DNA from: an uncultured archaeon | GTDB taxonomy: Archaea > Asgardarchaeota > Lokiarchaeia > Sigyniarchaeales > SOKP01 | Direction: 5' to 3' | DNA length: 64,000 nt | Assembly: GCA_964447495.1 (NCBI GenBank) | Contig: CAYUTF010000001.1 | Span: forward strand, 32,001-96,000 | Shown: positions 1-64,000 of the stretch, one piece after another | How the letters are laid out: every line of letters starts with the position of its first letter | How positions within the stretch are numbered: position 1 is the first letter of the stretch | Notes under the pieces: generated by a model | What the model saw: only the letters and a program-made list of their open reading frames with translations | Database searches by the model: none | Told to the model about the DNA's origin: nothing | Translations under genes and position numbers: made by a program

Positions 1-1
1 A

Positions 2-508
2 ACTCAAGATATGATTGATTGGATTGACCGCACTGAAAAGTTTAATCAAGATATTTTTAATAAAGCAGTTAGATATCATAAGAATCTAAAGAAGAATAAA
101 TATCTTAAGAATGGTTTTCTACTTAAAAGTGCCTCTGGTGAACGAGCAATACCTATTATTGAGGCTATTTTAACCAATAAAAATTCTTACGAGAATTCTG
201 TAAATGTTCCGAATAATAGCATTATTGATAATCTCCCTCAAGATTTAGTAGTTGAAGTACCCTGCATAGTAAATAAGGATGGAGTAAAAGGAATTAAACT
301 AGGGAATATTCCTAAAAATGTCGCTGCAATCCTTAGGATTGAAGCTACGATTCAAGATATTTGTGTAGAGGCCATCTTACAACGATCAAAAGATCTTGCA
401 TTAACTGCATTAGCGATTGATCCCAATGTAGGAAGTTTTAAGAAAGCTGAAAGTATATTTGATGAGATGATTCAAGTACAGAAGGATTATTTACCGATTT
501 TTAAATAG
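2..508 (+). CDS. Family 4 glycoside hydrolase (alpha-galactosidase/glucosidase-like), C-terminal part; 5' end outside window
   Basis: SGERAIPIIEA...VNVPN..IIDNLPQDLVVEVPCIV...ALAIDP is the GH4 C-terminal signature; frame is open to the window edge. Confidence 0.85.
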   Translation, partial: TQDMIDWIDRTEKFNQDIFNKAVRYHKNLKKNKYLKNGFLLKSASGERAIPIIEAILTNKNSYENSVNVPNNSIIDNLPQDLVVEVPCIVNKDGVKGIKLGNIPKNVAAILRIEATIQDICVEAILQRSKDLALTALAIDPNVGSFKKAESIFDEMIQVQKDYLPIFK

Positions 509-579
509 CATAATAATTTTTCTTCCCTTTCTGTCTAAGATACATACATTTTTTTATCAATATTATCTAATTATTACTT

Positions 580-1521
580 ATGAAATCTGATGGGAGAGAG
601 ATTTCTGGAGGGAAAATTGAAAAAGCAACAGAGCTATTGTGGAAAATTTGGTGGTTTTCCTTTTATATGCTTATTGTTCCTTCTTTAATTGCTGTAATTG
701 GGTTTTTTATCTTTTACTTTATGCTTCATGATGTTTTTATTTCATCTGGATTTACCGTTCTAACCTTTATGTTTTCACTACTTGTTTTTTATAAACCATT
801 TGATAAATATAGAAATGATCCATTCTTTCTTAAAAGTACAAATAATCCTTCAGCACGAATACATATTTTATATTTAATATCAATAGTAGCATTAATTGTT
901 ACTCCCATTTTTGTCTACATCACTCCCGAGAATTACCATTTTGAACTATTACCTTTAATATCCTATTGTATATTGTATAATGTAGTATATCTTTATTTCA
1001 TATTCCAACCAATTGATTATTTTGATTTTTCGGAAGGTAAGTTCAAACATTCAGGACCTTTTTCAGATTCAGTAAAAAAATTCTATAATTATATCATCGT
1101 TATTAATTTTATCTCTCATGTAGTGTTCCTATCATATACTTTTGATACAAAATATTCTTGGTTATTTGCACTTATATCAGATCTGATATTTTATTTAATC
1201 TCCATCTTATCAACGAGAAGTTTATGTAAGAAAATTACTATAAAAATTCAACAAAAAGAACCAATAATTTCCGAACTAAATGAGTATAAGCATAAATTTT
1301 CAATTTTAGTAATTAGTCTAATTTTTTTGTTATTAATCCAAATGCCATTCGTCGTTATTATAATCTTTAGTCTATTGGGTCAAGTATTTTCATATATAGA
1401 AATTTTTAACGCCTCTTTATTTTCTATAGCACTATTTCTGTTTTACTTAAAAACTAGAGTCTATTTTAGTATTTATCATTATAGAAGCATAAAAAGGAGT
1501 GAGTTCGATGCAAAAGAATGA
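580..1521 (+). CDS. Hypothetical polytopic membrane protein (313 aa)
   Basis: Long ORF with about 8 hydrophobic segments; overlaps next ORF by 23 nt. Confidence 0.75.
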   Translation: MKSDGREISGGKIEKATELLWKIWWFSFYMLIVPSLIAVIGFFIFYFMLHDVFISSGFTVLTFMFSLLVFYKPFDKYRNDPFFLKSTNNPSARIHILYLISIVALIVTPIFVYITPENYHFELLPLISYCILYNVVYLYFIFQPIDYFDFSEGKFKHSGPFSDSVKKFYNYIIVINFISHVVFLSYTFDTKYSWLFALISDLIFYLISILSTRSLCKKITIKIQQKEPIISELNEYKHKFSILVISLIFLLLIQMPFVVIIIFSLLGQVFSYIEIFNASLFSIALFLFYLKTRVYFSIYHYRSIKRSEFDAKE

Positions 1522-4500
1522 TACATTAGGTTCTGATAGTAAAATTCAGAGATATCAAATTATTAATCTATTATTATCATTGAGTTTTATATTAACAAGT
1601 ATTATATTTGCGTATTTAATTGAATACCCCGTTATAATTCTTATAATTACTCCTATAATTCTTTTAATAACTTATTATGAACAAAAATCCGAAATTTGTC
1701 CTCGAAAATATAGCCGATATGTATATTTAGTTAGCATTTTAGTGATATTAGGGGTTATGAATTTTTGGATAATACCTCTCTTTTTTGTAACTTATCCAAT
1801 GAATATTCAAGTAATAGTATTTTCTATTGTCCTATACCTTTTATTGCAATACTTTATAAGATATGATTATTTTAGAAGAGAGAATGTAATTATCGCACAA
1901 CATCTCTTAGCTTTTCTTACATTTTTAACTTTTATTTATTCACTCTTTCCCATTCTTAGTTTTGAATTCTCCAGTATTTCAAATGAATCTATTGTTTTGA
2001 TTTTAAATATCTTAACTCATGTATTAATTAATCTTTGTGTATTATTAAGCTCATTTTATTACCTCTATATTCGCCAATTGCAAATAAAATCATCTCGATT
2101 TTTCAATATAAGCATAATGGCGATTTTTTTACTAATTGAGTTCGTTTCTTATGCTATAATAAATTTAATGAACTTTTTTCTTGTACCTTTCGATATATTT
2201 ATACAAACTTTTCTTTTAAGTGTAAATTTAATTCCAGTTATTTTCTTAGGTTATGTATTTTTGAACTATATTTTAGGAATCATTCCTGAAAAGCTAAGTA
2301 AAAAGTTGGCGTATATATTATTTTGGAATATTTTAATTATGATATGTTTTTCGATAATCGTTATTTTTTATTATTCCTTCCGAGTGATACTTATAACACT
2401 TTTATGTTTTTCAATCATTTCCCAATTCTTAGTTAAGTTTGGGTTTAATAATGCAATTATTTCAGAGAAAATCTTAACCTGGTATAGAAAATTAAGTTTT
2501 TATTTGATATATTTAGAAGTGTTTATTTTAGCATTCACTTCATTCTTTGAACTATTTCAAGTATTTGAGATACTCCAAAATCTATTCTTATCAACTTTCT
2601 TTTCTCTAGTAATCATCACTGTTTTACATAATGTCGTGTATAGCACTTTTCATATCTCAAAACTTTTAGCTTACATCCTAAATACTAGCTTATTATTTTT
2701 TACTAACTTCTTGGTGTTTTTTTATAGCGCTCTTTTAACTTTAAACACATTCTATATCTTTCTAATTCCTATTACTTTTTCAAGTATTTTTTTAAATATT
2801 CCATTATACTATTTAAAAACTGTTGTGAAAAAGAGGTTTTTAATCAAAAAATTAATTATTATTAATAGTTTTATTGTTTCAATTGCTTTTACAGCTATTC
2901 CTTCAGTTATCTCCTTAGAAATGATTAAATTAGGGTACCTTGTTGATATTGTGTCTACATTTAATTTTTCTATCTACATTCTTTACATAATATTGGGATG
3001 CATTTACATTTTTTCCAGGAGTCTCAATCTAAAGGAAAATAGCAAAACTGCAATTCTAAAATCTCAGGTTTTTATAGAAATCATAATTGCATTTACGACA
3101 GTTTTTTATTATCTGAATGTGCTCCTTAAAGATACATTATATGGCTTTATATTACCAATTTTAGCTACATCGGCCTTTTTATATATCCCCTTATTATTTT
3201 CTTACAAAAAGAACTATTTCCTAAACCTATCGATCCGAAGAATTATCATAGTTAATACTTTTATTTTTTGGATTTGCATTATTTCCACACCTTCTTTCAT
3301 AGCACTTGAATTAGCGATTTTAGGGTTCAATGTTGATTCAAATGTGATTATCTTAGTGAGTATAATACTATGGTTCATTTTTTTAAAATTCCTTGACATT
3401 ATCACACAGTTTTTAAAGATTAAAGAGAAGGGTATTGAATTCATAAAAATTTGTCAAATTTTTAGCTGGATTGCAATTTGCATTTTGGTTAGTAGGCAGG
3501 TTTTTCTATTCTTATTTGATATTTTTAGTGGTGATCTTCTTTGGGGAGTAAACATTTCTATTTCACTTATATCATTTTTACTGCTAAATATCCTTAATTT
3601 ATCGTTATTGGAAAGTTTAAAACAGATTACTTTTGAAAATAGAGAGAGCAAATATGATTATTATAAAATTTATAAAATTTATGAATATAATAAAAATCTC
3701 ATTTATTTTGGATTGATTTTTGCGATATCTCTGCTAATAAGTTTATTAACTCAACAGATTGGGTTATTATCGCTTATTTTTATAGATGAGACGATTCTTA
3801 TCCCCTTACTGGTTCAAATAGGTATATTTATGCTAATTTCTTTACTATTATTGCGCATCACTTCATCCTTTTTTGAAATAGAGTTTGTTAAAACCAAATT
3901 AATCTTAGAAGCAATATGTTGGTTTGTTTTAAAGATAATAATATGCCTGATTTTAATATTCATTCCTTTTAATATATCCTTCTTTAATCGATTTTTATTA
4001 GTCGTATTAGTGTTTTCAGTCTTAAGTCCGATAAGTTTGTATTTCTTAAGTGAACTCTTTGTCATTTTAGACTCATCAATAAGAAGAATGAAAAAAATCA
4101 TAATAATAATCTTCCTTATATCTGCTCTAATATTTTTCTCAGAACTGTATTGGTTAATATATTTTGATCTCCATCTTTTTGCTATTGATCAAACTCTTTT
4201 AATTTTAAATTATGCTTGTATAGTTTACCTATTTTTAAATTTCGTAATTACTTATTATCACAATATTTTTGAGGGAGAAGAAAGCTTAAAGATTTACAAG
4301 ATATTCGGACTAGATATCTTGCTCTCCACCTCATTGCTATTGATTAATTCTAGCTTCTTTATCTTTTTCTTACTTCTCCTCTATTCTATTATTTTATATA
4401 ATAGAAACCGAAATATTGTATTTCGCATAATGATATACTTGGTTCTTTCAATTTTTTGTTTAATTGAAGTATTGATTAATTTTAATTATTTTAATTTTTT

Positions 4501-7500
4501 GAAAGCGTATATCCTCAATGATATTGGTTTCTTTATATTAATTGCACTAATCTCAATTATATCAGTTTTATTATTTTCAGTTATCATTAATGCTAAACGA
4601 GAGAATTTTATCGAGAATCATTTGCTTTATATTTTATTCTCATTATTGTCTTATTTTACACTTCTAACTTTCACTTTATTACCCCAAATATACAGTCTCT
4701 CGATTTTAATTTTAGTTTATTTGTTATTTATTGGAGTATCCCTATATCGACGGGAAAGTGAAAATTATAAGTGGTATATTGGTCCATGCATTCTTATTTT
4801 TATATTTGATTTTATTTTCTTTTCCTCAGACGTTTTTCTTTTCACTGGAACATTATTTTACAAGTACAAAGCAATACTAGGAATATCTCTAACATTAAGT
4901 ATCACAGGATTGCTATTCATATTAATATATAATAGCGCATCCAAGAATTTGAGAAAATATTCGTTTATTGTAGTTTTAGGAATGATTTTAGGAACATTGC
5001 CTACATTTATATATTTTCTGTTGATTTCTCTATTCGCACTCCCTATTTTAGATCCTATAGCATTAATTGTTGCCATAAATGTCTTCATATTTCTTTTTTA
5101 TCTCTCAATTGGGATTTATCAAGGGAAAATCTCATGGCAAATTTGGAGAACTGGTTGGTGGCTGTGGATTATCTGTCCAATTGCTAATTTTTATATCATC
5201 TATGAAAGTTTCGCAGGTGTAGATCTTTTTACGAAATCATTATCCTTTTTCGGTCTCTTCACCATTAATGGCTCATTTATCCTTTCCATCATGATCTGTA
5301 TAGTGATTTCACTTCCATTTTGGTATTCCTGGATTAAAAAACATTTTTCTGAAACTTTGTTGATAGTGTGGGGGTTAAGTTTATTTGCTTTGTATTGGCT
5401 AAGTCAAAATATATTTGCCGATAACATATTCTTCACAAATTTTCTCTTTATCCTTTTTGCAATCTTTTTATTAATACCCATATTTTTTTGGATGAAAGTA
5501 TGGAAATTATTATCACTCCTTTGGACAATCTTCTCAATAACTATGGTCGTATTTTTATTTATCCTTTTTAGTGAGTTAGGTTTTATCTTTGAGATAAATT
5601 TTTCTCTTAATATTATGATAGGTGGAACTTTTTTCATCATAGCATCGTTTTTTCCTACATTTCAAGCTCAGAAGAGTGTTATTCTAATATTATCTTACTC
5701 AATGGTTATAATTGGAATATTCTTGACGGTGTATAATATTAATTACTTGCTATTTTTAAATTTTCCAATCTCATTAGCTATTTCTTTAATAATTATTGGA
5801 ATGAGTCTTTTTAGTTCCAAGCTGTTCAAATTAAACCAATCAATATTTAATTTTCTTATCTCAATTGTTCTAATCTTTGGGTTCTCATTACTCAGCTATA
5901 TAACATTTAGTCTAATACCTAACTTTGAGCTATTTTCTGTATTTTTGACAATAACCGTTGCGGGGATCTCGTTTTTTGCCTTTAACCATTATAAAATGTT
6001 ATTAGGAATTAAGAAAATAATCCCTATCTCTATACTTTCTATTGGATTATCTTTAACGTTATCTAATTTAGTTCTAATACTCTTTTCGGATGCATTCTTT
6101 TTATCAGGTTCAGTTTTTATTGCGATTAATTTAATCTTCCTTTATTATTTATTGTATGAAAAAAGATTCATTATGTTGTATTTATTTCCTCTGCCATTTA
6201 CAATCTTTTTTCTTGAATTTATAAGACTTATTGAAATTTTTCAACCTTTAGCTATTTTTATACTAATTGGTTTGATGTTATACACTACTTTCTTTCAACT
6301 TATCTTAAACATACTAAATCCAAATAACCAAAAAGTTAAAGAAGAAGATTTAAAAGGCTTAAAGAAGTTTTTCAAAAATCAGAATCAAGTAAAAGTATTA
6401 AATTTTCTCTCATTAGTTTTAAATAGCACATATTTCTCACTTTTTATAGCATTTATAAGCCAATTATCTATTTTGTATAAGATAATAGAATTCTTCATTA
6501 TATGGTCTATTTTGATCTTAATAAGTTTTAAATATTATAAAAAGTGGGGGTTAGACAAGGAATTTGTTGTCATATCTTCAAAAATTTTGAAATTCGGCTC
6601 TCTAATTGCTTTATTCTTATATTTCGAAATCTCTATCTTAATGCTTGGATTGTTAATGGAATTTTTCTTATTGGATATTCAAACAAGTGTGATAATTTCC
6701 TTGACATTTTATTTCCTTCTAAATACATTGGATATTTATGTTATTAAAAAAGGTTATAAAAATGTAATGCACATTCTAAATATTATCGTCTATACCTTTC
6801 TTTCGATTTATACATATATATTCTTAAATCAATTTACAATAATTAATAGTGATTTAGCTCTCCTCTTTATAATAATACTATTATTGATGCAATTCTATAC
6901 TAACTATGCCACATTTAACTTTTTAAAAGGATTCAATAAATATGATAACACTAAACTAGATAACCTTAAAGGGTATATCAAAAATATTATATTAAATTTA
7001 ATCTATATTACGATAAGTCTTTATAGTGCAACATTAATAGTTAGTTTTTTCCAAGTGAGCTTTCTGGGTATTTATGCTATTTCTTTATTCTCGTTATACA
7101 TCATGATATTCTCCCTTTTAATGTATTTCTTTAACTATATCATCAAGAGCAAATTTAAACCTATTTTAACCTCTTCACTTTTTATTGTATTTCAACTTTC
7201 ATTAGGATTATTCTGGGTATCTTTTTCTATTTATCTGAATTTATTAAATTTATTCAATATATCATTGATACTCATAGCTGAGACAACACTATCTTTTTAT
7301 TCTACTAAATTATTAGGAATGTTATTTAAAGAAAAAATTAGGGAAAATATAGTAGCTCAAATTTATTCGATCATAACGATTATTATATATTTTGAGTTAT
7401 CTTTCCTTGTTTATAGCATTTCAAATTTAATCTTAGGAATCTATGAAAGCTTATTAGCCTCACAAATATCAATATTTTTAATTTCTTTTCTTGAAATAGA

Positions 7501-9145
7501 CATTTTAAAGCGAATGAAAGTGAAATATATGCTTATTATCCAATTATTAAGCTATTTGGCCATTTCTTTACTCATCTTAGTTATTTTTAGTCAGATATAT
7601 ATTTTAAAAATCAATTTTGTTTTTCTGTCTATTGTTCTACTCACTTTAATGCAATTCTATACAAATTATTTGTATTTCAAGATTAGAAAGTTATCACATC
7701 CCGAGAAAGAGAATATATTTATCAAGTGGAAAAAATATAGACAGAATATCCTTGGAATATGTTTCTATATATTTTTAATCGTATACATATCCCAGAACTT
7801 ATTAAGCTTAAATCTAGAATTGCAGTTATTTTTGTTTATCATAAGTCTAATCACTCATTTACTCATAATTGGAGATAATTTCATATTCAAATTTATAGGA
7901 AAATATACTAATATAATTGTATTGATTACGTGGGCTCTAATTTTTGGTTTTTCATTCCTATACTTTCTTTCTTGGATTCCTCCTTTTTCTATTAGAGTAA
8001 TTCCAGTAATTATTTTGTTGTTATTATTAGAAATCTTATATTTATACAAGACCATTGAGTACTCCACAACGCTCAAATTTGATATTAGTAAGATTAAAAA
8101 AGTATTAATTTACCTATTTTATTTCAATTTTACTAGTTGGCCTCTTTACTATGCAACTCTCGAGGTGTTACAAACTTTAAATTTGATTCTTTTTTCTCTT
8201 GCAATTTTATTATTAATAGTTTTGATTGATAGGAGTATTGGAGCAATAAATAACACGATTAGGAAAAAATTAATAGATATATGTATTATGAGTATAGGTT
8301 TTGTTCTTTCAGTGAATATTTTTCTCTTTTTAGAATTTTATTTAATATCTAATTTCTTAGCAAATCTGTGTGTCGCCTTATTACCATTTATGCTTTTCTT
8401 AGGCTACCTATTAAAACCATTTAAGAGAAAGAAAATACTTTCATTTGCCTACTGGACATCATTATTCATATTATTAAGTATAATAACCTATAATTTAACT
8501 GCCTCAGGTTTTAGCTGGGGAATCCTCCTCTTTGGCGCAATACTTTATCCATTCATCTTCATGCTAGAAGAACTGAAATTGTTTCTTGAAAACATTGCTA
8601 CTTTTATAAAGATATCCTACTATAAAGTAAAAAATGCGATGATAACAATGTATTACAGTATTCTAAATTTCTTAATAAGAAATTTCAAATATGTAAAAGT
8701 AGTAATTTGTTTTGGGTTTGGAATTAGCATAGGAATACTCTTTTCTGATATAATATTAGGATTATTAAATCCCCTACACTCATTTTTATTAACTTTTGCT
8801 GTGTTTGGTATTTTATATGGATTAATTCCAGGTAAAAAAACTGAAGATCTAGATGAGATTTTTGAGCAAAAAATGAAAAGGTTCATAATAATTTGGATAA
8901 GCACCTCTTTATTCATTTATATATTGATATTACCCTATATTGAATCATTTATTTATTCATTAATTCTTATGACGTCATCAATATTGGGATTAGGGGCGAT
9001 TTTATTGATATTTATATATAGAAAAGAAAAGAAGAAAAAAATATCAATTAAGTGGCGTTTTTATACTACAATTGTTTCGATTTCATTAGTGATTTTTTGG
9101 GTTATATTAATTCTTATTTGGTATTTCACCGAAGTTCGAATTTAG
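1499..9145 (+). CDS. Giant polytopic membrane protein (2548 aa), function unknown
   Basis: 7.6 kb uninterrupted ORF made almost entirely of hydrophobic helices with short Lys-rich loops; alternative ATG at 1508 follows AGGAGTGA. Confidence 0.85.
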   Translation: MSSMQKNDTLGSDSKIQRYQIINLLLSLSFILTSIIFAYLIEYPVIILIITPIILLITYYEQKSEICPRKYSRYVYLVSILVILGVMNFWIIPLFFVTYPMNIQVIVFSIVLYLLLQYFIRYDYFRRENVIIAQHLLAFLTFLTFIYSLFPILSFEFSSISNESIVLILNILTHVLINLCVLLSSFYYLYIRQLQIKSSRFFNISIMAIFLLIEFVSYAIINLMNFFLVPFDIFIQTFLLSVNLIPVIFLGYVFLNYILGIIPEKLSKKLAYILFWNILIMICFSIIVIFYYSFRVILITLLCFSIISQFLVKFGFNNAIISEKILTWYRKLSFYLIYLEVFILAFTSFFELFQVFEILQNLFLSTFFSLVIITVLHNVVYSTFHISKLLAYILNTSLLFFTNFLVFFYSALLTLNTFYIFLIPITFSSIFLNIPLYYLKTVVKKRFLIKKLIIINSFIVSIAFTAIPSVISLEMIKLGYLVDIVSTFNFSIYILYIILGCIYIFSRSLNLKENSKTAILKSQVFIEIIIAFTTVFYYLNVLLKDTLYGFILPILATSAFLYIPLLFSYKKNYFLNLSIRRIIIVNTFIFWICIISTPSFIALELAILGFNVDSNVIILVSIILWFIFLKFLDIITQFLKIKEKGIEFIKICQIFSWIAICILVSRQVFLFLFDIFSGDLLWGVNISISLISFLLLNILNLSLLESLKQITFENRESKYDYYKIYKIYEYNKNLIYFGLIFAISLLISLLTQQIGLLSLIFIDETILIPLLVQIGIFMLISLLLLRITSSFFEIEFVKTKLILEAICWFVLKIIICLILIFIPFNISFFNRFLLVVLVFSVLSPISLYFLSELFVILDSSIRRMKKIIIIIFLISALIFFSELYWLIYFDLHLFAIDQTLLILNYACIVYLFLNFVITYYHNIFEGEESLKIYKIFGLDILLSTSLLLINSSFFIFFLLLLYSIILYNRNRNIVFRIMIYLVLSIFCLIEVLINFNYFNFLKAYILNDIGFFILIALISIISVLLFSVIINAKRENFIENHLLYILFSLLSYFTLLTFTLLPQIYSLSILILVYLLFIGVSLYRRESENYKWYIGPCILIFIFDFIFFSSDVFLFTGTLFYKYKAILGISLTLSITGLLFILIYNSASKNLRKYSFIVVLGMILGTLPTFIYFLLISLFALPILDPIALIVAINVFIFLFYLSIGIYQGKISWQIWRTGWWLWIICPIANFYIIYESFAGVDLFTKSLSFFGLFTINGSFILSIMICIVISLPFWYSWIKKHFSETLLIVWGLSLFALYWLSQNIFADNIFFTNFLFILFAIFLLIPIFFWMKVWKLLSLLWTIFSITMVVFLFILFSELGFIFEINFSLNIMIGGTFFIIASFFPTFQAQKSVILILSYSMVIIGIFLTVYNINYLLFLNFPISLAISLIIIGMSLFSSKLFKLNQSIFNFLISIVLIFGFSLLSYITFSLIPNFELFSVFLTITVAGISFFAFNHYKMLLGIKKIIPISILSIGLSLTLSNLVLILFSDAFFLSGSVFIAINLIFLYYLLYEKRFIMLYLFPLPFTIFFLEFIRLIEIFQPLAIFILIGLMLYTTFFQLILNILNPNNQKVKEEDLKGLKKFFKNQNQVKVLNFLSLVLNSTYFSLFIAFISQLSILYKIIEFFIIWSILILISFKYYKKWGLDKEFVVISSKILKFGSLIALFLYFEISILMLGLLMEFFLLDIQTSVIISLTFYFLLNTLDIYVIKKGYKNVMHILNIIVYTFLSIYTYIFLNQFTIINSDLALLFIIILLLMQFYTNYATFNFLKGFNKYDNTKLDNLKGYIKNIILNLIYITISLYSATLIVSFFQVSFLGIYAISLFSLYIMIFSLLMYFFNYIIKSKFKPILTSSLFIVFQLSLGLFWVSFSIYLNLLNLFNISLILIAETTLSFYSTKLLGMLFKEKIRENIVAQIYSIITIIIYFELSFLVYSISNLILGIYESLLASQISIFLISFLEIDILKRMKVKYMLIIQLLSYLAISLLILVIFSQIYILKINFVFLSIVLLTLMQFYTNYLYFKIRKLSHPEKENIFIKWKKYRQNILGICFYIFLIVYISQNLLSLNLELQLFLFIISLITHLLIIGDNFIFKFIGKYTNIIVLITWALIFGFSFLYFLSWIPPFSIRVIPVIILLLLLEILYLYKTIEYSTTLKFDISKIKKVLIYLFYFNFTSWPLYYATLEVLQTLNLILFSLAILLLIVLIDRSIGAINNTIRKKLIDICIMSIGFVLSVNIFLFLEFYLISNFLANLCVALLPFMLFLGYLLKPFKRKKILSFAYWTSLFILLSIITYNLTASGFSWGILLFGAILYPFIFMLEELKLFLENIATFIKISYYKVKNAMITMYYSILNFLIRNFKYVKVVICFGFGISIGILFSDIILGLLNPLHSFLLTFAVFGILYGLIPGKKTEDLDEIFEQKMKRFIIIWISTSLFIYILILPYIESFIYSLILMTSSILGLGAILLIFIYRKEKKKKISIKWRFYTTIVSISLVIFWVILILIWYFTEVRI

Positions 9146-9556
9146 AGTATTGAAATTAACTCACATTCAAAAAATTAATGGATTACAAAATGCAAGAAAT
9201 TAACAATAAGAAGTATAAACTTAGTTAAAATTTGAAAAGTTTTTACTTTTCCATTTATTAAGATATTCCTTAAATTCAATCTCATCAAGTCCAATTGAAT
9301 TCATTTTCCTTGTAGTTTTGTGATTTGACGAGGTTTTTTTGAATCCTAAGGACCAATCATAATACGAGTTTGCTTTTGAGGACATAATAATAAAATACAA
9401 ACAAGTAAAAATAAACACCTACAGACTGGAAATTTTCTGATATTCCAAAAGTGGTCTAAATTGTTTTTCCATACTATACAAAAGTGAGAATTCTTAAAAT
9501 TTATAAGTCTAGAACAAAATTTTTAGTGCATAATAAAAAATTCAAATTGAGTTTTT

Positions 9557-10096
9557 ATGGAACAAGATAAAAAAAGAATTAATGTAAAAGATTGGATAAT
9601 AACTAGTACAACGATGATTGGCGTGAATCTTACAATTCTTGCGCTTATTTGGCAAGCGGCGCCTCCCCAAGGCATTTATACAGCAACCTTGTTTTTAATG
9701 TTATCTTTTATTCTCTTTATTAATAGTGTTTCAGCAAATTCTAAAGCTAACTTTGAGGTAAAGTCTGGTAATGCGACTGAAGAGAAGATTCTAAAGTTTG
9801 TATCATTTGCGGAATATTCATTTGGGCTCGGATTTACCTTGATCATAATCGGATTTTCCATTTTGAGCTATGAATATCTATTAGATTTCATAGGAAATGA
9901 ACTTATTGTACTCATAATACCTTCAGCTTTCCTTATCACAGCATGGATTATGATTTTTATTTATAATTCGATTAATTTTTCAGGAAAACCACTTAAAGGA
10001 ATAAGGAGTCTAAAGCGTAATTTATGGATGATAATGGAACTGATTTGTTTAATAATTATCATATTAGATTTTTTTAACTTAATAATAATTCCATAA
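9557..10096 (+). CDS. Hypothetical membrane protein (179 aa)
   Basis: ATG-started ORF with about 5 TM segments; TATA-like TTTATAA near 9500. Confidence 0.75.
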   Translation: MEQDKKRINVKDWIITSTTMIGVNLTILALIWQAAPPQGIYTATLFLMLSFILFINSVSANSKANFEVKSGNATEEKILKFVSFAEYSFGLGFTLIIIGFSILSYEYLLDFIGNELIVLIIPSAFLITAWIMIFIYNSINFSGKPLKGIRSLKRNLWMIMELICLIIIILDFFNLIIIP

Positions 10097-10185
10097 TTTT
10101 TTTTATATTTGTTTAAGATTAATTCAGTGTTAATTTTTTAATCTAACCTAATATATCAATTTATAAAATAGTAAGAATAGAATAG

Positions 10186-10193
10186 TTATAAGT
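10186..10193 (+). promoter_or_regulatory. Putative archaeal TATA box (TTATAAGT) with purine-rich BRE-like upstream sequence, ahead of the structured RNA
   Basis: AAGAATAGAATAG-TTATAAGT lies about 22-25 nt before the first paired segment (10208-10211); AT-rich context limits specificity. Confidence 0.4.
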
Positions 10194-10207
10194 ATTAAAA
10201 ATAGAAA

Positions 10208-10570
10208 GGCCGAGAAGATGCAAATGAAAACCGAAAGGTATTCATTGCATTTGTATAGTAATTCTTTACTTGCGTAAAGGGTTTTCAATGCATTTTCTTC
10301 AACCGAAAGTTTGATTCAAGAACCAATCATTCAATTGCTTATCCGAAGATAATGCCTACTCCCCGAGGGAAGTGAGACAAGTGCAAAATTATTGTACTCG
10401 AAAGTACATTAACTTGCAATAATACATTGCTTTTACTATACTACTTCTCGAAGTTCATACGGTAAGGTATGAACATTATATGTATTGAAAGTTGCATATT
10501 TAAATGAACCTATTAAGGGGTTATTAAATTTTTATGTCGTGAATTTCGGCATCATAGATTTTTAGGTCGG
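10208..10570 (+). ncRNA. Candidate large multi-stem structured non-coding RNA, family unknown
   Basis: No ORF. Nested helices 10211-17/10444-50, 10253-61/10433-41, 10286-90/10425-29; hairpins 10218-50 (GAAA), 10262-81, 10299-314 (GAAA), 10339-52 (CGAA), 10360-70, 10382-418 (CGAA), 10453-74, 10478-99 (GAAA), 10507-22, 10534-52; G-U pairs favour the + strand. Confidence 0.7.
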
Positions 10571-10602
10571 GATCAAACAGCAGTTTTAATATGAATTCTT
10601 TT

Positions 10603-13017
10603 TTATATTCTATTGATATAGCATGATAAATCTTTCTGGATGAGGTTTCGATTATGATTGTTATCTAAGAGATCATCTAATTCAGGAAAATCAAGGGGAA
10701 ATAGATTCTCAAAAGCTCTTTTCAATATTTCAATATATTTCTTTTTATCATATCGATGTTTTTTCTCATCATAGAGATCTGAAAGGATGACTTTCCTTTC
10801 AGGGAATGCCTGATCCGCGTCAGCATCGAGAATGATATAGCGTATCTTTTTCCCTGCGGATGCAACTACTCCTGAGTTCTCCAGTTGTTTTGCTGCGACG
10901 GCTTGATATGAATTTACTTTGTATTTGGAAGGTTTACGAGATATTCTTTGACAGATTGTTAAATCTTCTTTCGAAATATTACCCATTTCAATATGATTTA
11001 CATAATGATATAATCGTGCTTTCGCTTCAGGAATTCTCCTTTTAAATTCCTCAACTGTTTTTGCCCCTTTAAAAACGTCAATAAAAGAGTATTGCGCATC
11101 TTTAATGACTTTGGGTATGTCTCTGCGTCGAACTTCTATTCCCCTTACCTTTATTTCATTTTTACTTTTTATACCCCAATAGTGACTCAATGCGGGAACA
11201 TCAGCCTCTGCTCGAGAAGGTAGAAATACAATAATATCAAATCTTCCATCCCAACTCATTGGAATTCTGGTTTCATCAGTAATCTCTTGAGCAAGTTGTT
11301 TAGTTACTATCTCAAACTCTTCTGGAGTTCTATTATTCGTATCTTGAAGCCACATTGAGTCAACGATTCCGTGAATTACTTTACAGCCATATTTTTCAGC
11401 AATCTCAGCAGAACGCATAAGGAATTCACGAGCAAAGGCACAAACCGTTTGGTGGGCCTCAATTTTTCCGAAACGAGCATTTTTAAACCCTAAATATCCA
11501 AAACTTACCACTAAAACCCATTTTAGCGCGATATCCGTGAACTTATAACGCAACTCTCCCGTCTTTCTTACATGTTCTTTATACTTGAGTCTTTTATTCA
11601 ATGGCAAACTAATTGATTTCGATATAATACCTTGTCTCTTTGAACAAATATGAAAATCTAATCCAGGTACTTTTATTCCTGTATTGTCATCTTTGCAGCA
11701 TTGGCAATTAATTGTTTCAGAAGAGATATTGAAGTTAGCCATCAAAGACGGGTACATTGAAGAGAAGTCTAACTCCACAACTTGAGCAAAAATGCCAATC
11801 TTTGGTTCAAAAATGTGGCCACCACGATCACTTTTAATAAGATCCATACCTGTATTGAATCCTTCGGGGCTTTTCTTGAAAGGAGGGATCAGATAATCAA
11901 GTTTGTAGGCATAATAATACTGTATTGACTGGAGTGCTCCACCAATTGTAATACGAGATAATCTCTGTAGTGAGACACGGGAAATACGTGCAACTTCAAT
12001 AACTCCCGGAATATTTCCTTCAGTGAAATGAAGGCTCGCATATGAAGTTGTATCCAGATGAAACCGGCCAGAAAAGTAGACTTGTGTTTTCGAACGATGC
12101 CTTATTATTCCATAGGACATATAATGATCGGATCTTCCTGAAAGATTGAAAATACACTCTGCTAGGGGGGTTTTATCTCGAGAGAAATAAAGTTCCTTTG
12201 TTATACGATTAACTGATGCTCGAGCAGCTAAGTAGGGGAATACAAATTCATCCCCTCTTTGAGTAAGTATTATGTCAGGATCCAGTTTCTCTATAATCCT
12301 ACTAATTTCTTTTATATTTTCTACCTCATCAGCATTATTTATTAAGAATTTTCTTTTTTTATATCCATCAGCGCGTGGAACGTTATTTTCGTCATTTTCG
12401 ACAATGCTTATTTCAGCATACGCCATAGGATCGTCATAATAGGATCTAATTCCCCGCTGCTGAACTTTTACATCTAACCAAACTGCTTTTAGGGGAGGAA
12501 GGTCATAAAATAGTTTTTCATTATCATCATTAAGGTGTAGAGAGCGTAAGTTCATGCTATCTTGATCGCTTTTTTTGTCCTTTTTTATTTCAACATTGAA
12601 GTCGCAGAGAGACATAGGGAATAAATCATTGACATAATAATACATTTGAGCAATAGGAAGATCTGTATTATAAAGAATAAAAAGACCGATTTCATTGACT
12701 TCTTGAATTACTTTCTTAAAGAAAGCGGGTTTTATTACAGAAATTCCAAGGAGTTTGGTCTTTTTATGATCTTCCAGTTTCACATATTTTTCACAAATTC
12801 TTACAGACTTGACATTATGATTTTGTTCCAGAATATGCTTAAACCGTTTTAAATCATTCCCAACGCTCTTTCTTGGAACAGCAAAAAACTCTGGAGAAAA
12901 AGAATGATGAATTCTCACAACTTTTTGCTCACTAACATTCTTTACCCAAAGAATTACCCCTTCACTGAATGTTGAGACATCTAAAAGCCAACCAGCAAAA
13001 TTTTGTTCTTGCGGCAA
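10603..13017 (-). CDS. polB2: Family B DNA polymerase, PolB2 (Dpo2-like) subfamily
   Basis: Motif A ELDFSSMYPS, motif B KWVLVVSFGYLG, motif C HGIVDS (replacing YGDTDS, typical of PolB2), KVRGIEVRRRD; C-terminal PIP-like QKDLSCY. Confidence 0.9.
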   Translation of the reverse strand: MPQEQNFAGWLLDVSTFSEGVILWVKNVSEQKVVRIHHSFSPEFFAVPRKSVGNDLKRFKHILEQNHNVKSVRICEKYVKLEDHKKTKLLGISVIKPAFFKKVIQEVNEIGLFILYNTDLPIAQMYYYVNDLFPMSLCDFNVEIKKDKKSDQDSMNLRSLHLNDDNEKLFYDLPPLKAVWLDVKVQQRGIRSYYDDPMAYAEISIVENDENNVPRADGYKKRKFLINNADEVENIKEISRIIEKLDPDIILTQRGDEFVFPYLAARASVNRITKELYFSRDKTPLAECIFNLSGRSDHYMSYGIIRHRSKTQVYFSGRFHLDTTSYASLHFTEGNIPGVIEVARISRVSLQRLSRITIGGALQSIQYYYAYKLDYLIPPFKKSPEGFNTGMDLIKSDRGGHIFEPKIGIFAQVVELDFSSMYPSLMANFNISSETINCQCCKDDNTGIKVPGLDFHICSKRQGIISKSISLPLNKRLKYKEHVRKTGELRYKFTDIALKWVLVVSFGYLGFKNARFGKIEAHQTVCAFAREFLMRSAEIAEKYGCKVIHGIVDSMWLQDTNNRTPEEFEIVTKQLAQEITDETRIPMSWDGRFDIIVFLPSRAEADVPALSHYWGIKSKNEIKVRGIEVRRRDIPKVIKDAQYSFIDVFKGAKTVEEFKRRIPEAKARLYHYVNHIEMGNISKEDLTICQRISRKPSKYKVNSYQAVAAKQLENSGVVASAGKKIRYIILDADADQAFPERKVILSDLYDEKKHRYDKKKYIEILKRAFENLFPLDFPELDDLLDNNHNRNLIQKDLSCYINRI

Positions 13018-13018
13018 A

Positions 13019-13291
13019 TTAACTTTTCTCTTTAATTATTTCTTCTAACTCTTTGATATGATTTTCCAAGAGCTCAATTCTTTTCTCTTGTTCAATAGCA
13101 AACGAAATAAAGAGGATTTCTGAAAGCATTGGACGTGCTCCTAAGCTACCAGCATCAGCATGAATACGCGCATAGTTCATCAATTTGTCAAAAATTTTTT
13201 GATCCACTGGTCTAAGCGCTCTTTTATAATCTTTCCAGCTTTCAATTTCATGTTCAAGCGCGGGTCTAAACGCAGGTACAGTTCTTCCCAT
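13019..13291 (-). CDS. Small PolB2-associated helical protein (arCOG07300-like)
   Basis: MGRTVPAFR...W..YKRALR..DQ..FD.L signature; directly upstream of polB2 (1-nt gap); ATG at 13291 preferred over TTG at 13309. Confidence 0.75.
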   Translation of the reverse strand: MGRTVPAFRPALEHEIESWKDYKRALRPVDQKIFDKLMNYARIHADAGSLGARPMLSEILFISFAIEQEKRIELLENHIKELEEIIKEKS

Positions 13292-13438
13292 CAAAACACC
13301 ACAAAACAAAATGACGAATCACATTAAAAAAACAATACATCGCTAATTTTTTGATTTATATTTAAAGCAATAAGATATAAGAATAAATAGAACTTTAACG
13401 TTCTAAAAATTATAATATAAAAATTTCCATATTGAAAA

Positions 13439-14410
13439 ATGACATATCGGATAATAGATAGTTTGTGCTATGTCCCTACGGAAGAGGTTTTTATTGATCT
13501 CTTAGTTTCTTTGCCGCCTCAGATGTCTCGATATTTAAAAGATGTTTTTGGTCCAAGAGTTGCTCCATTGTTAGGAATAAGTGCTGAAGAGCTTTATAAT
13601 ATGAAATCAACGTTAACTGTGGAAGAATTGAAAGCCGCAATTAAACCTTTTATGCCTAAAATAAGAAAATTAACTATGAGTATAGAGGAGTTCGTTGACC
13701 AACTTAATAAGATGGGAGTGGAAAAGGCGGTCATTTTTAATCTTGATGAAGAAACACCTAGTGGAATTGCAGGACTTCCAAATGATTACTATGCGGATAT
13801 TGTAAAAAACTACCCAGAAAAGTTTATTGGATTTGCGGGAATAGACCCTCTGAAAAAAATGAAAGCCGTGAGAGAGATTAATAGATGTTACGACTTAGGT
13901 CTTAGAGGTGTAGCAGTTCGTCCTTTTATGTTTGGAATACCGCCACATGATGCAAAAATGTATCCCATCTACTCGAAGTGTGTAGAACTTGATATACCAA
14001 TTTGGTTCCATCTCTCAATCAATTATTCAGCAAACTCTATGGAGGTTGAGCGTCCCATTTATTTGGATGTAGTTGCTCAAGATTTTCCAGAATTGAAAGT
14101 TATCGCGGGACATGGAGGATGGCCCTGGGTAGATGAATTAGTTGCTGTTGCATGGAAAAATCCTAATATCTACATTGATATCGCTTCTTATCTTCCTAAA
14201 TACATTGGAATGAAAGGAACTGGCTGGGAACCCCTTATTCATTATGGCAATTCCATATTACAGGATAAAATACTATTTGGATCAACATGGCTATTTATGG
14301 GAACAACCATTAAAAAACTTGCTGATGCTGTTATGGCATTACCATTGAAAGAAGAAGTTAAAAAAAAATGGTTGTATCATAATGCGGCAAAACTTTTAGG
14401 AATTGAATGA
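13439..14410 (+). CDS. Amidohydrolase family 2 (TIM-barrel metal-dependent hydrolase)
   Basis: FIGFAGIDP, YPIYSKCVELDIPIWFH, VIAGHGGWPW, KILFGS. Confidence 0.85.
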   Translation: MTYRIIDSLCYVPTEEVFIDLLVSLPPQMSRYLKDVFGPRVAPLLGISAEELYNMKSTLTVEELKAAIKPFMPKIRKLTMSIEEFVDQLNKMGVEKAVIFNLDEETPSGIAGLPNDYYADIVKNYPEKFIGFAGIDPLKKMKAVREINRCYDLGLRGVAVRPFMFGIPPHDAKMYPIYSKCVELDIPIWFHLSINYSANSMEVERPIYLDVVAQDFPELKVIAGHGGWPWVDELVAVAWKNPNIYIDIASYLPKYIGMKGTGWEPLIHYGNSILQDKILFGSTWLFMGTTIKKLADAVMALPLKEEVKKKWLYHNAAKLLGIE

Positions 14411-14450
14411 ATCAGGAGTTATATCAATTAATATAATAATTTAAATTAAA

Positions 14451-14897
14451 ATGAGTGGGAGATATTGTTTTATGTCAGTCTATTTGAATGATCATGTACC
14501 TTGTGGGATTTACTGTAAAAGATGTCCAGGCATGAAGGTTTATAATTGTAAAGGATGCAGAGAGCAAAAAGGGCAAATAAAGGATTTCCCTACGTGCAAA
14601 ACCTATGAATGCGTTACAACGAAAGGATATAATTTTTGTTTTGAATGCGATGATTTTCCATGCGAAAAGCTGCAACCCATTGTAAATTTTGAAATATTCA
14701 TGCCACATAATTCCAAAATTTATAACTTACTTATGATCAAAAAGTTAAGCCTAGTAAAATGGAATGAAATCTGTGAGGAACAATCAGATTTATATTATAA
14801 AGGACATAAAGTTCGATATGGAGGAGATAACCTTACTTTAGAAAAGAAAGATCCAAATCTCTATAAACATAAAAAGGAAGAGGAAACAAAAGGCTAA
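14451..14897 (+). CDS. Cys-rich DUF3795-like protein
   Basis: PCGIYCKRCP...CKGCR...C.TY.C...GYNFCFECDDFPCEKL. Confidence 0.75.
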   Translation: MSGRYCFMSVYLNDHVPCGIYCKRCPGMKVYNCKGCREQKGQIKDFPTCKTYECVTTKGYNFCFECDDFPCEKLQPIVNFEIFMPHNSKIYNLLMIKKLSLVKWNEICEEQSDLYYKGHKVRYGGDNLTLEKKDPNLYKHKKEEETKG

Positions 14898-15649
14898 AAC
14901 CAACAGTCCAATGTTAAATTTCTTAACGGAACTTTTCTTTTTGATTCAGCGGGTTTCCATTTTACAAGCTTCTTTTCTTGGAGAAAGGGGTGTTGGATAA
15001 GAGTATATTCAATAAAACGATCTTTGTCATTTATTAAGACTAATACATTCCCAAAATGCGAAAGAATTTTTCCGCCTTTTGGTCTAAAGAGCGAATATTC
15101 ATTTAAAGGAGCAGTTATGATTATTAATGGCTTAGTCTTGGAAAGTATTGCCTTAATTCCGCTTATTGCTCGCAGTAAATCTTCAAATGTCTGCTTTTCA
15201 TAGCTTTGAAATAAGGTTGTAATCCCTGAAATCAAAACAACCTTTATATGTTCAAGTTTTGAAAGGCGATTTTCGAGAAGCTCAACCATTTGATCCCATG
15301 TGAACGCTCGAGCTATAAGAATATTCTCCAATGTTTTTGAAGGCGATAGATTCTGAGTGACTGCAAACTTACTTACATCATATGGATTAAATCGATTATT
15401 CCCATCAATAAAGGCTATCTTATTACCACCCCCTCCAAGCCCACCGTTTAAAAAGGACTTTTGCGAAATAACTGCTGTCGTCAGCAAGATGTTTGTAGTA
15501 ACCTTTTTATCTCCATAAAGCAGATATACTAAATCCTTCTGAAATCCACCCTGTAGTATTTCATCAAGTGTGGAATCTCCGCTTGAGAGGAGTGGGATGC
15601 TCTTTCCTTTCTTATAAAACCCGAAACCTGAATGAAACGACATCAACAC
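14894..15649 (-). CDS. RecA/RadA-fold protein with degenerate Walker A (PolB2-cassette partner, ImuA-like)
   Basis: SSGDSTLDEILQGG, FIDGNNRFNPY, LENILIARAFTWDQM; P-loop reads YGDKKVTT (no GKT); ends in PIP-like NLTLDCWF. Confidence 0.8.
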   Translation of the reverse strand: MLMSFHSGFGFYKKGKSIPLLSSGDSTLDEILQGGFQKDLVYLLYGDKKVTTNILLTTAVISQKSFLNGGLGGGGNKIAFIDGNNRFNPYDVSKFAVTQNLSPSKTLENILIARAFTWDQMVELLENRLSKLEHIKVVLISGITTLFQSYEKQTFEDLLRAISGIKAILSKTKPLIIITAPLNEYSLFRPKGGKILSHFGNVLVLINDKDRFIEYTLIQHPFLQEKKLVKWKPAESKRKVPLRNLTLDCWF

Positions 15650-16028
15650 ATATAAGGATCTGTAAAACTAAAATTGGGTTACCCCGACAATTTTCTGAAA
15701 TTTGACTTTATATTACAGACTTATGGTAGAGGGGAGTTATCAAGAGAATGGTAGTAAATTTAAAAGTACTATTGTTATAGGGAGACTGAGAGAGGATATT
15801 GGAAGTAAATATAGAATGAAGGGATTATGAAGTAAGAAGAGTACCGACGAAATTTATCTCTTCAAGATTGAAAGGTTTTAATATGATTTTTAAGAATTTT
15901 TGTAAAGTAAGTGTCATCATAATTGTCAATTTTAGGATAAATAATATGCGAAAAAGATCAAATTCTACTTAAAACTTTAAATCTTATTCTATCAATAATA
16001 AATAATAACAAATTTAAAAAGAAATTTA

Positions 16029-17765
16029 ATGAAAAAAGGAATAAATAATATGTCAAGTCCATATGTAAGTAGATTCTGGAAAAAAAATTGGGATCCAAAT
16101 GTCAAAGACATTGATCCGAAAGAATTTGACACTACGTATCCCGAAATGATAAAAGAAACCTTCAAAGAGTATTCTAATAAGATGGCATTAGAATATTTAG
16201 GAGTTGAGATTACTTTTAAGGAAGTAGATGAATACTCAAATCAATTTGCCCACATGTTAATTGATCATGGTTTTAAAAAGGGAGATGTAGTTGGTATTAA
16301 TTTGCCTAATACGCCTCAATATATAATTGCATTGGTTGGAACATTAAAAGCAGGATGTATCGTTTCTGGTGTCTCTCCGTTACTTTCAGCAGTTCAAATA
16401 CAATATCAAATTAATGATTTAGGATCTGGAGGAAAGCAAGTTGCTTTAATTACTCTTGACGCTATTTTTGCAGGGCACATTGTAAAAATAGCCGAGAAGA
16501 TGCCACAATTAAAGTTAGTGATTACTACAGGCGTCGCAAGTTTCTTACCTAAAATTAAACAAGTCTTAGGGAAGGCTCTTGGGAAAGTACCTAAAGGAAA
16601 AGTAACACCTCTGGAGGGAAAGACGGTAGTTGATCTTCATAAAGATGTATTTGGAAAGTATTCTAAAGATCCTGTAAACGTAGACATAAAGCCAGATGAT
16701 ATTGGTTGGATTCAATATACTGGAGGAACAACAGGACCTCCAAAAGGTGCAATGCTTAGCCACAGGAATTGTATATCAAATATGAAAAGTATCATTGCTT
16801 GGCTCCAATGGGAGCAAGGCAAAGGTACTTTATGCAGTGGCTTTCCGTACTTCCATATTGCTGGTTTAACGGTTTGTGAAAGTTCTCTTTCTGCGGGATT
16901 CGGGCAATTAGTAATTCCAAATCCAAGAGATACTGATCATATCGTTAAGGTGATGAAAAAATATCATCCAACAAATCTTGTGAATGTTCCATCTTTATAT
17001 CAAATGCTAATCAAGAATCCAAAATTTAGAGAAATAGATCATTCTCAATTAGGAACTTGTGTATCAGCCGCAGCGCCATTTCCAAAGGAATCTCAAGAAG
17101 AATTAGAAGATATTATCGGGGAAGGTAAATTATTGGAGCTTTATGGTATGACGGAATTATCACCCGTAGCAACCATGAACCCTTCATTAGGGAAAAAAAT
17201 TCTTGGAACTGTTGGATTACCTATACAAAATGTAGAGTTAAAATTGGTGGATCCGGATACCAGAAAAGAAGTTCCACTGGGAGAACCAGGTGAGATCTGT
17301 TGTCGCGGACCTTTAGTTATGAAAGGATACTACAATAAGCCAGAGGAAACAAAAAAAGCAATCGATGCAGATGGTTATATGCATAGCGGGGACGTTGGGG
17401 TAATGGATGAAAATGGATATGTAAGAATTGTTGACAGAACAAAAGACATGATAATTGTAGGTGGATATAAAGTATTCTCGACTAAAGTAGAAGATACTCT
17501 AATGAAACATCCTGCAATTGGAATGATTGCTCTAATTGGAGAGCCTAATCCTGATCGACCAGGTTCGGAAATAGTTAATGCGTATATACAGCTAAATCCC
17601 GACTATCCTTATGATGGTAATGAAGATAATTTAAAGAACGAAATCGAAACCTTTGCTAAAGAGCAGTGTGCTCCTTATGAAGTTCCAAAAAAGATTCATA
17701 TCATGAAGGAAATACCCTTAACCGCAGTAGGAAAGGTTGATAAGAAAGTATTACGTCAAAAATAA
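16029..17765 (+). CDS. fadD: Long-chain fatty acid-CoA ligase (AMP-binding)
   Basis: YTGGTTGPPKG, YGMTE, SGDVG...DRTKDMI, PLTAVGKVDKK; real start may be 16050. Confidence 0.9.
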   Translation: MKKGINNMSSPYVSRFWKKNWDPNVKDIDPKEFDTTYPEMIKETFKEYSNKMALEYLGVEITFKEVDEYSNQFAHMLIDHGFKKGDVVGINLPNTPQYIIALVGTLKAGCIVSGVSPLLSAVQIQYQINDLGSGGKQVALITLDAIFAGHIVKIAEKMPQLKLVITTGVASFLPKIKQVLGKALGKVPKGKVTPLEGKTVVDLHKDVFGKYSKDPVNVDIKPDDIGWIQYTGGTTGPPKGAMLSHRNCISNMKSIIAWLQWEQGKGTLCSGFPYFHIAGLTVCESSLSAGFGQLVIPNPRDTDHIVKVMKKYHPTNLVNVPSLYQMLIKNPKFREIDHSQLGTCVSAAAPFPKESQEELEDIIGEGKLLELYGMTELSPVATMNPSLGKKILGTVGLPIQNVELKLVDPDTRKEVPLGEPGEICCRGPLVMKGYYNKPEETKKAIDADGYMHSGDVGVMDENGYVRIVDRTKDMIIVGGYKVFSTKVEDTLMKHPAIGMIALIGEPNPDRPGSEIVNAYIQLNPDYPYDGNEDNLKNEIETFAKEQCAPYEVPKKIHIMKEIPLTAVGKVDKKVLRQK

Positions 17766-17975
17766 TTTACTTTAATTATTATTTTTTTTATTTTATTATT
17801 TTTAAATATTTGTTCATCTATAACTTAGAAACTATAAAATATTAAAATAAAAGATGGGCAAATTTTGGTTTTTTTTAATTTTTATGTTAATTAATTTTGA
17901 TTTTTAATAAATCTTTTTAATGAAATCCAACCTAATTAATATTACAAATTTTATTTAATAAAAAGTGACTAAATT

Positions 17976-19688
17976 ATGTCAAATCCGTATGAAACGAGAT
18001 TTTGGCGCGAAAATTGGGATAAAGGGCTCTCGGATTTAGATCCTAGTGTGTGGGAAACAACTTATGCGAATGCAGTAAGAGATACTTTCTTGTCTTTTCC
18101 TGATAAGATTGCTCTAGCATACCAAGGATTAGAAATAAGTTTTGCTGAAGTTGATAATTATTCTAATCAGTTTGCCAACATGTTAATAGAAAACGGTTTT
18201 AAGAAAGGTGATGTTGTAGGAATCAATTTAGCCAACATTCCGGAATATGTATATGCCCTTCTTGGAACTTTAAAGGCTGGTTGCATCGTATCTGGTGTAA
18301 GTCCTCTAATGTCCGAATTGCAAATGCATTATCAAATAAATGATTTAGGTTCTGGAGGAAAAAATGTTGCGTTAGTGACTTTAGATGCCATTTTCGAACA
18401 TCGTTTAACTAAAATTGCAGATAAATTACCACAACTTAAAATTGTTGTCGTGACAAGTGTTATTGGATCATTTGATAAAGAATCAAGAGAAAAGATCAAA
18501 GCTGTCAAGGAAATTCCTAGTGGTACGGTTACTCCACTTGAGGGGAAGAAAGTGTTAGATTTTCAAGATGATATACTGGCTAAATATTCAACTGCTTTAC
18601 CTAAAGTTGATATTAATCCTGAGGATATCGCGTTTATTCAATATACGGGTGGAACCACAGGACCACCTAAAGGAGCCATGCTTACACACCGTAATTGCGT
18701 TTCTGATCTGTTAATTGTTCAGACTTGGCTTGGATGGGAAAAAGGAAAAGGCATAGCATTATCAGGTTTTCCATTTTTCCATATCGCAGGGACATTCTTC
18801 TTGGAAAACTGTATCTATTTAGGTTGGACACAAGTATTAATACCAGACCCCCGAGATGCATTACATATATGCAACGAAATTAAGAAATATCAACCAACTG
18901 CTCTTGTAAATGTACCCTCATTATATCAGATCTTAATAAATTTTCGCAAGTTTAAAAGATTAGACCATTCGAAGGTAGAAGTATGCATTTCTGCAGCTTC
19001 ACCCTTTCCAGTAGAATCTCAAAAGGCACTCGAAGGTATTGTAGGGGAGGGTAAATTATTAGAAGTGTATGGTATGACTGAAACGTCGCCACTCACTACG
19101 ATGAATCCGATGTGGGGCAAGCGCATGCTTGGTTCGATTGGCTTACCATTATTAAATACAGAACTAAAACTGATGGATCCTGAATCGGGTAATTTGGTAC
19201 CCTTAGGAGAACCAGGGGAGATCTGCGTGCGAGGGGCTATGGTAATGAAAGGTTATTATAACAAACCTGAAGAGACGGCTAAAGCGATTGATGCAGATGG
19301 CTTTATGCACACTGGTGATATTGGGGTAATGGATGAGGAGGGCTATTTAAAAATAGTTGATAGGACCAAAGATATGATAATTGTGGGAGGGTTTAAGGTA
19401 TTTTCAGCGAAAGTTGAAGATACCCTAGTTAAGCACCCCGCTGTCGGTATAGTAGCTTTAATTGGCGTTCCGAATCCCGATAGACCTGGTTCTGAAATTG
19501 TTAAAGCATATATCCAATTGAATCCGGATTATGAATATGATGGCAATGAGGCAACTTTAAGAGAAGATATAATAGCTTTTGCGAAGGAGAATTGCGCGCC
19601 TTATGAAGTACCAAAAATAATAGAAATTTCGAAAGAGTTACCTCTTACGACTGTAGGGAAGATAGATAAGAAGATTCTTCGAAATTAA
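17976..19688 (+). CDS. fadD: Long-chain fatty acid-CoA ligase, tandem paralog
   Basis: Same adenylation motifs; colinear with and highly similar to 16029-17765. Confidence 0.9.
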   Translation: MSNPYETRFWRENWDKGLSDLDPSVWETTYANAVRDTFLSFPDKIALAYQGLEISFAEVDNYSNQFANMLIENGFKKGDVVGINLANIPEYVYALLGTLKAGCIVSGVSPLMSELQMHYQINDLGSGGKNVALVTLDAIFEHRLTKIADKLPQLKIVVVTSVIGSFDKESREKIKAVKEIPSGTVTPLEGKKVLDFQDDILAKYSTALPKVDINPEDIAFIQYTGGTTGPPKGAMLTHRNCVSDLLIVQTWLGWEKGKGIALSGFPFFHIAGTFFLENCIYLGWTQVLIPDPRDALHICNEIKKYQPTALVNVPSLYQILINFRKFKRLDHSKVEVCISAASPFPVESQKALEGIVGEGKLLEVYGMTETSPLTTMNPMWGKRMLGSIGLPLLNTELKLMDPESGNLVPLGEPGEICVRGAMVMKGYYNKPEETAKAIDADGFMHTGDIGVMDEEGYLKIVDRTKDMIIVGGFKVFSAKVEDTLVKHPAVGIVALIGVPNPDRPGSEIVKAYIQLNPDYEYDGNEATLREDIIAFAKENCAPYEVPKIIEISKELPLTTVGKIDKKILRN

Positions 19689-19831
19689 AAATATTTTAAT
19701 AACTCTCTTTTTTTTGTTAAAAAATGTTAAGATTTAACCCTATATATAAATGGAGTATAACCTAATTCCCGAATAAATGCTAATTTTTAAAATCTGTAAA
19801 CCAATATAAGATAAATAAGGAGTAAAACAGA

Positions 19832-19969
19832 ATGAAGAAGGAAACAACGTTAAAATGTGGGTTTTGTAATAAAGAATTAGAGAAAGAGAATATCATTAGT
19901 GTTAAATGGGGAGTCCATACGTTACTCAAATGTACCTATTGTAATGCTATCCTAGGAGTAGCATATTAG
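19832..19969 (+). CDS. Small zinc-finger protein (45 aa; absent from the ORF track)
   Basis: MKKETTLKCGFCNKELEKENIISVKWGVHTLLKCTYCNAILGVAY: two CxxC, ending CxxCxxILG; AGGAG about 10 nt upstream. Confidence 0.7.
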   Translation: MKKETTLKCGFCNKELEKENIISVKWGVHTLLKCTYCNAILGVAY

Positions 19970-19993
19970 GAGGGCCTTTTAGAATTTTAATTT

Positions 19994-20524
19994 TTAATTA
20001 TTATTATAAATCGTATGGAAACCAGGACACACTTTCCAATTAGCGTTATATTCACAATTTTTACATGTTTTTAGAAAATTATAGGCATGGTATCCATTCA
20101 AAATTACGATGAGTATCCCGAATATTAATATAAAATTAAGGAGATTAACAAAAATATTAGAAGAAAACGTCCATATCCACCAAAATAGAAAAACTGAGCC
20201 TATTCCGATGAAAAATTTCTGTATTATTTTGACAGCTTTTATCTTTGTCAGATTTAGCGGACTAAGTATAAAAAAAGAAAAAAAAATTATCCCAAATAAT
20301 AAAAGAGTTGTTGAATTAAATAGAAGATAAATTTTAAATACGTGAAATAATACAATACCAATTATTGCAGTTGGATATCCAATATAACATCCAATACAAA
20401 ATCTCAAGGTCCCTATTTTTATAGTGTGATTCTTATATTCATCACATTCTGGGTGGTGACTTAATAAAATGCGTTTATATTTACGGAAATTAGATTTTAA
20501 TGAGTTCTTTTTTTGATTTTGCAT
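19994..20524 (-). CDS. Membrane protein with conserved Cys/His (DUF2085-like)
   Basis: SHHPEC...H...FCIGC, 4 TM segments, C-terminal CKNC...C. Confidence 0.6.
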   Translation of the reverse strand: MQNQKKNSLKSNFRKYKRILLSHHPECDEYKNHTIKIGTLRFCIGCYIGYPTAIIGIVLFHVFKIYLLFNSTTLLLFGIIFFSFFILSPLNLTKIKAVKIIQKFFIGIGSVFLFWWIWTFSSNIFVNLLNFILIFGILIVILNGYHAYNFLKTCKNCEYNANWKVCPGFHTIYNNN

Positions 20525-20571
20525 AAGACTTGACCATTAAATTTACCATTCAACTCTTTTATTCATATCAC

Positions 20572-21354
20572 TTAGTCTTTCATAACGTTTATTACGGTCT
20601 CAACAATTAAAGGAAACACGTCACCTATTTTATCATGGATTACCACTTCTGCGTACTTGTCAATATGTGTTTCTTGGATGTTGATTATGACTAATTTCGC
20701 TCCAACCGCTAATGCCTTATCTGGATATGACGCTACGGGATAAACTAGTAAAGAGCTTCCAAGAATAATTAGCAAATCGCAGTCATTAATCATTTGATCT
20801 GCTTTGATCAAGGTCTCTGAGAGTAAAGGTTCTCCAAAAAAGATTGCATTTGGCTTCAATAACCCATGGCATACTTCACATGATGGAGAATAATTGCCTT
20901 GCAAAACTTGATTTATCATTGAGGTTATGGGGTAAACTTTATGGCATCTCAAGCATTTCGATTCGTTAGCAGTTCCATGTAATTCAACTATATTCTTTGA
21001 ATGAGCTTTTTGGTGAATTCCATCAATATTTTGAGTGAGAATACCTTTTACTTTCCCCAGTTTCTGTAATTTTGTTATTGCTTTATGTCCCTTATTCGGT
21101 TTTGCACGAAATATATTCATACCCATTTCAAGCATAAATTTTAGGTTTTTAGAAGTATTTGCAATATAGGAATTCACGCTTCCGAATTCATAAGGGTCAA
21201 CTTTTTCCCACAAACCGGTACCGGGTGATCTAAAATCAGCAATCCCTGATTCGGTACTCATACCGGCCCCAGTTAATATCACTATAGCCTGTGATTTAAG
21301 TATTAATTCAGCAACTTTTTGGATTTTTTCATCTAACTCATTCATAATTCGCAA
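20572..21354 (-). CDS. cobB: NAD-dependent protein deacylase (Sir2 family)
   Basis: LTGAGMSTESGIADFRS, TQNIDGIH, ELHG, two CxxC, GSSLLVYP. Confidence 0.9.
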   Translation of the reverse strand: MRIMNELDEKIQKVAELILKSQAIVILTGAGMSTESGIADFRSPGTGLWEKVDPYEFGSVNSYIANTSKNLKFMLEMGMNIFRAKPNKGHKAITKLQKLGKVKGILTQNIDGIHQKAHSKNIVELHGTANESKCLRCHKVYPITSMINQVLQGNYSPSCEVCHGLLKPNAIFFGEPLLSETLIKADQMINDCDLLIILGSSLLVYPVASYPDKALAVGAKLVIINIQETHIDKYAEVVIHDKIGDVFPLIVETVINVMKD

Positions 21355-21477
21355 TTCTCTAAAATTATTATAGACTTGCTTAAAAAATAGAAAAAATATT
21401 TAATACTATTATTTTTATTTAGTGATTATAGTATAATAATATAATTCACTAAATTAATTCTTTAAATTCATAACACC

Positions 21478-22023
21478 ATGCAAGCATTAAAGTCCTATAT
21501 CTATAAGATCTGCGTCGTGGGCAACGGAGGTGTTGGGAAGACTTCTATGGTATTGAGGTATTGCGAAAATTCCTTTAAAGATAATTATATAATGACAATT
21601 GGGTCAAATTTCTCAACCAAGACAGTATACCTTCAGGATTACCCCCAGTTCCAGGTAAAACTTCAGATTTGGGACCTTGCGGGCCAAAAACATTTCAGTT
21701 TTGTACGACCTCCATTTTATAGGGGGGCTACGGGAATAATTTACGTATTTGATTTGACAAGAAGATCTTCTTTTGCAGATCTAAATGAATGGAAAAGCGA
21801 GGTTGAAAAAGTAGTTGGACAGAAGACCAGTCTCTTAGTGGGAAATAAAATCGATTTAGCAAGGATAGGGAAAAGAGAAGTGGCAAATCAAGATGGAGAG
21901 GCGTTTAAAAATGAACTTAATGCTAAGAAGTATTTCGAAACCAGTGCTAAAGAAGGAGATTCTGTAGAAGAGGTGTTTAAGCTACTCACTTTAGAAATTT
22001 TGAGACGTTCTGGAAAAATTTAG
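21478..22023 (+). CDS. Rab-like small GTPase (Ras superfamily)
   Basis: G1 GNGGVGKT, G2 YIMTIG, G3 WDLAGQ, FYRGA, G4 NKID, G5 ETSAK; no C-terminal Cys. Confidence 0.9.
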   Translation: MQALKSYIYKICVVGNGGVGKTSMVLRYCENSFKDNYIMTIGSNFSTKTVYLQDYPQFQVKLQIWDLAGQKHFSFVRPPFYRGATGIIYVFDLTRRSSFADLNEWKSEVEKVVGQKTSLLVGNKIDLARIGKREVANQDGEAFKNELNAKKYFETSAKEGDSVEEVFKLLTLEILRRSGKI

Positions 22024-22135
22024 GAATTAATTTGTTATAAACATTAAATTCTTATTTATTAATTAATTGTTAAATATTAATTATTTTAGAACTAAAAATG
22101 GATTATAGTAATTTTAGGAGTTTGAGAATTAAATT

Positions 22136-22858
22136 ATGATTGGTGGCGGACAAGTTAAATATGATAGAGCCCTTACTGTATTCTCTCCCGAGGGTCGCTT
22201 ATTCCAAGTAGAGTATGCTTTAGAAGCTGTTCGGCGAGGAACCTTAGCAGTTGCAGTAAAATCTAAAGATAGTGTAGCTCTTGCGGCGCAAATTAAAATT
22301 CCATCAAAATTAATGGATGCTGACGAAATTGATAAATTATTTCAAGTAGATGAGCATATTGGCGTAGCAATTTCTGGGTTACATGCCGATTCCCGAATGC
22401 TTATTAATTATGCGCGTGTGCAAGCTCAATCTTTCAGATTAACCTACGATGAGCCAGTTCGACTTAATATGTTGGTTAAGTCTATCGCCGATATTAAACA
22501 ACAATACACACAATTTGGCGGAATAAGACCTTTTGGTTGTGCTCTATTCTTTATTGCTATTGATCCTGCAGGAACACAGATTTATACTACATCACCAAGT
22601 GGAATATATCGTTCCTTTAAAAGCTATGCGTTAGGAAGTGGAGAGGCGAAAGCAAGAGAATATCTTAAAGAACATTACAAACCAGGATTGAGTTTTGCCG
22701 AAGTAGTAAATTTAACTCTTAACGCATTAAAAGAATCTATTGATGAAGAAGCAACAAAGGAAAATATTCGCTTAGCATACATTAAATCTGAAGATAAAAT
22801 GTTTCATATGTGCAATAAAGAAGAAATAGAACAATATTTAGCCAATTTAAATAAATAA
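22136..22858 (+). CDS. psmA: Proteasome alpha subunit
   Basis: YDRALTVFSPEGRLFQVEYA, YTQFGGIRPFG. Confidence 0.95.
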   Translation: MIGGGQVKYDRALTVFSPEGRLFQVEYALEAVRRGTLAVAVKSKDSVALAAQIKIPSKLMDADEIDKLFQVDEHIGVAISGLHADSRMLINYARVQAQSFRLTYDEPVRLNMLVKSIADIKQQYTQFGGIRPFGCALFFIAIDPAGTQIYTTSPSGIYRSFKSYALGSGEAKAREYLKEHYKPGLSFAEVVNLTLNALKESIDEEATKENIRLAYIKSEDKMFHMCNKEEIEQYLANLNK

Positions 22859-22937
22859 TTGTACTACTTATAGAATTTTCCTTTTTAAATTAGCCTTTTC
22901 TTCTAATACTTAAGATAAAAGAAAAATTAAAAAAAAA

Positions 22938-25900
22938 TTAAGTTAGAACTGTTAAGATACTTATACTTGATGTATATAAGACAAAACCATCGACGATTAA
23001 AGTCCATCTAAATCTTACAATTATATCTCCAACAGAAGACTCCAGTAACCCGTTTAATCCGATAATTTCCCCTGAATTTAAATCAATACTATCAATTAGT
23101 GTAAAGTTAACAGCGTAGTATTGGATTGAACCTTGCATAAATGTATAAGAGAAATTTGAGGTCGTATAAGCTGGTGGGACTTGGATGGAGAAATCAACGC
23201 CTGGAACTGCTGTATAAAGTGTTAAGTTGACTTGGATGTTTTGTATTGGTGGTGCGGAAAAGTTGGTGTTAAAGTTTTCTAAAAATATTCGAAAAGTTGC
23301 TGGATGAGACGGATAAGTCATTGAATCATCTAATTCGAAGTCGAATGAAATTGGTAACAGTATAATATTAACTGTTATATTGTTTGAATTCCTCGTACCA
23401 TATTTATTTTTTGCGATAACATAGAAATTATAAGTACCATCCGTCAAGTCAGTAATTTGGAAATTTCTTTGAGATACAGATAAATCCTCAGCAATTAATG
23501 TATTATTTTGATATACAGAATACGTATCTGCAAAATTAGATGCGGACCAATTTAAAATGAAGTTGCCATCAATATCAGGGTTTCCAGCATTAGAGAACAG
23601 TGAAAAAGTGCCTGGAGGAAAATTCTCTAAATCATAATATGCATCGTATGCATCAACGCCATACCCTACTTCCCTAGTAAAAGCTTCGACAAATCCGGCT
23701 AATTGTAATTCTTGTAGACCTTCCACATTACTATACGTAGGAATATAATAGTAAATTGAGCCCCCGAGAGGATAAATTAAGGTATTTCCATTCCGTCTAT
23801 CAATTACCGTAAAAAGTCGCTGACTAGCTTCAGATGTATATGTATCTCTTGCTGTTTTAGGTCCAATAAGTTTATCTTGTGAAGTTCGTGTGCTATAAAA
23901 TATAGCTTCTCCAAAGTGACTCCCATGTCTTACAAAATACATCCCAGCTAAAGTTCTTGCTTCTAATCCTTGATATTCAACTAAATCTAATCCAACATAT
24001 TCAATACCTTCTCCTAAATCTGTTTCAATATAGAATAAATCTCCATCTTCGGGTCTTTCTTGAAAATCATCAGCTCTTCTCCACGTTGTAGGATTATCTA
24101 CGTGATAAATATAATTTGCTTCAAGCTGTGTTTCGAATAAATCTTCGGGATATCTTAGTTGCTGCCTAAGCCAAGAGGGAGTGTCTTGCCAATCATACTT
24201 TTGTAGATACACTTGCCAAAGTAAATATGTAGGATCACTTAAAGTAGCAAGATTAGGGTTTTTGTAAAATTCCATTTCGCCAGTCAGCACATCAATTAGA
24301 GATATTCCAAGAAAGCGTAAAATAGGAAATCTCGCGTATGATCCAATCCTAAGTGAAGTATATATTGACACGGCATAATACATTTTCCCATTAAGACTAT
24401 CAAAAACGAGATAAGGGTCACTATCAATTGTCAATCCTGGAAGGAGTATTGCAGAAACTCTGTCTTTAACATTACGATTTATTAAATAATAATGTTCTTC
24501 TTGAAATACATACCCCCATAATCCAAAACTTGCAGTATACCAGAAGCTTTCTAAGCCAGTAAGCATTCCGTCAGGTTCTCCAGTATAGTTATATTTATTA
24601 TTTGGTATTGCATTACCCCATTCAGTACCAAGGAGTATACCATTATCATACGCACCTAAACTACTATATTCACCTTGTTGCTCTAAAAATCGTCGACTTT
24701 CAGATTCACCGAAAAATATAGGATAATTCTCGGAGACTCCAAAAATTTCTGATACATTGACTAATTTTCCTGATGAAGAATTTAATGCTAAAAATCCTTC
24801 AACATGATCATATAATTGAGTATGAGTAGCCACAGAATCTCCTTCGAATTGTGAGAGTCTCACTGTTTTTGGGGCGACCCAATATTCTCCTCCATTGAAG
24901 TAGACAATATCGGAATCTGCGAGACCTTCAAAGGTAGTTCCTATTTTTGCCGCGATGAATTGAACCGCATAATCTTGATCGTACTGACGAATTTGATGAA
25001 GTATGTCAGCATCAGAAGTATTAGATGTTAACTTAGATAACGTAAAATTCTCAATAGGTCTATCCTCAAACATATCTAAACCCGCGCAATCTGAAGTCCA
25101 TTGGACTTCTCTTAGATTTTTTCTGGTCCACTGTTGATCAATCCATACATCAGTTTTATTAAGGTTAATATAGGAGCCAATACTGATAAATAATGGAATT
25201 ATAACTAAAATTGTTAACACTACTCCAATGAACCCCAATTTTTTCCATTTATCCCTTTTAATCATATATTTACCTGAATCTTTCGAATAGATTAATCTAC
25301 CAAAAATGTATACGAAAGCACCTACTGCGATTAAACCAATGAATCCAAATATTAGTGACCAGCTTTGAGTGATGCTTATACCATCTAAAGATAGGGTTGG
25401 CAAGCCAAAGAATCCAATTCCCAATAACAATCCAATTATGATTATAATGTTAGATAAAACATAATAGTCATTTCTTCTTAGGTAAAAATTTTTCGCAATA
25501 TTTAGTACTGCACGAAAAATTAATACCATGAGAATAAAATTTATAATTGGTATGATTAAATTGCTATAGATAAAAATTGTCGTAAAATCTTTACTCGTAG
25601 GGTTGAATAGGACATTAAAAGCATCTGTAAGGATAGTGGGGGATATTTGTAATTCTCCATTTTCAAGTAAATAAATTACCCATGAAAAACCTTGATTATT
25701 GGAATCTAATAAAAATCCAAATAAATAGAAAACTACGAATCCTATTGTCCACCAAAATATTATTGATTTTAAATAAGAAGGTTTTCCAAACCTTAATTTT
25801 GTACCGATAATACTCAGCAGGATTTTATCTGGAGGTAGACTCATAATTGTACTTCCAATTAAAGCTCCAATTAATGCAGTCTTATTAAAGAAGAATTTCG

Positions 25901-26135
25901 TCGACCAAAAGTTAAGAAGATAAATATCCACGAAATTTGTATCTGCTTTATTTTGATATAATTGTATTTGAAGGTTTATAGGTCCAAACCATGAAGGTAT
26001 CAACCAAACAAAGATAAGGATAAGAGCAATTATGATAATTGGAACGGAATAAAGTAGATATTTTCTCAAATGTGGTTTCTTTTTTAATGGTTTGTAATCA
26101 AATCTTCCATCTTTTCTATTAATATTGTTTACCAT
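22938..26135 (-). CDS. UPF0182-family membrane protein with C-terminal FnIII/Ig-like extension
   Basis: N-terminal TM bundle; DSDPYLV, LRYPEDLFETQ, YHVD.P motifs; LNWSAS...YNFYVIAKNKYG is FnIII-like. Confidence 0.75.
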   Translation of the reverse strand: MVNNINRKDGRFDYKPLKKKPHLRKYLLYSVPIIIIALILIFVWLIPSWFGPINLQIQLYQNKADTNFVDIYLLNFWSTKFFFNKTALIGALIGSTIMSLPPDKILLSIIGTKLRFGKPSYLKSIIFWWTIGFVVFYLFGFLLDSNNQGFSWVIYLLENGELQISPTILTDAFNVLFNPTSKDFTTIFIYSNLIIPIINFILMVLIFRAVLNIAKNFYLRRNDYYVLSNIIIIIGLLLGIGFFGLPTLSLDGISITQSWSLIFGFIGLIAVGAFVYIFGRLIYSKDSGKYMIKRDKWKKLGFIGVVLTILVIIPLFISIGSYINLNKTDVWIDQQWTRKNLREVQWTSDCAGLDMFEDRPIENFTLSKLTSNTSDADILHQIRQYDQDYAVQFIAAKIGTTFEGLADSDIVYFNGGEYWVAPKTVRLSQFEGDSVATHTQLYDHVEGFLALNSSSGKLVNVSEIFGVSENYPIFFGESESRRFLEQQGEYSSLGAYDNGILLGTEWGNAIPNNKYNYTGEPDGMLTGLESFWYTASFGLWGYVFQEEHYYLINRNVKDRVSAILLPGLTIDSDPYLVFDSLNGKMYYAVSIYTSLRIGSYARFPILRFLGISLIDVLTGEMEFYKNPNLATLSDPTYLLWQVYLQKYDWQDTPSWLRQQLRYPEDLFETQLEANYIYHVDNPTTWRRADDFQERPEDGDLFYIETDLGEGIEYVGLDLVEYQGLEARTLAGMYFVRHGSHFGEAIFYSTRTSQDKLIGPKTARDTYTSEASQRLFTVIDRRNGNTLIYPLGGSIYYYIPTYSNVEGLQELQLAGFVEAFTREVGYGVDAYDAYYDLENFPPGTFSLFSNAGNPDIDGNFILNWSASNFADTYSVYQNNTLIAEDLSVSQRNFQITDLTDGTYNFYVIAKNKYGTRNSNNITVNIILLPISFDFELDDSMTYPSHPATFRIFLENFNTNFSAPPIQNIQVNLTLYTAVPGVDFSIQVPPAYTTSNFSYTFMQGSIQYYAVNFTLIDSIDLNSGEIIGLNGLLESSVGDIIVRFRWTLIVDGFVLYTSSISILTVLT

Positions 26136-26289
26136 AGAAATTCAATTATTTATTTTATTTTTTATACTTAAAATTAAAAATATTAACTAACATTAGATTC
26201 TATAATGATTAGAAAATTATAAAATGCTTTAATATTAGAAACAACTACCCTTATTAAGGATTTTTCTTATATTATTAACGTGAATTAAT

Positions 26290-26682
26290 ATGGCTAAAAA
26301 AAAGAAAATCAGAGAGGAATTTGATACTATTTTCAAAAGTGGTAATGAAAAAGCCATTAAGAAGATGTTAGATAAATACCCTTGGTTATTATCAGAAGTA
26401 TCAAGTGAAATGGAAAAAGATATGGGAGAACAACAAAAAGTTATCGCAGCTTTAGGAGTTATGGAAGATGAACTTGGTGGAACTGTTCCTGTTGATGAAG
26501 TAGTATTTAGTTTAAAAGTAGACTTTAATGCTCGCCTTACTGAGGAGGAAGTATTGAAAGTTTTAAAGGATGTAGAAGAATTAGGTTTAGCAAAAAGGGA
26601 TGAAGACGGTTGGATTTTAACTCGTGAGGGGGGTAAGATTTGTGATGATTATTTAAATAAAAATTTAGAAAATTATTCTTAA
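26290..26682 (+). CDS. Hypothetical protein with probable C-terminal winged helix
   Basis: ...VLKVLKDVEELGLAKRDEDGWILTREGGKI resembles a wHTH wing. Confidence 0.6.
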   Translation: MAKKKKIREEFDTIFKSGNEKAIKKMLDKYPWLLSEVSSEMEKDMGEQQKVIAALGVMEDELGGTVPVDEVVFSLKVDFNARLTEEEVLKVLKDVEELGLAKRDEDGWILTREGGKICDDYLNKNLENYS

Positions 26683-26822
26683 TACAGAAAAGAGGGCTGT
26701 ATTTTAAAATTTTAACTTACTCATATTACATTCAATTTACGTAGTATTTTTTGAAAATTATATTTATTATGATATTTAGTTTAGAGCATATTTTTTTGTA
26801 TTTTGATATTTTAAAATAATTC

Positions 26823-29800
26823 GTGATAATTGTGGATGGAAAAAACAACAAAGAAGAAGAAAATAACAATAACGATAATTATGAATCAGATTTAACAAAA
26901 GATGCTTTTTTCTCAGATATGGAAAATATAGAAGAGGAGATTGCTTCAGAAGCTTATAGTATTGTTGAACACGCGTTAACTCTGATCCAATCTGGTTATT
27001 TTGATGATGCCATAGAAGTATTACGACAGGCTATCGGTTTATATGAGCAAATTAAGAAAGAGGCGGAAATAAATGCTTTAAGAGCAAAAATAGCTGATGT
27101 ATATATAATGAAAGAGAGCTCATTTAAACAGGAAGAAAGTGAAAAAATTCTAGAATCGTCTATTGAAGTATTAGATGCAAGTTCTCCTAAAGAGATGATA
27201 AAGAAGGATATTAATATATCAAACTTATTAATGGAAGCAAGCAAATTAATAGATTCAAATCAATTTGATGATGCATTAGATATATACGATGAGATTATTC
27301 TTTTCCTTCAACAAATGAATCATGATTCCCAAATAGTGGATATTAATAATTTAATTGAAGAATGCTATAATAAAAAAGCTCAATTTTTGCGTCAAAAGAA
27401 TAAAATTGAAAGTATCGAGAAAATTATAGAACCTAGTAATATTGGAGGAGAGCTCTCAGAAGAAGCAATAAAAGCTCATAAACTTAAAGCGTATGAAGAA
27501 GCTAAACAGCGAGAAGAAAAGATATCCAATGAAGCTTATGATATAATCGGTAAGGCTTCAGATCTAGCAAAACTTCATCAATATGATGGCGCTATAAATT
27601 TATATAACAATGGAGCTTCATTGTTTGATGAAATCGGTTGGGTAAATGAGAGTAAAAAAATCCGTGATACGATCTTATTTTTACAGAATGAAAGAGAGAA
27701 ATATCTTCAAGAAATTGAAAGGATAAAAGCTCAGGAAAAAAAAAAAGAAATGCTCAAAAAACAAAAGGCAGCAAAATTAATAGACAGTCCAAGGGTTCAA
27801 GAAGATCAAATTATTGCGTCTCAAGCAGAAAGAATAGCCCAGATTGCAACGAAAAAACAAGAAGAGGAATTTTTTCAGAAGAAAATCTCTGAGATGATAG
27901 ATGAAGCTGAAAAGTTAGCACGTGATTATGACGTGAGTATGAAAAAAGCCATAAAAAAAGGAGAGCTCTTAGAAGAATGTATCTATCCAAGAGTCATTCA
28001 TATATATGAAGAAATTAGAGATAAAGTAAATGAAAAGGGTTGGAAAAATCAAGTAGCAATATATACTGATCAAATCAAAAAGTTTACAGATTTATTGGCT
28101 AAAGATTTAAAAATTCGACAAATTGAGGCAGAAAAAATACAAAAACAAAAAGAATATGAAGAATCACATAAAATTAAGGTTCCAGAGCTATTGGATACTC
28201 AACAAGTGAAACATACACAAGAGTTAAGAATGAATGAGCAAGAAGACATCGAATATAAAAATCAAATTGAATTTATGGCTAGTCGGGCTGAAAAACTAGC
28301 GCGCGATTATGATTCAAAATTTAAAAAAGCAATTAAAGAAGGAAATTTGACACTTGAATCTAAGTATCCAGATATCATCAATATTTATTCGCGAATCATA
28401 GAAATGGCTAAGCAAAAGGGTTGGAGTGAAGATGTTGCTATATATAATACTCAAATAAGGAAATATAAAGAATTGTATGAAAAAGAAAACAAAGTAAGGA
28501 AATTAGAGTTACAAAAATTGAAAGAGAAAAGAGCCTTCGAGGAATCTTATAAATTACAGATGAGAAAAGATAATGAAAGAGAAGATATTGATAAATTAAA
28601 AGAAATACAAGCGAAAACTGAGCAAGAAGATCTGGAAGTAGTATTAGAACAGGAAATCGACAAGATGGTTAATGCAGCTGAAAAAATGGCTCGTGAATAT
28701 GAAGTTGCTATAAAAAGGGGGAATTTTGATTTAGAATGTCCATATTCAAAAATAGTTGATATTTATAAAGAAATAAGACAAAAAGTATATGCTCGGGGTT
28801 GGCAAGGGGAAGCAGAATTATATGCTAACCAGATTAGAATATATCAAGAAAAAAATCATAATGATATCAAATTACGTAATTTAGAAGAAGAAAAGCGCAA
28901 TAAACAATTGTTATATAAGAAGGCTATGAAAGCGCCGCAAACTGATGAACCTTCAAAATATATTGAATTAAAGGCAGCAGAAGAAAAGGTTGACCAAACC
29001 GAATTGATCTTCAATCAAGCTATGGATATAATTAATAAAACTGAAAATGAAGTAAAAAGCTATGAATTAAGCCTTAAAAAAGAAATATTAAATATACATA
29101 GTCCATATGATAAAGCAATCAAAAATTATGAAGAAGCAAAAAAATTATTGCTTCAGATTGGATGGAAAGATGAAGCACTAAAACTAAATAATACAATTAG
29201 TTTATATCAGCAAAAAAAGGCGAGAGACGATAATCTAAGAGATATGGAATTAGAAAAGAAAAGGAAAGAAGCCTCTATAACAGAAAAACCTAAAGAATTT
29301 ATAAAAGAACCATTCTTTGAAGAAGAAGAAAAAAGAATTGAATTAGAAAAATTAAAAAAACAAAAATCAATAGAAGCAGATTTTATATTTGAATTGATTA
29401 ATCGCGCGGAAAAAATGGCTCAAGAGTATGATCTGAGAAAAAAAGAGGATTTACTAAATATAAAATCTCCTTATCATGAGATCATCAACACTTATAAAGT
29501 CGCAAAACAAAAGTTTGAAGAGATTGGATGGACTGAACAAGCATCTCAACTTATCAATACTATTGAACATTATAAGGAAAAGATGATTACAGATGAAAGA
29601 TTGAGAGCATTAGAGCAGGAAAGAATTAGAAAAGAAGAAGAAGACTTACATAAGATGAAAATTGAATCTAAACTTGCGAGAGACGCTGAAGCGGAGTTAC
29701 TAAAACAAAAAGTTAAAGCCCTTGAAATTAAAAAGAAGCAACAATTAGAATATGAAGGAAAAAAGGAACAAGCATTTAATTTTATGGATCTAGCTAAAAA

Positions 29801-30953
29801 GGAATTATCACAAAAAAATTTTGAAAAAGCGATTAACTTTTATAAAGAAAGTGAAAAAATTTTTACAGAAATTAATTGGCCAGAAGGTAGAAGAATGATA
29901 GGTGAATCAGTCAATATAATTAAGAAGAAGAAAGAGAAATACGAGCAAGAACAGAAATATCTAGTAGAACGAGAAGTAGAAAGAAAAAGAATTGAATCTG
30001 AAATAAAACAACAAATATCAAAAGCTCAAGATTTAAAAAAGATGCAAGAGGAACAAAGAAAGCAGGAATTTTTAGAATTACAAAAAGAGAAAGAAAAAGA
30101 AAGAGAGATTTCAGACCAAGCTTATAAATTATTAGGCGAGGGAACAAAATTAAAAGATAAAAAGAAGTTTGAAGCCGCATATGAGAAATATATTATGGGA
30201 AGGAATCTATTTGAAAAACTTGAGTGGCAGCATGAGGTAAGTCGAATTAATAATGATTTACTTTTCATACTTAAAAAAGAGATGAAGCAAACTGAAAAAA
30301 TCAAGGCAATGCAGGAAAAAAAAGTAGAAGAACAAAAAGAGTTAGAGGTATTATTGAAAGAGGCGGATATAAAACAGCAAGAGCTTGAAAAGGTTAGAAA
30401 AGAAGAAAAAAGAAAACAACGTGAAAAGATCATTCAGGAAGAGATGGAGGAAACAAATTTAATTATAAAAGATCTTAAGTATAACGAAGCTATTTTGAAA
30501 TTAAAACGAGTTATTAGGAAATTAGAAAAAATTGGAAATGAAAAATTAATTAAACAAATAAAAAGTAAGATAAAAATCTTGGAAAATGCCAGCCAAGTTC
30601 CCTTAATAACAATTGAAGATCTGGAGAAAAGTGAATACATTGAAAAGTATAAATTAGCCTTTAAAGCATTAGATAAGGCACAGCTTTCTTTATCAAAAAA
30701 TCTTTTTATGAGAGCTATTTCAGAGTTAAATGAAGCTATTTTCAACCTTGAAGAAACTAAACTTGGAGATAAATATATTCCACTCCTCAATGAAAAAATT
30801 GATGCTTATAAAAAAGAGCTCGGCATAGTAGAAAGTAGTAAACCTGAAGTAAAAGAAAAATTGCCTAAAACTGATACTGATGATTTGAGAGCGAGAATTG
30901 CTGCAAGAAGAGCAGAAAGAAGAAAAAAAATTAGGGATTTGATGGAGGAATAA
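26823..30953 (+). CDS. Large alpha-helical repeat/coiled-coil protein (1376 aa), TPR/SNAP-like hairpins
   Basis: Recurrent AEK.AR.Y...Y..I..IY...GW...I..Y units separated by E/K-rich coiled coils. Confidence 0.75.
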   Translation: MIIVDGKNNKEEENNNNDNYESDLTKDAFFSDMENIEEEIASEAYSIVEHALTLIQSGYFDDAIEVLRQAIGLYEQIKKEAEINALRAKIADVYIMKESSFKQEESEKILESSIEVLDASSPKEMIKKDINISNLLMEASKLIDSNQFDDALDIYDEIILFLQQMNHDSQIVDINNLIEECYNKKAQFLRQKNKIESIEKIIEPSNIGGELSEEAIKAHKLKAYEEAKQREEKISNEAYDIIGKASDLAKLHQYDGAINLYNNGASLFDEIGWVNESKKIRDTILFLQNEREKYLQEIERIKAQEKKKEMLKKQKAAKLIDSPRVQEDQIIASQAERIAQIATKKQEEEFFQKKISEMIDEAEKLARDYDVSMKKAIKKGELLEECIYPRVIHIYEEIRDKVNEKGWKNQVAIYTDQIKKFTDLLAKDLKIRQIEAEKIQKQKEYEESHKIKVPELLDTQQVKHTQELRMNEQEDIEYKNQIEFMASRAEKLARDYDSKFKKAIKEGNLTLESKYPDIINIYSRIIEMAKQKGWSEDVAIYNTQIRKYKELYEKENKVRKLELQKLKEKRAFEESYKLQMRKDNEREDIDKLKEIQAKTEQEDLEVVLEQEIDKMVNAAEKMAREYEVAIKRGNFDLECPYSKIVDIYKEIRQKVYARGWQGEAELYANQIRIYQEKNHNDIKLRNLEEEKRNKQLLYKKAMKAPQTDEPSKYIELKAAEEKVDQTELIFNQAMDIINKTENEVKSYELSLKKEILNIHSPYDKAIKNYEEAKKLLLQIGWKDEALKLNNTISLYQQKKARDDNLRDMELEKKRKEASITEKPKEFIKEPFFEEEEKRIELEKLKKQKSIEADFIFELINRAEKMAQEYDLRKKEDLLNIKSPYHEIINTYKVAKQKFEEIGWTEQASQLINTIEHYKEKMITDERLRALEQERIRKEEEDLHKMKIESKLARDAEAELLKQKVKALEIKKKQQLEYEGKKEQAFNFMDLAKKELSQKNFEKAINFYKESEKIFTEINWPEGRRMIGESVNIIKKKKEKYEQEQKYLVEREVERKRIESEIKQQISKAQDLKKMQEEQRKQEFLELQKEKEKEREISDQAYKLLGEGTKLKDKKKFEAAYEKYIMGRNLFEKLEWQHEVSRINNDLLFILKKEMKQTEKIKAMQEKKVEEQKELEVLLKEADIKQQELEKVRKEEKRKQREKIIQEEMEETNLIIKDLKYNEAILKLKRVIRKLEKIGNEKLIKQIKSKIKILENASQVPLITIEDLEKSEYIEKYKLAFKALDKAQLSLSKNLFMRAISELNEAIFNLEETKLGDKYIPLLNEKIDAYKKELGIVESSKPEVKEKLPKTDTDDLRARIAARRAERRKKIRDLMEE

Positions 30954-31005
30954 AGGTTCTGCTGTTTAGCAAAAAAAAAGATTAAAAAATAAAAAAAATA
31001 GAAGG

Positions 31006-31224
31006 TTATATTAATTCTTCAATCTCAGTTGAAATTTCGGATTCAATTATACTTGGATTTAAATTCCTTTTAACTGATTCTTCAATTAAATATTCTGTTT
31101 TTATGAGATCTCTTATTCCTACTCTTATAGCTTCACTTCTGTTTGGAAATTTCCCTTCTGCAACCAAAATTTCTAAAACTTTTAAATAGGATTCAGGTAA
31201 ATTAACTGAAATAAGTTTCATCAT
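31006..31224 (-). CDS. Ribbon-helix-helix transcription regulator (CopG/Arc/MetJ; CdrS-like)
   Basis: MKLISVNLP...LVAEGKFPNRSEAIRVGIRDLI; start at MM (31224) preferred. Confidence 0.85.
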   Translation of the reverse strand: MMKLISVNLPESYLKVLEILVAEGKFPNRSEAIRVGIRDLIKTEYLIEESVKRNLNPSIIESEISTEIEELI

Positions 31225-31542
31225 ACAAAGCTCCAAATATTTTATAATCATATTATGAAGGTATATATTAACATATAACAGAGGTGATATTTAAAGATTT
31301 CAATGGAAAATGACCCCAAGTATTACGACAAAAGTGATGAAAGAATCTATTTTAAATATATACAAGATTTTGTCAAAGATTTTCTAATTTCAGTTAAAAT
31401 TCAATTAAAGAAATTAGCCTACTTCCCTTTTTTACTTCTTTTTTCTAAAAAAATATAGAAAAATATTTATATATGGTATTATATGTAACACATAATATAT
31501 AATATAATATGTAAAATTTACAAAGTTGGAGAATGATATAGT

Positions 31543-31866
31543 ATGGCTAACATTGAAGCTCAACTAAAGGAACATTTAAAAAGTGGAAAAGATTGGGAAA
31601 AGATGGAGACCCCTGTGGCAGGAGTTTCGGTTGTAAAAGTTCCTGCGACTAAAACAAGACCCGCATTACTATTCTTAGAAGTAAATCCTTTAAAAGATGA
31701 TGGAAAACCTATGAAACGTAAGGGATTATTTGTTGGATCTAAGGAAATGCTTGTAAAGTTCGGAGAAGCATTAAATGACGATAAGGTTTTTCAATTGATC
31801 GGAGAACTTGAAAAAGTGAATCCAAAAGGTTCTATGAATGGAAGTGCGAAAAAGTTAGAAATGTAA
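31543..31866 (+). CDS. Small basic hypothetical protein (possible PC4-like nucleic-acid binder)
   Basis: LEVNPL...GKPMKRKGLFV; fold assignment is inference. Confidence 0.65.
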   Translation: MANIEAQLKEHLKSGKDWEKMETPVAGVSVVKVPATKTRPALLFLEVNPLKDDGKPMKRKGLFVGSKEMLVKFGEALNDDKVFQLIGELEKVNPKGSMNGSAKKLEM

Positions 31867-32023
31867 TGATTTTTATTATTAATTCTTTTTTTATTCTCTT
31901 ATGTAAGAGTTTTATTTAACTTTCTAAGTAAATTTAAATTTATAGACAATTATTTTTAATTATACTATTTATTATCTTATTGATTAAGAAAATATATTTT
32001 AAAAAGGTAGAAGGAGAAAAAAA

Positions 32024-32299
32024 ATGGAAGATGATGGTAAGCATTGCATCCAATGCGGTGGAGAAGTTTTCCGATTAGTTCATGATGAATGGATGTCCAG
32101 AACGTTTCGCTTTGTTGAGAATGGACAACTAAAAATGTGTGATGGATGTGGTGCTAAGTATTTAGTATGTAAACAATGTGGTTCTCTGTTTACTAGAGTA
32201 CATCCTGCCTTAGAAGCGTGGGAAGTTAATCAGAAATGCCCTGCTTGTGGTTATGAAGATCCTGAAGTGAAAGCGTGGGATGGAGTATCCGCACGTTAA
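32024..32299 (+). CDS. Double zinc-ribbon protein
   Basis: Four CxxC motifs (CIQC, CDGC, CKQC, CPAC); AAGGAG upstream. Confidence 0.75.
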   Translation: MEDDGKHCIQCGGEVFRLVHDEWMSRTFRFVENGQLKMCDGCGAKYLVCKQCGSLFTRVHPALEAWEVNQKCPACGYEDPEVKAWDGVSAR

Positions 32300-32577
32300 T
32301 TCATTAATTTGTATTTTTTTTGAAGATCCTTTATTTTTTAAAGATTAAGCTTAAGTATTTCTTAGAATAAAGTGATAAGTAGGTCTATATCTCAAATTGT
32401 CTGTAAAACGGGTTCAAAAATTTAGGGTGGACGAGTAAATATTATAATTAATAAAAAATTATTGAAAAAAATCAGTAGTAAAGATTTTAATTTACGTATT
32501 TTTATTGAGAAAATTTAAATTTTGAGTATGCAAATAATGTTTTAATAAAAAAATTAATAGATTCGCATTGAATAATC

Positions 32578-33054
32578 ATGAATAGCATAAAAATAGAGAT
32601 TGCTTCTCCAGAAAATATTGATTCTTTAATGAAATTAACAAAAGAATTGGTTGAAGGGCTTGGTCAAACCTTTGAGCCAAAGAGATTTGATTGGGGTATA
32701 AGAAGACGATTATATGATCCCTTACAAAGACATGGGATTTTAATTGCTGTAGATGAAGATAAAGACAATGAAGTTGTTGGTATGATTGTCGCGGAGTTAA
32801 GAATTGATCCATTTGGTTCATCTGAGGGATACATTAAGCAAGTATTTCTCAAGGAAAACTATAGGAATATCGGAATAGGAAAATTACTTTTAGAAAAAGC
32901 GATAGAACATCTTCAAAAGATAAAAGTAGAAAAAATTAAAGTAAATATAAAAGAAAAGGCGAAGCAAGCAGCTAATCTATATTCGACAATGAATTTTAAG
33001 AAAGTATATGAAGTCTTAGAGTTAGATCTGTCTAAGGATAACCAGGTTGGATAA
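32578..33054 (+). CDS. GNAT family N-acetyltransferase
   Basis: VFLKENYRNIGIGKLLL acetyl-CoA motif, A.NLY...F. Confidence 0.85.
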   Translation: MNSIKIEIASPENIDSLMKLTKELVEGLGQTFEPKRFDWGIRRRLYDPLQRHGILIAVDEDKDNEVVGMIVAELRIDPFGSSEGYIKQVFLKENYRNIGIGKLLLEKAIEHLQKIKVEKIKVNIKEKAKQAANLYSTMNFKKVYEVLELDLSKDNQVG

Positions 33055-33057
33055 TTA

Positions 33058-34032
33058 ATGCATTCAGAATTGATTCCTTGGGTTGAAAAGTATAGACCTA
33101 ATTCATTTAATGATATTGTCAGTCAAAATGTGGCTATCAATAATCTAAAAGGTTTTGTTGAAAGTCCAAGTATGCCTCATATGATATTAACTGGTCCTGC
33201 AGGTACAGGTAAAACCAGCACAGCTTTAATAATAGCGAAAGCAATTATTGGGAATGAGTTGTACCATCGAAATGTGTTAGAATTAAATGCTTCTGACACT
33301 GTAAGGATGGATTATGTGAGAAATGTCATTAAAGAATTTGTTGCTCAAAAAATGATTTTAAATAAAAAGGTATTAAAAGTCATAATCTTAGATGAAGCGG
33401 ATAATATTCCAACCCAAGTTCAGCAAGCATTGAGGAGGATAATAGAGAAGTCTTCTGAGGACGTAAAATTTATTTTATTATGTAATTATATTAATCGAAT
33501 TATAGATCCGATAATCTCCAGATGTGCTGTATTTAGATTTGTGAAGCTTTCGAAGGAGAAGATAATTGAGCGCTTAAAATTTATTGTTAAAAACGAAAAC
33601 TTACATATTCCAAAAGATACAGAAGAAAAGTTTTATGACACTCTGTTCTTTATTTCAGGAGGAGATTTGAGAAAAGCAATTAATACCTTACAAATGGCAG
33701 TTGCATTAGAAATAATTGAGAACTTAAACATTGATGAATTACTAAGAATAACGGGTTTTTTAGATGAAAAAACGTTGAATATTTTAAAAAAAATGATAAT
33801 AAATCGAGATTTCAAAAGTATCAGAGAATTAATTGGAAACTTAGAAAAAATTGATAGTAGAAATTTAATTAGACAATTATTTGAGAATTTAAACGAATTG
33901 AAATTCAGAAAGGAAAATTATAATCAATTAATTTCATATTTTGGTGAGATTGACTATAGGATAAGTCAAGGTGCAGATGAAAAATTTCAGATCATAGCTC
34001 TTGTGGCAAATATAATAGAAAAATTAACTTAA
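33058..34032 (+). CDS. rfcS: Replication factor C small subunit
   Basis: PWVEKYRP, GPAGTGKT, LELNASD, ILDEAD, IISRC, GDLRKAIN. Confidence 0.95.
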   Translation: MHSELIPWVEKYRPNSFNDIVSQNVAINNLKGFVESPSMPHMILTGPAGTGKTSTALIIAKAIIGNELYHRNVLELNASDTVRMDYVRNVIKEFVAQKMILNKKVLKVIILDEADNIPTQVQQALRRIIEKSSEDVKFILLCNYINRIIDPIISRCAVFRFVKLSKEKIIERLKFIVKNENLHIPKDTEEKFYDTLFFISGGDLRKAINTLQMAVALEIIENLNIDELLRITGFLDEKTLNILKKMIINRDFKSIRELIGNLEKIDSRNLIRQLFENLNELKFRKENYNQLISYFGEIDYRISQGADEKFQIIALVANIIEKLT

Positions 34033-34047
34033 CTAAAGGTGTTATAA

Positions 34048-35094
34048 GTGAGTGATACGATCCCGATTTGGCGCATAAAATATTTACCACATTCATTAAA
34101 AGAGATTTGTGGAAGAAAAGACTTAATTGAAAGACTTTCAGATATTATTAAGGAACGGAATTTTCCTCATTTATTATTTGTTGGACAAGAAGGAATAGGA
34201 AAAACAACAATCGCAACATTATTTTCTGAGGCGTTCTTAGGGAAATATTTTAAAAGTAATTTTCAGAAAGTTTATGCTAATGTTCCCCTAACTAGTGAAG
34301 AATTGAAGCAAGCTCGTTCTGAAGCGTATGTTTCTACGAGTAAATTAGGAAGCTTAGCCGGTAAAACAATTACGACGCCTGCCTTTATACAAATAAAAGT
34401 CAAACCATTTATAGAATTAAAAGCACTGGGAGATGTCCCATTTAAAATATTAATTGTGAAAAATTTTGAAGCTCTAGGATCAAATCAACAAGCTTTTAGA
34501 AGATTGATGGAGATTTATGGAACCAATTGTCGTATGATGTTAATTACTACAAAGATATCAGCCATTATAGATCCAATTATAAGTAGATGCCAAATCTTCT
34601 TGATATCACCTCCTAAATTTGAAGCGTTTGATGGTTTGATTCGATATATCGTGGATAAAGAAGATTTAGATATCGAGGAGAATACTATTAAGTTACTCTA
34701 TAATATCACTGGCGGAAGGATTTCGAATGCTCTTGATTTGCTACAATTAGCGAGTATCAGTGGGAAAAAAATTGATAGTGATAAACTATATGAAAATTTA
34801 ATGACTTCTCAGAGCGATTTAATAAGAAATCTCTTATTAATTTGCTTAAAAGGAGATTTTCCAAAAGCAAGAGAATTATCAAGAAAAATTCAAACAAGTT
34901 ATAAATACAATTCTAAAGAAGTGTTTAATTTCTTGTTGAAAGAATTGTTTAAACTTCCTATTAGTCGTTACGCTCGAAATCATATTATTAATCTTATTGC
35001 TGAGGCGGATTATAGAGCTATAGATGGTATGGATATAGATATTCAAATATCAAATTTAATGGCTAAAATTTGTAATTTTGCAGAACTATTATAG
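34048..35094 (+). CDS. Second, divergent RFC small subunit (Walker B degenerate)
   Basis: IWRIKYLP, GQEGIGKTT, LIVKNFE instead of hhhhDE, AFRRLMEIY, IISRC retained. Confidence 0.85.
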   Translation: MSDTIPIWRIKYLPHSLKEICGRKDLIERLSDIIKERNFPHLLFVGQEGIGKTTIATLFSEAFLGKYFKSNFQKVYANVPLTSEELKQARSEAYVSTSKLGSLAGKTITTPAFIQIKVKPFIELKALGDVPFKILIVKNFEALGSNQQAFRRLMEIYGTNCRMMLITTKISAIIDPIISRCQIFLISPPKFEAFDGLIRYIVDKEDLDIEENTIKLLYNITGGRISNALDLLQLASISGKKIDSDKLYENLMTSQSDLIRNLLLICLKGDFPKARELSRKIQTSYKYNSKEVFNFLLKELFKLPISRYARNHIINLIAEADYRAIDGMDIDIQISNLMAKICNFAELL

Positions 35095-36459
35095 GTGAAA
35101 AGATTGGAAGCTAATCAAAATATCCCTTGGGTCGAGAAATATCGTCCAAAATCTATAAGAGAGATGGCAATACCTCAAGCTAAAGTTAATGGCCATAGAG
35201 TAGCGTTAGATGATGAATTAAGGACTTTCATTAAGAATTTCTTCAATGATATCCATAAAATTAATGAAGAAAACAAAAAAATCCGAACCTTTAATCGAAA
35301 TACTGATGATAAGCACCAAAAGGAAGAATTAAAAATTCCTCCAGAAAAAGCAGCGGTATTATTAGAAGGTCCCCCTGGTATTGGTAAAACTTCTATAGTA
35401 TATGCTTTAGCAAATGATTTAAATATGGAGGTCGTTGAAACAAATGCCTCGGATACAAGAACAAGGGATGCCTTAGAATCCAAATTAAAAGAAACGACAA
35501 AATCAAGAGGGATTATGGATTTTATTGTTATATCAAAAGATAAACTAATTCTTATAGACGAAATTGATGGAATTTATGGCGTGACAGACAGAGGAGCAGT
35601 TCCTACCATTTTGGAACTAGTTGAAAATACACAATTCCCAATAATTATGTGTTCAAATGAATACAAAAAGAATCTTCAACCCCTTTATAATAAAATACGC
35701 AAATTTGAAATAAATCCATTATCCAAAGATGAAATACTTAAAATCATAAAAATCATTATAAAAAAAGAAAAAATTACTGAATTGAAATTAGAGGATTTAG
35801 ATTTAATAATTGAAAAAAACAATGGAGATTTAAGGGGAATTATTAATGATCTTCAAGGAATAACTCAAGGAGGGATAGATAAAGATAATAAGGATTTAAT
35901 TTCTCATTTACATAGAGATAGTAATGAAGAAATATTCTCTGTAATCCGAGATCTGTTTCAAAAAGCAAGTACATTACAAGAGGCTCGAAGGATCACTGAT
36001 AAGTCAGATGTCGACTATAATTTTCTCTATAAATGGGTCAATGAAAATTTACCCACTTTTATCAGGAAAAATAAGGAATTAGAAAATGCATATGAAAACT
36101 TATCATTAGCAGATGAAATATTTGGTCGAATTCGGAAAAATCAATACTGGTCACTTTTACCATATTTTTATGATCTCTTCTCAGGAGGAGTCATATTATC
36201 CCGAAAATATCATCCAAAAAATGAAGGTTTTAGAAGAATCGTGTTCCCCCGATTTACTTCGACAGGGTTTTTCTCTCTATCAACTGCTGAGCAATCATTT
36301 GTTGATAAGGTAAAAGAAAAATATAATATCTCTGAAATTGAAGTAATTCAAAATTTATTACCGTTTTTAAAAAAACTATCTTCTAATTCAAGAAAACACC
36401 TTAAACTTATTAGTGATTGGCTTGAATTAGATGCTAAGGAAAAAAAATTATTGAAATAA
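35095..36459 (+). CDS. rfcL: Replication factor C large subunit
   Basis: PWVEKYRP, GPPGIGKT, ETNASD, LIDEIDG, GDLRGIINDLQ, WVNEN, LSLAD...W.LLPY. Confidence 0.9.
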   Translation: MKRLEANQNIPWVEKYRPKSIREMAIPQAKVNGHRVALDDELRTFIKNFFNDIHKINEENKKIRTFNRNTDDKHQKEELKIPPEKAAVLLEGPPGIGKTSIVYALANDLNMEVVETNASDTRTRDALESKLKETTKSRGIMDFIVISKDKLILIDEIDGIYGVTDRGAVPTILELVENTQFPIIMCSNEYKKNLQPLYNKIRKFEINPLSKDEILKIIKIIIKKEKITELKLEDLDLIIEKNNGDLRGIINDLQGITQGGIDKDNKDLISHLHRDSNEEIFSVIRDLFQKASTLQEARRITDKSDVDYNFLYKWVNENLPTFIRKNKELENAYENLSLADEIFGRIRKNQYWSLLPYFYDLFSGGVILSRKYHPKNEGFRRIVFPRFTSTGFFSLSTAEQSFVDKVKEKYNISEIEVIQNLLPFLKKLSSNSRKHLKLISDWLELDAKEKKLLK

Positions 36460-36705
36460 TTATCTACTCATAAATTAGTAGTTTTAAATATCAAAAATGT
36501 TAATTTTAAAAAGCATAATTTCAAAGAATAGAATTATATTTGTGAAAACTTAGTTGAGTTCATGTTTAATACTAAAAGGGATATAGATGTAAAATATAAG
36601 CCAAAAAACGTCTTAATTTTTCTCAATTTTTGACCTAATCTTTAACCCATTAACCTTTTAAATAAATTGAAATTTCAATTAACTAATAAAAAGTAATTAG
36701 AACTC

Positions 36706-37398
36706 GTGATAAAAATGTCTAATTTAGAAGGAAAGGAAATATTTGAAGAAAAAGAATCATTTATGGCTAAAAGATCACAATTAACCTTACAAATTGTAGG
36801 CGCTGCGTTATTTAGTGCGCTTTCGATAGTAGTTGGGACTTTATTAACTCCCACTTTAACAAATCTGTTAAGAATTCCGGGTTGGTTTATTGCAATCATT
36901 GATTTAATATCTCTTGTATGGATCGTCTGTTTTTATCTATTTGGAGTAAAGGCTGGCATTTTATGTTGTATTATTGGAACTATAGGTTTAATGCCATTCG
37001 ATCCTACAGGAGTAATTGGCCCTCTTATGAAATTAGCAGCAACTTTATCTTTAATTAGTGTCCCTATTATCTTCCTAAGGTTATATAAACGAAGTGAAGG
37101 AACAAGAAATAGTAAAAAATTAAAAAACCCTCGTAATTTAATGATTTATGGAGCTTTAGGAACTCTATTGAGAATTTTTGTTATGGTTATACTTAATGTA
37201 GTAGTATTTTTAACCGTTTTTTCACTTTTTCTCGATCAAATTAGTTTAGAATTTTTAGGTTTGCCTCAGATTACCGGGTTGACAGCAGTCCTTATAGGTG
37301 CACCAATAATTAATGCTTGGCAAAGTGTACTTGATCTTGGAATCCCTTATCTTCTTGTATATAGTACTAACTTGGATGAAAAATTAAACGTGTGGTAA
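36706..37398 (+). CDS. ECF-transporter S-component-like membrane protein
   Basis: ALFSALS, ID...LFGVKAG, GPLMKLAAT, R..VM..LN; about 6 TM segments. Confidence 0.7.
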   Translation: MIKMSNLEGKEIFEEKESFMAKRSQLTLQIVGAALFSALSIVVGTLLTPTLTNLLRIPGWFIAIIDLISLVWIVCFYLFGVKAGILCCIIGTIGLMPFDPTGVIGPLMKLAATLSLISVPIIFLRLYKRSEGTRNSKKLKNPRNLMIYGALGTLLRIFVMVILNVVVFLTVFSLFLDQISLEFLGLPQITGLTAVLIGAPIINAWQSVLDLGIPYLLVYSTNLDEKLNVW

Positions 37399-37599
37399 AA
37401 TATTAATATTTAAAAAATCTCTTTCTTTTCTTATTCAAATTATACTTTTTTTATGACAAAAATATCACGATAGTTGATTTTGGATAAAGTATGACTCCTT
37501 TTAGAGAAAATGAAGAAGCAAAAGTTAAGAGAAAATGATTAATTTACTAAAATATTTTTAATTATTAGTCAAAATCTCTTTTATTTAACACGATAAATT

Positions 37600-38856
37600 A
37601 TGATTCACCAAGAAATTAAAGATTTTATATTAGAGGATGTGATCAGTCGTTTTTTAAGATATGTTCAGGTGTGGACTACCTCGGATGAGAATTCAACGAC
37701 TTTTCCATCAACTAAAAATCAATATGAATTAGGAAAATTAATAGTTAAAGAATTAGAAGAGTTAAATTTAGCAAATATAATTCAAGATGAATATAGCTAT
37801 GTCTACGCAGATTTACCAGCAACTAAAGGAGTGGAAAATATAACCCCAATAGGACTAATAGCACATTTAGACACATCTAATATGGTTAGTGGAAAAAATG
37901 TAAAACCAACCATCCATAAAAATTATGATGGTAAACCAATTCTTTTTTCTCATGATAAGGATTTATTTTTAACCTTCGAAGATTCTCCGGAATTAGAAAG
38001 CTATATTGGATATGATATCATTACCTCTGCGGGAGATTCTTTATTAGGTGCTGATGATAAAGCAGGTATCGCAGAAATTATAACAGCATGCTCGGTATGG
38101 AATAAATATCCTGAACTAAAGCACGGACCGATTACACTATGTTTTACACCAGATGAAGAGGTGGGAAAAGGAACTTTAAAAATAGATAAACAACGATTAC
38201 CTAAAATATGTTATACTTTAGATGGTTCTGATGCGGGAGAGCTAGAGATTGAATGCTTTGATGCACGTAAAGCAACTTTAACTTTTAATGGTGTTAGTGT
38301 TCATCCGGGATATGCAAAGAATTTAATGATAAATGCTATTCATGTTGCGAGTAGATTTATGAGTGATCTTCCCGAATTCCAATCCCCTGAACATACGGAA
38401 GAAAAAGAGGGTTTTTTTCATTTAATGCAATTGCAAGGAACAGAAGAAAAAGCGACTGGATTAATATTATTGAGAGACTTTGCTGCAATGAATAATGAAA
38501 AGAAAAAGGAATACCTAAATCAGTTAAAATCTGTATATGAATTGAAGTATCCTGGATTAAAAATAGATCTCAAGTATGAATATCAATATAAAAATATGTT
38601 GACTTATTTAGAAAAACAGCCAAAAGTAGTCGATTTAGCAAAAGAGGCGATAAAAATGGCAGAGCTAGAGATCAAAATGCATCCAATAAGAGGTGGCACC
38701 GATGGTGCGAAATTAAGCGAGATGGGAATACCTACTCCCAATCTATTCACCGGCGGGATGTTATTTCATTCAAAAAAAGAATATATTCCAACCATCTCAA
38801 TGCAGAAAGCATGTGAAGTGATTTTATATTTAGCAGATCTATGGACAGATACGTGA
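37600..38856 (+). CDS. pepT: Peptidase T (M20B tripeptidase)
   Basis: RFLRYV...T.SD, IAHLDT, LGADDKAG, FTPDEEVG, HPGYAK, IRGGTDG. Confidence 0.95.
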   Translation: MIHQEIKDFILEDVISRFLRYVQVWTTSDENSTTFPSTKNQYELGKLIVKELEELNLANIIQDEYSYVYADLPATKGVENITPIGLIAHLDTSNMVSGKNVKPTIHKNYDGKPILFSHDKDLFLTFEDSPELESYIGYDIITSAGDSLLGADDKAGIAEIITACSVWNKYPELKHGPITLCFTPDEEVGKGTLKIDKQRLPKICYTLDGSDAGELEIECFDARKATLTFNGVSVHPGYAKNLMINAIHVASRFMSDLPEFQSPEHTEEKEGFFHLMQLQGTEEKATGLILLRDFAAMNNEKKKEYLNQLKSVYELKYPGLKIDLKYEYQYKNMLTYLEKQPKVVDLAKEAIKMAELEIKMHPIRGGTDGAKLSEMGIPTPNLFTGGMLFHSKKEYIPTISMQKACEVILYLADLWTDT

Positions 38857-38874
38857 AGATAGAGAAAAATAAAA

Positions 38875-40107
38875 TTATTTTTTGATTATTTTTGAAAAAT
38901 CCGTAATGGTAAAAATAATAATGCATAGGAGTAATAAGATCGATACATAAATGAACGCCACTGTGTAAGAGAAAGAGTTATAGATAAAACCAAATATTAG
39001 AGATTCACCGAGTGAGATTAACCCCACCGAAAAATAATAATATCCATAAGCCCTTCCCCTTTTATTTTTTCCGACAAGGTCAGCAATATAGGCTCTTGAA
39101 ATAGGATCAACGGAGGCCATATAAAATCCAAACATTATCCATATTATTATAATTAAGATTAATGAAAAGAGGGTAATTTCAACGGGAACTGCCAGTATGA
39201 TCGATAATACTAATAATATGGACAAACCCGTTATTATCACTGGTTTTCTCCCTATTTTATCCGATAAAGAACCCATGAATGGTGAGAGAGCCATATAAAC
39301 AATATTTGAAATCAAATATAGAACTGGTATGAAGAAATCTGCGAATAAGTAATCGATGGACCTGAGTTGTAAAAAGGAAATATTAATGGATGCAAATTCG
39401 ATTACACCAAGGATGATTATTAACTTTATAAAGTTCTTATCAATTCGATCAACTCTCGTTGACGTAGTCTGAAATTTCATTATCTCCTTCAATTTTGCTG
39501 AATCCACGTCCTTTACAAAAAGGATCAAAATAATGGCACAGATACCGGGTATTATTGTGAACAAGATGATTTGCTGATATGTCCATGCAAAATATAATAA
39601 AATAAATGCCATAATTGCTCCAAGAACTGCCCCTAAAGTATCCATGGCTCGATGAATACCAAATGATTTTCCCTTCTCAATAGCATAGTAGGAAATAAGC
39701 GTATCTCTCGCAGAAGTTCGAAGTCCTTTGCCAGCTCTATCTATAGCTTTCAATCCCAATACCATTTCCCAAGAAGGACTGAAAGCCATTAATGGTTTTG
39801 AAAGATTAGAAACTGTATAACCAGCTACTACAAACGGTTTTCTTCTATTAATTTTATCGCTCATCCATCCCGATAATCCTTTTAGAATGTTTGAAATGGC
39901 TTCAGTTATTCCCGAAATGATCCCGATTACAAATGCCGTTCCTCCTATCGAAATTATAAATAAGGGGAAAAAACTTTGAATTGATTCACTTGAGATGTCA
40001 GTAAATAGTGAAACTAACCCCATTATGAATATAGGCAATGCTACTCCGAATATTGTTCTTTTACTATTACTTCCTTCTTTAGGTTCACTCATAAGTCCTT
40101 GAATCAA
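38875..40107 (-). CDS. MFS transporter
   Basis: SDKINRRK and SDKIGRK motif A, DRAGKGLRTSARD, about 12 TM segments. Confidence 0.9.
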   Translation of the reverse strand: MIQGLMSEPKEGSNSKRTIFGVALPIFIMGLVSLFTDISSESIQSFFPLFIISIGGTAFVIGIISGITEAISNILKGLSGWMSDKINRRKPFVVAGYTVSNLSKPLMAFSPSWEMVLGLKAIDRAGKGLRTSARDTLISYYAIEKGKSFGIHRAMDTLGAVLGAIMAFILLYFAWTYQQIILFTIIPGICAIILILFVKDVDSAKLKEIMKFQTTSTRVDRIDKNFIKLIIILGVIEFASINISFLQLRSIDYLFADFFIPVLYLISNIVYMALSPFMGSLSDKIGRKPVIITGLSILLVLSIILAVPVEITLFSLILIIIIWIMFGFYMASVDPISRAYIADLVGKNKRGRAYGYYYFSVGLISLGESLIFGFIYNSFSYTVAFIYVSILLLLCIIIFTITDFSKIIKK

Positions 40108-40141
40108 AAATATTTTTATTCTGTTAATAGAATTTAATAAG

Positions 40142-41863
40142 TTATATATTGAGTAATGGTTTTAAAACTGTACTAATTCCTAACACGTTAGAAACTACTG
40201 CGGCAAAAAATAATTGTATTATATTAAAGGAGCTTAAAATAGTAAGACTAAAGCTCTTCGTATTTTCATATATTAGGGTATTTTGAATAATTACAACTGA
40301 AAAAATCGCATACAAAAATATTACTGATGGAAAAAACAACCATGAAGAGGTTAGTGAAATCAGAAATATTTGAATGAAAATTGAGATGGCTATAATCCAC
40401 AAAGACTTCTTTCTTTCAGTTTTTAAGAAAGTGAGCTGGGGATATAGTATTTTTCTGTAAAAAATTTCGATTGAAAAATATATGGGAAATGCGAGTTCAG
40501 CAACAAGAATCTGTATAAAATTTGAGGGCCACATAAAAGCAAATGGATATGAGAAAGAAAAGAGTATATAAATTCCAATGAAATAAAAGCTCGCAAAAAG
40601 AGCAAAAATAACATGCTTTAAGCGAAATTGAAATTTCAATAAAGTTTTAAATTGAAGCCACCCAAATTTAACCTTATCGAGCTTTAGTTTGTTATAGTAA
40701 TTTATCATTTTAATTAAAAGATAGATTATAGTAATATTTAACGAAGCATAAAAGATACCAATTAATCCAAAGATTCTTTCAAATATTTCCCAGTTAAGTA
40801 GAAACATACCCGTATAGATTACTATTTTGGCTATTTTATATGATTCATGGATTCGGGGGTGTTTTGGATTGTTCTCAGTTGGTGCAGTATCTTGGTCCTC
40901 ATCTTTATAGGTAAAAAATTGAGCCATGTATGAAGTGAGTAATAACACTATCAAAAAGAGTAAAGCCATACAAACTAACAATACAACATAATTGATTATA
41001 AACGTAATATATATTGGACCGTTAATTATTTCTGAGTGGAAAAAATAATTTTCAAACCATTCAATAGATTCAATTAAGACAACATCAGAAAAAAGTTGAT
41101 GCCCACCACCTAATAAAGGCGTTGTTATAGGAATAACAGTACAATTAGTCAATTCTTGGGCCTTAATAGCATTTTCAGTAAAATTTAGCATCTCATCTTC
41201 AACATGCATTATGATTAATAGATTATGAGTATTAGTTTCATTTATTAAATTAACTGGAATATAATCCTCATAATATTCATTCTGAATAATACCTAATTGC
41301 TGAGGTTTGAAATTTACTAATGGTGCCCAAGCAACTGTTATGTTGAATCGAGGATCGAGTGCTTGATTCATGAGCACTACCATCCCTCCCATTGAATGAC
41401 CGATGAGACCGATCTGAGAGAGATTTACATTCAAATAGAATGAATATGTTTCTAAAGTATCTAATAAATCTGAACAGGCTTGTGCTATTGCGGGTCTTTT
41501 TGTTACTGGATTAATATCAATTACATTACCACCACTCTCACCATGCCCTTGATAATCAAGTGATGCTACATAAAATCCCCTTTTTGTAAATTCAATGGGA
41601 ATTCTTAAATCAAAATCTCTCTGACTTCCTATTCCATGACAATAAATCAATAAGGGTCGTTTATCTTGAAAATCTAATGATTTTGTGGGATAATATAAAT
41701 TTGCATACAGAAAAGATCCAGAGGATTCAAATTGTATTCGTTCATATCGACTATAACTTTGTAATTTGTTGACATGGAGATAAGTAAGTGAGATAGCTAA
41801 AAAAATGATGAGAATGATAATTCTTTTAAAAAATTTTATGTCTGTAGTGGTTAATTTATCCAT
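40142..41863 (-). CDS. Membrane-anchored alpha/beta hydrolase with C-terminal TM domain
   Basis: HGIGS, DYQGHGES, nucleophile GHSMGG, GGH; hydrophobic C-terminal half. Confidence 0.85.
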   Translation of the reverse strand: MDKLTTTDIKFFKRIIILIIFLAISLTYLHVNKLQSYSRYERIQFESSGSFLYANLYYPTKSLDFQDKRPLLIYCHGIGSQRDFDLRIPIEFTKRGFYVASLDYQGHGESGGNVIDINPVTKRPAIAQACSDLLDTLETYSFYLNVNLSQIGLIGHSMGGMVVLMNQALDPRFNITVAWAPLVNFKPQQLGIIQNEYYEDYIPVNLINETNTHNLLIIMHVEDEMLNFTENAIKAQELTNCTVIPITTPLLGGGHQLFSDVVLIESIEWFENYFFHSEIINGPIYITFIINYVVLLVCMALLFLIVLLLTSYMAQFFTYKDEDQDTAPTENNPKHPRIHESYKIAKIVIYTGMFLLNWEIFERIFGLIGIFYASLNITIIYLLIKMINYYNKLKLDKVKFGWLQFKTLLKFQFRLKHVIFALFASFYFIGIYILFSFSYPFAFMWPSNFIQILVAELAFPIYFSIEIFYRKILYPQLTFLKTERKKSLWIIAISIFIQIFLISLTSSWLFFPSVIFLYAIFSVVIIQNTLIYENTKSFSLTILSSFNIIQLFFAAVVSNVLGISTVLKPLLNI

Positions 41864-42058
41864 AATATTATGATTGCTTGTTATTATAGTGATTATAGTA
41901 TTATCCTTTTATATTTAAAATTGTTTCGGGAAAATACAATATATAATATTCTTTTTCGATATTCAGAGGTTAAATTAATTATTATAGAATCAAACCTTAT
42001 ATGGAGACTTTGCGTTAAATTTATATCAATTCATTGAAATTATATATTGTGAATTCTA

Positions 42059-42742
42059 ATGTCAGATAAAAATACTTTAAATGTGATTGATGGGACTTTA
42101 AGGTCAGTAGAAAAAAACTTCAAAGAATTTATCGAAGTTTTAGAGTCTGCTAAGAATGAATTAATAGCATTGGAAAATGATAAAGGGCAATTGAGTCATG
42201 ACAAAGAATTACTTGAATACGAGAAGGGACAACTTCAAGAAGCAACGAAAATGTTAGAGAAGGAAAAAGACAAACTTGAAAGAGATAAAGAATTATTAGA
42301 AACGGAAAAATTAAAACTAGAGAAAGAAAAAGAGGAAAAAGAGCAAAAAATTGGCACTATGACTGAAGAACAGACACGATTGCTAAAAGAATATGAAAAA
42401 GTTAAGGTGGAATTATCAAAATTTGCAAAATTAGCAGAAGAAGCTGAATCACAGGAACTAAATTTTGACAAGATACAAGCATTACTTTCAATTTTTCGGG
42501 TACTTGTAGAGAAGATTTGGCAAGGTCAGCCTCACTATAAGGTTTTAAAAGTCCTTCATGGTGCAAAGGAAGTTATGACAAGAGAAGAATTGAAAAATAC
42601 CACAGGTATTGGTGGAGCTTATATTTTAAGAGCTGTGCAAGAACTAGCAAATGTTAATTTAGTAGAACATGATATTGATACTGGAACTGTCACTTTGAGG
42701 CAACGATTATATGCGAAGGAAGTATTGGATGATAATATGTAA
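42059..42742 (+). CDS. Coiled-coil protein with C-terminal winged helix; apparent target gene of the adjacent element
   Basis: Heptad repeats LENDKGQ/LSHDKEL/LEYEKGQ/LERDKEL; C-terminal MTREELKNTTGIGGAYILRAVQELAN HTH. Confidence 0.85.
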   Translation: MSDKNTLNVIDGTLRSVEKNFKEFIEVLESAKNELIALENDKGQLSHDKELLEYEKGQLQEATKMLEKEKDKLERDKELLETEKLKLEKEKEEKEQKIGTMTEEQTRLLKEYEKVKVELSKFAKLAEEAESQELNFDKIQALLSIFRVLVEKIWQGQPHYKVLKVLHGAKEVMTREELKNTTGIGGAYILRAVQELANVNLVEHDIDTGTVTLRQRLYAKEVLDDNM

Positions 42743-45028
42743 TTAATAATTTATTAAATATTCACCATCAACAAATCTTATTTGTTTAGCTCTTATTAAT
42801 TCTTCTACAAACTCGAGTAATGTAAATTCTAATGTCTTATGATCACTTTCTGAATATAAGATAAGTAAATTTTCTATTCTATTATCAGATGGATCAAAAT
42901 TTTTATGATGAATTATGATATCTGAAATTAAAAATCCATTTTTATCAAGACATTTTTTGGTTAACTCCGAACTCTTTTGAGATTTTAAAAATTCTTCTAT
43001 AAGATACTGATGCTCTAATATCCACCCATTGTTTCTTATGGCTGTTGGATTTGAATAATTTTTTGGTTTAATAAATATACGTCCTTTCTTGTTTATATAA
43101 CGCTTAAATCCCCATTCCCTACCTCTTGAAACTTCTAAGCGTCTACGCCATGCTCTAGCCTTATCTTTTGTGATTCTACACAATTCTCCAAGCCGAGAAT
43201 CACTTAAATTAAATCTTTTATCGTTAACTAAACGGTTTAACCATCCTCTATGCTTGTACAAAGGATTTTTTTTTGAACAATCTGAATAAGGATCTAAATG
43301 TATATCTATGAATGGTGAAAATTGGTTTTGCCTGTATTTAACTATCCAATTTGAATAAAGTTTTTCCCAATTAATTTTTTTTATTTCTTCTTTAACATTA
43401 TTGATATCCTCATAAAAAATCTCTCCTCTAGGCTTTAGGATCTCTTCAATTTTTTTATTGCCTATATGAGATATATTAAAATCCTTTCTTAGAACATATT
43501 TAGCATTTTTAAACATAATTTTGGATAGTTTTATGAGGTCACTAAAACATTTATATAAGCTCTCAAGAGATTTATAGTGCTCTTTTTGACTTTCAAAAAG
43601 CCATAAGTTTTCTATTCTATTATCTAATTTATTAAAGTTTATATGATGAACTATACAGTCAGTTTTTAGATATTTTCCATCAATCATGCAATTTTTAGAG
43701 ATTTCCAATTGGGGATTTTTTGAAAGATATTCTTCCATTATTACTTGATGTTTTCTCCGTATAAACCTTCCTTCTCCACGATTAAGAGGGGTAATTTCGG
43801 GATGAAAATACTGCTTGGGAGTATAAACGCAAAGGTACCCATGTTTATCAAGCCATTCTTTCCCTGTATCCTCCCGTTTAGGTAGTTTATGCTTTTTTGC
43901 CCAATATATTATTGTCCCTTTATCTACGTTACATATTTTTGCTATTTGTCTATAGCTTAATTCCTGATCTTCATAAAGGAATCTTAACCATTCGCTATGC
44001 CTATATAATGGATTTTGATCCTTAGAGCATTCTTTCTTTGGATTTAATAACAATCTAGTAATTGGTTCAGAAGATCTCGCTTGATATTCAATTATCCAAT
44101 CCGAGGAAATCCTTTCCCATTGAATATTCCTAAGACTTTCTTTTATCTTAATAAATTCTGAATCTTTATCATCAACAAGTTGATTTAAATCTTTAAAGTT
44201 TAAATTTTGACAAATTCCCGCATCTAAGAATTCACGATAAGCTGAAAAAAGCTCAAAAGCAGAAACCTTAATTGAAATTTCTGCTGGAGAATTGCCTACT
44301 AATAGTAGGCAAGTCTTTGCTTGAAGGAATTTGTCATATTCTTTCTTTTTTGCTATAATAGATGCTTTATCTTCATCATTTTCAGTAGGGTTATTGTTTT
44401 TAATATTTAGCCTTATAGATTTTAAAAACTCTTCCAACCAATGTTTAATTAAATCTTTATCTTTTTGAGTAAAAGGTTTTACTTCTTCTATATTGTAAAA
44501 GTTTTCGGAAATATCATATAACTTCTTTAAAAACTCAATATATTCCATTTCAATTTTTTTAAAACCAAGTATGATCAACTTATCTCTCTTTTTTAAGGAC
44601 GTATCAGTACTGATTAATTTTTATTGCTTTTTTGTGAGAGATTTAATATAAGCTCTAGATAAAGAATCTAAATACTTGTGAACCATATCAGCCCCTCTCC
44701 CTATCGGAGAACAGTATAACCACTTGTGGAACAGGGATGTATATATCCCAGAACTCGATTCTTTAATCAAATTTAGCAGATCTATTGGAGGTAAAACTGA
44801 AACATCAAATAAACAAGCCTTTACCGATTGAAGGAAATCACCAATAAATTCATCAACAAAAACTAAGTGAATTTTATGTTCTATACATTTAGGATATTTT
44901 CGGATACCGAATAACCCAAATTTCAATGGTTTTAACTTTACTACGGTGAGACATCCATATTCTGGACAAACTGCCACTCTATCTCCCTTTAATCCTTTTC
45001 GTGTTGCTTGAATAGCCTTATCTATCAT
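42743..45028 (-). pseudogene. Putative Zn-binding N-domain + tandem (HTH-HNH)x2 endonuclease, about 761 codons, broken by one in-frame TAA at 44621-23 (track ORFs 44621-45028 and 42743-44578)
   Basis: Both ORFs share a frame and the 14 codons between them are open (KKQ*KLISTDTSLKKRDKLIILGF); HNH motifs VHHINFNKLDNRIENL and IHHKNFDPSDNRIENL; N-terminal CPEYGC...C..H. Confidence 0.75.
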
Positions 45029-45633
45029 TTTCTAACTATCACCTTACTCTTCTTAAGATGAATCTGTTCTTTGTCTATACCAAGGCATAATCTTGCATAT
45101 TCTTGGTCTAATTGTTGATAATTCAACTTAATTTGCTTTATAAAACCTGGTATAACCTCATTTATTTTTTCTTCATCTTGATATAAACGAGTTAATGTAT
45201 TAAGTACTAATTTTAATAATTGAGGCCTCTCGTGAATTTCTAAACCAGAAAGTATATGCAATATCTGCCACAATCTAATTTTATTTCTTAAGAAATCGTT
45301 GAATAGTTTAGCTTCTAAACAGCTTGGGGATGATTTCGCCTTTTCTGCAATTAATATAATTTTTAATTTAATATCTTCATTTTGTCCAATAGTATTTTTT
45401 AAATATTTAGAATATTCCTGGATTCGTAAATTCAGTTCCACTTCCCATTTATGAATTGAATTTATAGAAGAGAGATTTGGAGTTTCATTATAATCACTGC
45501 ATATTGCACGAATCGTTGCCTTTCTATTATTTAAATAGGTTTGCAAGTGACGAGAAAGCTCAGTTATCCTATTCTGAGTAATTTCAAGAATTTTATCAAA
45601 ATAATTGGGTTCTTCCTCATAAAATTGTTCCAT
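45025..45633 (-). CDS. Hypothetical helical protein (202 aa), first gene of the HNH cassette
   Basis: ATG-started ORF overlapping the next gene by 4 nt (ATGA), suggesting translational coupling. Confidence 0.7.
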   Translation of the reverse strand: MEQFYEEEPNYFDKILEITQNRITELSRHLQTYLNNRKATIRAICSDYNETPNLSSINSIHKWEVELNLRIQEYSKYLKNTIGQNEDIKLKIILIAEKAKSSPSCLEAKLFNDFLRNKIRLWQILHILSGLEIHERPQLLKLVLNTLTRLYQDEEKINEVIPGFIKQIKLNYQQLDQEYARLCLGIDKEQIHLKKSKVIVRK

Positions 45634-45747
45634 TTTAAATCATCTTGAAAATATTTAATTTAACTTTTTATTCTTAAATATTCATTTAGCTACTTATTTA
45701 TAAATAAAAAATACTTTAATCGTACAGAAAAATACTACAAAAATGCC

Positions 45748-45942
45748 TTGCATGGTGATAAAGAAGAGATGACTCGCGATCAAATTAAAAATACGACTGG
45801 AATATCTGGAGCAATGGTTTTAAGAGCTGTTCACGAATTGGTCAAGATTGATGTATTAGAATATGACGAAGAGCGATCTCTTGTTAAGCTGAAAAAGAGA
45901 TTATTCGATAAAAAAGCATTAGAGAAAAAAGATAAAGAATAA
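45748..45942 (+). pseudogene. Orphan 3' fragment homologous to the C-terminal wHTH of 42059-42742
   Basis: LHGDKEEMTRDQIKNTTGISGAMVLRAVHEL vs LHGAKEVMTREELKNTTGIGGAYILRAVQEL; 30/58 identical, ungapped; no homology upstream of LHG. Confidence 0.8.
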
Positions 45943-45997
45943 ATTATTTTACCTTATTTAGTATAAATTGTATTTATTGCTTTAATATTACTAATTC

Positions 45998-46390
45998 ATG
46001 CAATGTTTTTCCTTTTTCTTTATATGTAACTCCATTATCCTCAATAACAATTTCGAAACTGGAGAGGAACTCTATAATATTTGGAAAGCATTGCCATTTA
46101 GTCCCAAAGAGACAATGAGTTGGTTTATTCCAATGTTCATGGAAGCGTTAGGAGGGATTTATGACTGGTCACAACCACATGCGAAACGAGTTCGTCAGAT
46201 TGCTGCATCTATAAAATCTTATATGCCAAAAGCTTTACCATTTATTATGACGTTCGTGTTTCCTCTTATCGCCAAAATTTTTGAGTATGATATTGATAAA
46301 ATAATGGATCCTCAGAAGTTAATGTCAGCAATACCTAAAATTATAGATTTACTCCCTAAAAAGAAAATAGTAAAGAAGAATGATTTATGA
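45998..46390 (+). pseudogene. Probable C-terminal remnant of a FixC-like flavoprotein gene
   Basis: Overlaps (ATGA) a FixX-like ferredoxin; no FAD-binding motif; first ~15 residues look non-coding; family assignment is from context. Confidence 0.4.
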
Positions 46391-46656
46391 ATATTAGAAT
46401 TGATGAGTTGATAAAACATATTCCAGGAACTGGTGATTTTATTTCAATTGATAATAATAAATGTAATAATTGTGGTAAATGTATTCTTGTTTGCCTGGTA
46501 AACTTATGGTATAGAGAAGATAATATGATTTTTATTTCTAAAGATTATAAAGATAAATGCTTAGAATGTGCTGCTTGCTATCAAGTTTGTGTTGCTGGTG
46601 CCATACATTTCCAGTATCCTGCCGGGGGTACAGGGATCATTTATAATAAAGGTTAA
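46387..46656 (+). CDS. FixX-like 2x[4Fe-4S] ferredoxin
   Basis: CNNCGKCILVC and CLECAACYQVC...FQYPAGGTGI.Y..G. Confidence 0.8.
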   Translation: MNIRIDELIKHIPGTGDFISIDNNKCNNCGKCILVCLVNLWYREDNMIFISKDYKDKCLECAACYQVCVAGAIHFQYPAGGTGIIYNKG

Positions 46657-46720
46657 AATATTTTTCACAAAAATTATTAAATATTTTAAAAGCAAATTCA
46701 ATTTATTAATTTAATTCACT

Positions 46721-47131
46721 TTGGAATCATCGGTGTATAACATGGAAAAAAGAATTTATTACAAATTTTTGTTTTTAATTGGTGGAATATGGAATATACT
46801 TGCTTCAAGTAGCCTAATTGTTATGTCTATATTTCTGGAGTCTATTTTTCCTATCTTCGGTATAACAATTCCTCCTAGTAAGATTTGGCTTCACAGTACA
46901 TTATTCTTAGTCGCTGTATTAGGTATTGGATATTTTATTGTTAGTAGGGATACTAGTAAGAATCATGAAATTGTGATTTTAGGGACTATCGCAAAGATCG
47001 GTTTTTTCCTCTTATGTTTAATATACTTTATATTAGGTGACATAGGAGTTCTTACTCTTATGGTTGCTGGCGTAGATATAGTTTTCGCTGCGCTCTATAT
47101 CGAATTTCTAATCTATTCTAAAAATCTATAA
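46721..47131 (+). CDS. Small 4-TM membrane protein
   Basis: FLIGGIWN, GIGY, K.GFF, GVD.VFA; likely start at ATG 46742. Confidence 0.7.
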   Translation: MESSVYNMEKRIYYKFLFLIGGIWNILASSSLIVMSIFLESIFPIFGITIPPSKIWLHSTLFLVAVLGIGYFIVSRDTSKNHEIVILGTIAKIGFFLLCLIYFILGDIGVLTLMVAGVDIVFAALYIEFLIYSKNL

Positions 47132-47399
47132 ATTACCCAATGACCCTTATCTCTTAGGTTTTATGATGTAATAAATCGGCCAAATAACAAATTGAACTTT
47201 TTTTTTTCTTATAAACTTTTTATTAGTGATTTTCCTTTTGCGCATGAAACCAATCTTTTTTGACAGAAAAGTATTAATAAAAAGGAAAAAAGTTAACTTA
47301 TTATTTAACTTATAGATAACAACTATCGGACTCCAAATTATTATTTAATTACTAAAAAATCATAATAAATATGAAAAATTTAGAAAAAGGGAAAAAAAC

Positions 47400-48203
47400 A
47401 TGGAATTAATTAATAACGAAAAATTAAAATCAAATTCAGAAGAAAAAGTTGAATCATATACAGAAAAAGCAATTATAGTTAAAAATCTTGAGAAAAGATT
47501 CGATGAGATTATTGCTGTTAATGATTTAAATCTTGAGATAAGAAAAGGAGAGCTTTTTGGGCTTTTAGGACCTAATGGTGCAGGTAAAACCACTACAATT
47601 AATATGCTAGTTGGATTATTAAAGCCAACAAAGGGTTCTATCATTATCGATGGTCTAAATATCAAGAATGAATTGCAAAAAATTAAACAATTAATTGGAC
47701 TATGTCCACAAGAACCTTCTGTCTTTAAATTCCTTAATGGAAGAGAAAATGTACAACTCTTTGGAAATCTTTATGAAATGGATAAAAAAGAAATGCAAGA
47801 ACGTATGGATAAGCTTTTTGAGATAACAGGGCTAGCAGAAGCAAGTAAAAGGAAAGCAAAAGGATATAGTGGGGGGATGTTACGTCAATTAAATCTTATC
47901 ATTGCTTTAATAAATGATCCAAAAATACTTTATCTTGACGAGCCTACAGTTGGAATGGATCCTCGAGCTCGTCGTAAATCTTGGGAATTTATTGGAGCGC
48001 TTAAAAATCAAAACAAAACAATTGTCTTAACAACTCACTATATTGAAGAAGCAGAGGTCTTATGTGATAGAGTCGGTATTATAGATTATGGAGAATTAAT
48101 AGCTCTTGGTTCTCCTAAAGAACTAATGAAACAACATCAAGCCAAGAATCTAGAAGAAGTATTTTTGAAAATAACCGGTAGAAGAATTTTGGAGGGGATG
48201 TAA
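47400..48203 (+). CDS. ABC-2 exporter ATP-binding protein
   Basis: GPNGAGKTT, YSGGM, LYLDEPT, TTHY. Confidence 0.92.
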   Translation: MELINNEKLKSNSEEKVESYTEKAIIVKNLEKRFDEIIAVNDLNLEIRKGELFGLLGPNGAGKTTTINMLVGLLKPTKGSIIIDGLNIKNELQKIKQLIGLCPQEPSVFKFLNGRENVQLFGNLYEMDKKEMQERMDKLFEITGLAEASKRKAKGYSGGMLRQLNLIIALINDPKILYLDEPTVGMDPRARRKSWEFIGALKNQNKTIVLTTHYIEEAEVLCDRVGIIDYGELIALGSPKELMKQHQAKNLEEVFLKITGRRILEGM

Positions 48204-48206
48204 AAG

Positions 48207-48932
48207 ATGATACAAAGAGTATTTGCATTAATTAACATGCAATTAAAAAAAGTGATTCGAGAACCTGCGAACTTATTTCTCAATTTACTTTTTCCAGCAG
48301 TGTTAGCATTAGTGTTTGGATTGAGTTTTGCGGGAATTGGATTTGAAATGTTTGCTCCTGGTCTTTATGCATATGCTTGTATTTTTATAATTATGACCGT
48401 AGCTCAATCCTTTACTGATGATAGAGAGTTGGGATTACTTAAAAGAATAAATGTTACACCTACTACTTCTGGGCAATTTATAGGAAGTCATATTGTTTCA
48501 AATTTAATCCTTTCAATTATCCAAGTTATCATAGTTTTCATTTGCTCTATTTTGATAGGGTATCGCCCTCTTGGAGGAATTTATGGAATACTATTGGCAT
48601 TTGTTTTTATTATGCTCTTATCTATATGCTCTGTAGGACTTGGTTTAATTACAGCGTCAATATCAAAATCAGCTGGTGTTGCAACAGGACTATCATTTAT
48701 TTTCATCTTACCTCAAATGTTTTTTGGTACCTTCATACCTCTTACTCCTACAACTGAGGTAATTGCTGCGTTTCTTCCAAGTTATTACGTAACTAGTGCA
48801 ATAGAATCAATATTTGGTGGCGCTGCTATTTTTAACTTGGAAATAATAAGTAAACTAGGAATAGTCGCACTAATGGCAGTAATTATAATCATATTAGGAG
48901 TAGTAATCTTCAAAAAATATGGTAAAAAGTAA
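48207..48932 (+). CDS. ABC-2 type permease
   Basis: DRELGLLKRI.VTP, about 6 TM segments, LPSYY; follows the ATPase. Confidence 0.88.
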   Translation: MIQRVFALINMQLKKVIREPANLFLNLLFPAVLALVFGLSFAGIGFEMFAPGLYAYACIFIIMTVAQSFTDDRELGLLKRINVTPTTSGQFIGSHIVSNLILSIIQVIIVFICSILIGYRPLGGIYGILLAFVFIMLLSICSVGLGLITASISKSAGVATGLSFIFILPQMFFGTFIPLTPTTEVIAAFLPSYYVTSAIESIFGGAAIFNLEIISKLGIVALMAVIIIILGVVIFKKYGKK

Positions 48933-49004
48933 CAAATTTTTGTAAGAAAAATATTCTTTTTTTCTTTTTTAATTAAAAAATAGAGATATGATAACTTTAA
49001 AGCC

Positions 49005-49898
49005 TTATATTTGGATTTTAAGTTTGGATTTTAATTCTTTAGCTCGGGAACGGAGAGTAACTTCTGTAATTCCAACTGTTTCGGCGATTTTTTGTTGTGT
49101 AAGGTCCAATCCTTTAATTTTACATGCTATATAAAGTGCTCCAGCAACAATTCCTTTTGGATCTTTTCCGCTGCTTGAGACGAATTTAGAGATATAAGCT
49201 TTGACGATTTTAGTAGTTAAATTCAAAATTTCATTATTCAAGCCTAAATCAACAATAAATCTTGGAATCAACGATATGGGATTAGTATTAGGCGCTTTCA
49301 GATTTAATTCATGCAAAATGACACGATAGCACCTGCGAACATCTTTTGGATTCTCTGACGATTCCTCTAAAACTTCTTGCATAGTACGCGAGAGTGTAAA
49401 TTTTCTTATCGCATAGTATAAACAAGCAGCAACCATGGAATTGATAGATCTTCCCCGAAGTAGATTTCTCTTATGGATTTCTCGATAAATACGCATTGCT
49501 TCCTCTTTCACATGATTGGGTAAGTTTAATTTGCTGCCTATTCTTTTTAATTCAGTAGTAGCGATTAATATATTCCTTTTTTCCCAATTCATTCTTGTGT
49601 TCCATTTGGCTGCTCTTTTCAAATCAGGGTTATTTATTTTGCTTTTATCAATTGTAGTGGTCAAACCAATATCTGGTAATAATACAGAGATTGGAGCGCC
49701 AGTTCGTTCTCTACTATTCCTTTCATCATTAGTATAAGCTCTCCTTCCATTATGTGTAAAATCAACTCGCTTTTCATCGATTACCAATCCACACTCATTA
49801 CAAATAATATCTCCTGTTTCTATTAGAGATATTATACTGCCTCCACATTCAGGACAGAGATTTGAAATGGTTTTTAAATTATTTACTTTTGCATCCAC
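49005..49898 (-). CDS. tfb: Transcription initiation factor IIB (TFB) paralog
   Basis: CPECGG...CNECGLV Zn ribbon, GRSINSMVAACLY, GKDPKGIVAGALY, TQQKIAETVGITEVTLR; GTG at 49898 with AGGAGTGA upstream preferred over 49931. Confidence 0.92.
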   Translation of the reverse strand: MDAKVNNLKTISNLCPECGGSIISLIETGDIICNECGLVIDEKRVDFTHNGRRAYTNDERNSRERTGAPISVLLPDIGLTTTIDKSKINNPDLKRAAKWNTRMNWEKRNILIATTELKRIGSKLNLPNHVKEEAMRIYREIHKRNLLRGRSINSMVAACLYYAIRKFTLSRTMQEVLEESSENPKDVRRCYRVILHELNLKAPNTNPISLIPRFIVDLGLNNEILNLTTKIVKAYISKFVSSSGKDPKGIVAGALYIACKIKGLDLTQQKIAETVGITEVTLRSRAKELKSKLKIQI

Positions 49899-49899
49899 G

Positions 49900-52512
49900 T
49901 TAATCACTCCTCTTTGTTCCAGTTTTTTCAAAACTTAAATTTCCAGTTTTATCTACATCAACTTTTATTAGATCCTCATCCCCAAATTCTCCCTCTAAAA
50001 GTTTAAGCGATAAAGGATTTTGAATATATTGTTGAATGGCTCTTTTCAATGGTCTTGCTCCATAATCTGGATCAAAACCATTTTTGGCAAGCAACTCTTT
50101 CGCGGATTCTGTCAATTCTATCTTAATGTTATGTTCAACTAATATTTTATTTAGGTTTCTAATTTGGATATCAACGATCTTTTTAATCTGTTCTTCATCT
50201 AAGAAATTAAATACTACTATTTCATCAACTCGATTGAGAAATTCAGGTCTGAAGTAGCTTTTAAGAGTTTTCAGTATCTCTTCTTTATGTTTGGTTTGAT
50301 CTTTTTGACGAGAATCTAAAATATATTGACTTCCGACATTACTTGTCATAATAATTATTGAGTTTTTAAAATCAACTGTTCTTCCATGACCATCAGTTAA
50401 TCTTCCATCATCCATGATTTGGAGCAGAATGTTAAAGACATCGGGATGTGCTTTCTCTATTTCATCAAATAATATTACTGAATAAGGTCTTCTCCGAATA
50501 GCTTCTGTTAAATAACCACCCTCATCATAACCAACATATCCGGGAGGTGCGCCTATTAATCTAGCTACACTATGCTTTTCCATATATTCAGACATATCAA
50601 TCCTTATCATCGCATTTTCATCGTCAAAAAGAAATTCAGCTAAAGCTTTTGCGGTCTCTGTTTTTCCTACTCCAGTTGGTCCCATAAATATAAACGTACC
50701 AATTGGGCGATTTGGGTCTTGAATTCCAGCTCTTGCTCTTCTAATAGCATTGGATATTATCTTTAAAGCTTCATCTTGACCAACTACCCTTTTCTTAAGG
50801 CGTCCTTCCATTTTTAGCAGCTTTTCGCGTTCTCCTTCCAACATTCGTGATACAGGAATCCCTGTCCATTGAGATACTATTTTTGCTATATCCTCTGAAT
50901 CAACTTCTTGTTTCAACATTGTTTTATTCTCTTGAATTTCTGCTAGTTCCGCATTATATTGCTCTAAATCTTTCTTTTGTTGATTTAACACACCATATGT
51001 TAATTCTGCAGCTTTTCCAAGATCTCCCCGCTTTTCTGCTTTTTCTGCTTCTATCCTTGTCTCTTCCATCTTTTTTTTAATATCATTAATTTTTTGAATT
51101 AAATTCTTCTCATTATTCCATTGAATCTTTAATTTATCACTTTCTTCTTTGAGATTCTCTAATTCTTCATCTATTTTTTTAATCTTCTCTTCACAAGATT
51201 TATCGTTTTCTTTCTTTAATGCTTCTTTTTGAATTTCTAGCTGTATTCTCTTTCTTTCAATTTCATCAATTTCAGTTGGCATACTGTCTATTTCTATTCT
51301 TAATCGTGAAGCTGCTTCATCCATCAAATCTATAGCTTTGTCTGGTAAAAACCTATCAGCTATATATCTATGAGACAGTGTTACTGCACTGATAATTGCG
51401 GAATCTGTTATCCTTACTCCATGATGGATTTCATATTTTTCTTTTAAACCCCTTAAAATCGCAATTGAATCTTCAACAGATGGTTCCTCAACCAATACCG
51501 TTTGAAATCGTCTTGTTAATGCAGCATCTTTTTCAATATATTTTCGATATTCATCAAGTGTGGTTGCACCTACAGCTCTCAGTTCACCTCTCGCTAATGC
51601 TGGCTTTAACATGTTAGATGCGTCAATTGCACCTTGAGCGGCTCCAGCACCCACTAACGTATGTAATTCATCGATAAAAAGGATATATTTTCCAGCTCCT
51701 TTCTCAACTTCTTTAATAAATGCCTTTAATCTATCTTCAAATTCACCACGATATTTAGCTCCAGCAATTAATGCTGCTAAATCCATAGCAATAATTTCTT
51801 TATTTTTCAGTGATTCGGGCACATCGTTATTAGCAATTCTTTGTGCAAGACCCTCAACTATTGCAGTTTTGCCTACACCAGCTTCCCCTATTAACACAGG
51901 ATTATTCTTTGTCCTTCTTGATAAGATATGCATTACTCGCCTAATCTCATCATCTCTTCCAATAACAGGGTCGATTTTGCCTCTTTTTGCTAAATCTGTA
52001 AGATTTCGACTATATTTCTCTATTGCTCGATATTTTCCTTCTGGATCTTGATCTGTAACATTTTGACTTCCACGAATGCTCGTAAGAGCTTGCATTATCC
52101 TTTCACTGGTTATCCCAAAACGTTTTAATATTGCATATTCCGATAAAGTTTCCATTTTCGAAATTGCTAACAATAAATGCTCTGTGCTCAAAAACTGATC
52201 TTTTAACAACTCTGCTTCTTTCCACGCCATATCAAATAATTTAGCAGTATTTGATGACATTGAAACATCAGTTGCTCCAGATCCAGTCACCTTTGGTAAT
52301 TTTTCAAGATCCCTTTTCAAATCAAATAATAATTTGTCAATATTTACACCTAATTTCTGAAAAAGCGGTTTGGTAATTCCATCCTCTTGTTCTATTAAAC
52401 TTAATAATAAATGTACTGGCTCAATCTGCTGATTATCATTAGTTTGCGCTAATGACTTTGCAGACATTATTGCTTCTTGAACTTTAATTGTAAATTTATC
52501 AAATTTCATCAT
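49900..52512 (-). CDS. clpB: ATP-dependent chaperone ClpB
   Basis: Two AAA+ modules ([16 protein letters not shown]), coiled-coil M domain, [19 protein letters not shown]. Confidence 0.95.
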
Positions 52513-52538
52513 ACTCTTATCTCCCTCCTATATTATTC

Positions 52539-53561
52539 CTATAAACCTTCTCCTTTTAATTTTTCAATTAGTTCCTTCTGTTTTCGATTTAATTTTTTCG
52601 GAACTTGAATTTTAATCTTAACTAATTGATTACCTCTCTCCTCAGAATTTAACTTATAAAAACCTTTATTTTTTAATCGTAAAATAGTGGAATCTTTCGT
52701 TCCAGGAGGAACAGTTACACTGCTTGATTTTTCTATTCCAGGTACTTGTACTTTCCCTCCAAGTACCGCTGTTGTAAAAGGAATTTCTTGTTCTAAAAAG
52801 ATATCATCCTCATCTCTTTTAAAAATGTCATGACCAGATACATGAAGTATGATATATAAATCACCAGGTTCTCCACCATTATGGCCAGGTATTCCTTTTC
52901 CTTTTAATCGTAATTTTTGATCGTCTCTAACTCCTCTTGGAATAGTGACAGTAAGAGTTTTATTTTCTCCCGTAAGAGGGTCTTTATATTGAACTCTCTT
53001 TTTTCCTCCATTAAAGGCGTCCATAAAACTTATTTCCATATCATAACGTAAATCTTCTCCCTCACGGGGATAATTCTGAGTTCCAGAAGGTCTTGCTCTA
53101 GTACTGCCTCCATAATTAGAAAATACATCAAAAATATCTCCTAGATCATTAAAAAAGTCATAATTGGCAGTTCTTTTACCTCGCTTTTTGTTTGAGCCAA
53201 AAATCTCACTAAAATCAAATCCTCCAGGACCTCCTGAAGTTGAATAATAATATGTCGATCCATCAGGACTTTGATATACCTGTTGTCCTTCTGGATTATT
53301 AGCGTACTGTTGATAATTGAATTGCTCTCCATCTACAACTCCAAATTTATCATACATTTCTCGCTTCTTATCATCACTTAAAACACTATATGCTTCATTA
53401 ATTTCCTTAAACTTTTCACCCGATTTTGCCTCATCAGGATTTACATCTGGATGATACTTACGAGCCAATTTACGGAAAGCTCTCTTAATTTCCTCTTTTG
53501 TTGCACTTTTATCTATTTCTAAAACACTATAATAATCTTTTGGCATTATATACAACCCCAT
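52539..53561 (-). CDS. dnaJ: Class B J-domain protein (DnaJ without Zn finger; CbpA-like)
   Basis: HPD J-domain, G/F-rich region, no CxxCxGxG repeats, C-terminal substrate-binding domain. Confidence 0.85.
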
Positions 53562-53609
53562 AACAAATTTTACTAAATTTTAAAAAAAATATTATAAAAA
53601 TAAAAAAAT

Positions 53610-55508
53610 TTATTCATAATCTGCATCTACTACATTATCATCTTGACCTGTGGCTTTTCGAAATTGCTCTTCTTCGATTTCATCTTTTGATTTACCTTGA
53701 TTTCCATGGTTCGCTCCAGGTGGTGCTCCACCCATCCCTCCGGGAGGTGGTCCTTGACTTCCTTGTTGTTGTCCGTACATTCTTGAAGATACTTCATGTA
53801 GTGACTTCTGTAAAGCCTCACTTGTGGATTTAATTCGTTTTACGTCTTCAGCTTCAACGGCACTTCGTAATTCAGAAATCTTTTCTAGAATTCTCGATTT
53901 CAAATCTCCAATCACTGATTCATTATCTTTTAATAATTTCTCTGTTTGATAAATCAATGCTTCTGCTTGATTTTTCGCTTCAGTTAATTCTTTGAATTTT
54001 CTATCATCTTCAGCATGTCTCTCGGCTTCACGTACTTTTTGTTCAATATCATCTTCAGACATTTTCGTTGATGCAGTTATCGTGATTGATTGCATTTTTC
54101 CTGTACCTTTATCTTGTGCTGATACGTTAAGTATTCCATTTTGATCAATATCAAAAGTGACCTCAATCTGAGGAACGCCTCGAGGTGCGGGAGGGATTCC
54201 CGTTAAATGAAATTTACCTAAAGTAATATTATCTAAGGCTTTTGGTCGCTCTCCTTGTAATACATGAATCTCAACGGCGGGTTGATTGTCTGCTGCTGTA
54301 GAGAATGTCTCTTTCTTCTTCGTTGGAATCGTTGTGTTTCTATCGATTAATTTGGTAAACACTCCACCTAAAGTCTCAACTCCTAAGGATAATGGCGTAA
54401 CATCGAGTAATAGTAAATCTTCGACTTCACCAGTTAGTACTCCTCCTTGAACTGCGGCGCCAATTGCTACACATTCCATTGGATCAATGCTTCGCTCGGG
54501 TTTTCTGCCTAAAAATGATTCAAACTTATCTTGAACACTGGGCATTCGAGTAGGACCTCCGACTAAAATTACTTTATCGACTTCACCCTTCTGAAGACCT
54601 GCATCTCTTAATGCTTTAATAATAGGTGCTTCCAAGCGCGTTATAACCGGATCGATTAATTGTTCTAATTTTGCTCTCGTAAGGTTCATGTTTAGATGTT
54701 TCGCACCTGTATTTGTAGCTGTAATATAAGGTAAGTTGAGATCAGTTGTAATTGAAGTAGACAACTCAATTTTAGCTCGTTCTGCTGCTTCTTGTATTCG
54801 TTGCATTGCCATCGAATCACTTCGCAAATCAACACCTTCAGTTTTTTTGAATTCATCAACAATGTAATCTACAAGAATTTTATCCATATCAGTACCGCCT
54901 AACTGTGTGTCTCCTGCGGTAGAGATAACTTCAAAAATTTGATTATCCATCTCCATAATTGTAACATCAAATGTACCTCCACCTAAATCCAATACGGCTA
55001 TTTTCATATGCGCATCTTTCTTATCTAATCCATAAGCTATTGCTGCGGCAGTGGGCTCGTTAATTAAACGTTTAACATCTAATCCCGCGATCCTTCCCGC
55101 ATCTTTGGTAGCTTGTCTCTGATTATCATTGAAATATGCCGGTACGGTAATTATCGCTTCTGTAACCTCTTCTCCTAAGTACGCACTCGCATCTTCCCTG
55201 ATTTTACGTAATATCATTGCTGAAATCTCCTGAGGTGTGTAATCCTTACCGTCAATGGTCACTTTATATGAAGTCCCCATCTTTCGTTTAATTGCGGTAA
55301 TTGTTCTGTCAGGATTGGAAATCGCTTGTCTTCGAGCTGGCTCACCAACAAGTCTCTGCCCGTCCTTTGTAAAGGCTACTACTGAAGGAAAGGCTTTCCC
55401 ACCTAATGTGCTTCCCTCAGCACTCGGTATAATCGTTGGTTTTCCACCAATTAATACAGCTGCTGCTGAATTTGAAGTTCCAAGGTCAATTCCTATGATT
55501 TTACTCAT
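53610..55508 (-). CDS. dnaK: Hsp70 chaperone DnaK
   Basis: [45 protein letters not shown]. Confidence 0.97.
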
Positions 55509-55602
55509 ACTTTTTCACTCCTTTTTTATTTTTTATTTTTTAATTTTTTATTTAATTATTTATTCAATTTTTTGTTTTGATTTTTTATTTTAAATTTCAT
55601 TT

Positions 55603-56283
55603 TTAAATTACATCTTTAATTTTTGATACTTTCACCCTTGCGGGTTTCAATACCTTGTTATTTAAATAATAACCTTTATCAATTTCTTCTAAAATAGTAT
55701 TTTCTGGAAGATCATTATTCTCTTCTACCAAAATCGCATCATGCTTATACGGATCAAATTTTTCCCCTTTACAATTCATCGGTTTAACCCCTTCCTCTTC
55801 AAGAATCTTCTCGAAATTGCTAATGATCATTTTGAATCCTTTTTGTATTGACTCATCACTATTATTGACTTCTAAGATTTTTAAAGCTCGCAATAAATCT
55901 TCATAATGATTTATTAGCTTTTTAACGATTTTTTCCTTAAGTATCGTGTCATAGTGCTCTTTATCACGCTGAACTGATTTTTTATAATTTTCAAAATCCG
56001 CTTGCGTTCTCACCAGTGAATTTAAGTACTTGTCCGTCTTCTCCTTTAACTCTTTTAGCCGCCGACCGTCGTCTTTTAAATCGTTAAGCTCCTTATGAAG
56101 CGCTGTTTTTTCAGCTTGGGCTTGATCTAACTTTTTTGCTAAAATTTCGTAATTGGTTGCTATATCCTTTAGTCTCTTGTATTCTTGCCTTGATATAGCC
56201 ACCTTATTATTAGGATCTTCCAATGCTTTCCTTTGGTTAAAAAAATCTCCATAAAAGTCTTCAAACACCATATTTTTTACCAT
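55603..56283 (-). CDS. grpE: Nucleotide exchange factor GrpE
   Basis: RTQADFENYKK, FDPYKHDA, KGYYLNNKVLKPARVKV. Confidence 0.92.
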   Translation of the reverse strand: MVKNMVFEDFYGDFFNQRKALEDPNNKVAISRQEYKRLKDIATNYEILAKKLDQAQAEKTALHKELNDLKDDGRRLKELKEKTDKYLNSLVRTQADFENYKKSVQRDKEHYDTILKEKIVKKLINHYEDLLRALKILEVNNSDESIQKGFKMIISNFEKILEEEGVKPMNCKGEKFDPYKHDAILVEENNDLPENTILEEIDKGYYLNNKVLKPARVKVSKIKDVI

Positions 56284-56304
56284 TTTATTTTTCTATTATT
56301 TCTC

Positions 56305-56321
56305 GTCAATCCTTAATTGAC
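56305..56321. promoter_or_regulatory. Inverted repeat GTCAAT-N5-ATTGAC upstream of grpE (possible operator)
   Basis: Perfect 6-bp IR between a minus-strand TTTAAATA (56355-62) and the grpE start. Confidence 0.35.
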
Positions 56322-56512
56322 AATCATTCGTTAATAACTAAGTATGACAATAAGTATTTAAATGTTTTGATTTTATATTATAAATACCTTTTATGCATGC
56401 GAAAGTCTGGTATTTCTTTCAAAGTTTCAATAAATTCAACAATATTTAGAGAATTCATTAATTCGTATAATAGTATATATTTAAATAGTTTAGTTTCTAC
56501 ATTATTAGTGTA

Positions 56513-57898
56513 ATGCCGAAACCAAGTCCAGAAGAGATAATTAATGGGCTAAAGCGGGGGGATTTAGCAAAAAGCGATGCCATTGCACTCTTGATCTCCT
56601 ATATAAAAAACAGTGAAAAGAAGGAAGAGCGAGTCAAAAGTATTGAGCTTTTAAACCAATTAGAGATGGAAGATGAAGGTTTATTTGATACATTTGAAGA
56701 ATTGGCAGTATCTGATTCGGATTATGAAATAAGCGCTCTTTCCGCTGAGATAATAATAAAGAGCTATTTTGAAAGGGGTTTAAAATCGATTAAATGGATT
56801 TTAGAGCACTTTAGTTCGCCATATCAGCTTGCGAAGGTGTTGCGTTCACTTCTGAGGTACAAACCAGACTTTTTACGGACATTTTTACTAGAGGAGCTGG
56901 ATAATATTGTTTTAGGGTATATCAAACAGTTTCACCATTTACATAAATCGTTTATCAACGGTCTAATTGCCGATTACAAAGAAATTTTTAAAAATAGGGA
57001 AATATCGGAGTTTTCGACTGAGCATTTAATGGACATACTCATTAACTTTCAAACTGTGGTATTTATTGATGTATATTATGAAATTTGGGGCACTCTTGTG
57101 GTTTATTTCAAGGACGGGTACGTAGTCGAGTTTGAGATGGAATTTCCTCCCGAAGATATAAAAAAGATTGGCGATTTCGAAGGAATCTTTAATTTTGAAA
57201 GATTAGAGCGAATCTCATTAACATATACGTCTCTTGAAGATCTTGAAGGGATTGAGAAGTTTACTAAGCTTATACATTTGGGTATTAGACAAAGTGAGCT
57301 AAAGGAGATGAAGCATGTTAATAAATTAAAAAATTTAGAGATTTTGGCTTTAATGGGCAGTAAATTGACAGAAATAGCTGGATCAGAGGGTTTGCAGAAG
57401 TTAAACGAGTTGCACTTAGAGTCGAATGCGATCAGAGAAATTAAGAATTTAGATTCTCTAAAAAATTTGGAGTTTCTTGCCTTAAATTTTAATAAGATTC
57501 AAGAAATTAAGGGTTTGGAAAATTTAACTAATATTAGAACTATATATTTGGCTGGGAATAAGATTACTAAAATAAGTGGATTGGAGACTTTAACAAATTT
57601 AGAAGATTTGGATCTTGCAGAAAATAGGGTAAAAAAGATAGAGGGCCTTGAAGGATTAACAAAATTAGAAAGGTTAGATTTAGATATGAATGAGATCGAG
57701 ATTTTAGAAAACATAGCGCAGTTGGAAGCTTTGGAGTCTTTAACTCTAAGCAATAATAGGATTTCGCAGATTAAGGGATTGGAAAAGAGAATTAACCACA
57801 TCGTTATATTTTTAGAGGGAAATCCACTTTCAGAGAATGTAATTAAGTATGTGCAAGAATTCACAAATAAAAAAAAAAAGATAGTAATTAAATTTTAA
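56513..57898 (+). CDS. HEAT-like N-domain + SDS22-type leucine-rich repeat protein
   Basis: Repeated LxxLxxLxLxxNxIxxIxGL units (e.g. LEFLALNFNKIQEIKGLEN). Confidence 0.88.
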   Translation: MPKPSPEEIINGLKRGDLAKSDAIALLISYIKNSEKKEERVKSIELLNQLEMEDEGLFDTFEELAVSDSDYEISALSAEIIIKSYFERGLKSIKWILEHFSSPYQLAKVLRSLLRYKPDFLRTFLLEELDNIVLGYIKQFHHLHKSFINGLIADYKEIFKNREISEFSTEHLMDILINFQTVVFIDVYYEIWGTLVVYFKDGYVVEFEMEFPPEDIKKIGDFEGIFNFERLERISLTYTSLEDLEGIEKFTKLIHLGIRQSELKEMKHVNKLKNLEILALMGSKLTEIAGSEGLQKLNELHLESNAIREIKNLDSLKNLEFLALNFNKIQEIKGLENLTNIRTIYLAGNKITKISGLETLTNLEDLDLAENRVKKIEGLEGLTKLERLDLDMNEIEILENIAQLEALESLTLSNNRISQIKGLEKRINHIVIFLEGNPLSENVIKYVQEFTNKKKKIVIKF

Positions 57899-57903
57899 TC
57901 TCT

Positions 57904-58149
57904 TTATCTGAATTTCGTTGGGAACAGTTTTTTTCCGATGAACGCAGCGAAAGCAAGTATTAATGCAAACGGACCGAATCGTGAGACGAAGTCCAGTTCT
58001 CCTGGAGGAGGAGGCATTCTGCTATGATCCTTGTCTTTGCTTGGTTCATCATCATCTTCTTGGCAATTGGATCAAACTCCGTTAAATTCTTCAGGTAACA
58101 GATGGGACTGAGGAAAGTTGTTTAGTTTACTATTTAACCATAAATGCAA
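57904..58149 (-). pseudogene. Small Pro-rich single-TM ORF with in-frame TGA (58072-74); 37-aa ORF from ATG 58017 as alternative
   Basis: Reads ...LLPEEFNGV*SNCQEDDDEPSKDKDHSRMPPPPGELDFVSRFGPFALILAFAAFIGKKLFPTKFR; GC content higher than flanks. Confidence 0.4.
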
Positions 58150-58188
58150 AAGCTTTTTTAACTAAAAATTTTAAACTATAATAGTAGG

Positions 58189-58788
58189 GTGAAATTATTG
58201 GAAAGATGGAAAGGTGCATTTTATTCTGGATTATTGCTGGTAATTGTTGGTTTAAGTGTTCCAGTGGTAGGATTAATCTTTTTTTTTATTGAACCATCAA
58301 ATCAAGATACTATGTTTTTTGATTACTTATCTCGGTACTTAATCGGGGGGTTGCCGTTATTAATTTGGGGTATTGTACAAATGTATACTTCTTATAAACA
58401 TCGGGAAGATATCACATATTTTGCTCATGGTGTTTTGTTTATTGATACGAAAAGTTTGAAAGGTCTGTTAAACGATGGAATTATTGAGGGAAAAGGAACT
58501 TATATGGAACCCTATTATATTGTTAAACGTGAGTATAATATTGGGCTGATTAGGATAAGAGATATTGAAGATTTTTTACTTATAGAAGGATGGAACATCC
58601 CAGTTCTTATTATTTTCAAATGTGAAAACATTATAATTGATTATAATATTTTTAAAAAAGTTAAAATTAGAGAATCTCACAACCTAACCCTTAAAAACAA
58701 TACAATCGAATTTTTACATCTCATTAATGCATATTTCGATTTAAGAGAAAATAATGATATTAAAAAGCTTAGAGAAGTCTTTCCTTAG
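58189..58788 (+). CDS. Hypothetical protein, 2 TM segments + short beta-helix-like C-terminus
   Basis: Hydrophobic N-terminus; G.GT..EPY.I followed by IxxCxNIxI-type repeats. Confidence 0.65.
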   Translation: MKLLERWKGAFYSGLLLVIVGLSVPVVGLIFFFIEPSNQDTMFFDYLSRYLIGGLPLLIWGIVQMYTSYKHREDITYFAHGVLFIDTKSLKGLLNDGIIEGKGTYMEPYYIVKREYNIGLIRIRDIEDFLLIEGWNIPVLIIFKCENIIIDYNIFKKVKIRESHNLTLKNNTIEFLHLINAYFDLRENNDIKKLREVFP

Positions 58789-58965
58789 TTAAAATAACCA
58801 AAAATCATAGTTAAATGAGGATTACTTTATTTTTTTCTTCAAAATAATGATTCTGCTCAAACATTAGTATTGAAGTTTTATTCTAAAATGAATCATTTTT
58901 AATCATTTAAAGCTCAAGAATAAAATCTTCGTTTTATTTAATAGGTTAATAAACATAATTCTTAA

Positions 58966-59436
58966 TTGACTAAAATGAGTGAAAAAAACAATGAAAATTT
59001 ACCAAACCAAAATGATCAAAAACCTTCAAAACCTAAATGGTGGAAACCGTTTTGGATATTGACTGCTATTTCGATGGTCGGTTCGGGAGTTTTTTCTTAT
59101 TTTTTCTTACATACCGAATTTGTACGTATTATTTTCTATGAAATTCTATTTTCATTAGTCTTGGGTGGTGCCTATTATTTCCGCGTAAGACCTTCTAAGA
59201 AGGTAAATAAAATAGTTTTCATTTTATTTGGAATCACTCCAATTGGGTTTGGATTATGGATAATATACGCAGTTATGTGTGGTTTATCCAATTTTTGCCA
59301 GTTCCTAAACAATCTTAGACCTTATGGGGTTTGGCTTAATTTAACATTTCAAATAATTCTTTTTATTATAGGAGGATTTATTGGGAATTGGATTGGTAAA
59401 AAAAGAGATTATAGAATTCCTTTCAGCCTATATTAA
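58966..59436 (+). CDS. Hypothetical 4-TM membrane protein
   Basis: Hydrophobic ORF ending GGFIGNWIGKKRDY; likely ATG at 58975. Confidence 0.7.
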   Translation: MTKMSEKNNENLPNQNDQKPSKPKWWKPFWILTAISMVGSGVFSYFFLHTEFVRIIFYEILFSLVLGGAYYFRVRPSKKVNKIVFILFGITPIGFGLWIIYAVMCGLSNFCQFLNNLRPYGVWLNLTFQIILFIIGGFIGNWIGKKRDYRIPFSLY

Positions 59437-59513
59437 AATTTTAATAAACTTAAAAATTAAACTGCTCCTGTCTTATTCCTATACAAGAATTTTCCTAATT
59501 CTTAAACCTTTAA

Positions 59514-59720
59514 TTATTTGATTTCTTATTTCGAAGACTAATAGGAGGAATGCCATTTATTATTTTTGGTCTTATAAATATGTTTCTTTCTTATAAAAAG
59601 CGCGAAGATCACACTTATTTTTCTCAAGGAGTAATGCTTATTAATCAAAAAACTCTTTGGAATTTACTATACGAAGGAGTTATTTCGATAGGAAAGAAAA
59701 CAATACCATCAATAAAATAA
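59514..59720 (+). pseudogene. Truncated paralog fragment of 58189-58788
   Basis: FDFLFRRLIGGMPFIIFGLINMFLSYKKREDHTYFSQGVMLI aligns with FDYLSRYLIGGLPLLIWGIVQMYTSYKHREDITYFAHGVLFI; flanked by stops. Confidence 0.75.
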
Positions 59721-59759
59721 CAGAATTTAAGCCTTGAATTTTTAACCTATCTATAAAGA

Positions 59760-60221
59760 TTATATATTATTCCTTTCGCAAACATCCTTAAGCTTATTTA
59801 AAGCATTGTTCCATGCTCTATCAAAAAAATTGTAGGCTTCAAGCCAGTTCTCATCATTTCTCCAGCCAGTATGAAACAATTGCACTAAAGTTTTATTTGG
59901 ATTATCAACCGCATTATTGAAGGTGATAATCACATGCGTCAGGGGTTCGGCTGTATTCATAAAGGATTTAAACTGTACTGGTCCTTTCCATTCAAATGAG
60001 ATAAAGGTATCTTCTTCAAATCCGGTGATTTTGCACCCAATCGTGCTATTAATTTCTTTATTTTCAGGCTCCCAGAAGAGCTCATATTTCCCTCCTAAAT
60101 GTGGTTGAACATCGGCTTTTTCTGTGAGCCACTTTTCTAATAATTCATTAGCTGTAAAAAACTCAAACGCTCGGTGAACATTACACTCAAGCTCTAGCTT
60201 AATATGTATGATTTTTTGCAT
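59760..60221 (-). CDS. SRPBCC/AHSA1-like domain protein
   Basis: AFEFFT..ELLEKW...GGKY...ISFEW...T.V.L.HTGW...W. Confidence 0.85.
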   Translation of the reverse strand: MQKIIHIKLELECNVHRAFEFFTANELLEKWLTEKADVQPHLGGKYELFWEPENKEINSTIGCKITGFEEDTFISFEWKGPVQFKSFMNTAEPLTHVIITFNNAVDNPNKTLVQLFHTGWRNDENWLEAYNFFDRAWNNALNKLKDVCERNNI

Positions 60222-60327
60222 GATGCTAAACCATTAACCTTTTGATTGAAAATATCTTCCATAGTATTAAATTATGTGTTGAATTTAAAATTTTTACTAT
60301 TAGATAAACCATAAAAGATGGAGTATT

Positions 60328-61545
60328 ATGAAGTATAGAAGGATGGGCAATCTAGATTGGGAGGTTTCAGCCTTAGGTTTTGGGTGCATGCGGTTGCCAA
60401 CAATAAACGTAAAAGATGAAAAGACAAATGAAAGTAGGCAAGTAATAAATAAAGAGTACGCAATAGAGATGATAAGGTATGGCATTGATAATGGAATCAA
60501 TTATATCGACACTGCTTGGCCTTATCATGAGGGAGAAAGCGAAATAGTAGTTGGAGAAGCACTTAAAGACGGCTATCGGGAAAAAGTGAAGTTAGTTACG
60601 AAACTTCCAACGTGGTTAATAAAGGATGAGAACGATTTTGATACGTTCTTAGTAAAACAACTTAAAAAACTACAAACTGATTATTTAGATATTTACCTCT
60701 TTCATTCTCTTGGGAAAAGCCATTTTGAGATTGTTAAAAAGTGCAATTTAATTAAAAAGATGGAGGAAGCAAGAGGGAATGGGTTAGTCAAGCATATTGG
60801 ATTTTCATTCCATGATTCGTTAAAGGTTTTCAAAGAAATCATTGATTATTATGATTGGGACGCCGCTCAAATTCAGTATAATTACTTCGACATTAATTAT
60901 CAAGCAGGAGTAAAGGGTTTGAAATATGCTGCGGATAAAGGGATTGCGATGATTATTATGGAACCCCTCTGGGGAGGAAAATTAACGCGCTCATTTTTCG
61001 AAGTAGAGGATGTCATAAAAAAAGCTCATATTAAGCGATCTCTCGCAGATTGGGCTCTCCAATTTCTATGGAATCAGCCAGAAGTGTCTGTAGTGTTATC
61101 TGGAATGGGGGAATTATGGCAAGTTAAAGAAAACATTGAGAGTGCCAAAAATTCAGCAATTAATTCATTGAAGGGTGAGGAAATGGACGTAATTTCAAAA
61201 TTGCGAGTGAATTTTTCCAAGTTTATTACAATCCCTTGTACTTCCTGCGAGTATTGCATTCCCTGTCCGAATTCTGTAAACATTCCCCTGAATTTACGGA
61301 TATTAAACGATTTTATTTGGTTTGGAGAAGAACATAGGGAACGATTTAAGGGAATGTATACCAAATTCTTAAAAACTGAAGAGGAAATGAAGGAATCGGG
61401 AGCAGAAGGGGCGGGAAATGCAAGTTTGTGTATAGAATGTGGGGAGTGTCTTGAAAAATGTCCCCAAAAAATTCCAATTCCCGATGTTTTAAAGAAAGTA
61501 GATGAAATTTTAGGGAAAAACAAGAAAATTACTGATTATTTTTAA
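60328..61545 (+). CDS. Aldo/keto reductase with C-terminal 4Fe-4S domain
   Basis: SALGFGCMRLP, YIDTAWPY, IGFSFH, CTSCEYCIPCP, CIECGECLEKCPQ. Confidence 0.92.
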   Translation: MKYRRMGNLDWEVSALGFGCMRLPTINVKDEKTNESRQVINKEYAIEMIRYGIDNGINYIDTAWPYHEGESEIVVGEALKDGYREKVKLVTKLPTWLIKDENDFDTFLVKQLKKLQTDYLDIYLFHSLGKSHFEIVKKCNLIKKMEEARGNGLVKHIGFSFHDSLKVFKEIIDYYDWDAAQIQYNYFDINYQAGVKGLKYAADKGIAMIIMEPLWGGKLTRSFFEVEDVIKKAHIKRSLADWALQFLWNQPEVSVVLSGMGELWQVKENIESAKNSAINSLKGEEMDVISKLRVNFSKFITIPCTSCEYCIPCPNSVNIPLNLRILNDFIWFGEEHRERFKGMYTKFLKTEEEMKESGAEGAGNASLCIECGECLEKCPQKIPIPDVLKKVDEILGKNKKITDYF

Positions 61546-61626
61546 ATCAATTTCTCTTTAATTGCTTCAGAAGATTTATAAATATGAAGCGTCTTCATCT
61601 TCAAAAAAGAATTATTGTGAAAAATT

Positions 61627-62511
61627 ATGGGAACTTTCAAAGATCAATATAAGAATATGAATCAAGCATACAAAGCTTCTTCAAAGATACTTGAAAAGCG
61701 AATGGAAAAAGAGAGACCGCTGGATTTAGAGATTTTGAAAAAAGTCGACGAGTCTTCCATTATAATTGTAGCGGGAACTTACGATAAAATAGAGTTAGTA
61801 TTAGACTTAATCAATATACCTTACGTACTTATTCAACCGCATGATTTTGATAAAATTAATTTAAAGCCGGATCAAATTTTAATTATCAACTGTCCAGGAA
61901 ATATTACGGAAGGGCTTGAAAAGATCAAAACCTTTGTAAAAAAAGGGGGGTTTTTGTTTACAACCGATTGGGCATTATTAAATATCCTAGAGAAAATATT
62001 TCCGAGCTACGTAAAATACAATCAGAGACCTACTGCTGACGATTGTGTGCGAGTCGAGGTGGTTGATAAATCCAATAAGTTTCTCGAAGGATTATTTCAA
62101 GGAGATGCGGATCCGATATGGTGGCTGGAGAGCTCTTCTTATCCAATTGAAATTCTTGATAAGGAAAAAATAAAAGTCTTAGTCAGAAGCAAAGAGATGA
62201 AAGAAAAGTATGGAGAAGCTCCAATTGTGATAACTTTTGATTATGGGGATGGCGGAACTGTACTGCACATGACCAGCCACTATTATCTTCAACGATCAGA
62301 GTTAAGAACAAAACGCCACAAATCAAGCGCGAAAGATTATTTAGTATCCGAAATGGGCTTTTCTAAAAAAGAAGCAGATGAGATTGAAGAACTCGAAGGG
62401 CTTTCTCTTGGAGAAGCAGAAAATGCATACTCCACAACTCAATTTATTAGCAATGTAATAGTCGAGCAACAGAAGAAAGTGAAAAAAAGAAAAGAACAGA
62501 ATAAAGAATAA
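61627..62511 (+). CDS. Hypothetical protein (class I glutamine-amidotransferase-like fold possible)
   Basis: ILIINCPG, FVKKGGFLFTTDWAL, G.G.V.H.TSH. Confidence 0.7.
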   Translation: MGTFKDQYKNMNQAYKASSKILEKRMEKERPLDLEILKKVDESSIIIVAGTYDKIELVLDLINIPYVLIQPHDFDKINLKPDQILIINCPGNITEGLEKIKTFVKKGGFLFTTDWALLNILEKIFPSYVKYNQRPTADDCVRVEVVDKSNKFLEGLFQGDADPIWWLESSSYPIEILDKEKIKVLVRSKEMKEKYGEAPIVITFDYGDGGTVLHMTSHYYLQRSELRTKRHKSSAKDYLVSEMGFSKKEADEIEELEGLSLGEAENAYSTTQFISNVIVEQQKKVKKRKEQNKE

Positions 62512-62557
62512 GTAAATATTTCTGTGGAAGAAACTTTAGTTTTTGAATAGTGAGAGG

Positions 62558-62758
62558 CTATAACTCTCTTAAATTTTTTTTAATTTTGTTATAAAGGTTT
62601 TTTAATCCAATATCTTCAATAAAGGAATCAAATTTTGATTTTGGCTGGATTTTATTTTCAGAAACAGGTTTAGATGCAATAATTAAATCTGAACCACAAT
62701 ACTCGCATACCTTTTGGTTCCTATCGAAATACTCTTTATTACAGTTAGGACAATTCAT
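62558..62758 (-). CDS. Zinc-ribbon domain small protein
   Basis: CPNC...CEYCGSDL. Confidence 0.7.
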   Translation of the reverse strand: MNCPNCNKEYFDRNQKVCEYCGSDLIIASKPVSENKIQPKSKFDSFIEDIGLKNLYNKIKKNLREL

Positions 62759-62845
62759 TTGATTGAAATAATTTTTAGTTAAATAATAGTATATTATTCA
62801 AAAATATAAGATTTTCAATTTCAATAAAAATAAAAAAGAAAAAAA

Positions 62846-63349
62846 TTAGTTTGTTGGTTCAGCTTTAGGCTCAGGCGTAGATTTAGGTTTCGGTGCTTTT
62901 TGTTCTGTAGACCATTGATATTCCTTTGGTCCTACGAAAAGCAGTAAAACCGCAGGAAGTAAGATTGCTAAACCGCCCCAACCGTACCAACCAAAAAGTT
63001 CAAAAATTATACCCCAGATTAACATCCAAGGAAGCTTAAATGATCCCAATGGTAAGTACCAGCCATATAGAGCGTCCCAATCTTTATTGGCGCATTTATT
63101 GGAAAATTTAGGTCTAATTATAACAAAACTTACCAAGATCAAAATTATACCGCCAATTATTTGCCAGATATCATAAAATGAAACTGAATAGTAGAGGTAC
63201 CCATATGGATAAAAAGAAATCCAATACAATGTAGTAGCAATACCAGCAATGCCAAAAATTACAGCTAAAATTCCATTTACAAGTCCTAATATCCAAGCCC
63301 ATTTTCCAATTTTTGATACCAAAGATGCGTGTTGCCATTCTTCACTCAT
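62846..63349 (-). CDS. Hypothetical membrane protein
   Basis: About 4 TM segments, Trp/Gly-rich; GAGG upstream. Confidence 0.75.
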   Translation of the reverse strand: MSEEWQHASLVSKIGKWAWILGLVNGILAVIFGIAGIATTLYWISFYPYGYLYYSVSFYDIWQIIGGIILILVSFVIIRPKFSNKCANKDWDALYGWYLPLGSFKLPWMLIWGIIFELFGWYGWGGLAILLPAVLLLFVGPKEYQWSTEQKAPKPKSTPEPKAEPTN

Positions 63350-63542
63350 AAGATTATTACCTCAATGCTTAAAAAAGTTTAGATTAAGAAATTAATTAAA
63401 ATAAATAAACTTTATGTCATAAATATTAAAATTTACATTCTTTAAGTTAAATTTAATTCTATAACAATATCTCAAATAACACTATTGAGATATATAACAT
63501 AAACAGTATATAAGCTACATAAAAAGAATATAAAATTATTTC

Positions 63543-63998
63543 TTAAGCTTTAGATTCTTCTGGTGAGAGAATTTCGCCCACATAATACAATCCTACCAGG
63601 TTTCCTCTACGCTGAAATTTTCTAGAAACCAATAGGATAATGACATGCTCATTTTCATCTAAGTTTCCAGTTTCAACACCATATTTAACAGACTCTTCGA
63701 TTAAACTTTCAGCGTCAATTTGAAAGAAATCAATATTCTCGATATGTATGGGTTGTACTCCTCTAATTAAGTGCAATTCTCGAGCTGTTCTTTTAAAGGG
63801 AGTCATCGCTATAATCGGTAATGGAGGGCGGAATTTTGAGATCATTCGTGCACCATATCCTCTTCGGGTAATGACTAAAATTTTCCCTCGAAAATTGAGT
63901 TCTTCCATTTCTTTTGCTAATGAATGGATTGCATGACCTAACGTTTGAGTGTGGGTTAATCTATCAGAATCATAATCATCAGGATGCCTTAAAGGAGC
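63543..63998 (-). CDS. pyk: Pyruvate kinase, C-terminal domain; 5' end outside window
   Basis: ILVITRRGYGARMISKFRP..PIIAMT...ARELHLIRGV.P; frame open to the window edge. Confidence 0.85.
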   Translation of the reverse strand, partial: APLRHPDDYDSDRLTHTQTLGHAIHSLAKEMEELNFRGKILVITRRGYGARMISKFRPPLPIIAMTPFKRTARELHLIRGVQPIHIENIDFFQIDAESLIEESVKYGVETGNLDENEHVIILLVSRKFQRRGNLVGLYYVGEILSPEESKA

Positions 63999-64000
63999 AT

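Follow-up and report, generated by a model that had tools for sequence, protein, structure and literature searches.

A probable minus-strand gene for a highly structured non-coding RNA, restricted to one Lokiarchaeal family

The stretch of DNA analysed here (the window; 64,000 nucleotides) belongs to a Lokiarchaeal genome of 3.8 Mb and contains a 506-nt gap that hosts a structured RNA element. The gap (10097-10602) lies between a 179-aa ORF on the plus strand (9557-10096), which matched no Pfam family, and an 804-aa ORF on the minus strand (10603-13017). The latter was identified as polB by its Pfam domains, DNA_pol_B and its exonuclease domain. Just upstream of the region is a single 2548-aa ORF (1499-9145, plus strand). 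In line with an earlier note on this DNA, which had called 10208-10570 ORF-free, the interval 10097-10602 is free of ORFs of at least 60 aa. Its sole frame encodes 46 aa from a TTG start (10148-10288, minus strand), and no conserved reading frame was detected among 38 homologs.

The earlier note had placed an independently transcribed, unclassified structured RNA at 10208-10570, on the plus strand and convergent with polB. All helices that it named were found at the coordinates given, except for the position of one hairpin. Reading the sequence directly, CGAGAAG (10211-10217) pairs with CTTCTCG (10444-10450), and GTATAGTAA (10253-10261) is complementary to TTACTATAC (10433-10441). The perfect 8-bp hairpin GTTCATAC/GTATGAAC is also present, its actual position being 10453-10460 / 10467-10474. 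The large closed domain (10211-10450) and this hairpin (10453-10474) are both conserved, with compensatory changes in relatives.

Described on the minus strand, the RNA is ordered as a 5' leader hairpin (8 bp, 10453..10474), 2 nt, and a helix P1 that encloses everything else. P1 has 7 bp (CGAGAAG/CUUCUCG on the RNA strand) and closes a core domain at 10211..10450. Nested inside it are two long-range helices, P3 (10253-10261 / 10433-10441) and P5 (CAAUG/CAUUG), and two side hairpins, P2 (10218-10250) and P4 (~10264-10279), branch off the core. The first three-way junction within P1 joins P1, P3 and P2, with P2 directly abutting the 3' strand of P1. The second junction joins P3, P5 and P4, and is followed by a multiloop of five hairpins in the centre of the core. 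In 38 sequences, 88-99.5% of the cells of the leader hairpin were paired, and in most relatives this hairpin has 9 bp and a 4-nt loop. In the alignments P1 is followed in all forms by one to three nucleotides, CC and a U-rich run; in the window this 3' tail is GCCUUUCUAUUUUU (10197..10210, minus strand), a probable terminator.

Folding z-scores were -5.12 for the plus strand and -5.34 for the minus strand, and none of 100 shuffles was equally stable on either strand, confirming structure beyond chance on both. Strand folding was then compared for the core, from the 5' strand of P1 to the end of the 8-bp hairpin, on both strands. In the window the minus strand reached -89.6 kcal/mol and the plus strand -76.2 kcal/mol. 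The minus strand was the more stable one in 38/38 sequences (the window and 37 homologs), by 7.4-38.1 kcal/mol. In the three XL forms folded (the largest size class, see below) it reached about -226 to -228 kcal/mol compared with -174 to -179 kcal/mol, a gap of ~49-52 kcal/mol. This advantage arises because plus-strand A-C mismatches read as G-U pairs on the minus strand, where they are intermediate between G-C and A-U states. One pair of the leader hairpin, for example, is read on the minus strand as UG in nine sequences, CG in four, AU in three and UA in three. The minus-strand loops include C(UUCG)G, CUUG, GCAA and GAAA, i.e. UUCG, CUUG and GNRA caps. The earlier note had taken many non-Watson-Crick positions for plus-strand G-U pairs; this was not confirmed, the core being more stable on the minus strand. 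The folding of all 38 sequences thus places the RNA on the minus strand, where it follows polB in the same orientation; the two are not convergent.

Covariation was evaluated separately in long and short forms. For the long class, a structure of 100 pairs had 94.6% of its cells paired and 32 pairs altered on both sides, values reached by none of 500 shuffles. When the partners were slid by one to three columns as a control, pairing was 33-46% and 9-13 pairs had two-sided changes. RNAalifold predicted 88 pairs from 22 long-class sequences, 25 of them with compensatory changes, and 53 pairs from 16 short-class rows, 21 of them with compensatory changes. In alignment A1, genuine short forms stand beside the 5' portion of eight XL forms (the L002 group), for which P1 was counted on a proximal UUUUCUCA strand. 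This strand is not the 3' end of these eight sequences, as their true closing strand lies ~700 nt downstream. Since plain MAFFT was used throughout on related genomes, phylogenetic signal stays in the shuffle control and significance is overstated. That the aligned fold is real is nevertheless supported by the slid control and by how many pair types occur.

The remaining part of the proposed RNA, 10475-10570, behaves differently. No other part of the element is as well conserved in sequence, and conservation drops sharply at ~10571. The earlier note had drawn four further hairpins after the closed domain. Three of these, in 10475-10570, consist mostly of A-U pairs, are paired in just 39-78% of cells and show no covariation in the 38 sequences. 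GGCC (10208-10211) and GGTC (10565-10568), which had been suggested to close the whole structure, are both present, but the closing helix was not supported: it has 3-4 bp, C10211 is also used by the main helix, and inspection of the alignment by eye gave no consistent pairing register in relatives. Similarly, the complementarity of the alternative 11-bp 'switch' helix (10283-10293 / 10480-10490) exists but is not conserved, being retained in the two nearest relatives only (86/165 cells paired over 15 homologs). The extent to 10570 was thus not upheld: with its invariant TATA box, this 3' third of the proposed RNA behaves like a conserved but unstructured region that lies upstream of the RNA itself.

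Within this upstream sequence, the proposed TATA box, an invariant ATTTAAATAT in minus-strand reading, is at 10496..10505. It is preceded by a conserved block (10510..10570, minus strand; 38-sequence alignment A3) made up of a TTTAATAAYCCCTTAATAG-like box (10510-10528) and two CGAC-N-A-run boxes (10529-10539 and 10559-10570). In the 38 aligned sequences, which come from two genera, the TTTAAATA columns vary little or not at all. The distance from the TATA motif to the first base of the leader hairpin is ~22 nt and is fixed across sequences; ~22 nt is the spacing expected for an archaeal promoter. Because conserved unpaired sequence, an invariant TATA box and this spacing coincide, 10475-10570 was read as a putative promoter with regulator sites. 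It could also be an unstructured 5' part of the RNA, with the promoter farther upstream, and the block is conserved beyond a usual promoter. In three homologous loci (L018, L028 and L029) the upstream gene is divergent; read-through can therefore not be the source of the RNA there, and a promoter of its own is needed. The RNA very probably has its own promoter.

The promoter motif was also searched for elsewhere in the own genome. With at most one mismatch, TTAAYAG-N4-ATTTAAATA gave six sites compared to nine in the reversed control, i.e. no enrichment, and the only other exact site falls within a 710-aa ORF. No such boxes were seen in the upstream regions of the RNase P and SRP RNAs. A shared promoter signature of the genome was hence rejected, the motif being neither enriched nor present upstream of these two genes.

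Expression was assessed in public sequencing runs. Twenty-four runs, from salt-marsh, wetland and sediment metagenomes, were listed as containing part of the stretch, and eight of these were RNA libraries. RNA contigs were compared with positions 9900-10900 at a likeness of at least 90%. Four RNA runs from four studies each gave contigs matching within 10209-10446 only (10211-10446, 10209-10359, 10222-10346 twice, 10319-10412 and 10256-10431). These runs gave no contig on polB, the 179-aa gene or 10447-10570, a lack of cover that is no evidence of absence. The contigs prove neither strand, ends nor level of a transcript, and DNA carry-over in RNA libraries is possible. One contig of 280 nt has Illumina adapters joined directly to 10211 and 10446. 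Judged by their orientation, read 1 comes from the plus strand; this would indicate a minus-strand RNA if the library was of the common dUTP type, and is consistent with the minus strand. Contigs from two studies begin at 10209 and 10211, the base of P1, a weak hint that the 3' end of the RNA lies there. Stretches of the core thus occur in metatranscriptomes, and the adapter orientation fits the strand opposite to the one proposed earlier.

Known RNA families were searched with Rfam 15 (4227 families, with models of RNase P, SRP, group I/II introns, OLE, GOLLD, ROOL, HEARO and self-cleaving ribozymes included). No match in the 64-kb window reached the gathering threshold. At E<=10, rli40 (18.8 vs 100 bits), SL1 (15.1 vs 75) and ncS025 (14.9 vs 46) were returned and regarded as noise. 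Six homolog loci (18,668 bases) gave no match at E<=0.01. ARAGORN found no tRNA or tmRNA gene in window positions 9000-12000 or in eight homolog loci. As the earlier note had held, the element is neither RNase P nor SRP RNA, both of which are located on other contigs of the genome. The archaeal RNase P model RF00373 matches G000:C58:17535-17858 (140.9 bits, over the cut-off) and not this locus. The sole genome match of the archaeal SRP model RF01857 is on C69, with 68.7 bits and E = 4e-15 against a cut-off of 96.5, and none was found here. From this SRP match (G000:C69:5207-5464, L014) it follows that Lokiarchaeal SRP RNA is poorly captured by the archaeal model.

Further classes were rejected from the genomic context. 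The copy-number check gave one match in the 3.8-Mb genome, a single-copy element and not a MITE or dispersed repeat. An omega RNA of TnpB/IscB or a bridge RNA of IS110 was dismissed as the genes around the element are polB, those for small membrane proteins and for a 159-aa zinc-ribbon protein, and others; neighbour identities were judged by eye from representatives of the 14 largest clusters. A cis-regulatory leader or riboswitch was discarded since in the window the next downstream gene (9557-10096, plus strand) is convergent, as it is in many loci. In the second genus the orientation of the gene downstream of the RNA is mixed.

Among known RNAs, several likenesses can be drawn. The large 'ornate' RNAs of bacteria (OLE, ROOL and GOLLD), whose function is at best partly understood, resemble the Lokiarchaeal RNA in being orphan, lineage-restricted and noncoding, with many covarying helices, a patchy occurrence and an abundance sufficient for assembly from RNA libraries. 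Sizes run to hundreds of nucleotides, but only the XL forms of the Lokiarchaeal RNA are as large as this class. OLE reportedly has a membrane partner, and small membrane-protein genes often adjoin the Lokiarchaeal RNA. However, the Lokiarchaeal RNA matches no Rfam model, is archaeal and not bacterial, and its window copy is much smaller (~240-280 nt); the adjoining membrane proteins are mutually unrelated and not specific to RNA-bearing genomes. Archaeal RNase P and SRP (7S) RNAs are likewise stable RNAs of ~300 nt with paired ends, many hairpins and probably strong promoters, but both are encoded elsewhere in the genome, whereas the Lokiarchaeal RNA is dispensable. A full-text literature search (main texts of non-subscription papers) returned no paper that describes an RNA of this kind from Asgard archaea.

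The distribution of the element was determined in 135 genomes of the same Lokiarchaeal family. BLAST with the most conserved 150 nt found it in 55/135 genomes. A covariance model (R1; upstream block, 5' hairpin and the 5' strands of P1 and P3) found it in 58/135, and in 16/36 of the high-quality ones; distant homologs with a different promoter would escape this model. By genus and with the own genome excluded, matches were obtained in 19/41 genomes of the own genus and 37/54 of a second genus. A third genus (six genomes) gave one weak match, and the other ten genera of the family gave none with the covariance model. The RNA is highly structured, non-coding and lineage-restricted: it is confined to a single Lokiarchaeal family, fewer than half of whose genomes carry it. 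Of the 58 positive genomes, 55 have a single match. Genome G107 carries two copies of upstream block and hairpin ~500 nt apart (C76:5106-5249 and 5599-5761), amounting to a tandem duplication of the RNA gene. In G013 and G086, whose contamination is 9% and 5%, two copies lie on different contigs and may reflect strain mixtures.

An exact-pattern scan of one genome per species (185,579 species) returned 37 loci. Their titles named Promethearchaeota/-ia in 26 cases, Hermodarchaeota in six, Hodarchaeota in two and Thorarchaeota in one, the other two reading 'uncultured archaeon'; all 35 titles that name a phylum are therefore Asgard. The same pattern gave no match in viral contigs. The P1-closed domain measures 226-242 nt in 4/37 of these loci, like that of the window (240 nt), 299-349 nt in 22/37 and 634-708 nt in 9/37, with no size call for the other two. 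Across the family it ranges from ~230 to 710 nt, and the XL RNA reaches up to ~740 nt. Size varies via gain, loss and partial duplication of peripheral helices, giving forms of ~230 nt (as in the window), ~320 nt and ~700 nt. In most XL forms the 3' two-thirds (hairpins, P5', P3', P2 and P1') are present twice, together with an extra domain of ~250 nt. In these, the 5' strand of P1 is able to pair with either a proximal degenerate strand or the distal closing strand, and the minimum-energy fold uses the distal one. The XL forms are L002, L003, L004, L005, L007, L010, L012, L031, L077, L089, L092, L096, L100, L102, L103, L110 and L112.

The linkage to polB, which the earlier note had wished to see checked, is not general but confined to one genus. 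In homologous loci polB lies upstream on the strand of the RNA in 17/37, of which 16 belong to the genus of the window, and is absent from the other 20; in three of the 17 an extra ORF of ~155 aa intervenes. The recurrent neighbours in the 37 loci of the pattern scan were a 125-aa membrane ORF (15), polB (14), a 159-aa zinc-ribbon ORF (10) and a 179-aa membrane ORF (9). In four of four complete genomes examined from the same genus, the polB ortholog is followed by other genes and not by the RNA; in two of these RNA-less genomes the 179-aa gene is still close by. What lies between polB and this gene varies by species (L072-L075 compared with window 10097-10602): the RNA, a small winged-helix-like ORF, or one or two convergent genes. 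In L072 (G016:C10:28814-30001) the polB ortholog has one in-frame TAA in its matched C-terminal half. The RNA is an accessory gene in a variable spot, and its link to polB is one of local synteny, not of function. Because it is missing from the 4/4 polB loci examined and found in 16/36 high-quality genomes, the RNA is dispensable and fits a housekeeping RNP poorly.

A protein partner was sought by neighbourhood and none emerged. The 179-aa, 125-aa and ~155-aa membrane ORFs that lie beside the RNA in different lineages show no mutual similarity. The 125-aa membrane protein was rejected as a specific partner, as it occurs in 93/135 genomes, including the RNA-less G007, G015, G016 and G142. In the own genome the 125-aa family is located elsewhere than the RNA locus.

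Several readings of the locus have to be weighed. The plus-strand RNA of ~360 nt (10208-10570), convergent with polB, would start after a TATA-like box (10161-10169), end at T-runs (10530-10560) and use the terminal closing and switch helices. It can point to the good fold of the plus strand of the window (z = -5.12), to plus-strand GNRA loops (GAAA, GUAA), which occur in the window's P2 and, among many homologs, in the 8-bp hairpin, and to T-runs downstream on that strand. It is barely credible, as the minus strand is more stable in 38/38 homologs and plus-strand mismatches are A-C, relatives show only A-rich sequence and no conserved TATA upstream of 10208, and three of the four 3' hairpins are unconserved along with both extra helices; the adapter orientation of the RNA contig also speaks against it. 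On the minus strand, the element might instead belong to the 3' UTR of the upstream gene (polB here), transcribed by read-through without a promoter of its own and acting in cis or excised, which we regard as quite unlikely. In most of the loci examined, at most ~60 nt do separate the start of the conserved block from the stop codon of a same-strand gene. This is polB in 17/37 loci, in the pattern-scan set polB in 14/37 and the 125-aa ORF in 15/37, and the window has no minus-strand T-run of five or more from the polB stop to the RNA. The upstream gene varies between genera, however, and is divergent in L018, L028 and L029, and the invariant TATA motif is found at the right distance.

Cargo or a remnant of a mobile or viral element, such as an accessory guide, antitoxin or defence-associated RNA in a variable chromosomal spot, would agree with the patchy occurrence (58/135 genomes, 16/36 high-quality), with the other genes that fill the interval from polB to the membrane gene in RNA-less relatives, with the varying neighbours in the second genus, and with the tandem copies in G107 and the internal partial duplication of XL forms. 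This origin is rather unlikely, since the RNA is nearly always single-copy per genome, viral contigs gave no pattern match and its position is stable within each genus. Furthermore, no transposase, integrase, reverse transcriptase or Cas-like gene was recognised among the recurrent neighbour clusters (representatives, judged by eye), and no terminal repeats were seen in flanks viewed unsystematically. Very unlikely, too, is a catalytic, self-processing or tRNA-like processed RNA, in which P1, a 3' hairpin coaxial with it and the N-CC tail would mimic an acceptor stem and RNase P and tRNase Z would cut the ends. P1 is a nearly invariant 7-bp helix, only 2 nt separate P1 and P3, P2 abuts the 3' strand of P1 without spacer, the tail is N(1-3)-CC-U-run, and RNA contigs end at the P1 base (10209/10211 and 10446). 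In this it resembles tmRNA and tRNA, with a 7-bp terminal helix formed from both ends, a hairpin stacked on the 3' strand, a CC tail and a large inserted body. It differs from them in lacking a T-loop and an encoded CCA and in the variable spacer before CC (1-3 nt). P2, a ~12-bp hairpin capped by UUCG, is not a T-arm, ARAGORN and Rfam show nothing tRNA-, tmRNA- or ribozyme-like, and the contig ends are weak evidence of RNA ends. We know of no tmRNA in archaea.

The locus is probably best explained as a stand-alone minus-strand gene for a structured non-coding RNA of a new family. The core domain (10211..10450) is the part seen in the minus-strand fold, in compensatory changes, in the strand stability of 38/38 sequences and in the metatranscriptome contigs (10209-10446), and the gene model adds presumed start, stop and control signals to it. 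Transcription would start ~22-27 nt past the TATA box at 10496-10505, near 10476, and would stop in the U-run after P1. The ends may then be trimmed to the base of P1, leaving a stable core of ~240 nt, and the boxes upstream of the TATA box would serve as regulator binding sites. Of the RNA first proposed here, an unclassified structured RNA with its own transcription, what remains is a conserved element outside Rfam that occurs in RNA libraries; its strand and extent do not.

For the function of such a gene product, a stable trans-acting RNA that serves as a protein-binding scaffold or forms an RNP is a possibility that we hold tentatively. P1 and the first pairs of P3 are near-invariant, and the outer helices covary freely. 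Because of this difference, the P1/P3 junction may be a sequence-specific recognition site and the rest a scaffold, as the conservation pattern suggests; the variable hairpins would then be decoration. It is unlikely, in our judgement, that the RNA is an Asgard-specific 'ornate' RNA, i.e. a ribozyme or an RNA-only or RNP assembly, with P1 and the N-CC tail as a tRNA-processing substrate and growth from 240 to 700 nt by duplication of its own modules. Should such an RNA with its own biochemical role exist, it would be the first large functional RNA class exclusive to the archaeal relatives of eukaryotes.

To our knowledge, almost nothing is known of structured non-coding RNAs in Asgard archaea beyond the universal ones. 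With its clear covariation, defined architecture and metatranscriptome support, the RNA family is a ready target for an Rfam entry, structure probing, cryo-EM and a partner search. The case also illustrates that a strand call made from one AT-rich sequence can fail even though the helices are correct.

The size variants of 230-710 nt distinguish the core from dispensable parts. Variation of a smaller kind was observed in the 5' leader hairpin, in which L027 and L033 have an insertion of 21 nt that gives an extra small stem. The same insertion was recognised by match length (162 nt vs 141 nt) in G083, G089, G090, G101, G117 and G086:C35.

What the first reader, a model, noticed from the sequence alone, without database searches (positions are those of the whole stretch)
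42554..45942. HNH-nuclease cassette flanked by two versions of a host gene's 3' end: candidate intron-less homing element with a replacement C-terminus
Seen: the last ~60 codons of the coiled-coil/wHTH gene (from LHG at 42554) recur as a start-less orphan at 45748-45942. The two copies are 30/58 aa identical without gaps, many conserved residues use different codons, and homology begins abruptly at LHG (shared CATGGTG). Between them are only two antisense genes, a 202-aa helical protein and a double-HNH nuclease whose stop codon abuts the host stop with 0 nt gap. Known: free-standing homing endonucleases in fungal mitochondria (e.g. atp6/atp9 insertions) and some integrative elements insert into genes while supplying a substitute 3' end. 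Inference: this element cut the gene near LHG, installed a diverged, cleavage-resistant C-terminus and displaced the native one. No integrase, transposase or terminal repeat is visible. The orphan is still an intact frame, so the event is recent or excision could swap wHTH alleles.
Basis: partly seen in the sequence, partly recalled or inferred. Interest (0 to 1): 0.88.

Follow-up and report, generated by a model that had tools for sequence, protein, structure and literature searches.

The report
Nuclease cassette that overwrites gene ends
A small selfish DNA element in an Asgard archaeon, carrying a DNA-cutting enzyme, has replaced the end of a conserved gene with its own foreign copy and left the original end stranded beside it, and related elements have done the same to several other genes.

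Summary
The last 58 codons of the coiled-coil/wHTH gene (from 42554) recur at 45748-45942 (29/58 identical, E 2e-19). Between the copies lies a 3-kb antisense cassette: a 202-aa protein and a zinc-ribbon/double-HNH nuclease. The nuclease is one reading frame broken by a single TAA in this genome and is intact in two relatives.

Relatives carry one gene copy with two C-terminal classes. The orphan belongs to the class held by relatives without the cassette. The resident 3' ~390 nt is a foreign segment with a sharp recombination breakpoint. Two other genomes (G008, G002) have the same cassette at this gene, each with an orphan matching its own lineage.

The cassette belongs to a small Promethearchaeota-restricted family (104 clusters among 1.84 billion proteins). 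Its conserved N-module is fused to HNH, GIY-YIG or LAGLIDADG heads and is predicted to bind the 200-aa partner. Twelve of 49 assessable cassettes are flanked by gene-end duplications (shuffled control 2 of 147), at six or more different host genes.

Best reading: homing-like gene-end replacement, the archaeal chromosomal counterpart of fungal mitochondrial mobile-ORF elements. Cleavage itself is untested.

The parts
42059..42742 (+). Host gene: 227-aa coiled-coil plus C-terminal winged-helix protein, conserved and single-copy in relatives
   Evidence: ORF. Matches in 48 of 61 related genomes. Atlas neighbours are hypothetical proteins of Promethearchaeota and Thorarchaeota, with MarR/TrmB-like wHTH leads. 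No Pfam family reaches its cut-off.
42351..42742 (+). Foreign ('cassette-type A') replacement 3' segment of the host gene; the part from 42554 on duplicates the orphan
   Evidence: DNA identity of G000 to G032 (type A) is 71-76% up to 42350, then 86-91%. Identity to G033 (type B) drops to 58-67%. Identity matrix of the 3' segment. Trees.
42743..44578 (-). C-terminal 611 residues of the nuclease: helical N-domain, HTH, and two tandem HNH_3 domains
   Evidence: Pfam HNH_3 E 2.5e-11 with 2 stretches, and a weak HTH_17. PHROG HNH endonuclease E 8e-19. Internal repeats spaced 738-747 nt.
44621..44623 (-). In-frame TAA that splits the nuclease gene in this genome
   Evidence: Covered without differences by an X2 contig. 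The orthologous genes in G008 and G002 are uninterrupted.
44624..45028 (-). 135-aa zinc-ribbon N-terminus of the nuclease (conserved C-C-C-H), the first part of the family's N-module
   Evidence: Alignment A2 invariant columns C26, C48, H51, and C21 in 90% or more. Seven copies in the own genome.
45025..45633 (-). 202-aa all-helical partner protein (p20x), always encoded directly upstream of the nuclease
   Evidence: Present in 39 of 42 family loci aligned. AF2 pLDDT 83.6 with no PDB fold match at E<=0.001. Predicted to bind the N-module: ipSAE 0.82 against best control 0.01.
45634..45747 (.). Right end of the element: AT-rich non-coding stretch with a TATA-like motif, homologous in G000, G008 and G002, ending just before the orphan
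   Evidence: Alignments.
45748..45942 (+). Orphan: displaced native ('type B') 3' end of the host gene, an intact frame of 64 codons
   Evidence: It is 75-89% identical to the C-termini of all nine type-B relatives and 47-59% to type-A ones. An uninterrupted type-B allele at least 95% like it is seen in run X4.

Best explanation
This is a free-standing homing-endonuclease cassette. It spreads by DNA break repair and takes a stretch of its donor's gene with it.

The element runs from about 42351/42554 to 45747. It consists of a foreign 3' end of the wHTH gene, a two-subunit nuclease and a short AT-rich right end. The nuclease comprises the 200-aa p20x protein and a large protein with a zinc ribbon, a helical N-module, an HTH and two HNH domains.

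Inferred mechanism:
1. The nuclease cuts an unoccupied allele of the gene at or near the T-L-H-G codons.
2. The broken left end invades an occupied allele through the conserved upstream part of the gene.
3. It copies the foreign 3' end and the cassette. The co-conversion tract upstream is of variable length.
4. The right end is sealed either on the donor's orphan or by end joining.
5. The recipient's own 3' end therefore survives from the break point onwards as the orphan.

The gene stays functional because it receives a complete, diverged end, presumably one the nuclease does not cut.

Shown: the anatomy; the foreign origin of the resident end; the native origin of the orphan; recurrence in other lineages and at other genes; the nuclease domains.

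Inferred: the cleavage, its position, resistance of the installed end, and the repair pathway.

The copy in this window is probably decaying, because a TAA interrupts the nuclease gene.
For: (1) Anatomy confirmed.

(2) Orphans match their own lineage at three independently occupied alleles.
- G008 has the same layout. Its orphan is identical in 46 of 46 residues to the type-B C-terminus of G005 and G016, which share its N-terminal sequence, with 7 synonymous and 0 non-synonymous differences.
- G002 keeps a 17-codon remnant ending like its own clade's C-terminus. Its resident 3' end is 83-85% like G008, G026 and G020 but 71-74% like its clade mates.
- The G000 orphan is 84% identical to G033 over 63 aa, against 50% to its own resident end.

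(3) Sharp breakpoints at different places upstream of LHG.
- G020 (A) against G016 (B) is 89-96% identical through the upstream gene and the 5' part, then 66-69% from the position equivalent to 42441.
- In G000 the switch is at about 42351.
- Trees: A and B C-termini separate with SH-aLRT 99. The N-terminal tree mixes A and B in three clades.

(4) Presence/absence polymorphism. The cassette is at this gene in 3 of 21 loci examined. Run X4 holds a contig whose upstream letters read as an uninterrupted type-B gene joined to sequence at least 95% like the orphan.

(5) Family behaviour.
- 56 copies in 20 of 42 genomes of the genus, 0-9 per genome.
- 30 of 151 genomes of the class.
- 12 of 49 assessable cassettes have a flank duplication next to their borders, against 2 of 147 shuffled flank pairs; one of those two is a true homologue.
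- Four more appear in wider or targeted tests.
- At least six host genes are involved: wHTH, sugar-isomerase-like, HD hydrolase, a ~210-aa ORF, a ~780-aa helicase-like gene and an MFS transporter.

(6) Second clean case, the HD hydrolase gene in G028, G016 and G020.
- The orphans match the C-termini of unoccupied alleles in G005, G064 and G026, while the resident end matches none of them.
- Orphans differ between the three genomes at dS 0.13-0.19. The resident segments have dS 0.
- The nuclease gene is 97-100% identical where the flanks are about 88-98%.

(7) Nuclease heads of the three classical homing families sit on one conserved N-module. Among 47 full-length proteins, HNH_3 occurs in 9, GIY-YIG in 4 and LAGLIDADG_3 in 3.

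(8) No recombinase, transposase, terminal inverted repeat, tRNA or Rfam RNA was found.
Against: - No cleavage data exist. The nuclease gene in this window is interrupted by a TAA that falls within the predicted p20x interface, so this copy may be inactive.
- Thirty-seven of 49 cassettes show no flank duplication in the uniform test.
- At the sugar-isomerase gene (contig C44) the trees do not show 'orphan native, resident foreign'. The resident C-part groups with the same genome (G025) as the N-part, and the orphan groups elsewhere.
- The three cassettes at the wHTH gene are only 65-74% identical in protein. These are not recent transfers of one element, so older insertions cannot be excluded.
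- Nine of 12 type-A alleles have no cassette. Allele replacement therefore also occurs, or persists, without it.
- G002's native allele was itself type A, so 'A is resistant, B is sensitive' is too simple.
- The conserved N-module and p20x have no recognisable fold and might do something other than assist a homing nuclease.
Confidence: 0.68

Rival explanations
1. Site-specific integration by a novel recombinase. The p20x/N-module complex would be an unrecognised integrase that recombines an element-borne attP, containing a copy of the gene's 3' end, with the chromosomal gene at a short core (CATGGTG). This is how tRNA- or icd-targeting prophages replace the 3' end of their target.
For: The architecture is the one that integrase-mediated 3'-end replacement produces: gene, element-borne end, element, native end. 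Resident and orphan share a 7-nt identical run at the start of homology. The conserved N-module and p20x have no known fold and are predicted to form a complex, so an unknown activity is possible. JGI labels one homologue 'transposase'.
Against: No tyrosine or serine recombinase, DDE or HUH domain was found in Pfam, PHROGs, NCBIfam or PADLOC. The left boundary of the foreign segment is not at the core. It lies about 100-200 nt upstream and differs between lineages, as expected for homologous co-conversion and not for a fixed crossover. The orphan in G002 starts at a different codon although the element's right end is the same. The variable part of the family is the nuclease head (HNH, GIY-YIG, LAGLIDADG), which argues that cutting DNA is the required activity.
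Confidence: 0.12
2. One ancient insertion with differential resolution. The cassette entered the gene once in an ancestor of the genus. Today's alleles (type B, type A without cassette, occupied) would arise from later deletions between the duplicated ends, with no continuing mobility.
For: The cassettes at the wHTH gene are as diverged (65-74% protein identity) as the host genes. Type-A ends without a cassette are common, 9 of 12. G020 and G026 carry the cassette-type end in the native downstream context of their type-B sisters.
Against: Type-B alleles also have a type-B middle region upstream of LHG (middle-part tree split at SH-aLRT 100). This cannot be regenerated from an orphan that begins at LHG. 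The G008 orphan has 0 non-synonymous against 7-10 synonymous differences from its sisters' functional ends, and all long orphans are open frames. That is unlikely after long neutral decay. The resident segment of the HD gene has dS 0 between three genomes whose orphans have dS 0.13-0.19. Copy number runs from 0 to 9 per genome, and there are sporadic near-full-score hits in other families of the class.
Confidence: 0.1
3. The cassette is a bystander. The wHTH gene would have two old allele classes exchanged by ordinary homologous recombination, with C-terminal displacement as in rhs genes. The nuclease cassette, perhaps a defence gene pair, would merely sit in a variable region downstream.
For: The region downstream of the gene is highly variable among relatives. 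In G030 an HD-gene orphan is separated from the full gene by a 235-aa membrane-protein gene with no nuclease. There are weak PADLOC hits to HNH or HTH parts of defence proteins.
Against: The same cassette family is bordered by gene-end duplications at six or more unrelated genes, against a shuffled control of 2 of 147. The duplicated copies lie within about 250 nt of the cassette borders. No defence-system model matches beyond generic HNH and HTH stretches.
Confidence: 0.07

Closest known systems
Mobile endonuclease ORFs (mORFs) with C-terminal duplications in fungal mitochondrial genes (Allomyces macrogynus atp6; Glomus atp6, atp9, cox2, nad3)
   Same: The order is the same: gene core, inserted foreign C-terminus, endonuclease ORF, then the displaced native C-terminus. 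The native copy resembles the close relative and the inserted copy is divergent, which was read as horizontal transfer. (PMC3630166: abstract and passages read. The Allomyces paper is known to me only through that text and from recall.)
   Different: Here the setting is an archaeal chromosome, not an organelle. The nuclease lies antisense to the host gene at this locus instead of fused in phase. It is a two-gene unit with a conserved zinc-ribbon/helical N-module and a partner protein, neither described for mORFs. Many copies per genome sit at many non-homologous genes.
Intronless homing of free-standing HNH/GIY-YIG endonucleases in T4-like phages (mobE, seg genes)
   Same: A free-standing nuclease gene lies between or beside genes. 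It spreads by a double-strand break in the nuclease-less genome, followed by repair that co-converts flanking DNA. (PMC2790892: abstract seen in the listing; the rest is recalled.)
   Different: Phage homing uses homology on both sides and leaves no orphan. Here part of the recipient gene is retained as a displaced duplicate. The hosts are cellular chromosomes and the proteins are unrelated outside the HNH motif.
Integrase-mediated elements that replace the 3' end of their target gene (tRNA genes; e14 in icd of E. coli)
   Same: The element supplies a substitute 3' end, and the native end is left on the far side of the element. (Recalled; not checked in a paper here.)
   Different: No integrase was found here. 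The left boundary of the foreign DNA is variable rather than fixed at a core. The element is only about 3 kb.
C-terminal displacement in rhs/CDI toxin genes
   Same: Incoming DNA replaces the gene's C-terminal end, and the displaced tips accumulate downstream as orphans. (PMC2935791: title and start of abstract seen in the listing.)
   Different: The host genes here are ordinary conserved genes, not polymorphic toxins with immunity genes. A nuclease cassette lies between the copies.

Membership tests
Free-standing homing endonuclease gene (HNH class) | Encodes a recognisable homing-type nuclease domain | tested here: met
   Two HNH_3 stretches, E 2.5e-11. PHROG 'HNH endonuclease' E 8e-19.
Free-standing homing endonuclease gene (HNH class) | Not embedded in an intron or intein | tested here: met
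   No Rfam family at E<=1 in 41800-46600. The nuclease lies antisense, downstream of the host stop.
Free-standing homing endonuclease gene (HNH class) | Presence/absence polymorphism at the same site among close relatives | tested here: met
   The cassette is at this gene in G000, G008 and G002, that is 3 of 21 loci examined. Uninterrupted type-B allele in run X4.
Free-standing homing endonuclease gene (HNH class) | Co-conversion of flanking host sequence with the element | tested here: met
   The foreign tract extends 100-200 nt upstream of the duplicated part, with lineage-specific breakpoints.
Free-standing homing endonuclease gene (HNH class) | Site-specific cleavage of the unoccupied allele and not of the occupied one | not testable with these tools
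   Needs an enzyme assay. The orphans of G000 and G008 start at the same codons, which is only indirect.
Fungal-mitochondrial-type mORF gene-hybrid element | Foreign C-terminus in phase with the gene core, with the native C-terminus retained downstream of the endonuclease ORF | tested here: met
Fungal-mitochondrial-type mORF gene-hybrid element | Endonuclease ORF on the gene's strand, often fused in phase with it; LAGLIDADG or GIY-YIG; mitochondrial genome | tested here: not met
   The nuclease is antisense here, of HNH type, on an archaeal chromosome contig of 180 kb. In the HD-gene cases the cassette is co-directional and its stop is in frame with the orphan.
Integrase-type integrative element with 3'-end replacement | Tyrosine or serine recombinase gene in the element | tested here: not met
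   None found in Pfam, PHROGs, NCBIfam or PADLOC. No PDB fold match for the N-module or p20x.
Integrase-type integrative element with 3'-end replacement | Identical core at both junctions and a fixed crossover | tested here: inconclusive
   Only 7 identical nt at the start of homology. The left boundary of foreign DNA is variable. The G002 orphan starts elsewhere.
Transposon / insertion sequence | Terminal inverted repeats and target-site duplication; transposase | tested here: not met
   No inverted repeat pairs the cassette ends. The flanking copies are 50% diverged gene ends, not a fresh duplication. No transposase domain.

The most novel reading that the evidence does not exclude
Promethearchaeota (Loki-type Asgard archaea) harbour a previously undescribed family of chromosomal homing elements. 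Each is built on a two-subunit enzyme: p20x bound to a zinc-ribbon/helical N-module. This scaffold carries interchangeable HNH, GIY-YIG or LAGLIDADG heads and propagates by overwriting the 3' ends of ordinary cellular genes with foreign versions. In doing so it drives horizontal allele replacement and mosaic genes across species. It also leaves intact, possibly expressed, orphan gene ends; in G008 and on contig C44 the element's end supplies an in-frame ATG.
Probability: 0.5. Interest if true: 0.88.

Novelty: new variant of a known kind. Interest (0 to 1): 0.82.

Why it matters
Until now, homing endonucleases that carry a substitute gene end were a curiosity of fungal mitochondria. Here the same strategy appears on archaeal chromosomes, in the lineage closest to eukaryotes.

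It is run by a compact protein family with no known fold, apparently restricted to this lineage. That family has swapped all three classical nuclease heads onto one scaffold.

If confirmed, three things follow:
- It gives a concrete mechanism for the mosaic, recombinant genes seen between Asgard species, namely nuclease-driven gene conversion across species boundaries.
- It provides a natural series of site-specific nucleases with defined genomic targets, because each orphan's start marks the probable cut site.
- It explains some contig breaks and 'partial gene' annotations in these metagenome-assembled genomes.

Tried and rejected
Decayed tandem paralogue. Rejected. Relatives have one copy. 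The sequence upstream of the orphan is element DNA shared with G008 and G002, not a decayed 5' part.

Chimeric assembly. Rejected.

Intron, intein, tRNA or known RNA. Nothing found. One family member has an intein-splicing hit, which I did not follow up.

Defence-system assignment. Only generic HNH and HTH stretches match.

Fold assignment of the N-module and p20x. Confident AF2 models (pLDDT 84.7 and 83.6), but 0 PDB matches at E<=0.001. The best hits are unrelated helical bundles.

Direction test at the second own-genome case (C44, sugar-isomerase-like gene). Inconclusive: the gene trees are themselves mosaic.

RNA evidence for orphan expression. No RNA holder was listed among 18 runs, so expression is untested.

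The sigma-70 promoter scan is not meaningful for an archaeon and was ignored.

Host gene function. No PDB or curated family match beyond coiled-coil noise.

Literature. Searches returned no paper describing such cassettes in archaea among the 12-15 papers listed per search. I read passages of PMC8813620 and PMC3630166, and otherwise saw only listings. One further search failed on syntax and was not repeated. Supplements were not opened. This is not proof that the family is unpublished.

Unexplained:
- In run X4 a contig fits up to 45766 and then runs on unlike the window.
- A non-coding repeat flanks the cassettes in L087 and L091.

Full report
THE OBSERVATION

The window carries a 227-aa gene at 42059-42742 (+). 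Its product is a long coiled coil followed by a winged-helix domain.

The last 58 codons, from L-H-G at 42554, recur at 45748-45942 as a 64-codon open frame. BLASTP gives 29/58 identities, 44/58 positives, no gaps and E 2e-19. Upstream of the second copy the frame contains two stops and the DNA is unrelated AT-rich sequence. The whole genome holds only these two matches to the protein.

Between the copies, on the minus strand, lie three ORFs as called: 611 aa (42743-44578), 135 aa (44621-45028) and 202 aa (45025-45633). The stop of the 611-aa ORF abuts the host stop with no gap.

The 135-aa and 611-aa ORFs share one frame and are separated by a single TAA at 44621-44623. In G008 and G002 the same gene is uninterrupted, at 771 and 755 aa.

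The 611-aa part has two HNH_3 domains (E 2.5e-11, two stretches) and a weak HTH. PHROGs calls it an HNH endonuclease (E 8e-19). The 135-aa and 202-aa proteins match no family.

No inverted repeat pairs the cassette ends. No Rfam RNA is present.

Public-run contigs bridge both junctions independently of the possible source sample. X4 covers 42627-42788 and X2 covers 45679-45860. X2 also confirms the TAA. The observation therefore stands, with corrections: there are three ORFs, two of them being one broken gene.

RELATIVES AT THIS GENE

The gene matches in 48 of 61 related genomes, 28 of 36 in the genus, mostly once. I examined 20 loci with flanks.

Their C-terminal 60 residues fall into two classes:
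- Type A, like the resident end: 11 genomes plus G000.
- Type B, like the orphan: 9 genomes.

The orphan is 75-89% identical to every type-B end and 47-59% to every type-A end. In a tree of the C-terminal part the two classes separate with SH-aLRT 99. The G000 orphan lies among type B next to G033. The G008 orphan lies with G028, G005 and G016.

The N-terminal tree mixes the classes in three clades: {G000 A, G032 A, G033 B}, {G018 A; G009, G019, G017 B} and {G026, G020 A; G028, G005, G016 B}.

DNA identity shows the cause.
- G020 (A) and G016 (B) are 89-96% identical through the upstream gene and the 5' two-thirds of the host gene. They then fall to 66-69% from the position equivalent to 42441.
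- G000 is 71-76% like G032 up to 42350 and 86-91% after it.
- G000's identity to G033 falls to 58-67% over the same 3' stretch.

So the resident 3' ~300-390 nt is a recombinant foreign segment. Its left edge differs between lineages and lies upstream of the duplicated part.

OTHER OCCUPIED ALLELES

G008 has host gene, nuclease, p20x and orphan in the same order. Its orphan is identical in 46 of 46 residues to G005 and G016, with 7 synonymous and 0 non-synonymous differences. Those two genomes share G008's upstream gene sequence.

G002 has the cassette and a 17-codon orphan remnant that ends like the C-terminus of its own N-terminal clade. Its resident 3' segment is 83-85% like G008, G026 and G020 and only 71-74% like its clade mates.

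The cassette-linked ends of G000, G008 and G002, together with the cassette-less G032, G026 and G020, form one group at 77-94% DNA identity. They are 69-76% identical to the native type-A clade.

The element's right end is homologous in the three genomes. It ends just before the orphan, at the (T)LHG codons in G000 and G008 and at a later codon in G002.

In run X4 a contig carries 217 unlike letters ahead of 45754. Their last 30 read as the type-B residues that precede LHG. This is an uninterrupted type-B allele whose 3' part is at least 95% like the orphan.

THE CASSETTE IS A FAMILY

The own genome has seven copies of the pair: a p20x gene followed by a 750-920-aa protein. That protein starts with the zinc ribbon and a helical domain.

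Distribution:
- In the genus there are 56 matches in 20 of 42 genomes, 0-9 per genome.
- In the class, 30 of 151 genomes have one, with strong hits in three families.
- A profile of the first 300 residues finds only 104 clusters among 1.84 billion representatives.
- The named homologues are from Promethearchaeota.

Among 47 full-length proteins the variable C-terminal part carries HNH_3 in 9, GIY-YIG in 4, LAGLIDADG_3 in 3 and RNase_T in 1. In the rest it carries only HTH motifs or nothing recognisable.

The N-module (pLDDT 84.7) and p20x (83.6) fold confidently but match no PDB structure at E<=0.001.

A complex prediction of N-module with p20x scored 0.82 against a best control of 0.01. That mark was reached by 58 of 80 solved complexes and 2 of 110 mismatched pairs. 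The runs agree in at least 79% of contacts and the partner's pLDDT is at least 76. My own alignments were used, so these counts hold only roughly. The model supports binding but does not show it. The interface includes the most conserved p20x columns. In G000 it straddles the TAA break.

FLANK DUPLICATIONS ARE A PROPERTY OF THE FAMILY

I fetched all 56 copies. For the 49 with at least 200 nt on both sides and an uncut nuclease ORF, I compared the 1.5 kb left of the cassette with the 1.5 kb right of it, using tblastx at E<=1e-3.
- Twelve were positive. Eleven of them had both copies within about 250 nt of the cassette borders.
- Shuffled left/right pairs gave 2 of 147. One of those two is the G000 orphan against the G002 host gene, a true homologue.
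- A 5-kb version adds L085 and L078.
- A targeted search with the last 50 residues of the abutting gene adds L090 and L080.

The positives fall on at least six host genes:
- the wHTH gene (G000, G008, G002);
- a 476-aa sugar-isomerase-like gene (G000 contig C44, G004, G007);
- an HD/HDIG phosphohydrolase (G028, G016, G020);
- a ~210-aa ORF (G028, G016);
- a ~780-aa helicase-like gene (G027, G035);
- an MFS transporter (G028).

In every coding case the full-length gene lies upstream and the orphan downstream along the host strand. The cassette can lie in either orientation.

Some orphans have decayed, with a stop in L073 and L093 or remnants of 15-24 residues. Thirty-seven of 49 cassettes show nothing in the uniform test.

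A SECOND CLEAN DIRECTION TEST AND ONE THAT FAILED

At the HD gene the orphans of G028, G016 and G020 match the C-termini of unoccupied alleles in the closest genomes (G005, G064, G026). The resident end matches none of them.

Between the three occupied genomes the orphans differ at dS 0.13-0.19 (dN/dS 0.08-0.20), whereas the resident segments have dS 0. The nuclease gene is 97-100% identical where the flanks are about 88-98%. This suggests the element is younger than the species split.

At the isomerase gene on C44 the orphan is an intact 178-residue end. It continues on contig C104; the two contig starts share 55 letters. Here the trees do not tell which copy is native.

MECHANISM

The data fit homing by double-strand-break repair with co-conversion.
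- The nuclease heads belong to the classical homing families.
- There is no recombinase.
- Occupancy is patchy.
- The left boundary of the foreign DNA is variable.
- The element's right end is fixed.
- The orphan begins at a set position.

The orphan can be explained in two ways. Either it is the recipient's DNA from the break onwards, when the right end is sealed without homology; this is plausible because the downstream neighbourhood differs between genomes. Or it serves as the right homology arm once such a composite exists.

Cleavage, its site and resistance of the installed end are inferences.

Cassette-type ends without a cassette (G032, G026, G020) fit either later loss of the cassette or conversion without it.

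The main rival is an unrecognised site-specific recombinase encoded by the conserved scaffold. A single ancient insertion and a bystander cassette fit the breakpoints, the dS pattern and the multi-gene recurrence less well.

COMPARISON AND NOVELTY

The closest described system is the fungal mitochondrial mobile-ORF element, which inserts a foreign C-terminus plus an endonuclease and displaces the native C-terminus (PMC3630166, passages read).

Phage intronless homing shares the break-and-co-convert logic (listing). Integrase-borne 3'-end replacement shares the architecture (recalled).

I found no description of such elements in archaea in four full-text searches. This does not prove there is none, and supplements were not opened.

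I rate it a new variant of a known kind. The strategy is known. The domain of life, the chromosomal setting, the two-subunit scaffold with swapped nuclease heads and the many cellular target genes are new.

VERDICT

Confidence in the homing-type mechanism is 0.68. Interest is 0.82.

Noticed in passing
L133 (G030:C252:3500-7700), 2040-4001: An HD-hydrolase gene (195 aa) is followed by a 235-aa membrane-protein gene on the other strand and then a 148-aa orphan copy of the HD gene's C-terminal two-thirds with its own ATG. There is no nuclease. This is a displaced gene end without the cassette family.
   Followed up: partly
L078 (G028:C72:5000-20100), 2817-3029 and 8283-9542: In G028 another cassette of the family abuts the orthologue of the window's MFS transporter gene (window 38875-40107). 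A copy of the transporter's last 53 residues, 85% identical, lies 2.4 kb beyond the cassette's other border.
   Followed up: partly
G000 contigs C44 (start) and C104 (start); L099, L105: Two contigs of the own assembly both begin inside the duplicated isomerase gene end and share 55 letters. The gene-end duplication probably broke the assembly here.
   Followed up: yes
G000:C38 11467-13803; L079, L094, L090, L097: In three genomes (G000 contig C38, L079, L094) a cassette's nuclease ORF overlaps by 14 nt the 3' end of a convergent ~773-779-aa gene with a cysteine-rich C-terminus. In L090 and L097 a convergent ~770-790-aa gene lies 3 and 28 nt from the nuclease ORF, though the L097 neighbour's C-terminus reads differently. 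Only short orphan remnants (16-19 residues) or none are left.
   Followed up: partly
L087 5233-5313 / 9814-9894; L091 5247-5321 / 9808-9882: A non-coding repeat of about 80 nt, with stops in all frames, flanks two orthologous cassettes, about 60-100 nt from one border and 1.2 kb from the other. No tRNA was found there.
   Followed up: partly
window 42743-46000 compared with L032-L050: The neighbourhood downstream of the wHTH gene differs widely between species. It can be a 6-kb convergent operon, an ABC transporter, or the 130-aa/ferredoxin pair found here at 45998-46656. The region is a rearrangement hot spot.
   Followed up: partly
G036:C178:15347-15463: A 39-residue fragment, 82% identical to the type-A C-terminus, occurs in a 99%-complete genome where no full-length copy of the wHTH gene was found with this query.
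   Followed up: no
window 45743-45750; L051 about 3541-3549; L099 about 160-172: In G008 and on contig C44 the element's end supplies an in-frame ATG directly before the orphan. In the window the ATG is one base out of frame and a TTG is in frame. In the co-directional HD-gene cases the nuclease stop is in frame with the orphan.
   Followed up: partly
window 45766 (run X4): One X4 contig fits the window up to 45766, 19 nt into the orphan, and then continues with unrelated letters. This may be another junction variant or a mis-join.
   Followed up: no
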